Shown in pieces: positions 1 to 64,000 of a DNA stretch of 64,000 nt. The stretch comes from Waddliaceae bacterium (GTDB lineage: Bacteria; Chlamydiota; Chlamydiia; Chlamydiales; SLFE01): the NCBI GenBank assembly GCA_963783885.1, contig CAWAPJ010000019.1, positions 1-64,000 on the forward strand. The letters are read 5' to 3'. How positions within the stretch are numbered: the stretch's first letter is position 1; each line of letters starts with the position of its first letter. Position numbers and translations under genes: made by a program. The notes below the pieces were generated by a model. The model was not told the origin of the DNA, ran no database searches, and saw nothing but the letters and a program-made list of their open reading frames with translations.

Positions 1-2
1 AG

Positions 3-356
3 ATTTCAGGCTTGTTCTCTTTTCAAGCTCCTAACGAATTTTCATCATTTACAAACTTCGGTAAACAAAATAAAGTATTAAGGAAAAGATTTAGTCCTGA
101 TGAATTTGCAGATGGGGGGCATAGTGTATTCAGAAAAAATCAAATAACTGGTAAGACAGAAAAATATCAAACATATTGGCCCCAATCGAATCCAAGAAAT
201 CCAAATCCTTGGGAGGTAGGAGTACGGTTTGATGGTCCAAGTCATTATCACGAACATTTTAATAAAGTCACCAGAGAAGCGATAATGACTCCTCATATCC
301 ATGATCCTCATACTCCAGGGGGAATCAGATATCCATATAATTGGGAGATTCCTTAA
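3..356 (+). CDS. C-terminal tip of a polymorphic toxin (Ntox24-like nuclease domain), 5'-partial
   Basis: Frame is open from the window edge. His-rich motif RFDGPSHYH...TPHIHDP. Stop abuts the ATG of an immunity gene. Confidence 0.55.
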   Translation: MSGLFSFQAPNEFSSFTNFGKQNKVLRKRFSPDEFADGGHSVFRKNQITGKTEKYQTYWPQSNPRNPNPWEVGVRFDGPSHYHEHFNKVTREAIMTPHIHDPHTPGGIRYPYNWEIP

Positions 357-662
357 ATGTTAGATGATAAAGATTTAATTTTATGGTTACAAAATTGGTA
401 TTATGCCAATTGCGATGGAGACTGGGAACATGATCAAAACATTCTGATTACAACTATAGACAATCCTGGCTGGTCAATAGCAATTAAATTAGAAGGTACA
501 ATTTTAGATAATCATGGATTTTTTGAAAAATTTATAGATAGAACTGACACGGATTGGATTTATTGTAGTATCAAAGATAACCTTTTTAAAGGTTATTGTG
601 GCCCTTTAAATATGCTGGAATTGATTCAAGTATTTAAAGGATTGGTTGAGAAGGCAAAGTAA
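357..662 (+). CDS. Immunity protein, Imm53 family
   Basis: Motif LQNWYYANCDGDWEH...TIDNPGW; directly follows the toxin tip. Confidence 0.8.
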   Translation: MLDDKDLILWLQNWYYANCDGDWEHDQNILITTIDNPGWSIAIKLEGTILDNHGFFEKFIDRTDTDWIYCSIKDNLFKGYCGPLNMLELIQVFKGLVEKAK

Positions 663-710
663 AAGGACGAGTTAAAGATGAAAACAGGGCCGTGAAGGGG
701 CCGTGCCGTG

Positions 711-1208
711 GTGTGACACGAACCTCATAAGCTTTAGCTCGTGAGGGAGCTGTATGGAAGATAGGGGAAGACCCCCTGATTCGGCTTTCAGGAGCAGAAT
801 CAAACCACCTTAAGCTGCGAAGGCAAATTGCCGCACATGGTGAGCGTTAAGGAAAAGGAGTGGAAATGACCATTTCAGGTGCATGTTAAGGAGATGAACG
901 AAAGTGAACCACCGTCTGAAAATGTCGTAAGGCCCTTAGAAGTCGTCAAAACTGGAAGCATCACGGCAGCATCCAGGACTAAAGCTCAAGGGAAACCTGA
1001 GTACTGCTTGAGCGGCGGCCGGCATAGAGGTGGCATGAACTTAACATAGGCTTTCATATGGAACGTGTGAACTCGTCGTCGCAATGATAAGAGAGAAGCT
1101 CAAAGTGGAAGACCCATAAGAGCGAGAGTATCGATGTGCGGCACGGGGGCGGAACGACTCGTAGTAGTGATGAAGTTTCTGTAATGGAGATGGAGCGAAG
1201 GGGTCGTA
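711..1208 (+). ncRNA. Group II intron 5' fragment (domains I-III), no RT ORF and no D5/D6
   Basis: Starts GTGTGACACG. Ends with a domain III-like sequence GGGGCGGAACGACTCGTAGTAGTGATGAAG...GTAATGGAGATGGAGCGAAGGGGTCGT typical of bacterial class D-like introns. Confidence 0.75.
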
Positions 1209-1491
1209 AAGGGGGCCGATCCCTGCATTGTGAATCACTCATTTCTTGTAGTTCTTTTAAAGCTTTTTCCTGATTAATTTCATTGCCTTCCACAGCACGT
1301 CGAATTTCAAGAGGCATCCAGAAATCATACCAATTCTCAATGAGTTCTTGATCTTTTATCTCAGAAGCATACAATGCTCCTGCTAGTTGACCAACCAAGT
1401 TATAAAAATCTTTTGTATCTTCATCAATATACTGTTGTATTGAATCGATCATACTTTGCCAAAGGCGTTTTTGATGATCAGTCATTTTCAT
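1054..1491 (-). CDS. Probable orphan immunity protein; real coding part about 1230-1491, tail runs antisense into the intron fragment
   Basis: Small acidic helical protein. Its ATG lies 2 nt after the stop of a toxin-like fragment. Confidence 0.45.
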   Translation of the reverse strand: MKMTDHQKRLWQSMIDSIQQYIDEDTKDFYNLVGQLAGALYASEIKDQELIENWYDFWMPLEIRRAVEGNEINQEKALKELQEMSDSQCRDRPPLRPLRSISITETSSLLRVVPPPCRTSILSLLWVFHFELLSYHCDDEFTRSI

Positions 1492-1492
1492 T

Positions 1493-1624
1493 TTACCTTC
1501 CTGTAGTTATAAGGGTTATAACTTTTGATCCTTCTGGAAAGGTTCCAGCCATCGGCGGGCTTGCTATATTTTTGCTTGGCGATCCGCCTGTTTTGCGATT
1601 TGATTTAGATAGACACAGTGAATG
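1493..1624 (-). pseudogene. Start-less toxin C-terminal fragment (HSLCLSKSNRKTGGSPSKNIASPPMAGTFPEGSKVITLITTGR*)
   Basis: Manual translation. Lies between two immunity-like genes, with its stop coupled to the next ATG. Confidence 0.35.
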
Positions 1625-1641
1625 ACCCCTTCACAATCTTC

Positions 1642-1929
1642 TTACTCAGTTAATGTTTTCATATATTCAGCAAAATCTTCCATTGAATGAAAATAATTTT
1701 CAGGACTAACCTTTAAATCTGCAGCTGTAAGGAAGAAAATTGCATTTAATATTATTTTTTTATCCCTATGATTTTCAAAATCCAGCATCATTTCATCATT
1801 TAATCTTTCCAACGATACTGCCCAGTCAGTGATTTCTTCTCTACTTATTTTCCCATTTATCAAATCAGAAATTTTAGCTTTTATCTCTTCAAGATTTATT
1901 TTCAAAATTACCATCTCCCTTGGTAACAA
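1642..1929 (-). CDS. Probable orphan immunity protein
   Basis: About 90 aa acidic protein (ISREEITDWA...ADL...YFH) in a toxin cassette context. Upstream region is cut by the IS at 1941. Confidence 0.45.
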   Translation of the reverse strand: MLPREMVILKINLEEIKAKISDLINGKISREEITDWAVSLERLNDEMMLDFENHRDKKIILNAIFFLTAADLKVSPENYFHSMEDFAEYMKTLTE

Positions 1930-2019
1930 CCATTACAATCGGCCTTGTTCTCTAATCGCGCCGTTTTTAGTCAAACATTTTCTCTTCTCCATAAAGAATT
2001 TTGAAAAAAGTCTCTTTTA

Positions 2020-2200
2020 TCGCCATAACACACTCCCTTGGTTCTCTCCGGGATCTACTTTGGAGAGCGGTTTTCTCTGCTCTCGTCCCAATATATTTTT
2101 CGAAATAAATCAGGCCAGGCTATGTTGCGTGCGGAGTCTAAAGCTCCAAACAAGGCCGCGCCTTGACCTGATTCAAATCGGTATGTGTTTCTGGCTTAAA
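2020..2200 (-). ncRNA. Putative bridge/seek RNA of the IS110 element (ends approximate)
   Basis: Two loop regions. Guides at 2149-2157 and 2123-2130 match the target; guides at 2090-2099 and 2041-2047 match the circle junction. Confidence 0.75.
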
Positions 2201-2311
2201 AATTAACTTCTCTCCACCATTTATTCTGGCTTCAAGCTCTGCTTTCCTCTTTTTTCGGCCTCTCACCCGGACTTGAAGGCCGAAAAAAGAGGAAAGCAGA
2301 GCGGGGTAAAT

Positions 2312-3370
2312 TTAAGCTGCTACCGGTTCCTTTTTTATACTCTCTTCCTTGCTGTCTCCGTACCGGAAGGGTTCGCGTTTCAAAAGCATCGCATGCATGA
2401 TGACAGCCAGCTTCCTGCCGAGGGCAACTGTCGCCTTTTTGAAGCCCTTTTTTCTTTGAAGTTTCAACGCCCATGCCTTAGGTTTACACCAACTTCTAGT
2501 TCGGCTTAGCATCACAACTGCCGACTCCACTAACAACGACCTGGTTTGTCTAGATCCGCACTTTGACACACGACCTAATCTTTGGGTCTCTCCTGAGGAG
2601 TACTGCCTTGGTGTTAGCCCCAAAAATGCAGCGACGTTCTTCGAGTTTTTGAAGCGGGTGTAATCACCAATCGCCACGAGATAGCTCAAGGACGTTAAAA
2701 CCCCGATACCAGGAATTGTCATCAGCAGTTGGACATCGGCGTTGTCTCGAGCTATCGACGAGATCTGTTTCTCGAGGTTGGTTATTTGTTCGGTTAAACA
2801 TTCATATCCCTTTAAAAGTGCTTCGATAGCTGCTTGTACGGAGCTTATTTGATCTTGGATGCACTCCCGAACCAGCTTGATAAACAACAACTTTCCGGTT
2901 GTAGAAACAGTTAGTCCATAAGCTTTTAAAAAACCGCGAATTGCATTTTTTAGCTTTGTGCGCTCTTGAACCAGGGTGCTCCTTGACTGAAGGAGAACGC
3001 CTGTATCGACAAGCTCTTGGTTTTTGACGAACACCTCTTTGTAAAAGCCTCCTCGCATGGCATTAGCTATTCCCCGCGCATCATTGGTATCTGTCTTGTT
3101 GATGTTCATGGACAGAATCGAGGACATATGTCTTGCATCCACGCATAGGACTGGGAGGCCGAGCTTTCTTAGCTCAGTAACCAACCAGTGGCTTAGGGAG
3201 CCTGTTTCAATCCCAATCTTATCGAGCTGAACCCCGGTTTTCAAAAGCTTCCGTTGGATTGATGAGGGGTCTGTTTTGGTATGTCCTTCATACACTACCT
3301 CTCCTTGGTGGTCTACGACACAAATAAAAGTCTCTTTCAAAGATACGTCTAATCCTACATAATGGTTCAT
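2312..3370 (-). CDS. IS110-family DEDD recombinase/transposase, intact
   Basis: YVGLDVS, GIETG and KTDTNDA RuvC motifs; GLTPRQYSSG with the catalytic serine. Confidence 0.95.
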   Translation of the reverse strand: MNHYVGLDVSLKETFICVVDHQGEVVYEGHTKTDPSSIQRKLLKTGVQLDKIGIETGSLSHWLVTELRKLGLPVLCVDARHMSSILSMNINKTDTNDARGIANAMRGGFYKEVFVKNQELVDTGVLLQSRSTLVQERTKLKNAIRGFLKAYGLTVSTTGKLLFIKLVRECIQDQISSVQAAIEALLKGYECLTEQITNLEKQISSIARDNADVQLLMTIPGIGVLTSLSYLVAIGDYTRFKNSKNVAAFLGLTPRQYSSGETQRLGRVSKCGSRQTRSLLVESAVVMLSRTRSWCKPKAWALKLQRKKGFKKATVALGRKLAVIMHAMLLKREPFRYGDSKEESIKKEPVAA

Positions 3371-3559
3371 GGCTGCTTCTCCTTTTTGGTTTTGGCCTTC
3401 GAGGCCGTGTTATTCCAATGGAGAGTTTATATAAACTACTCCGCGGCGTTTTGCCAGAGAAGCAGCCTTTCGTTTAACTAAGCAGCGCGATTACAATATG
3501 TTGCGTAAGTTCTAATTAGAGGAGATTCTTAGCCCTCTTTTCGTCCAATTCCTTTTTTC

Positions 3560-4496
3560 TTAGGCCATATATCCTACTGGCATCCCGGTTGCAGTCATCA
3601 TATTCAAAATAAATCCTTTTAATTGGAGCTCATTGCTCTGGGCATTTTCTGAACGGCTAAACAATGTATCCCCAAAAATGCCCTTAAGTCGGCTCATCGC
3701 CGTCTCCGCAATTGACCTCATATGATAGCCTATAAGCTTTTTCCAAATCTTCCTAGCCAGCGAATCTCCTCCAAGACCATGTATGACTCTGATGGCATCG
3801 TCTCGTTTTTGCATATGCTCTCGCGACTCGGTATCTAAAACCGCATTTTTCCCTCGGCGGTATACAAGGCATGATTCCTAGCTTGTGTACAAGGCGATAG
3901 ACCTCTTCAGTATCATATGCTCCATCCACAGCGATTTTGCGGATGCTTTTTGGAGCTTCCTCGATCAACTCTGGAAATATTTTGCAGTCAGCCTCTTCAA
4001 GTTCTGTCGCTTTACCGACAATGACTTCATTTGTATCAGGGCATACGCCTACATGAAATTTCTTCCATCGCCTTCTCTTAGATTTCCCGTGCATGCGAGT
4101 GTGCCACTCGCCTTCTCCATAGACTTTGAATCCTGTGGAATCGATTACAAGATGCTGGGGGCTGCTACCTGGAGCCAGGTTTGTTGGAAGCGTGAGATTG
4201 CGACCTCTTCTACAAATTCTTGTATAATCAGGAACGGGAAGATCTAGTCGCATGAGGGTAAACAGGGAGCGTAGAAAACCCTCAGTCTGTCGATAGGGTA
4301 GGGTGAATACGATCTTGATTATCATTGCACAGAGGATAGCTTGGTCTGAGTAGGTATTGGGTCTATCTTTTAAAAATTCCGGACGTTTTGCAAGCCAAGA
4401 CTCAATAGCATCCTCGGAGACCCAAATAGTAAGACTTCCTCTTTTTTTCAGGCTTGTGTTATACTTAGACCAGTTACCAACTCGGTAATTTTTCAT
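3560..4496 (-). pseudogene. IS5-family (IS903 group) transposase, one frameshift near 3845
   Basis: NWSKYNTSLKKRGSLTIW, VIDSTGFKVYGEGEW and DGAYDT in one frame; GYHMRSIAETAM in a second frame. Confidence 0.85.
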
Positions 4497-4585
4497 CTTA
4501 GACTCCTTTGGTTGTAGCGACTAAGGAGTCTATTTTATTTTTTATTGATAATCAATGATTTATTCAAAATTTTTTGAAGAGTCTT

Positions 4586-4628
4586 AGAAAATGTTTGACT
4601 AAAAACGGCGCGATTAGAGAACAAGGCC
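4586..4628 (+). repeat. 43-bp perfect inverted copy of 1941-1983 (IS110 right end plus outer half of the IS5 TIR)
   Basis: AGAAAATGTTTGACTAAAAACGGCGCGATTAGAGAACAAGGCC. Confidence 0.9.
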
Positions 4629-4816
4629 CTGAAATTTCATTCTTTCTCAACTCTTTTTCCCCTCCCTAAATGTCTTAATATGCCGTGTCATTTAAGCTCT
4701 CCAATTTTTCTAACCTTTCTAATCTAAACTGTACATTTTTTAAAAGATTTATTACACATAGTTTTTTATCGTAATTCTTGTTAAAATATATAGACACAAT
4801 GCAAAGGAGCTTATTA

Positions 4817-5005
4817 ATGTCATTAACACTTCAAGTTGGTCAACAATACACACTTAACGGGAGTGATATGGCCCAGCAAAAAATTAAATATAATAATTGC
4901 TCAGATCGGCCAGAATATGCCGATTCTTTCTTTACGGTAATTTATTGTCCTGGAACAAAAGACATTGAGACAAAGTGGATAGTCACCCGCCATAGATCTA
5001 GCTAA
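4817..5005 (+). CDS. Small hypothetical protein
   Basis: ATG preceded by AAGGAG; ends 24 nt before the next gene. Confidence 0.4.
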   Translation: MSLTLQVGQQYTLNGSDMAQQKIKYNNCSDRPEYADSFFTVIYCPGTKDIETKWIVTRHRSS

Positions 5006-5029
5006 TTTTAATTTGTAAAAAGTCATCAT

Positions 5030-6403
5030 ATGAACACTTCATTAGAACCCAAGTACAGTCAATTGCACGACTACATCAGTCAGGTTAAAGGATTTTCGTG
5101 TAAAGAGGGTTTGCCCAAAATTACTCAGAAATTAGTAGCTGAAAGGATTGGTATTAATAGTAAAACCCTTTCCCGTTTTCTGAATCTCCATACAAGAAGC
5201 CCTGCCAAGATATTGAAGAATTTTATTAAAAAATACCCGGCTGAATATCGCAAATGGCCTAAAGGGGCAGATAAAATTTACAGATTATTGCAAAAAAATG
5301 ATGTTTTGTATTTTTTATGCCTCAATACTATTATCCCCCCTCTGATTTTAATAGTTCAGAAACCAAAAGCCGATCCGGTTAGGCTTGTGTACCATTCTGA
5401 GACGAAAGCACTGCAATTTACAAGACAGCCAATAGCACCTGTTGTGATTTCCTACAGAGGACATGCGACAGACAAAGACGCGTTTGGGATGCTCTATGAT
5501 CATATGACAATACAGAACTCAACGAGGCATCCTACAATGTCATCAATATCCGCTAACCGTGTTACCGTTGTGGAAAAATTATTTAGAGCTGTTTTAACTC
5601 CGCATAATGCAGCCTTCCCTTTTGGAGGAAAAAATATTCCTCCAACCATAAATAGAAGTTATGATGGAGGACTTCTGGTCATACCCGGAAGGGTGAGAAA
5701 AGTAGAAAATGAGCCGGATAGGCAAGCCCATGAGTATAAAATTATTCGAGACGCCCTCAATCGTGGACAACCGATGATTGGCATCTGTGCTGGTGCATGG
5801 CGAGTTTGGGAGCAATCTTTAATTTGGTCAAGATATCCTGATTTAGTTGCGGCTGATCCGAGCAAACTTTTTCGATTTCATGATCAATTAAATACTCTTG
5901 CTGATGCTAAAGACCACAGCTACTCAAGAATGTTGAATTTGGATAAATCAGGTGCAAAAGTTATCTTTAACGTACAAGTTCATAATATAGAGATTGCTAG
6001 AAACTCCTTATTAGAGAGTGCGATGGTTTCCAAACATTGCAAGCTTCCAAATACACTCACAGTCAATAGCGTTCATTGGAAGGCAGTAAATGAAAGACAA
6101 GCGCCTTTAAATATGAGGATAAGCGCACATTCAATACAAAATCCAAGCATTCTTCGAAAAAACAGACATGGAAATGTTATGGGACCACAAGAGGGTTCAG
6201 CAGAAGCTTTTGAAAACGTCAAAGGAGCCCCTATTATGGGTACCCAGTGGCACCCTGAAGGTTATAATCAAAATGATCCTTCTAAATTGAACAGTCATTT
6301 TCATATTAATTTGCTAAAATATATGACACTCGCCGGAGATGCTTATGCAGCAAAACGAAAATGCTTAAGGGAGTTAAAGAACTTTTTTTCAAGGAAAACA
6401 TGA
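5030..6403 (+). CDS. HTH-fused class I glutamine amidotransferase-like protein (peptidase C26/PuuD-like)
   Basis: N-terminal ITQKLVAERIGINSKTLSRFLN. Catalytic-type motifs PMIGICAG, VNSVHWKAV and GTQWHPE. Confidence 0.7.
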   Translation: MNTSLEPKYSQLHDYISQVKGFSCKEGLPKITQKLVAERIGINSKTLSRFLNLHTRSPAKILKNFIKKYPAEYRKWPKGADKIYRLLQKNDVLYFLCLNTIIPPLILIVQKPKADPVRLVYHSETKALQFTRQPIAPVVISYRGHATDKDAFGMLYDHMTIQNSTRHPTMSSISANRVTVVEKLFRAVLTPHNAAFPFGGKNIPPTINRSYDGGLLVIPGRVRKVENEPDRQAHEYKIIRDALNRGQPMIGICAGAWRVWEQSLIWSRYPDLVAADPSKLFRFHDQLNTLADAKDHSYSRMLNLDKSGAKVIFNVQVHNIEIARNSLLESAMVSKHCKLPNTLTVNSVHWKAVNERQAPLNMRISAHSIQNPSILRKNRHGNVMGPQEGSAEAFENVKGAPIMGTQWHPEGYNQNDPSKLNSHFHINLLKYMTLAGDAYAAKRKCLRELKNFFSRKT

Positions 6404-6720
6404 TGGTCTATTTATCAAGTGCAACAAATTGGTTATATAATCAAGCAACACTTCCTAAAGAGCTTGTCTAAAAAGAGATAGCTTATCAGCTAGAGCCAAT
6501 TCTTAAAACAGCAGCTCATGTCGCTACTATACAGACTCTTATGTATTGTCATCAATCGATTAGCGATGAAGAGTAACGACCCGTTACTTGCCAAACTGTG
6601 CCATCAGTGTGCCATAGTGAATGATGCAGACATTGGAAGCATAGAAACTAATCATTCGGTAGGTTTTGTGGAGAGGGCTTGATAGTAATTAAGTAGATGG
6701 TGATAATAACTGTGCTTTTT

Positions 6721-7110
6721 TTATCCACTACTTTGATTTTTGAATTTTCTGATTTCATCTTGGTGCATAACGACCCAATCTGCGATATCGATAGGTAGGT
6801 AAACCCGTTTTTTTTCTTCTTTTTTGGTACCTGTTGGTCTTCCTGCACCAGGTCTTTTACCGCCTCTTCCTTTAGTTTTTGACTCAACTAATGGGTTTAG
6901 ATTGCCGTTTAGTCTTTGTTTGATGAATTCTTCCAAGTACTTTGGATAATCATAGATAACTTCCTGAGGGGTTTCACCAGAACATTCGATGGGATAATTG
7001 ATATGTGAGAAAATCCATGCTTCAACACTTTCATCGTAGACGGGCGTAATTTGTCCAACTTCATCGAGGGCTATCTTAAGTTGTTCTTTTATTTCTTTCT
7101 TGGTGGCCAT
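6721..7110 (-). CDS. HicB-like antitoxin
   Basis: CSGETPQEVI motif followed by a GRGGKRPGAGRP DNA-binding tail; overlaps an upstream small basic ORF. Confidence 0.55.
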   Translation of the reverse strand: MATKKEIKEQLKIALDEVGQITPVYDESVEAWIFSHINYPIECSGETPQEVIYDYPKYLEEFIKQRLNGNLNPLVESKTKGRGGKRPGAGRPTGTKKEEKKRVYLPIDIADWVVMHQDEIRKFKNQSSG

Positions 7111-7324
7111 TTTAAGCCTCTTTCCTTACAAAGGTTTTCTGTTTTCTTCACGCTATGGGCCACGACCTCGATTTTTGTTCTTTTGCCATGTGCAATTTTG
7201 ATTGCACACAAGAAGTGGCTATTTTCATCATAGAGGTTCCAGTCAATAGAACCCTTTTCAAGAGACCAACCTAGTCTTTTGATGTACTGATATATTCTTT
7301 TTCAGATAGAGGTTTGTAGGGCAT
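7089..7324 (-). pseudogene. HicA-like toxin with a 1-nt frameshift (absent from the ORF track)
   Basis: MPYKPLSEKEY / QYIKRLGWSLEKGSIDWNLY...IKIAHGK...GLKWPPRKK*. Overlaps the start of the HicB-like gene. Confidence 0.45.
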
Positions 7325-7448
7325 AGGTCTGGTTTCTATTCTGTTGATATCTTTATTTTAGATTATTTGGGATAAATAATCAATAGGTCTTTGGCAAGGG
7401 TTACTATAATATGTTATAATATGTTATATTTTTATTTTAGGAGTTGTA

Positions 7449-7949
7449 ATGAACACCGAATATGGTAGCCAGGAACGAGGTGATCTACATGTTTTGGATA
7501 TACTCAATGAGATGCGTCGGGAGAGTCTAGAAAGCGGATTTATTATTGCCTTAATGGAGAATTGTCAGCATTACGAAGGAATTCGTGATCTTATGGAAAT
7601 GTGGATGGAGGAGAGCGATGTTGAAGAAAGGGACAATATTGTAGCTGACTTGCAAGAGGTTCTTGATGATATAAAAAACCTTCCTAATGAACCAACCGAA
7701 AGACCTTATTTACACTATGAAGATCTTGAATCCATAAAACAAGATATCGTCGAGTTCAAAAATCGACTTCGAGAAGAGGTTGACCGTCAAGGGGGAATAA
7801 GCGAACTTGCCAAAAGAACGGGTATTCCTCAGCCTTCTCTCAGTCGATTTTTCAGTTCATCTTCTATGCCAAGACGCACAACCTTATATAAAATTGCTAA
7901 AGCTCTAAATCTTCCTGAATCAGCTGTGGGATTTAAGTGGAGTCAATAA
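7449..7949 (+). CDS. XRE-family HTH regulator
   Basis: C-terminal GISELAKRTGIPQPSLSRF...TLYKIAKAL; good RBS. Confidence 0.8.
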   Translation: MNTEYGSQERGDLHVLDILNEMRRESLESGFIIALMENCQHYEGIRDLMEMWMEESDVEERDNIVADLQEVLDDIKNLPNEPTERPYLHYEDLESIKQDIVEFKNRLREEVDRQGGISELAKRTGIPQPSLSRFFSSSSMPRRTTLYKIAKALNLPESAVGFKWSQ

Positions 7950-7994
7950 TACTTCGTATTGGAATTTTTCTTTTTATGCATCTTATTTCAAGAG

Positions 7995-8036
7995 TGGGGC
8001 AAGCTGGACTTGAACCAGCGACCAACGGGTTATGAG
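7995..8036 (-). repeat. att site: displaced 3' half of tRNA(CAT), distal copy
   Basis: TGGGGCAAGCTGGACTTGAACCAGCGACCAACGGGTTATGAG, homologous to 20973-21014. Confidence 0.85.
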
Positions 8037-8234
8037 GGCGGGGGAATGCCTCATTAGCCATTACCAACCGACTACAATCAGACACAGTATAAGAGAGATA
8101 CGCTTAAATTTCTATTGGTTATTGATGGATGGTGCTGGTGCAGGTGGTGCAGTTTTGCACCATTTTTGCATCGCTCGCACCAAACAAAGACTGAAGAAAC
8201 AGGATAGTCTGCTCCATCAATACTGTCTTCTTAA

Positions 8235-8624
8235 TCATAAGCTCTTTATTGGCTGTGGAGGGTACATGATTTTTGAAATGGCGTTTGCTAGGTCAGATAT
8301 AATAATATCAATTTTTGGAGCTGGATGAGGTCTTTTTTGCTTGGTCCAAAAATAAGGGTTTTCTAATTCATCTATACATATTTTTTCGGCAACTTCACCC
8401 GTAAGGCGGGCCAAGTGCGTAACCAATAATAAGACATTGAGGTAGGCTTGGGACCGATCTATGTTGAAAGGTTTTATGTGCGATAGTAACCCGTCACGAT
8501 TAACCCATTGACGCACGATCCTTTTATGGTCTTCTTTACTCAAAACGCTTCTTCCAAGAAAGTGTAGTTGGCGATTAAGGAGCCGGGGCTTGAATTGTGC
8601 AAAAACAGCTGGGAACAAGGTCAT
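8235..8624 (-). CDS. Hypothetical protein
   Basis: 129 aa ORF downstream of the nuclease gene in the mini-island; no recognised motif. Confidence 0.4.
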   Translation of the reverse strand: MTLFPAVFAQFKPRLLNRQLHFLGRSVLSKEDHKRIVRQWVNRDGLLSHIKPFNIDRSQAYLNVLLLVTHLARLTGEVAEKICIDELENPYFWTKQKRPHPAPKIDIIISDLANAISKIMYPPQPIKSL

Positions 8625-8677
8625 TTAATCCTAATTTTGAGAGATGTTGGAATAAATTTTTACCGTTTTTCATGAGA

Positions 8678-9526
8678 TTAGAACTGTTTCAAGATATTGG
8701 CTAAATTTTTATATATTTGTGATGTTTTAGGAAATTGATCAGGCATTTTTCTAATTTGTCGAGCAGCTTTTTCTAAGGTTTTTAAAACCATCGGAATAGC
8801 TGTTTCAGGAATTTTTTTTACTTTTGTTCCTCGATAATTGGATATTATAGCAGATATTGCTTTCGGCAATCGTTTTTTATCGACCGTTCTATCTCTTAAC
8901 AAATAGGGGAGGCTCCAACTTTTAGGATCATTAGGATTACCTGCATAGGCAAAACAATCTGCAGGTAATTGATATTTTGGGTGTAAAAGTTCGTCACTTG
9001 AAAGAAAGTTGATAGGTCTTTCTTCGGAATCTTGCGGAGTAGGACGATATATTCCATGTACACTTAATAGCCAAAGATCTTCAGGGAAATTTGAATCGAG
9101 GAAGACGTCAACTCTTTCGGTCACTTTCCCTTCTTTTAAATCGATAGCATATAGACGATAACCATCACTAACAGCAACTTTATTGACATTGAGTTTTTCG
9201 GAATATCGGTTCACCTGTAAAAGGGCTTTCTTCATATTAGTATCATTTTGGAAACTTCCGGGATATTTCGTTTCAACAAGCAAACGTTTAATACCAATAT
9301 CAGTTAGTACAATATCGCATCGACCTGATTGATAATCCACATTAGCAAGAGGCCAATCTAAGACGATTGTAAATAAGTCTTCAAGAATTGATTCAGTGAT
9401 TTTTTCAGCTCCTCCATTTCTTAATTCCATTTGAGCGAGTCTCTGTTTTCGTCTTGATAGAAATTGTGGCCATTCTTTATTTGCACGTTCAAGTAGTTTT
9501 TTCTTGTTTGAAAGATAATTATCCAT
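8678..9526 (-). CDS. HsdR_N-like PD-(D/E)xK nuclease with an extra C-terminal domain
   Basis: GRCDIVL...LLVETK...ALLQVNRY...VSDG pattern. Confidence 0.65.
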   Translation of the reverse strand: MDNYLSNKKKLLERANKEWPQFLSRRKQRLAQMELRNGGAEKITESILEDLFTIVLDWPLANVDYQSGRCDIVLTDIGIKRLLVETKYPGSFQNDTNMKKALLQVNRYSEKLNVNKVAVSDGYRLYAIDLKEGKVTERVDVFLDSNFPEDLWLLSVHGIYRPTPQDSEERPINFLSSDELLHPKYQLPADCFAYAGNPNDPKSWSLPYLLRDRTVDKKRLPKAISAIISNYRGTKVKKIPETAIPMVLKTLEKAARQIRKMPDQFPKTSQIYKNLANILKQF

Positions 9527-9668
9527 AGCTTACCTTTTTAGTTTTAAACATTATATATCATCTTTGGTTTATTATGAATTCACAAACTTAATTTTAATAA
9601 ACTTAGTTTGAAATATTTTTTTTAGAAAAATGTCAGAGAATCTGATTTCAAATTTCTACTTTCAAGAA

Positions 9669-9710
9669 TGGGGCAAGCAGGACTCGAACCTGCGACCTAC
9701 GGATTATGAG
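9669..9710 (-). repeat. att site: displaced 3' half of tRNA(CAT)
   Basis: 40/42 identical to 20973-21014; identity ends at the anticodon loop. Confidence 0.92.
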
Positions 9711-9872
9711 GGCGGGGGAATACCGACCAACCGTTACCATCCAACCGCTATGAGTATAATGATAAAAGAGTTAAGAATTGATTGCTATTGGTTTTTGTGG
9801 GTTGATGATGGTGGAATTGGTGCACCGTTGCACCGCCAGTGCACCATGCAGAGGCTTTTGCTTCTATTTTAT

Positions 9873-10346
9873 TTATGCTGGGACGCCTAAACGAATGGAC
9901 ATAGCACTTTCTGAAACACCAAATTTATCTGCTAGAGCTTTCACGGTAGAGTCGCGAGATAATGCCGAATTAACAAGATGAAATGGCATCAGTATATCGG
10001 CTGCAGACTTGTTAGCCTCTACTTCCATCTTGTTACTTAGGCCACTTCTATACAGGGCGTCATCGGTTATTCCATCACCAATTAAATCTGAGTGAAGTAT
10101 GAAATGCGCTATTTCATGTGCTATGGTAAATCTTTGTCGCCTAGGTACGTCAGCAGAGTTTACAAATATGGCGAATCCTGATGAGCCCCCCCGGTTTTGA
10201 TCGTGAATGATTCTTCCTGCCACATTGACAGCTTCCTTACTCCTGTAAACTGAAATACCCAATTCTCTAGCAATCGCGATGATATCAACAGGAGCCTTGT
10301 TCTGATGTTTTCGAATTTTTGAAATTATTCTATCAAGTCGATTCAT
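9873..10346 (-). CDS. ImmA/IrrE-family zinc metallopeptidase
   Basis: RQRFTIAHEIAHFILH...EVEANKSAADILMP. Confidence 0.9.
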   Translation of the reverse strand: MNRLDRIISKIRKHQNKAPVDIIAIARELGISVYRSKEAVNVAGRIIHDQNRGGSSGFAIFVNSADVPRRQRFTIAHEIAHFILHSDLIGDGITDDALYRSGLSNKMEVEANKSAADILMPFHLVNSALSRDSTVKALADKFGVSESAMSIRLGVPA

Positions 10347-10372
10347 AGGGATCCTTTTCCATTAAATCCGTT

Positions 10373-10780
10373 TCAGAAAGAATCTGAAAGGTGCGATTGG
10401 TCAGTAGCATCATTTGTAGGCTCTTCCATTTTCTGATCAAATATCAACTGAGAAATTACATTTTTTCCCTGCTTTTCGAGCCATGCTTTCACTATAGTAG
10501 GTATCTTATCATTGATCACACTATCAGCTCGTTCTACCGCAGCCCGTTTAAGTTCTGTGTACCCCCAGAGCGCAAGGGCCCCTAATCCAAGCGCAATCAA
10601 AGTTAAATAAATCTGAATTAAGGAGAAATGGTTTCCTTGACTGGCAAGAAAGTGGCTTAAAGCGTCAGTATTGTCGATGAAAGCTGGAGTGCATTTGGCA
10701 ATGGGCACCGCAAACCTCCACCAAAATACTGCCATAAAGACAATATTTACTAAGCTAAGGATGATTAATGACTTTTTCAT
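10373..10780 (-). CDS. Membrane protein (two hydrophobic segments)
   Basis: N-terminal and central hydrophobic stretches; co-oriented just upstream of the ImmA gene. Confidence 0.6.
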   Translation of the reverse strand: MKKSLIILSLVNIVFMAVFWWRFAVPIAKCTPAFIDNTDALSHFLASQGNHFSLIQIYLTLIALGLGALALWGYTELKRAAVERADSVINDKIPTIVKAWLEKQGKNVISQLIFDQKMEEPTNDATDQSHLSDSF

Positions 10781-10931
10781 ATGCCTCTGAAATTATAAAA
10801 AAAGTATATTAGTAACCTATAAAAAAATCAATCACAATATTTTAAAGATTAGATATTTGTGTCCTATAATCAGAACATTTTTAATCTTGATAATTGAAAT
10901 CGGAGGCTTAAGGTAAAGTATATAACTTTCA

Positions 10932-12436
10932 TTAATTTAGAGTGATATCGATATATTCACTCTGATGATAAATGCAATGCAAATCAGAATGTTTTACACG
11001 AAATTGACTTCGTTTTTTAATTTTTGATTTACCCTGAATAAGTCCCTCCCATTTAATTCCTGGATCAAGTAAATGTAACCTGATGAGACTGCTCGGAAGA
11101 AAGATAAAAAATCGTCTTCTCACATTAAAAGAATTCTTGGTCCAAATGCATATTGGGGTGGGGGATTCCTAAAAATGGAAGGAATATAGGCAGCTTGAGC
11201 ATGTTTTCGGTTCCAGTGTTGCATAATTTTTGGTAAAATGCCATATAGCTGCTATTTCTTCATTCTCTGAAACTAGAGCAATTCCACCTTCAATACGTCA
11301 TCAATTTTTCCTTTAATTTCATCGTATCCAATTAATACTAACTTTAAACCGGTATTGCTATGAAAGTTTTTTTTACAAGAATAATTACCTCCAAAATTTA
11401 TCCTGTCTTTTTTCCCTCTTTTGTCAGCATAACCAAACTTACCAAGAAAAGTTTTTATTCCATTCTCAACATACAATCCTCCAGATGGTTCAGGAGTAAA
11501 AAGGGTAATCAGGTTGACTTGGGTCTATAATTTTCAAAATCATAAACACCATATTGTTTTATATTCCCTCCCTCCTATCCCCCCATCCCCCCCTATCTCT
11601 TCCTGCCCCCCCTCCCTACCCTCTCCCCCCCCCCCCCCCCCCCCCCCATCCACCCCCAATCCCTCCCCCCCCCCCCCTCCCCCCTCCCCCCCCCTGTCCC
11701 CCTCCTCCCACTTCCCCCCCCGCCTCCCCCCCCCTTTCCCATCCCAAAAGATCTGGTTCTGAATAACTGTTCGGCAAAATTCCAAGTTCAGCTTCTAAAG
11801 TGTATCCACCACCATTTCTAGCTAAATATGGTGTAATACTTCCATCAGATTTTATCATTTTGGAAGAAATCCAATGTTTCTCATATATATTTGTTAATTT
11901 CTCTACTAACAACTGTTTTGTATCAGAATTAGCTTTGTAATCTGGTGGAATTTCCAAAAAAACACCGAGAGATGCCCAATCATTATTCTTATAAATCTCG
12001 TTTAGAGAGGACTTGAAGTTGAGGATGCATATCCCAGAATATCCCAGAATCTGTTATCCCTAAAAAAAGAACACGACCATCATCTCTAACTCTTAAAACT
12101 TCAGAAGGAGATTTACGACACCCATTAAGAAAGCCTGACATTCTGACTTCTGGATACTTGGATACGAATATAAGTTGAGCATTCGGTGCAAGATATTTAC
12201 CATCTTCATATTATCCAAAAAAAATTGATTTTTGCTTTCAGACGATCCCTTTTACTTCCTGACTGCGGAGAAGGGTCTGTAACAATCTCATGATAAGGAA
12301 TAATGTTTAATGCACAAAAATCCCCTCCAAGATATATTTGATTTTTAGAATTATCGTTAGGCGATAATTTTTTAGCATAAAACAGCCTTGCACCATGCGA
12401 ACGCATTAGTTCCATTAATTGTGAAATTGAATTCAT
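10932..12436 (-). pseudogene. MvaI/BcnI-family restriction endonuclease, multiply frameshifted and interrupted by a poly-G/C tract
   Basis: KKLSPNDNSKNQIYLG, GGGYTLEAELGI, EPDLLGWE..IKQYG, TLFTPEP and KKRSQFR found across several frames. Confidence 0.7.
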
Positions 12437-12443
12437 TCATTTC

Positions 12444-12895
12444 CTAAATTTCTATTTCAATATTGCTTTTATTAGATTCTAACCAGTGACCAATTAAAAC
12501 AACTAATTCATTGAGAGGGATTCGGTTTTTTCCGGTAATAGCACATTCCCAAACTATAACTACTCCGCCACCCTTTTTGAAATAATTCCTTCTGCTTTCT
12601 ACGATCGTTTTTCTCATTTCCAAGAATTTTATTTTTCCAAAATCCTTCTCTACATTTTTGGCCACTTAAAATAATTGCATTTATGATGGTGCCAAAAACA
12701 ACCATGTACAAACAAAACAGCTTTGTACTTAGGAAATACTAAATCAGGTTTGCCGGGCATTTTGCGATTATTGATTGTATAACGATATCCCTGTTTATGT
12801 AGCGCTTTCCTAAGAGTAATTTCAGGCTTTGTACCATAGCTCTTTATTGCGGTCATATTTCTGCTTCGCGTTATAGAATCGTGAACATCTGCCAA
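12444..12895 (-). CDS. vsr: Very short patch repair endonuclease, frameshift near 12660
   Basis: DVH...RSRNM..IKS..TKPE, PGKPDLV, FVHGCFWH and VWEC. Confidence 0.88.
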
Positions 12896-13112
12896 ATCAA
12901 TCCCTCTTCTGTTAACTTTAGTTTACAAAAAACTTTAATAACAAATATAAATAACTATATGTTAGTAACATAACCTATATTTATTAAATTTTCAAGCGTA
13001 TAATAATTTTTAGAAATTCTTTCGAAAATGTACTAGAAATACTTTATAATGGGTTTTGGAATAATCAATAACGTCTAACATATGAAAATACTTGCACACT
13101 GGATCAGAATAG

Positions 13113-13441
13113 CAGGGAAATTGCATAAAGAAATTATTTGATAAAAAATCGTGCCCGTGCCCGCATCCTATTCCCCATAAGTCTAATTGTCTGGAAGTAT
13201 TGTAAAATATTTTAACGCCCGCTCGCTAAAGCTCGCTCAAGACGCGGAGACACAGAGATATCTCCGAGCCTCTGCGTTTTGAGCGAGCTTTATCGAGCGA
13301 GCGTTGAATTATCGCTGAATGTTTCAAAATTTAATGAAATAGGATGATCTAAATATTTTTGAAAAACTTATGGGGAATAGCATGCGGACGCGGGCACGGG
13401 CACGATTTTTTATCAAATAATTTCTTCATGCAATTTCCTTG
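13113..13441. mobile_element. MITE-like element with about 70-bp TIRs, 10-bp target duplication and an internal hairpin
   Basis: ATCAGAATAG at 13103-13112 and 13442-13451. Arms at 13113-13182 and 13366-13441. Inner palindrome at 13214-13305. Confidence 0.8.
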
Positions 13442-13538
13442 ATCAGAATAGGGGTTCAAGCTTCTTAATTCTAATACATGATAAAAGAATCGGTCGATAT
13501 TAATAACTTACAAGTTCTAATGATAAACCAACCTTAAA

Positions 13539-14677
13539 TTACACATGATTTGTAAGTGAAGTGATATGAGGAAGCATTAATCTGGCAACTTCCTTAAATA
13601 CGGGAACCGCAACTGAATTTCCGAATTGCTTATATGCTTGGGTGTCAGAAACAGGTATTTGAAAAGAGTCCTCATATCCCATTAATCTGGCACATTCCCT
13701 AGGGGTTAGACGCCTTGGATTTTGCTTAACACCTCTAGATATGAGAATTTCAGAACCATCTTTGTAGTATCTTGCTGATAATGTCCTAGAAACATCATTA
13801 CCTGTCACCAAACCAAAACCGAAGCCATTTCCTTTTGCCCTATGTTTAGCTGCATAATTCTGTAGATACCTCCACAACTTGTCTGTTAAAATGTATTTTT
13901 TATTTACTTCAGCTAATTCACCAAACGTATAAGGACTTTCAGGCAATTCCGAACCGTTTTCTGGATGAAGAATATCGCTCAATTTATGCTGTCCCTTTTC
14001 AGGTAATTGTATCTTATCCCATGAAAAAGGAACTTCTTTGCAAAATCCGACTATAACAACTCGTTCTCTATGCTGAGGAAGATAGTGCTGAGCGTCAATC
14101 ACCTTATGCCAAACGAAGTAACCTAATTCGTTTTGCAAGGTATTCATTATTATCTTAAAAGTCTTACCTTTATCATGGCTTTGTAAATTTTTTACATTTT
14201 CCAACATGAATGCTGAGGGTCTTTTGTCTTTAATTATACGAGCAACGTCAAAAAAAAGGGTTCCCTGTGCATCACAAGCAAAACCATGTTGAACTCCTAA
14301 CGATTTTTTTTTGGAAACACCTGCTATTGAGAATGGTTGACATGGAAATCCAGCTAGTAACACATCATGATTTGGAATTTATTTGTTGAAATCTGAGTTA
14401 TGTCCCCCGCAATTTCATGTTTATCCTTAAAATTCGCAGTATAAGTTTTCTGAGCATAAGGATTCCACTCCGATGTAAAAACGCATTCTCCCCCCGATTC
14501 TTCGAAACCAATTCGAATACCACCAATTCCAGCAAACAAATCGATAAATTTAAAAAAGGAACTATCCTGAGGTTTGTCTTTATTTCCAAGCATTTTTTTC
14601 ATTGTATCTAATGCAATAGTCTTTGGAACTAACTCCAATTTTCCCCACCAATAGAGATGAAATGGAGTATAATTCAA
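13539..14677 (-). CDS. dcm: DNA cytosine-5 methyltransferase (Dcm/EcoRII-like), frameshift near 14380
   Basis: [28 protein letters not shown] and [13 protein letters not shown]...QFGNSV. Confidence 0.9.
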
Positions 14678-14976
14678 TTTTAGCGTAAGTTACACAAACT
14701 TAAGATCTAGCGCTTTTTAGGTGCTGAAAACTCATTCAACTCAAAGTAAAACCCTAGGGAATTTATTCTGTCATAATGTCATTTCAAATATAAACTTTCA
14801 ACAACTTCTTTTACCAATAAAATTTTACACTCTAAGCTGAAAAATTAGAGAAGGCAGCATATAAGAGTAAAAATTTGTTTCCATCTCGACTTGAGACAAT
14901 TACATCATAGGAGAAATCAACAAGGGCTTATGTAGTCATATTTCTGGATGCAACTTTCTCCAAAACAAACCCATTT

Positions 14977-15843
14977 TTAGAACACTCCTTGCAGTTTTTT
15001 CAACATAATGAGATTTTGGTAAATCGACTTTTGCAAGGATCGTTCATATTTCAAGACTTTTTCTGTGTTATCCGCCGAAGGGACCATACCCAGCATATAT
15101 AAGAGTTTATTTGACTCGTCGTTCGTCTGCTTTTGCTTAGATAAATTTTTAATATCGTCTTCAAAAGATCGATTTTGCTCAGAGAAGAGCTCGATCAGCT
15201 TAGCGGAAATTTTCTTTGTTTCAGAATAGCCATATTTTTTCAATAGTTTCTTAAGCTCCTCAAAAGTTAGATCGTATGAACGGTACAACCACTCTTTTTC
15301 CTCTTTGGTTAGGGAACTAATAGATTTAGCGATCATATAGAAGTCATCAGCAATATCGCTTTCAATATCATCCCCGCACCATTCCGGCTTATCAAAATGA
15401 ACCTCTCCTTTAGCGAGGCACTCAAGATAGGATGTATTCCACTTCATGATTCTTTGTTTCTCTCGGATTTCATTATCAATTTTTTCATTGTTTGGTCGAC
15501 TATAAGAGTAAAACTCATTTAGCAATGACTCTACGGCTCGCGCTATACTGCCAGTCTCAAACCTAATTGTACGGCGCAATCTCCAGAAATCCGCCGCAAT
15601 TTTTTCGACAAGCAAGCTTTCCATCTGATTGCACGGAAGTAGGCAGTCAACTAGATTATTCAAAATACTTTGATATTCATCTTCACTCTCGTTTTCAATA
15701 TCTGAAGACACAATCAAATCTTTTGTAAAAATACCATGTTTGATGGCGTTTTTAGACACTATTTCCTTTCCACTTGTCGTTTTTGGACCCGTGGCAAGTT
15801 GAGCATTTTGCTTATTTGCGATTATTTGTTTTTCCGTAGACAT
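14977..15843 (-). CDS. Hypothetical protein with a phage-type N-terminal AN..NA..TGP.T..GK..S.NA.KHG motif
   Basis: Motif recurrent in mobile-element proteins; directly downstream of the helicase. Confidence 0.65.
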   Translation of the reverse strand: MSTEKQIIANKQNAQLATGPKTTSGKEIVSKNAIKHGIFTKDLIVSSDIENESEDEYQSILNNLVDCLLPCNQMESLLVEKIAADFWRLRRTIRFETGSIARAVESLLNEFYSYSRPNNEKIDNEIREKQRIMKWNTSYLECLAKGEVHFDKPEWCGDDIESDIADDFYMIAKSISSLTKEEKEWLYRSYDLTFEELKKLLKKYGYSETKKISAKLIELFSEQNRSFEDDIKNLSKQKQTNDESNKLLYMLGMVPSADNTEKVLKYERSLQKSIYQNLIMLKKLQGVF

Positions 15844-15903
15844 ATTTCTTCTCCTGTTTTTAACGGTTTATTGACTGTAAAAAATTCTAAATCCCTACAC
15901 TTG

Positions 15904-15949
15904 CAAAGGTCCAAAAGGTTCGAAAGTCGAGTTTTGGACCTTTTGAACC
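15904..15949. repeat. Iteron-like direct and inverted repeats (AAAGGTCC/AAAAGGTTC ... GGACCTTTTGAACC)
   Basis: Located just past the 3' end of the helicase gene. Confidence 0.5.
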
Positions 15950-15960
15950 CTCTGCTTTCT

Positions 15961-17547
15961 TCACTCTTCAAAAACTTTTGGATGAACCCAGTATTTTTGA
16001 GAGGGTCTTCCATTTGTTCTTACCATTGCACACCCCAAATATCCTTTTCAACGAGATAATCAAGCACTTCCTCCACCTCATCCGATGTAGTCAAACCACT
16101 CCAGTGATGCCCATAGTAAACATCTCGAACAGAAAACGGCTCCACAATGTCTCCGTTCTTGATATGCCGAAGCAGCTCCATCGCAGCCTTTGGAATAGCG
16201 TTAGCGCCGCTACCATAAACACGGAGCGCATGACTCTCGAGATACTCAACCCACAACAAACTGGATTGCAGAGAGTCCAACGTGATTACCTCGGGATAAT
16301 TCCCTGAAGTTGCCGATTTTAAATGTTCGTGAATCAAGCATAATGCCGGCAAAAGTTTTTTGTACTTTGCAAAATGCGCTTCCAAATGGTTTGGCAACGA
16401 TCCCGCGCGAAGTCGCAATTCAAGGGCTTTTTGCCACTCATCAAATTCTTTTTGGGCCTCCTCTGTGAAATTTAAGATAATAGGATTATTCTCATCGTCA
16501 AATGCTAACTTATCGAGATGTTCGAAGATGCGAATCACTTCCGCTTCCTCTGTCTTTATATTTATTCCATCAACAAGCTCCCAATCCGATTTCACATCGG
16601 GCCAAACCATCATTGAAAAGCGTTGAAGAAATCCATCATCACCGACACCTCCCTTTATTGTTGAACGCACATATTGCGATAGCGGGCCCGGTTGGATACT
16701 TCCAAAGATTGATAGAAACAGGGATGGGACGTGTAAAGATCCTCTGCCGATGCGATCCACATCGAAATCTTTTTTACCGCTCCAGCTTTCGAGAAAAAAC
16801 TGACGATCGTTTTCACGCCCATTTTTTTCGAAGCTGCGCAACCATCCCGAAAGTTCATCGCGATAGAGCAAAATTCCTTGTGGATTTTCGATCAGAATTT
16901 CCCCCAATTTCTCGACCGTGGGGTCATCTGTTTTATACCTTTTTCGCTTTGGTTCTTCGGGAGGTTCCTCGCATGGAAATTCTAAAGGGAGTTTAGTTTC
17001 GTCCCCTAATGACTCTTTAAAAGATTTTTTATAAACTTCTTCTGCCCCCTTCTTTCTAATTTTCCATGCATCCAGCTTAACTTTATGCGCCTTCGATTCA
17101 GACTCGAATTTCTTAAGCGCATTGCATGCCAGTGTTGTTAGCGGCTTGATTGTTGCCTCCATCGCCGGGACTTTTCATAACAGAAGGTCGTCCAATAAGC
17201 ATCCCCCATAGGTTCGAAAATTCAATCCAACCTGAATTTGGGCGAAGTTCAAGAGCCCTTTTTCTACCGATGAGACTTCCTGTATAAACGATAAAGGGGA
17301 CCGCCAGAAAATCGATTGGAATTTGCATTTGATCCGCAATTCCCTGCATCCAAATTGTGATCATCTTTGGCAGAGTATGTGCAGGGCATGGCAACACTTC
17401 ACTTAAAACCTCTTCTATTGGTTCAGGTTCGCTGTCAAACAAGACTGGACATGGTGAAATGCTAGCAAAGTAGTCTTCTGCCGATATACTGCTTTTGGAA
17501 ACAGTTATTTCGAATGCTCCCTTCAAGATAATCGCAATAAGGTTCAT
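15961..17547 (-). CDS. DUF3987/YfjI-family helicase-like protein, frameshifted
   Basis: NLWGMLIGRPSVMKSP, DDPTVEKLGEIL, RDELSG, DRIGRG and DDGFLQRF. Confidence 0.8.
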
Positions 17548-18113
17548 CTAATGGAGCGAATCCATCCCAATCGGGTGCGCAAGAAGACTGCTCCTTTAAC
17601 CAATCGACAAAATCGCCTCCCTTTTTATTTACTGGAAGCTCACAAACCATTACCTCTGCTTGCGGACATGCCTTTTTTACCTCGTCGTAAACAATCTGCA
17701 TGTATTTTTTTCCGGGATCATCGTTATCGGGCACAAGAATGAACTTTTTTACATGGCGGTAACCGGCAAGGATCGCCCAATCTGCCAAATGCCCTTGACT
17801 CGACCCCATCATGGAAGTGATTGCCGGAAGCCCGAGATAGTGCGCAGCTTGTGCGCATTTTTCCCCTTCAAAAATATAGACAAACCCTTCAAAATGGTTC
17901 TTAGGAAGTGAATCTATTCCAAATATGGGCGAGGGAGTTGGCGCTCCCTCAACCCAGCTACCATCTTCACCAATGCTGATATTGATGAAAGCGTTTCTTT
18001 TTTCCATCCTCATCATACCTTGCAACAATTGCAATAGGTTTTTTATCTGAATCCAAATAGGTCCAATAATAGCTTAAATTTTTTCGAGGAATGATTGACG
18101 GTAAATCTTTCAT
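17462..18113 (-). CDS. Toprim primase domain, frameshifted; may be fused to the DUF3987 domain
   Basis: YIFEGEKCA and ILVPDNDDPG motifs. Confidence 0.75.
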
Positions 18114-18421
18114 GCGACCCTCCATTCATTCCCTAGTTTTTCTAACGCTTCAAGAAAGGAGAGATCATACTTCTTCTGTATGTAGGTGATGATGTCGCCA
18201 CCCTTTTCCCCACATGAAAAACAGGTGAACGCTCCACTCTCGCAATTCACCTTAAATGATCCTGCCGAACCATCATCATGAAAAGGGCAAAGGCCAGCAA
18301 CGGCCCATTGCCCTGATTTATAACCGAATCTCCCGAGGTCTTGCTCTTGCAAGTAAAAATCATAAGGAGAAATCCATCCCTTGATTTTTGCGGCATCCAA
18401 ATTCCGTTTGAATGATTTCAT
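18110..18421 (-). CDS. Stand-alone CHC2 zinc-finger protein (primase Zn-binding domain)
   Basis: LCPFHDD...FTCFSCGEKGGDII. Confidence 0.9.
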   Translation of the reverse strand: MKSFKRNLDAAKIKGWISPYDFYLQEQDLGRFGYKSGQWAVAGLCPFHDDGSAGSFKVNCESGAFTCFSCGEKGGDIITYIQKKYDLSFLEALEKLGNEWRVA

Positions 18422-18621
18422 TGATCACCTCCTTGATTGGATTCGATCCATTGCTCGAATAAATCTCTCCGAAGGTAGAGGCGCTTGCCGATTTTTCTCA
18501 CGGCCTTTTCCAAGCCGTTGCGATGACGCATCAGCAGGTAATGTCGAATTTGCCCCAATGTAAAAGGGTAGCAATCGCTCTCGGCGATTTGTGTTGTTGT
18601 AAGGTACTGAACTTGTTCCAT
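18418..18621 (-). CDS. Excisionase-like HTH protein
   Basis: 67 aa, YLTT...RKIGKRLYLRRDLFEQWIE; good RBS; first gene of the replication operon. Confidence 0.7.
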   Translation of the reverse strand: MEQVQYLTTTQIAESDCYPFTLGQIRHYLLMRHRNGLEKAVRKIGKRLYLRRDLFEQWIESNQGGDQ

Positions 18622-18947
18622 TCGTAACTCCTGTTGTTGTTTAAAAAGGAATTACGCCCATTATTGCGGAATAGGGCCGTTTATCACGGGCACGCTATGA
18701 GGAAGTTTTATCTCTCTGAAAATCAGTCGAAAAAGAATTATCGAATATCTTTACCAAAGTGATGTGGATAGGAAAGAAACGTCAAAAATGTGATTTCTCC
18801 AAGCTCAGAAGTGAGCTTCGCATTTTGAATAGCGGTGTTAAGGGGCTTTCGTAAGTCAGGAAGAGGTGTCTGTAAAATCGTTTTCCTTGGTCTCTTCGAT
18901 GGAATTTTGCTACGGCTTGTAGAAATCTAGCGACCCGATTTCCAATT

Positions 18948-19706
18948 CTAACTGGATGATGGACCAAAAAAACTTGGCGCAAGCAACTCTGGATACTCCT
19001 TGTCATAAATAATTGCATCAATCCCGAGCCTATGGACACTTTCAAGAGAACGTGGCCATCTGATTCGAGATGAAGAAATACAGAGCCATATCAATGCGAG
19101 AGCTTCACCTGCATGATGTCTTGCGTTTGTACGTCCAAAAGCGCATTGATACGCTAATTCTTTGATAATTGATCCTGCAACTTTATGGAAATCGGCAAAA
19201 CTTGCGGACGAATCTCTTTCCATTGTGGTTCTCGCAGAAGATCTGATCTTTTTTAGGGAAAATATGCTCGATAAAGCAACTTCTACCTGACAGCGGTAAT
19301 CCACTTAAAAAATGCAAAAATGATTTTAAAGCCGTTTTTGTTTTTTTGTTCCCCACCCATTCTCTTCGACTATATGGGAAAATCTGATCACATAATCGAT
19401 TAACACATTCTTTTTCCTTAGGTTTTTGGAGGTCATTATCATCAAATTAGCTATATGTCCCGTTCTCTCTAATATGATCTATCCACGCAAAATAATTATC
19501 GTTTGCATTCACTTTTCGCTGTTTGTGAGAGAGGGGGTTCCGCATACAACCATCTCTCGACTCATTTGCTTCAAAGTTCTTGTTTCTCCATGCATCCAAA
19601 AAAGAGCCTCTTTGCTTTTCCAGCTTTCTTCGGAGACCTGTTCGAAGTCAGGGTTATCTTGCCGAAACCTGCATCCATATTTCCTTAACTTTGGCAATAT
19701 CCGCAA
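18948..19706 (-). pseudogene. Fragmented hypothetical gene downstream of the integrase
   Basis: Consecutive minus-strand ORF pieces in different frames. Confidence 0.35.
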
Positions 19707-19744
19707 TTAGCTCTTCAATAATCCCTCTTAGCTTTGAACAATCC

Positions 19745-49456: not shown

Positions 49457-50143
49457 TTAAAGAGTGTGAAAAGTCCGGGTTAAATCATGATTATTGAGGT
49501 AGGCTTTCAAACCATCATTGCGAAGTTTGCAGCTGGGGCATTTTTGGCAGCCAAGCTGCGGGATTCCGTTGTAACAGGTAATGGTATTTTTGAGCAGGTA
49601 ATCGAGAATGCCCAGGGAGTCGGCAAGCTCGAGAGTTTGCTTTTTGTTCAGGCCGACAACAGGGGTTAGGATTTCGAACTCGGGGTCGCAGAGGTCGATG
49701 CGGAGGATTTGCTGCATGAGGTCCATATAGCTCCTGGAACAATCGCGATATCCAGAGTTTGCCTCCTCAACTTCGATCACCCCCAGAGAAATCAGGCGGG
49801 CTCCTAAGGAGTGGGCATGGATGGCGGCGAGGCGGGCCATAAGGCCATTGCGGCCCACGACGAGGGTATTAGGAGGGTTGTCGTCATTCTGAGTGATCTC
49901 AAGTGTTGGATCGGTGAGGGCGTCGCGCGTTATTTGGCTTAGGCATGTCAGTTCAATCACTGCATGGTCGACGTTCCAGTCGCGGCAGATTTTAGCGGCG
50001 GCGGCCAGTTCACTGCTGTGGCGGTGTTTGTAATCGAAAGAGAGGCTTAGGACTTCGTCATTTCCGAATTCATTTACCGCCAGGGCCAGGCAGAGGGAAG
50101 AATCCATGCCTCCCGAGTGGACCACGATGATTTTTTTACGCAT
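49457..50143 (-). CDS. queC: 7-cyano-7-deazaguanine synthase
   Basis: SGGMDS, GRN, YRDC and TCY...C..C..C. Confidence 0.92.
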   Translation of the reverse strand: MRKKIIVVHSGGMDSSLCLALAVNEFGNDEVLSLSFDYKHRHSSELAAAAKICRDWNVDHAVIELTCLSQITRDALTDPTLEITQNDDNPPNTLVVGRNGLMARLAAIHAHSLGARLISLGVIEVEEANSGYRDCSRSYMDLMQQILRIDLCDPEFEILTPVVGLNKKQTLELADSLGILDYLLKNTITCYNGIPQLGCQKCPSCKLRNDGLKAYLNNHDLTRTFHTL

Positions 50144-52055
50144 GAGTTTTCTGTCTGTTTAACATGTCCCACATAAGTTTGAACTCGGGACAGCATGTTA
50201 AGAGCTCGTCTCTGGTTCCTTCAGCAATTTTTTGTCCCTTGTCAATGTAGATGATTTTATCGGCATCTTCTACGGTTGAGAGGCGGTGGGCGATGATGAT
50301 CTGGGTCATTGATCCGCGAAGTTCGCGAATTGCCGTTTTAATATGGTTTTCGCTTAAGGCATCGAGAGAGGATGTCGCTTCGTCCATAACGAGTATCGGG
50401 GTTTTTTTGAAGAGCGCGCGGGCAATCGCGAGGCGCTGCTGCTGTCCTCCCGAGAGGTTTTTCCCCATTTCTGAAAGCTCTGTTTCAAAACCTCTGGGAA
50501 GGTTTTTGATAAACTCGCAGGCATGCGCTTTCTTGGCCGCCTCCTCAATGTCTTCTTCGGTATAAGGGGATCCGAAGGCAATGTTTTCCGTGATGGTATC
50601 CAGAAAGAGAAAGGGCTTTTGCGGCACAAAGGCAACCTTTTTGCGAATGGAGGCTTGTGTGTAGGCATTTAAAGGTTTGCCGTCGATCAGGATTTGCCCT
50701 TTTTGCACTTCATAGAGTCTGGGGATGAGCTGGACGATAGTCGACTTGCCGGCGCCAGTCGGCCCTACAAGAGCGACAGTCTGCCCTTTTTCTACTGTAA
50801 AGCTCAAATCTTTCAGAATCCATTCTTCGTCATAGCGGAAAGAGACATTGCGAAATTCGATGCAATCCTCAAATTCCGTTAGTTCAAGAGCGTCCGGAGC
50901 ATCCTGAATCTGCGGTTTGATCTGCATCACTTCGTACATCCGTTCCGCGGCGGCGGCTCCTCTTTGGATTTGCCCGTTGGTTTCGGCGAATTTTTTCACC
51001 GGTTCATAAAAGACATAGAGAAGCCCGCAGTAGACAATCACTTCGGGAACGCTCATATTTAAGATGTAGAGGCCGAAGATCAGGGCGCCGGCCAGAAAGG
51101 ACATGCCGATCGTGTGAACAATGGGCCGCGAAGAGACGTCGTATTTAGCGCTTTTTTGTTCGAGACTAGCCATTTGCTCGTTTTGCCATCGATATTTTTT
51201 TAAGGAAAAGCTTTCCATGGCAAACATTTTGATGGTTTGGATGCCTCCGAGATAATCGACAAGCACGGAGGTAAAGTTTTCCTGATTCTTCTGGAGCTCT
51301 TTAGCGATTCGTTTCACATGGCGGGCAATATACACGATAGGAAAGGCAATCAGCGGCAGGCCCAAAAAGATCATGAGGGACAATTTCCATGAAGCGATAA
51401 AACAAAGGATAAGGGTTGAAAAGATCGCGAAGGGGGTTTGCAGATAATTGATCAGCGAGGCATTGATGCCATCGGCAATGGCAACGGCATCGGTCACAAC
51501 TCGGGCAGAAAGGCTGCCGATGTTATGCTTTTGATAAAAACTCATAGGGAGCAATTGTATGTGCTCGAAGTAATTCTGCCTCAAATCGCGGCTGACCTGG
51601 ATGGCCACAAGTTTTGTGGAAAAGCGGTGGCAGAACATTGCAATAGCGTTGAACAGGGCGACAATGATGAACACAATGGCAAGATTGCGGGGGTTGCCGG
51701 AGAGAGGAATCACACGGTTCAAATAATAGATGGATCTTTCGACAAGCCCTTTTGGTTTGACAGAGCGGGCAAAGCGGGTAGTATCCATACGGTCGACATA
51801 CCCTTTGCCTGTTCGGTCCAGTTCGTCCCATCTCTTATTAAGCTCTTTTCGTGTAATTTTATCCGATTGAACGATTTCATCATTTTTTACGGGGCTGAAC
51901 AGTTCAAAAAATCCCGGCCCTTTATTTGTCAAGATGCCGATTGTGATGATTTCCATCTGTGTGCCGATGGTGAAAAGGCACATCGAAACCATGGTGATGG
52001 CGATCAAAAGGAAATTGGCGTGCTTTTGAAACGAGAGTTTAAATAGAAGCTTCAT
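50136..52055 (-). CDS. msbA: MsbA-like ABC exporter
   Basis: TM domain plus GPTGAGKST, LSGGQQQR and DEATS; follows accA. Confidence 0.8.
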   Translation of the reverse strand: MKLLFKLSFQKHANFLLIAITMVSMCLFTIGTQMEIITIGILTNKGPGFFELFSPVKNDEIVQSDKITRKELNKRWDELDRTGKGYVDRMDTTRFARSVKPKGLVERSIYYLNRVIPLSGNPRNLAIVFIIVALFNAIAMFCHRFSTKLVAIQVSRDLRQNYFEHIQLLPMSFYQKHNIGSLSARVVTDAVAIADGINASLINYLQTPFAIFSTLILCFIASWKLSLMIFLGLPLIAFPIVYIARHVKRIAKELQKNQENFTSVLVDYLGGIQTIKMFAMESFSLKKYRWQNEQMASLEQKSAKYDVSSRPIVHTIGMSFLAGALIFGLYILNMSVPEVIVYCGLLYVFYEPVKKFAETNGQIQRGAAAAERMYEVMQIKPQIQDAPDALELTEFEDCIEFRNVSFRYDEEWILKDLSFTVEKGQTVALVGPTGAGKSTIVQLIPRLYEVQKGQILIDGKPLNAYTQASIRKKVAFVPQKPFLFLDTITENIAFGSPYTEEDIEEAAKKAHACEFIKNLPRGFETELSEMGKNLSGGQQQRLAIARALFKKTPILVMDEATSSLDALSENHIKTAIRELRGSMTQIIIAHRLSTVEDADKIIYIDKGQKIAEGTRDELLTCCPEFKLMWDMLNRQKTHA

Positions 52056-53001
52056 TTTTTGAAAACTGTCCGATTTTTCGGTATTTATTGTATCGCTGTT
52101 CGAGGAGAAGATGAGGGGGAAGCAGTTTGAGGACATCGCATTTGTCCTGGATAAACCGTTTCACATTGTCATAAACAACCTCCGGATCGTGATGGGCTCC
52201 GCCCAAAGGTTCACCAATCACTTCATCGATGATTTCGTAGTCCATAAGATTTTCGGAGTTGAGTTTGAGCGCGGCTGCCGCATCGACATTTTTCCCGGCT
52301 TCTTTCCACAGGATTGAGGCGCATCCTTCAGGGGAAATGACAGAATAGTACGCATGTTCGAGCATGCCGATAGCGTCTCCGATTCCGATGCCGAGCGCAC
52401 CGCCGGAGCACCCTTCCCCGATGACAATGGAAATGACCGGGGTTTCGATCCGCATCATCTCCCGCAAATTCAGGGCAATGGCGGCGCCCTGCCCTCTTTT
52501 TTCTGCGTCAAGGCCGGGAAATGCGCCCGGCGTGTCGATCAGGGTAATGATGGGGAGGTGGAACTTTTCGGCCAGCTTCATGAGGCGGAGCGCTTTTTTA
52601 TAGCCTTCGGGATGCATCATCCCGAAATTGCGTTTTAGCCTCTCCTCAGTATTGCTTCCCTTTTCCTGGCCGATCACAACACACTTGATATCCCCCAGGC
52701 TGGCAAGCCCGCCGATAAGGGCCTTGTCATCGGCAAATTGCCGGTCGCCGGAAAGTTCTTCAAAACCGGAAAACATTTTCGCGATGTAGTCGATCGTGTG
52801 CGGACGCGAGGAGTGGCGGCAGATCTGCACCCGCTGCCATGGCGTCAGTTTCGAATAGACATCGTGTTTGAGTTTTTCCAGCTTTTGTTCAAGGCGCGAG
52901 ATCTCATCAAAAAAAATAGGATTTTCGCCCCCTTTGCTTTTCAGGTGGTCGATCGTCTTGATATATTCAAAGATCTCTTTTTCGTGTGCCAGTATATCCA
53001 T
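52039..53001 (-). CDS. accA: Acetyl-CoA carboxylase carboxyltransferase alpha
   Basis: RNFGM..PEGYKKA, DTPGA.PG and GEGCSGGA. Confidence 0.96.
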   Translation of the reverse strand: MDILAHEKEIFEYIKTIDHLKSKGGENPIFFDEISRLEQKLEKLKHDVYSKLTPWQRVQICRHSSRPHTIDYIAKMFSGFEELSGDRQFADDKALIGGLASLGDIKCVVIGQEKGSNTEERLKRNFGMMHPEGYKKALRLMKLAEKFHLPIITLIDTPGAFPGLDAEKRGQGAAIALNLREMMRIETPVISIVIGEGCSGGALGIGIGDAIGMLEHAYYSVISPEGCASILWKEAGKNVDAAAALKLNSENLMDYEIIDEVIGEPLGGAHHDPEVVYDNVKRFIQDKCDVLKLLPPHLLLEQRYNKYRKIGQFSKNEASI

Positions 53002-54020
53002 TATTGGTATTCTTCTCCGGGAAGTTTGGCGTCATGGAAATCATTCACAAGTTCCACAAATGACGGTTTGCCTGCGATGATCGCGTAAACTTCTTCGATA
53101 TCATCGGAGGCCATTCTGATGCAGCCGTCGCTTGTGTAAGTTCCGAGGCTGCTTGCGTCTTCCATTAATTCTCCGGATTCAGGATCTTCCTTCCAGGGGA
53201 CTCCGTGAATGCCGAAACCTTTTGCAGGAGATGTCGTATTGCTGATTTCCTGCTCAAAGGGGATCCATCTCGTTCCGAAAACCCGAATCAGCTCTATTTT
53301 GTTTCCATTGTGATAACCGGTTGTTTTGGGCTGGTAGGCGGCGATTCTTTCCCCGAGGGAATATTTGCCGCGGGGAGTCAGCAGGCCCGAGGATTTGAGG
53401 TTGTCGGGACGTCCCAGGCCGACGGCGTAGTCTTTGAGGAATATTCTCTGATGAGTGTCTCTGTCGTAGACATAGAACCAGCATTTGCATCGCGAGAGGT
53501 CGATGAGCAGGTAGAACTCAATGTCTTTGTCGGGATCCAAGACATTGAAATAATCGCCGTTTGAGATATCGTGTTTGTAGTAGTTTCCTTTTCCGTGGAG
53601 GCTGCGGGCGATAAAGTGGCGCGAGGTCTTAAAATGCGTGGCATAATCGGAGATCCAAGCCGGCCTTCCGTTCATCCAGGAGACGCGGCTTTTGTATGAG
53701 ATTGTTTTGACCACGGGAAGCTTTTTGTCCGAAGTAGTGAAGAGGCGGTCGATGTTGCCTCCGGTCGGAAGCCCTTCTGAGGCAAGAGGCCATGAGGCAG
53801 TGATCGGCTCGTCCGTCTTAACCTGTTGACCAGCAGTCGGTTCCTCCGGGGTTTCAATGATTTCAGGCTCCTTGTCGATGTCAATGAGAATCGGGGCGAT
53901 ATCGGTATTTTGAGCGGTCACGACAATTTCCGGCTCTTTCTCCGTCTGATTCTTTAGGTACGCGGCTATCCCTATGATGGAAAAGAGCACAAAAGCTGTG
54001 ATGATGAGTAGTCTCCCCAA
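53001..54020 (-). CDS. Membrane-anchored L,D-transpeptidase (YkuD) domain protein
   Basis: TPRGKY, FGTRWI and GIHG...SDGCIRM. Confidence 0.8.
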   Translation of the reverse strand: MGRLLIITAFVLFSIIGIAAYLKNQTEKEPEIVVTAQNTDIAPILIDIDKEPEIIETPEEPTAGQQVKTDEPITASWPLASEGLPTGGNIDRLFTTSDKKLPVVKTISYKSRVSWMNGRPAWISDYATHFKTSRHFIARSLHGKGNYYKHDISNGDYFNVLDPDKDIEFYLLIDLSRCKCWFYVYDRDTHQRIFLKDYAVGLGRPDNLKSSGLLTPRGKYSLGERIAAYQPKTTGYHNGNKIELIRVFGTRWIPFEQEISNTTSPAKGFGIHGVPWKEDPESGELMEDASSLGTYTSDGCIRMASDDIEEVYAIIAGKPSFVELVNDFHDAKLPGEEYQ

Positions 54021-54114
54021 GGTATTCTCTCCTTCAACTATTTTTTAGCAATTTTATCCTATTTTTCTTTTGAATACAAGGTATTTACGAACTTTAAAAA
54101 ATTATTTTGCCATT

Positions 54115-54130
54115 TGGCCCGGTATTTGCT
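54115..54130 (+). promoter_or_regulatory. Sigma54 (-24/-12) promoter
   Basis: TGGCCC-N5-TTGCT, 26 nt upstream of the ATG at 54157. Confidence 0.65.
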
Positions 54131-54156
54131 TTATCACTAAGAATCATAGGTAATAT

Positions 54157-55320
54157 ATGATTAATAATAAGAATGATTTACCCCTAGTTTCTAAGCCTGA
54201 AGGGAATGTGGATGACTGTAATCCGATTCAGTGGCTATATAGGCATTACCCCGGAATTTTAACGCACCCCGAGAAAATAAAAAATATCACCGCCTCTATT
54301 GAAAAAGAAAGAGAGCATTTTTTAATCACGACCTATAAATTATCGAAGTCTGGCGACAAATATTTGAAAACGCGCATTTTGTGGAAACTGGAAGTAGACG
54401 GCAAGCCCGTCGAGCTTTTGTCGACAATCTACACGGCAGTCAAGTGTCCGAAAGATCCCGAAAATTTGAGGGAAGTAGCCATAGCCAAGTCAAAAGTCCT
54501 GATGGTCGCAGAAACGTATAGGCAATCCCTTTTGGCGGTTCTCGACCCTGCGCATAAGCAGCATCATTTGACGGCTCAAATGATGCCGAAATTTACTATT
54601 ATGACGCATTTTACCATCGATGCCACGCCGACAGGGCGGATCAGAAGCTACAAGATCGCAACCCGTGAAAAAGATTCCTCAGGGCCTGGCACTTATGTGC
54701 TGAGCAAATTATTGTCTCCATATTTTGCCGTTTCCAAAATCAACGACTATGAGTCGGAAGCCGTCATACAGGACAACGGGTCCGATGAAGTTTTCAATGC
54801 CCTCCGCGAAGAGAAAGAGGGGAGAGTCAGCCGCTTTCTTATTGACTATTACACAATCTGCAGCCATCGCTACAGTCAAACGTTTGAAGAGGCCTATACA
54901 CGGTTCATCGATGTTATGGCCGAAGACCAGGTGCAACGATATATTCTTGAGCTCAGGGATATGGAAGCCGGGGCTCAAAAGAAAGAGTATTCCATCGAAG
55001 AAATTAGAGAGAAGTTCGATTATGTGATCCAGTATGTCAAAGAGCATCATGAAAGCTCCAGGCATGAATATGAAATCATGAAAGAGGCTTTTTCTCATCT
55101 GGAGAGCGTGATTGACAAATTCGATTCCTGGCGGGAGCATCCCGACTTGTCTTTAGCGCAGACGAGCCTTCTCGAGGCAAAGATCAATCAGCTTTCAAAA
55201 ACAGTCAACGACAGGCGTCTTCTACTGACTGAGCTGAGGCGCCGGTTCGAAAAAATCGAATACTTTGCCAAATGGTTTAAAAAGCAGTTCCCCACTCTGT
55301 TCCTCATGCTTGATGAATAA
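54157..55320 (+). CDS. Hypothetical protein with coiled-coil C-terminus
   Basis: 387 aa ORF. Confidence 0.7.
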   Translation: MINNKNDLPLVSKPEGNVDDCNPIQWLYRHYPGILTHPEKIKNITASIEKEREHFLITTYKLSKSGDKYLKTRILWKLEVDGKPVELLSTIYTAVKCPKDPENLREVAIAKSKVLMVAETYRQSLLAVLDPAHKQHHLTAQMMPKFTIMTHFTIDATPTGRIRSYKIATREKDSSGPGTYVLSKLLSPYFAVSKINDYESEAVIQDNGSDEVFNALREEKEGRVSRFLIDYYTICSHRYSQTFEEAYTRFIDVMAEDQVQRYILELRDMEAGAQKKEYSIEEIREKFDYVIQYVKEHHESSRHEYEIMKEAFSHLESVIDKFDSWREHPDLSLAQTSLLEAKINQLSKTVNDRRLLLTELRRRFEKIEYFAKWFKKQFPTLFLMLDE

Positions 55321-55344
55321 TGGTCTTTTTGCCACGATGATCCT

Positions 55345-56844
55345 ATGCACATCATCCACGCAGCTTCTGAACTCGCCCCGATTGCCAAGATAGGCGGGCT
55401 CGGCGATGTTCTGCTCGGCCTGTCCCGCCAGCTTGCCTGGGAGGGGCATGATGTCGATATCATCCTTCCCAAATACGACTGCATGGATACCGAAAAGATC
55501 CGCGACCTGCATATCGACGAGTCTGACATTTTAGTCGAATATGATGGGCAGGTGCACCCGAATACCATTTGGCTGGGGTGGGTCGACAATCTCAAAGTCT
55601 ATTTTATCGAGCCCCACCACCCCAAGCTCTTCTTTAATCGAGGCTGCATTTATGGATGCGACGACGACATCGAACGCTACATTTACTTTTCCAAAGCTTC
55701 CATGGAGCTGATGAAACAGCGAGGCCTTAAGCCTCATCTTCTCCATTTGCACGATTGGCATACAGCCCTTATGGCCCCTCTTTACAAAGACATGTATCGG
55801 GAGCTCGGAAAGAACGGACTTAAACTTGTTTTTACGATCCATAATATGGAGTACCAGGGAAAATGTCTGACACTTGATATTGATAAAACGGGGCTTAAAG
55901 GAGAGGATTATGCCGATCCCAAAAAGCTTCTCGATGAAACAGATTCAACCCATCTCAATCTAATGAAGGGGGGTATTGTCTATTCTGAAGCGGTCACAAC
56001 CGTCTCTTGTACCTATGCCAAAGAAATACAAACGCAAAAAGGTGGAAAAGGGCTCGGTAAACTTCTAAAAAAATACAAAAGCAAAGTTTATGGAATCGTC
56101 AACGGCGTCGAATACGCCTATTGGAACCCCGAAACAGACCCTTACCTTCCCGCTCACTTTTCTTCCAGGGAAAAACCGAAAACCGATAACGACTTGGCGA
56201 CGATTGACCGGAAAGCGTATGTCAAGAATCTGCTGAGAGAGAAGCTTATGCTTGACGAAGCGCATCGTCCTTTAGTCGGCTGCGTCGCCCGCCTTGTTCC
56301 CCAAAAAGGGGTAGAGCTGATGCGCCACGCCCTCTTCCGTACATTGGAAAGGGGAGGGCAATTCATTCTTCTGGGAACCAGTCCTATCCCTAAAATCAAT
56401 CGCGAATTTCACGAGCTGATGCATCATTTCGCCGATCATCCCCACGCCCACCTGATTCTGAAGCACGAAGAAGAGACGGCGCATCATATTTTCGCCGCCA
56501 GCGATATGTTTATTGTTCCTTCAATATTCGAACCCTGCGGCCTCACTCAGTTGATATCCCTTAAATATGGTACCGTTCCCATTGTTAGAAAAACAGGAGG
56601 GCTGGCCGATACGATCGTTGATGTCGACAACGGGAGGGTTCTTTTTGAGAAAAGAAACGGCTTTGTCTTTGAAAAGCCCACGCCCGAGGGGTTCAACTCA
56701 GCTTTGGACCGGGCCATCGCCTATTGGTTTGACAAGCCGCTAATGTGGCGGAAACTCATGCTAAACGGCATGGCTATGGACTTCAGCTGGAAGGGCCCCG
56801 CCAAGCAGTATCTCGACCTTTATGAGAAGATTCGGATGAAGTAG
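55345..56844 (+). CDS. glgA: Glycogen synthase
   Basis: KIGGLGDV, HDWHT, RLVPQKG and PSIFEPCGL. Confidence 0.95.
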   Translation: MHIIHAASELAPIAKIGGLGDVLLGLSRQLAWEGHDVDIILPKYDCMDTEKIRDLHIDESDILVEYDGQVHPNTIWLGWVDNLKVYFIEPHHPKLFFNRGCIYGCDDDIERYIYFSKASMELMKQRGLKPHLLHLHDWHTALMAPLYKDMYRELGKNGLKLVFTIHNMEYQGKCLTLDIDKTGLKGEDYADPKKLLDETDSTHLNLMKGGIVYSEAVTTVSCTYAKEIQTQKGGKGLGKLLKKYKSKVYGIVNGVEYAYWNPETDPYLPAHFSSREKPKTDNDLATIDRKAYVKNLLREKLMLDEAHRPLVGCVARLVPQKGVELMRHALFRTLERGGQFILLGTSPIPKINREFHELMHHFADHPHAHLILKHEEETAHHIFAASDMFIVPSIFEPCGLTQLISLKYGTVPIVRKTGGLADTIVDVDNGRVLFEKRNGFVFEKPTPEGFNSALDRAIAYWFDKPLMWRKLMLNGMAMDFSWKGPAKQYLDLYEKIRMK

Positions 56845-57023
56845 CAGAAGTGTGGATGTTAGACATCATTTGACTTAACAAAAAATGATTAGGAGGACCC
56901 AAAATATGATTTCAGAATTTTATACCGTGACCTCATCTAATGATAAATGGAATTTGGAATATAAGATTATTCCAAAGATTACAAGGGATTCTCGTAATTG
57001 CACGATAGAAACAATGAAACTAA

Positions 57024-57944
57024 GTGCATGGTCAAATCTTAAAAAAGCAGAAAAATATGCAAAAAAAGGCAGCAAAACAACTGGGAGTCCCTAATCTGAG
57101 AAACGTAAATGATATTATTGTGATCGCTCCTTGTGAGGATGGATATTTTTCCAGGAAGGTAATTGTTTCAGGAGACGATCAAGGAACTGTAAAAAAAGTA
57201 GAAAAGCAGACCAGGCTGCTTGGGAAAAAGCTTATAGATCACTGGAAAATTGTTAATGAACGCTCTTGCGAATATATTCAAGCTTTGGCGTTTTCAAAGA
57301 GTGACTTAGAGGAGATTAATAACTTTATTCAGAAGAAAAGTGAAATGGAAGGATTTCTGGATCTTAAAATCAAAGGAAAGAAATTTTCTCTGTTTGTATT
57401 CGAAACGGATGCTAGCCCTTACGAGGGTGAATGGACTTATACTATACAAGTCCTTTGCCAAAATGATCCCTCTCTCAACGAATGTCAGGGAGAAGGGCCG
57501 ATGTTCATCACGTCGGTTAAGGGTAAATGGCATAAACAAGTTTTGAAAAAGCTCAATGTCAGTATCAAGGAGAAATTACACAATGAAATCAACTCAATCT
57601 ATAGTCAACCGTCAAAGATATGGGAGCTAGTCAAGCAACATTCCAACGAATATATTCAAGCTTTGAAGCTTTTTAAAAGTGACTTAAAAACGATCGAAGA
57701 CTTTATTCAAGAAACGGAAGGAAGAAAAGGGTTTCTGGATCTTGAAATCGAAGGAAAAGAATTTTCTCTGTTAACAAACCGCATATGTGCTGTTTCTTAC
57801 GGTGATGACTGGACCGATATTGTGCAAGTCGTTTGTCAAAATGATCCCTCGCTCAACACACAAATAGGAATGGGAGCGAGGCACCTCACAGTGATTCCGG
57901 ATGAGTGGCATCAGAAAGTTTTAAAAAAAATAAAAGAGTCGTAA
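57024..57944 (+). CDS. Hypothetical protein with two internal repeats of about 105 aa; probably frameshift-joined to 56885-57094
   Basis: EYIQAL..KSDL, GFLDL.I.GK.FSL, CQNDPSLN and WH..VLKK each occur twice. Confidence 0.7.
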   Translation: MHGQILKKQKNMQKKAAKQLGVPNLRNVNDIIVIAPCEDGYFSRKVIVSGDDQGTVKKVEKQTRLLGKKLIDHWKIVNERSCEYIQALAFSKSDLEEINNFIQKKSEMEGFLDLKIKGKKFSLFVFETDASPYEGEWTYTIQVLCQNDPSLNECQGEGPMFITSVKGKWHKQVLKKLNVSIKEKLHNEINSIYSQPSKIWELVKQHSNEYIQALKLFKSDLKTIEDFIQETEGRKGFLDLEIEGKEFSLLTNRICAVSYGDDWTDIVQVVCQNDPSLNTQIGMGARHLTVIPDEWHQKVLKKIKES

Positions 57945-57957
57945 AGGGCTTCTTGTA

Positions 57958-58001
57958 TGGCGCCTTCTAATGCTGAGCGGCATGGCTATGGACGTTAGCT
58001 G
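57958..58001 (+). repeat. Degenerate copy of the near-3' end of glgA (56746-56789)
   Basis: 35/44 nt identical; WRLLMLSGMAMDVS vs WRKLMLNGMAMDFS. Confidence 0.75.
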
Positions 58002-58003
58002 AG

Positions 58004-58130
58004 GTTTAGGTAGCAATCAGGGTCTAAGCCTCGATTATCGGCAAGGGATTACCCTTGCCTTCAAATCGAGTCTACGCATCTGAATCCAACGAAAGACTTT
58101 AACAACAAGTTTAGGTAGCAATCAGGGTCT
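58004..58130. repeat. 22-bp perfect direct repeats enclosing a hairpin
   Basis: GTTTAGGTAGCAATCAGGGTCT at 58004 and 58109. Confidence 0.85.
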
Positions 58131-58171
58131 TAGATCTTCTGGCGTCTTATATAAAGCAATTCGCAAGACCT

Positions 58172-58720
58172 GTGGTAGCTATGAATTTTTTGGAAGTTTT
58201 AGAGTGTCTCCCCAAGAGATTTCTTGATGAAATCAATAATGACTTTGTTAAACTCTTTTCAAAAGAATACTATAGCACCACAGTAACCACCTGTATCGTT
58301 GATGCTTCGGAAATTCAACGAATTCCTATAATCAATTCTCTGATTAGCTTAACAAAAGAGGATACCGATTGGCCTTTAATTACACTTGTAATAGATGCTC
58401 ATGTTAAGATATCCGGAGACAAAAGAAGCGAGGTAATTCACTCTTTTGTTGAAGCTCTAAAGGCGAATCGAGATATTCGGGTTAAGGCATTCAGCCAGTT
58501 TTTTTGTATCTAATGGATTATGAGAGCCCAAGTAATGGAAATCGCGGCTCCTTATTTAAAAACCTGTAAAAAAATTGAAGTCGATACAATTTATTGGATC
58601 GCTTCTAGACTAATAGATATGAATGAAGCGAAAAGAAAACCTGCTTTTCAAGGACTCTTACACGATGAAAAATTGGCTGATGATAAAACAACAATAAAAA
58701 TGCTTTCGGATTATCTTTAA
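58172..58720 (+). pseudogene. Fragmented hypothetical gene
   Basis: Two consecutive short ORFs; 5' end lies next to the repeat element. Confidence 0.4.
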
Positions 58721-58849
58721 AGATTTTTCTCCTTAGATTTTTTGTCAACAATTGCCCTTTTTAATAACATTATTGGCATCTTCAAACGTAATTTTCCGAA
58801 TCAGACTCGAATTATTTTCGTCAAAATTTTTACCTTAACCTGTTAGTCT

Positions 58850-58887
58850 TGGCACAGAATTTGTTTACAAAAACCGTTGTAAACAAA
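58850..58887 (+). promoter_or_regulatory. Sigma54-like promoter overlapped by an 11-bp inverted repeat
   Basis: TGGCAC-N5-TTGT; TTTGTTTACAA-N6-TTGTAAACAAA just before the RBS. Confidence 0.5.
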
Positions 58888-58897
58888 GGAGTTCAAG

Positions 58898-61141
58898 ATG
58901 GGTCCGTTGAATGTTAATCGAGTAGAATCTTTCCCATTCCTCCAAAAACGGAAAGTTAAGGGGACTCATATTGCCTTAAAGGCCCTTCAGCATAGCAGGA
59001 GCGACCCGACATTGAGCCCTCAGAGAGTGAAAGTTCTGACTCCAAAGGATTATACAAGAATCCCCTCACCCTATAGAAAAGCTAAACCTCCTGAATCGGA
59101 GGCAGTTAAAAGAGCCAAAAAAGATGCTGCTGCAAATGGCTGGTTAATCTCGGCGCGGATTCAAGATTATGGGATCGACAATCAAAAGGACTTAGTAGAC
59201 ATTGCGAAAATCGCCGCGCGGCAAGATGGCGGAGGTGTGTCGGCCTATATTGAAAATTATGGAATAACTAGCGAAGACGATCGAATCGAGATAGCATTGC
59301 TCGCCGCCATGCACAACGGGATTGCCGATGCCGACGAGGAAAGTACTGTCTCGGCTTTTATTGGAAACTATCGGATAAAGAATCAAAAAGGTCTTGTCAA
59401 GATAGCTATGGCCGCCGCCAAACATAATGGTCTGAGAACCGCTCAGCATTTTCGAAATTATAGAATCAAAGATTCTAATGATCGAGAAATAATATTTCGC
59501 GAGACATTGAAAAATAATTCCAACGCCATTAGATTCGCGAACCAGTTCGATCTTGAGCTAAAGACACTTGCCAAGATCTCTTCGGATCTGCTGAAAAAAC
59601 ATCCTTTGTTGGCGTCGCTTGTTTTTGATACGTTCAACAACAAACCTGTTATGCTGCTCAAAATTCAGGCCGAGCTGTATAAAAACTTCCCTCGGCTGGC
59701 CAAACAGCTCAGCCAGAAAAAATCGATGATTTCAGAGGAAGCTTTAAGAAATTTTTCACTAAAAGATACTTTATCAATACTCGACAACCGTGATTTTTCA
59801 AAAAGAGAGTTCAAAAACTTGATGGCAGTAATCGATAAAGTTAAAGAGTCGCAAAATCCTCATGAAAATACACTTTGGTTGATAACCGCTTTAATAACTC
59901 TTGATAAACTCGATCACAGTATTTTGAAATATCTTTTGAAAAAAAATGTTCTATTGAAAATGGCTGATCTTAAGCCTCGGTCATATAGGAGTATGCTTGT
60001 CGATGATATCGCGATGTTTTCCAATGCAAATAAGGAATGGCTAAGCATTTATCAAGATCTCAATCGAAAGAGTGGGAGAGGGATCCATCGGCTCATACCC
60101 AATCTCTACCTGGCCCATTTTTTATGTCAGGGATTTGACAAAGAGGCTGTTGAAGATTTGGCAATTTCCATTGGTAAAAACAACCATTTAAGAAAACATA
60201 AATTTCAAAGTGTCTTTTATCCTTTTTTTCACAAGCTAATGAACAATCAAACTCTCCACACATTTGACCGGGAATATATTCTAAACCTACTGTTCGTCGA
60301 AGAGGAGTCAATTAAACAGAATGTCTATATTCTCGATATCATCTTATCTCATGGCGAGGGAAGCATGCTGACTTCAGATCTCGCTAAAACCAACGGCAAT
60401 TTTAGCAAGTTGCTGAATCGGTTTTTCCAAAGCGAGGGGAAGGTGAAATCATTGAAGCACTTTGCTGACAGGTTCAATGATGTCATAGGTTTCCAAAATG
60501 TTTCGGGTAAGGCATTCTTGTCTCTTTGGGTATCTCTTAGCGACCTGCCGGAGGCCCGAAGAGTCCAAGCCTTTCATCAGCTTGGGTTGTATTTGGATGG
60601 AGCCTTGTGTCGAAAAACACAAAAGGTGCGGAAGAAAAATACTCTTCATAAGATCAAAAATATGTCTCAATGGGAGCAACCTTTGCCGAGAGGCATCAGC
60701 GGAGATCTGACCGCATTGGAAACCGATAAGTCAAAAACCATGCTTGAAGGGCTTGCATTCATGAGTAGTTTGGATCGGGTCGAAGTGAATGAAGCCTTGC
60801 TTTCAGTTCTCACGGATGCAAAAAACCGCATGATTGTCGTTAAAGATAAAAAAGGGCAGATTCAAGGAGCTGCTGTCATGAAGCTTCTTTTTGAGAAAAA
60901 ATCACAAAAACCTTTGATTTTTTTAGATAAGATCTATCCGGTCCGTCCTAGCAGAGGAATTTCTGAAATGATCCTCGAGACGGCCAAGAAAAAAAGCAAT
61001 ATTATGGGATTTGACCTTTACCAAAAATCCGAGGGACGTAAAACCGATGCTCCGACACTCCTCTCTTTAGGATCCGCATCCTATTCGGAATACTGCGACG
61101 GAGCAGGCGGAATCATAAAATGGAGGCTCTTATACAATTGA
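58898..61141 (+). CDS. Large hypothetical protein with N-terminal helical repeats, effector-like
   Basis: Repeats of I.NY.I.....L..IA..AA...G; basic, Pro-rich N-terminus. Confidence 0.75.
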   Translation: MGPLNVNRVESFPFLQKRKVKGTHIALKALQHSRSDPTLSPQRVKVLTPKDYTRIPSPYRKAKPPESEAVKRAKKDAAANGWLISARIQDYGIDNQKDLVDIAKIAARQDGGGVSAYIENYGITSEDDRIEIALLAAMHNGIADADEESTVSAFIGNYRIKNQKGLVKIAMAAAKHNGLRTAQHFRNYRIKDSNDREIIFRETLKNNSNAIRFANQFDLELKTLAKISSDLLKKHPLLASLVFDTFNNKPVMLLKIQAELYKNFPRLAKQLSQKKSMISEEALRNFSLKDTLSILDNRDFSKREFKNLMAVIDKVKESQNPHENTLWLITALITLDKLDHSILKYLLKKNVLLKMADLKPRSYRSMLVDDIAMFSNANKEWLSIYQDLNRKSGRGIHRLIPNLYLAHFLCQGFDKEAVEDLAISIGKNNHLRKHKFQSVFYPFFHKLMNNQTLHTFDREYILNLLFVEEESIKQNVYILDIILSHGEGSMLTSDLAKTNGNFSKLLNRFFQSEGKVKSLKHFADRFNDVIGFQNVSGKAFLSLWVSLSDLPEARRVQAFHQLGLYLDGALCRKTQKVRKKNTLHKIKNMSQWEQPLPRGISGDLTALETDKSKTMLEGLAFMSSLDRVEVNEALLSVLTDAKNRMIVVKDKKGQIQGAAVMKLLFEKKSQKPLIFLDKIYPVRPSRGISEMILETAKKKSNIMGFDLYQKSEGRKTDAPTLLSLGSASYSEYCDGAGGIIKWRLLYN

Positions 61142-61219
61142 ACACGCACAGGAAATATAAAAGTTCAATATTGTTCAAAAGAATTAAGTGTGTTAGATTC
61201 TTCTCAAGAAAGTGGGAGA

Positions 61220-61822
61220 ATGCTTTTGACTATTGCCAATTGGCTGACAATTCTAAGATTATTAATCAGCCCCTTTTTTTTATTGATTTACGTCTATCCG
61301 AAGACATTTTACGTCTCAGAGGCGTCTCTTCCCTTCGTTCTTCTTGCCTTATTTTTATTTTTTGAGCTTTCCGACGCATTCGACGGATTTATTGCAAGAA
61401 AGTATGAACAGGTGACGGAATTGGGAAAGCTGCTCGATCCGATGGCCGACAGCATTACGAGGACATCGGCTTTTTTAACCTTCACGCTAGGACCGGTGCA
61501 GCTTCCGATAGTGATCGTTTTTATTTTTATCTATCGCGACACCATGGTCGGGACGCTCAGGACTATCTGCGCTCTAAAGGGATTTGCCCTTGCCGCCAGA
61601 GTTAGCGGCAAAATCAAGGCCATCATTCAGGCGATTGCCATCTTTGTCATCATAGCGATGATGATCTTCCATTCTTTAGGGGGGATTTCGCAGCAAACGC
61701 TTCAATTTGCCGCCTCCTTGGCAGGGTGGATTGCCGCCCTATATGCGGTATATTCCGGAATAGAATACTTTACTGTAAACCGCAGCTACATCGCTCGAAT
61801 GCTGCATAGCAGCCCGCGATAG
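61220..61822 (+). CDS. pgsA: CDP-diacylglycerol--glycerol-3-phosphate phosphatidyltransferase
   Basis: ANWLTILR and DAFDGFIARK...GKLLDPMAD. Confidence 0.92.
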   Translation: MLLTIANWLTILRLLISPFFLLIYVYPKTFYVSEASLPFVLLALFLFFELSDAFDGFIARKYEQVTELGKLLDPMADSITRTSAFLTFTLGPVQLPIVIVFIFIYRDTMVGTLRTICALKGFALAARVSGKIKAIIQAIAIFVIIAMMIFHSLGGISQQTLQFAASLAGWIAALYAVYSGIEYFTVNRSYIARMLHSSPR

Positions 61823-61831
61823 CGGGCTGCT
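61808..61831. terminator. Hairpin between convergent genes
   Basis: AGCAGCCCGC-GATA-GCGGGCTGCT. Confidence 0.6.
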
Positions 61832-61840
61832 TAAAAGAAC

Positions 61841-62287
61841 TTACTTGCGGATGATATTGGAGAGGTGGTCAGCATAGGCTTTCGCGCCCCCGGCTTTGTA
61901 GCCTGTTTTTCCCAGAACATTTTCGTTCGGGTCGAGAACGATGACAGTCGGGAATCCATTGATATGATACTTGTTTTTCAGCTGTTCGTTTTGCTGCTTT
62001 ACTTGCGGGCTTTGGTTTGAAGACATGGGGAAGTCGAGATCGACAAAGATCATCTTGTCGGCCATTCGATTGGCGAAATCAGGTGATTTGAACACTTCGT
62101 TGTCTAGCTTTTTACACCATCCGCACCAGTCAGAACCTGTAAAAAATAAGAGTATGGGCTTAGACTCGCTTTTGGCCTGCTGAACCGCTTTAGAATAGTC
62201 GGTTTGCCAATTGATCGACGAGGCCGCAAATGCAGTTGCCGCTGCAAAGACCATAAGACAAAAGCTTAATAATTTGAATGTTTTCAT
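61841..62287 (-). CDS. Exported thioredoxin-family protein (DsbH-like)
   Basis: Signal peptide; FTGSDWCGWC and GFPT. Confidence 0.88.
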   Translation of the reverse strand: MKTFKLLSFCLMVFAAATAFAASSINWQTDYSKAVQQAKSESKPILLFFTGSDWCGWCKKLDNEVFKSPDFANRMADKMIFVDLDFPMSSNQSPQVKQQNEQLKNKYHINGFPTVIVLDPNENVLGKTGYKAGGAKAYADHLSNIIRK

Positions 62288-62360
62288 AAAAAAAACCCCT
62301 TACGTTTTAAAACGTTTTAAGTTAAACTGCTCAGTTTAATATAAATGAATTTCCAGAAAT

Positions 62361-62813
62361 ATGCAAGGTTACCCCCCTACAGTGATCCTTAGGCACCGCC
62401 GTGAAAACCTTAAGAAATGCAGCCTGAGAGGTTTGGAAAGCCGCGATGATATGAGATTCTTTACTTACCCAAAAGATTCCCTGCCATGTCTGGAGGGGGC
62501 AGTTATGCTCGATTTGGAGGGGCCGGAGTTGTCGCGGGAAGATGGAGACAGGCCCCTTTTGCTTGTTGACGCCACTTGGAGATGGGCTGAAGTGATGAAG
62601 AGTCAGATTCCCTTGGTGGAAAAAAGAAGCCTTCCAGCCGGCTTTAGGACCGCATATCCCCGAAAACAGCAAGATTGTTCTGATCCTGAAAGAGGGCTCG
62701 CCTCTGTGGAGGCTCTCTATATCGCCTATCAAATTCTGGGGAGGGAAACCGCCGGTTTACTCGAAAATTATTATTGGAAGGCAGAATTTATAAAAAATAA
62801 CAGATTTTATTGA
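62361..62813 (+). CDS. Tsr3/DUF367-like aminocarboxypropyltransferase
   Basis: ENLKKCS, LVDATW, RSLP and LASVEA. Confidence 0.7.
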   Translation: MQGYPPTVILRHRRENLKKCSLRGLESRDDMRFFTYPKDSLPCLEGAVMLDLEGPELSREDGDRPLLLVDATWRWAEVMKSQIPLVEKRSLPAGFRTAYPRKQQDCSDPERGLASVEALYIAYQILGRETAGLLENYYWKAEFIKNNRFY

Positions 62814-62868
62814 CTTTTTTAAAAAAATATCTTATAATATAGCTTATTATTTGACAAACTAAGATTTA

Positions 62869-64000
62869 ATGATGTTTCAACTATTTTTTGACGCGCTAGG
62901 TATAATTGACGATAACCTCTGGTCCTATATCGGGTTCCCCATCATTGTGCTTTTGGGTCTCGCTTTGTCCATTGTATCCCGTTTTGTTCAAGTGCGCCGC
63001 TTTCCCGAGGCACTGACAAGCTTTTTAAATTTTTTCTCTCCTAAGCAGAGATCAAGCATAGGTGTACATCCCTTGAAAGCGTTTTTCGCATGCCTTGGCG
63101 GATGTATTGGTATTGGAAATATTGTGGCTGTCTGCACAGCGGTGCAGGTCGGCGGTCCCGGCGCTCTGCTGTGGATATGGATAACGGCGATTTTGGGCAT
63201 GGCGATGAAGTATTCCGAGGTTTATCTCGGGATCCGCTACAGAGTCAAAAATAATGAAGGCGGTTACAACGGCGGGCCGATGTACTTTTTACAGCGCGTC
63301 TTCAAGACGATGTGGATTCCCGGCTTTGTTGCGCTTTTACTTTGCGTGTACGGAGTTGAAGTTTATCAGTTCAGGATTGTCACTGAAAGTCTGACGGAAA
63401 ACTTTTCTCTGAATTATTATGTTGTCGCCTTTACTTTGCTTGCCCTTGTGATCTATGCCGGAAGTGGAGGGGTAAGCCGCGTCGGAGAAATTTCCAGTGC
63501 GATCATTCCGTTTTTTATTTTGATCTTTTTAGGGATGGGGCTTTGGGTTCTGGCAAATAACTTGTCCGAAATTCCATCGGCATTCGCGACTGTTTTCCGG
63601 TCGGCATTTACCGGCCACGCAGCGACAGGGGGATTTATCGGCAGCGGTCTGATGATGACCATTTCCCAAGGAATTCGGAGAGGATGTTATGCCAGCGACG
63701 TCGGAATCGGATACGCGTCTGTCATTCACAGCGAGACCAGCTCACAGATACCCGAAAAACAGTCTTCTCTGATTTTTATCGACCTCTTTTTGGATATCTT
63801 TATCGTCTGCACCATCAGCATTTTTTTAGTGCTTGTGACAGGGCTTTGGACCCAGGACATTCCGGCGACTCTGCTTGTACAAACAGCGCTTGCGCAATAT
63901 TTTCCTTACATGGAATATTTTATGCCTGTCTTTATTTTGCTCTTGGGGTATTCCACAATTATTGCCTACTTTTGCGTTGGTTTGAAGTGCGCCGAATTCC
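62869..64000 (+). CDS. Sodium:alanine/glycine symporter (AgcS/DagA family), 3'-partial
   Basis: Open frame with GIGNIVAV..A...GGPGALLWIW and GGPMY; runs off the window. Confidence 0.9.
   Translation, partial: MMFQLFFDALGIIDDNLWSYIGFPIIVLLGLALSIVSRFVQVRRFPEALTSFLNFFSPKQRSSIGVHPLKAFFACLGGCIGIGNIVAVCTAVQVGGPGALLWIWITAILGMAMKYSEVYLGIRYRVKNNEGGYNGGPMYFLQRVFKTMWIPGFVALLLCVYGVEVYQFRIVTESLTENFSLNYYVVAFTLLALVIYAGSGGVSRVGEISSAIIPFFILIFLGMGLWVLANNLSEIPSAFATVFRSAFTGHAATGGFIGSGLMMTISQGIRRGCYASDVGIGYASVIHSETSSQIPEKQSSLIFIDLFLDIFIVCTISIFLVLVTGLWTQDIPATLLVQTALAQYFPYMEYFMPVFILLLGYSTIIAYFCVGLKCAEF

Follow-up and report, generated by a model that had tools for sequence, protein, structure and literature searches.

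An IS1111-type element of an environmental chlamydia with a predicted guide RNA directed at the terminal repeats of IS903-group insertion sequences

The element, its ends and its recombinase

The window, that is the whole 64,000-nucleotide stretch of chlamydial DNA analysed here, contains an IS1111-type insertion sequence of the IS110 family on the minus strand (1949..3501; 1553 bp with one copy of the core, 3500-3501, counted). Its boundaries were set from the end pattern common to the whole family, which reads AC-ATAYYR-TAATYGCGC ... GCGCRATTA-GAGA-AC throughout the relatives. At the left end, the core AC and ATATTG precede the subterminal inverted repeat TAATCGCGC (3485..3493, minus), and at the right end the repeat GCGCGATTA (1953..1961, minus) is followed by GAGA and the core AC, all given on the element strand. 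This repeat is perfect over 9 bp and is conserved as TAATYGCGC among the relatives; its length of 9 bp is near the lower limit of the published values, which for the IS1111 group are given as 7-17 bp in the cited part of PMC11208160 and as usually 11-13 bp in that of PMC11187229. The terminal extensions are ATATTG (6 bp) on the left and GAGA (4 bp) on the right, plus the 2-bp core, and whether they fit the asymmetry described in the cited part of PMC11187229, with a left extension of 7 (or 6) bp and a right one of 3 bp, depends on how the core is counted. As judged from the family ends, the core is GT on the plus strand (1947-48 and 3500-01) and AC on the element strand: all 23 left ends that could be recognised have the form flank-AC-AT.., and the form ..GAGAAC-flank is shared by 22 of 23 right ends. 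This replaces the TT (TGTT) core put forward in an earlier, sequence-only reading of the locus; the four-base TGTT overlap arises because the target here happens to share core-flanking letters with the donor.

The recombinase gene (2312..3370, minus) encodes a protein of 352 aa with DEDD and Transposase_20 domains, and leaves 363 nt of non-coding DNA downstream (2311-1949) compared with 129 nt upstream (3499-3371). The protein matches Pfam PF01548 (E 4.1e-20, residues 5-151) and PF02371 (E 8.6e-25, residues 214-294), scores 270 bits against the NCBIfam model transpos_IS110 (cut-off 140) and matches IS621 (8wt6) at E 2.6e-16 in a sequence alignment that covers only the C-terminal 145 residues; its NKTDTxDAR motif also aligns to IS621. 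Across 23 full-length relatives, D8, E55, D94 and D97, the four acidic residues of the N-terminal, RuvC-like DEDD domain, are invariant, as are G251, P254 and the pair S259-G260 within the C-terminal motif GLTPRQYSSG, which corresponds to the GL-P----S(t)G motif defined in section 6 of PMC11187229. The open reading frame is complete and every catalytic residue is present, in agreement with the proposal of an intact recombinase gene, and the IS110/IS1111-type identity is confirmed by the family domains, the motifs, the subterminal repeats and the long downstream non-coding region.

The interrupted insertion sequence

The element splits the downstream terminal repeat of ISa, a broken insertion sequence. 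The outer 8 bases of this repeat, GGCCTTGT, lie at 1941..1948 (plus strand) and include one core copy (GT, 1947-1948), while the rest of ISa (3502..4627, minus) comprises the inner part of the downstream repeat (from TGCGTAAGT on) together with a transposase gene split by a frameshift into two pieces (4496-3753 and 3814-3560). The ISa transposase is 48.7% identical, across two frames, to the intact transposase of a second element of the genome, ISb. Both transposases carry Pfam PF13737 and PF01609 and match NCBIfam transpos_IS5_2 (228 bits for ISa and 289 for ISb), and that of ISb shares 46% identity, across 99% of its length, with genes annotated IS903B; they are DDE transposases of the IS903 type. 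The terminal repeats of these IS903-type host elements begin GGCTTTGTTG, and the IS903B ends in the locus L075 read GGCTTTGTTGAATAAATC. From these domains and ends, ISa and ISb are assigned to the IS903 group of the IS5 family. ISb is flanked by 9-bp target duplications (AATCTTTTT and GATTAGAAC); ISa has none.

In-silico removal of the IS1111-type element rebuilds GGCCTTGTTGCGTAAGT. The same sequence occurs uninterrupted over 27 bases at C14:1291 in the same genome, where the ISa end reads GGCCTTGTTGCGTAAGTTCTAATTAGA, and this identical empty site bears out the claim that removal restores the downstream end of the IS5 element.

A predicted two-loop RNA in the 3' non-coding region

A bridge or seek RNA with two internal loops is predicted at 2029..2175 on the minus strand (model R1, 115.7 bits, E 2e-26). 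The RNAalifold consensus of 13 sequences has four helices with 23 pairs; among these relatives 93.9% of the cells pair, 12 of the 23 pairs show compensatory change and none of 500 shuffles is as good, while slid controls reach only 32-51% pairing. The 3' non-coding region itself has a folding z-score of -7.8 relative to 100 dinucleotide shuffles. Together with the covariation, this supports the two-loop layout that had been read from the letters. The stems named in that reading were likewise all located on the minus strand, namely the closing stem of the target loop (2172-2160 with 2120-2109, one bulged A), the GGAG/CUCC hairpin within this loop (2147-2144 with 2136-2133) and the GGGA/UCCC stem of the donor loop (2089-2086 with 2053-2050).

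A long hairpin of ~30 pairs is predicted directly 3' of the recombinase stop codon (2236..2304, minus) and is kept in three relatives (L048, L049 and L059); in the four sequences together, 26 pairs are predicted, six of them with compensatory change. Rfam matches to a Phe leader and to microRNA models at 2195-2338 fall on this hairpin, score under the gathering thresholds and were rejected as spurious. No bridge-RNA family of Rfam matched the element, so the assignment of the RNA to this class comes from our own alignment. A model search of the genome for orphan guide RNAs found none, its sole matches being the two copies within elements, and a promoter scan of the minus strand between the long hairpin and the RNA found no promoter-like site. 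The listing of sequencing runs that contain this DNA includes no RNA run.

Guides and their match to target and donor

Ends, core and guides were assigned by comparing 22 related RNAs, with covariation of the 5' donor guide judged by eye. The 5' target guide GGCCUUGU (2150..2157, minus) is the reverse complement of core plus right target on the element strand (8/8), and the 3' target guide ACGCAAC (2124..2130, minus) equals left target plus core on the same strand (7/7). The target thus addressed, GGCCTT-GT-TGCGT, spans the first 13 positions of the terminal inverted repeat in IS903-group IS5 elements; the full matches of both guides at the window site agree with the claim that the target loop spells the end repeat of such an element. 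The sequence for which insertion by the element would be predicted is GGCCTTGTTGCGT, and the metagenome run X12 shows the form UGUGCAAC of the 3' target guide in place of ACGCAAC.

In the donor loop, the 5' guide AAUAU (2093..2097, minus), which at 5 nt is short, is complementary to ATATT of the left end, and the 3' guide (A)GAGAAC (2041..2047, minus) equals the final bases of the right end plus the core. By eye, the 5' side of this loop covaries with the left extension across relatives (ATACT/AGUAU, ATATT/AAUAU, ATGCC/GGCAU and ATAAT/AUUAU), and the letters AU at the core position (2092-2091), beside the 5' donor guide, have no match, which is also the case in most relatives. All 13 non-coding regions contain an internal GAGAAC, and in alignment A2 it occurs in 21 of 22 sequences, the other (L050) having GAGGAC.

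All the sequence features listed in the sequence-only reading were found where it had placed them, among them the two target-loop segments GGCCUUGUU (2157-2149) and ACGCAACA (2130-2123) and the donor-loop segment AAAAUAUAUU (2099-2090), all on the minus strand. These matches stand, but the guides are shorter than it had proposed: across the 22 aligned relatives, the U at position nine of GGCCUUGUU and the final A of ACGCAACA vary little or not at all and were assigned to the scaffold, and covariation with the left end is confined, within AAAAUAUAUU, to AAUAU (2097-2093). The guide order that it gave also had to be corrected, as in the element's own orientation the guides follow the IS1111 order, which is reversed relative to that of IS621, as the cited parts of PMC11187229 and PMC11208160 describe.

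Each guide has only 5 to 8 nt, and it might be argued that the matches between non-coding region and flanks are due to chance or low-complexity sequence. Yet the two target guides together match 16 bases at the right spacing, and the best of 20,000 mononucleotide shuffles of the 365-nt non-coding region reached only 13. In nine of the 11 relatives with both flanks available, the guides match their own flanks at 11-17 combined bases, whereas comparisons with the flanks of other relatives give a mean of 1.0 and a maximum of 14, with one of 110 reaching at least 12; in the remaining two relatives (L014 and L026), the guides have no match to the present flanks. The relatives share a scaffold but differ in their guides, each fitted to its own flanks, and the guides occupy a constant position in the aligned scaffold. 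Against this background, chance is scarcely credible as an explanation.

Of the 22 related RNAs, eight carry guides for IS903-like ends, a specificity that is common to most members of one subclade and recurs outside it. For the relative L022, the target G045 is likely an IS end, although the rebuilt form is found only three times and the adjoining IS5-like remnants are weak (E 6.7e-4 and 0.001).

Copies, occupied and empty sites

A second full copy of the element (C1:100005-101572) is identical to 1945-3508 except for one base (2115), that is, one difference in ~1560 bases, and sits in an end of ISb, the uninterrupted form of which is found nine times in the genome. A third copy, on the metagenome contig L047, has a 100% identical recombinase, is 99.9% identical overall and is likewise inserted in an ISb end, where the outer flank differs. 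Hence, all three full copies with readable flanks are inserted at the same base of IS903-type end repeats, in line with the sequence-only reading. The C1 and L047 targets are imperfect matches, because a C faces T at guide position 4. Insertion is site-specific, with empty sites present and no duplication beyond the shared core, and of the 12 ends in the genome that match the target, two are occupied and ten uninterrupted. Contigs from four metagenome runs of four studies diverge from the window at 1939-1941 and at 3508, and those of X6, X12 and X4 show new outer flanks, with IS903-type repeat sequence after 3508. The outer flank of L047 matches C12:82832 onward at 97.6%, but the sequence immediately before it differs, so that this locus offers no clean comparison of an empty with an occupied site.

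Proposed mechanism

Taken together, we consider it very probable that 1949-3501 (minus) holds an intact IS110-family element of the IS1111 group whose DEDD/serine recombinase would be guided by a predicted RNA of ~147 nt encoded downstream of its gene (2175-2029). In the target loop, GGCCUUGU and ACGCAAC would pair with opposite strands of GGCCTT-GT-TGCGT, overlapping at the core GT/AC, and in the donor loop AAUAU and (A)GAGAAC would recognize the element's own joined ends (..GAGA-AC-ATATT..). Because the recognized site corresponds to positions 1-13 of the IS903-group terminal repeat, insertion would take place inside other insertion sequences and in one orientation. Production of the RNA, its binding by the recombinase and strand exchange via a circular intermediate are proposed by analogy with ISEc11, ISKpn4, ISPa11 and IS621.

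The element could instead be a recently dead relic that arrived by RNA-guided insertion and has since lost the ability to move, for example without expression in its host. Consistent with this, the genome holds only two full copies compared with ten empty matching ends and seven truncated right-end remnants, and the host element ISa is broken too. In addition, the expected circle junction (..GCGCGATTAGAGA-AC-ATATTGTAATCGCGC.. on the element strand) has no match in the genome or in any of the fetched loci, and the contigs of the four metagenome runs contain no joints, neither circle junction nor excised site; the missing circles are, however, uninformative, because rare circles cannot be revealed by assemblies. 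The intact reading frame with every catalytic residue speaks against a relic, and the near-identical copies at three separate loci argue for recent movement. We therefore regard a dead element as unlikely and favour an intact, guided one.

Remnants and the relationship to IS903-group elements

An inverted copy of 1941-1982, identical in 42 of 42 positions, lies at 4586..4627 (minus) and consists of the outer 8 bases of the ISa upstream repeat and the 34 terminal bases of an IS1111-type right end. No element follows it, and it is what remains of a second insertion. The two 42-bp inverted repeats bracket both genes and might be taken for the ends of a composite IS5-type transposon, in which the recombinase gene would be cargo and the guide matches captured DNA; the outer junction GGCTTTGTTCTCTAAT does agree with the native ISb end at 13 of 16 bases. 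In the C1 and L047 copies, however, the 1.55-kb unit interrupts a different element, ISb, the end of which stands uninterrupted nine times in the genome, and the unit lacks a flanking 9-bp duplication, being bordered by ATTACAATC and CTGAAATTT, whereas ISb copies have one. Moreover, the right end is unchanged in relatives with unrelated targets, and the guides are located in the loops of a covarying structure. A composite transposon is thus highly improbable, and the 42-bp copies are better read as the interrupted ISa end and the trace of a second insertion.

Each of the seven truncated right-end remnants in the genome is placed at one and the same base of an IS903-type end, and three (C10, C12 and C43) have their left break exactly at the core. 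These remnants may be scars of recombinase excision at cryptic internal AC sites and, if so, would constitute a natural record of off-site bridge recombination. The DNA beside the internal AC sites is unlike the true right end or target, and microhomology deletion at AAC/AC offers an ordinary alternative. After insertion, the outer junction reads GGCYTTGT followed by TCTCTAAT, and since it keeps 13 of the 16 native bases, the IS5 transposase could move the nested pair and carry the guided element along. Both in-place insertion and joint movement fit the 9-bp duplication GATTAGAAC around the C1 pair equally well, and the ISb copies have no lineage signal because all are 98.5-100% alike. That the clade has co-evolved with IS903-group elements beyond simple targeting, by such hitch-hiking or excision scars, is a speculative proposal to which we give little weight.

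Comparison with known systems

As far as its sequence can tell, the element adds a clean new case to the known RNA-guided IS1111 mechanism, with transcription and activity predicted. Its annotation covers the exact ends, the core and four guides, so that an RNA-guided insertion sequence of an environmental chlamydia is described in full, and it illustrates how one class of mobile element specializes in colonizing, and hence interrupting, the ends of another. For work on bridge recombinases, the clade provides a compact natural series in which one scaffold serves many targets.

Precedents exist for this habit. IS4321/IS5075, of the IS1111 group, reportedly use the 38-bp terminal repeats of Tn21-family transposons as insertion sites (Partridge and Hall 2003). 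They resemble the present element in being IS1111-type, in their subterminal repeats and in using one fixed base and one orientation in the terminal repeat of another transposable element, a likeness in ends and insertion habit; the host is a Tn3-family transposon in their case and an IS903-group IS5 element here, and the host organism here, unlike theirs, is an environmental chlamydia. Similarly, the inverted repeats of IS1384 are said to be the specific target of IS1383 in Pseudomonas putida H (Muller, Lauf and Hermann 2001), so that, by this account, the terminal repeats of one insertion sequence are again the specific target of another. Given IS4321/IS5075 and IS1383, no new mechanism is proposed. 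In the literature on IS1111 with IS903 and on IS110 with Chlamydiae, none of the titles and abstracts concerned insertion directed at IS903-type ends; the 2024 supplementary tables, with several hundred ISfinder elements, may list targets in IS5-family ends.

The seekRNA elements ISEc11, ISKpn4/ISPst6 and ISPa11 are, in the cited part of Siddiquee et al. 2024 (PMC11187229), described with features that recur here: a long non-coding region downstream of the gene, the GL-P----SG motif, and two short overlapping segments that match both target strands, the segment complementary to the top strand being located 5'. The recombinase has 352 aa here compared with the 330-350 aa reported there. The same part of that paper gives terminal extensions of 7 and 3, or 6 and 3, compared with 6 and 4 plus a 2-base core here, and a subterminal repeat of usually 11-13 bp compared with a perfect 9 bp in the present element, which is known from sequence alone.

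Like the IS621 bridge RNA, as described in the cited part of Durrant et al. 2024 (PMC11208160), the predicted RNA has a target and a donor loop, each with two guides that address opposite strands and overlap at a dinucleotide core. In contrast to IS621, whose RNA is encoded at the left end, the RNA is encoded here at the right end, and the order of the guides is reversed. The core is CT in IS621 and AC in the present element, and the 5' donor guide of IS621 pairs with the core, whereas in most members of the present clade the core is left unpaired. The AC core, the reversed guide order and the donor guide that leaves the core unpaired thus offer useful contrasts with IS621.

The element and its recombinase

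The guided element is an IS1111-type member of the IS110 family on the minus strand, 1553 bp long when one copy of the core is counted (1949-3501). Its recombinase gene (2312-3370, minus strand) encodes 352 residues with two IS110-family domains, PF01548 and PF02371, and is surrounded by 129 non-coding bases upstream and 363 downstream. The protein scores 270 bits on the NCBIfam model "IS110 family RNA-guided transposase" (cut-off 140), and the IS621 transposase, whose structure has been solved, matches its C-terminal 145 residues (E 2.6e-16). When 23 full-length relatives are aligned, residues D8, E55, D94, D97 and S259-G260 (in GLTPRQYSSG) are invariant. Recombinase relatives (E up to 1e-30) were found in 33 of 400 phylum genomes searched, the window's own included and one additional genome being unscored; further loci came from a metagenome scan (20) and a genome-contig scan (8), and among titled records an uncultured Chlamydiales MAG is closest. 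The element has the features that define IS1111-group members and bridge/seek RNAs, as far as sequence can test them, except that the fit of its terminal extension length depends on the way the core bases are counted.

Insertion into the ends of IS903-group elements

A second copy in the genome (46 contigs) lies on contig C1 (100005-101572) and is identical to the window over 1945-3508 save one base at 2115. Beyond these limits the two loci are unrelated, except that both run into IS903-group element ends. The window copy is preceded by GGCCTTGT and followed by TGCGTAAGT, the C1 copy by GGCTTTGT and TGCGTAATTAACC, respectively. Uninterrupted GGCCTTGTTGCGT is found once in the genome (contig C14:1291), with 27 bases identical to the rebuilt end of ISa, the broken IS903-group host element of the window, while uninterrupted GGCTTTGTTGCGT occurs nine times, as the end of the intact 1564-bp IS903-group element ISb. 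The sequence-only reading, in which removal of the IS110 element rebuilds an IS5 end, was thus correct, and other copies agree with it: like the C1 copy, a third one on metagenome contig L047, with a 100% identical recombinase, sits in an ISb end, its outer flank different again, showing repeated use of the site. In four metagenome runs, each from a different study, contigs also break at 1939-1941 and 3508, with new outer flanks in runs X6, X12 and X4 and IS903-type repeat sequence after 3508 in X3, X4 and X12. No circle junction was seen in the genome, the fetched loci or the contigs of the four runs, and these contigs also showed no excised site.

The frameshifted IS5-family transposase gene of ISa (3560-4496) adjoins the recombinase gene. 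The ISb transposase (314 aa) shares 46% identity with genes annotated as IS903B, GGCTTTGTTG is common to ISb ends and to IS903B ends read in a Klebsiella plasmid, and ISb copies have 9-bp target duplications. ISa has no 9-bp target duplication (1932-1940 versus 4628-4636; flanks ATTACAATC and CTGAAATTT), and its two ends may derive from separate insertions that recombination has joined. Between its transposase gene and second end, ISb carries a passenger gene of the PD-(D/E)XK nuclease superfamily (PF13366, E 8e-42), found at L002:4148-4555, a C1 locus, and in other ISb copies.

At the start of the window, an open-ended 117-aa C-terminus without a Pfam match (3-356, plus strand) is directly followed by an Imm53 immunity protein gene (357-662, plus strand; PF15580, E 1.5e-31); this arrangement is typical of a polymorphic toxin tip and its immunity gene. 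A match to group II intron domain D1-D4 (763-880, plus strand; RF01999, 86.4 bits, E 4.7e-17), in a region without a long ORF (660-1240), is probably an intron fragment.

Element ends and core

Left ends could be recognised in 15 of 20 loci processed, and right ends likewise in 15. Without exception these left ends have the form flank-AC-AT...-TAATYGCGC and these right ends the form GCGCRATTA-GAGAAC-flank; no such end repeat was found in L013, L029 and L030. In the metagenome loci the pattern is present in 8/8 left and 7/8 right ends, the exception being L050 with GAGGAC. The dinucleotide conserved at both junctions, and hence the core, is AC on the element strand, corresponding to GT on the window's plus strand at 1947-48 and 3500-01. 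This family-wide pattern replaces the TGTT core overlap proposed earlier, the four-base overlap arising because the target letters beside the core happen to equal those of the donor.

Guide RNA

The non-coding region downstream of the gene forms a much more stable fold than its shuffled versions do (z = -7.8). For an alignment of 13 relatives spanning ~185 nt, RNAalifold gives four helices, with a first internal loop bounded by a closing stem and a distal hairpin and a second bounded by a closing stem and a distal stem. Pairing is seen in 93.9% of 296 cells, and both sides have changed in 12 of 23 pairs. Of 500 column shuffles, none equals the observed value on four of five measures and two do so on the fifth, and sliding the partners by 1-3 columns lowers pairing to 32-51%. 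The RNA region noticed earlier was recovered by our own covariance model (22 sequences), which has exactly two matches in the genome, window 2029-2175 and the C1 copy. No Rfam family matches this RNA, and no promoter-like site was found near it on the minus strand. Based on published experiments with other family members, we infer that the RNA is produced and guides recombination.

Directly 3' of the recombinase stop codon lies a hairpin with a ~30-pair stem (2304-2236, minus strand), shared with the three closest relatives (L048, L049 and L059; both sides changed in 6/26 pairs) and absent from the others. Given its length and its place between the gene and the guide RNA, this double-stranded stem could serve for processing. 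Rfam microRNA and Phe-leader matches on it are spurious.

For each relative, its own non-coding region was searched for the reverse complement of the core plus right flank and, 15-45 nt further 3', for the left flank plus core. For 11 relatives, 8 or more bases of each flank are available; in nine of them the guides match the element's own flanks, over 11-17 bases in all, and in L014 and L026 they do not. Scored against the flanks of other elements, the RNAs average 1.0 and reach at most 14, with 12 or more in 1 of 110 comparisons. The window scores 16 (GGCCUUGU and ACGCAAC, plus one extra matching base on the 5' side), which none of 20,000 shuffles reached. The guides hold fixed alignment columns, the 5' guide being followed by an invariant U and the 3' guide by an invariant AU. 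Hence, of the 9/9 and 8/8 target matches originally read, the guides themselves stand, but the ninth (5') and eighth (3') letters are assigned to the scaffold.

The second loop contains GAGAAC, the last right-end bases plus core, in 13/13 relatives. By eye, the 5' side of this donor loop varies with the left-end extension (ATACT-AGUAU, ATGCC-GGCAU, ATAAT-AUUAU), the window pair being ATATT in the left end and AAUAU in the RNA; the two core-position letters on this side are usually unmatched in the relatives' alignment, again by eye.

Spread of IS903-end targeting

Eight of the 22 aligned RNAs (window, L009, L022, L048, L049, L052, L053 and L059) have guides of the type GGNNNTGT and ..CAAC, or one of the near variants GGGTTTGT and GACTTTGT. 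The 22-mer rebuilt from L009 occurs 18 times in its own genome at up to three mismatches (reversed control, 0), and degraded IS5-like transposase remnants adjoin two of six fetched loci. The L022 target is weakly suggestive of an IS end, and the flanks of the metagenome relatives are too short to reveal a transposase. In C1, L047, L048, L049 and L059 the site itself disagrees with the 5' guide at its fourth letter, and this position seems tolerant of mismatch. A recombinase tree of 26 rows omits L047, being identical to the window, L059, being partial, and loci where no RNA could be read. Of its seven labelled rows, six fall in one clade (96/94 support) along with L050, which has another target. 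L022 is placed elsewhere, beside L017, and at least two changes of target class across the tree are needed. In run X12, two contigs of a ~94% variant, with no flank linked, have three adjacent changes at 2129-2131, within the 3' target guide. As only a lead, these would convert the guide to UGUGCAAC, fitting a different ISb-type end, ..TTGCACAA.., that occurs five times in the window's genome.

Right-end remnants

The right-end junction (GGCNTTGT then TCTCTAAT) occurs nine times in the genome, in the two full copies and in seven stumps of 8 to ~45 bases, each directly after GGCNTTGT (window 4586-4627; contigs C10:82079, C12:21798, C35:11756, C43:23021, C8:98672 and C29:598). The window stump is an inverted copy of 1941-1982 (42/42 identical) at the other end of ISa, so both ends of ISa have been hit. 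Relative to a related end in C43 it also lacks ~40 bases of the IS5 end, and it is a plain deletion. In the C10, C12 and C43 stumps the break on the left falls precisely at the core AC, and the retained tail starts after an AC that the intact right end also has, in the same position or close to it. The stumps in C8 and C29 are tails from another relative (repeat TAATTGCGC), of which the genome contains no full copy. The stumps may originate either from mis-excision by the recombinase or from deletion at short repeats.

The C12 stretch (minus strand, ~90 bases) consists of two ISb-type ends ~15 bases apart and looks like a miniature ISb derivative, one end of which bears a 16-base right-end stump. 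In L014, from a relative's genome, the last 21 right-end bases (CCTTGT plus GCGCAATTAGAGAAC) are tandemly duplicated, and the guides mismatch the present flank.

Comparison with known systems

IS4321/IS5075 reportedly home on Tn21-type repeats and IS1383 is said to home on those of IS1384; the guided element is likewise a family member homing on the ends of other transposable elements. IS903-type ends as a target appear in no title or abstract of the literature searched. With homing on transposable-element ends already known, the main value of the element lies in a well-resolved comparative series. In element orientation, its 5' guide is complementary to the top strand and its 3' guide to the bottom strand. 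This same order is described for IS1111-type seekRNAs (PMC11187229), whereas relative to IS621 the guide order is reversed (PMC11187229, PMC11208160).
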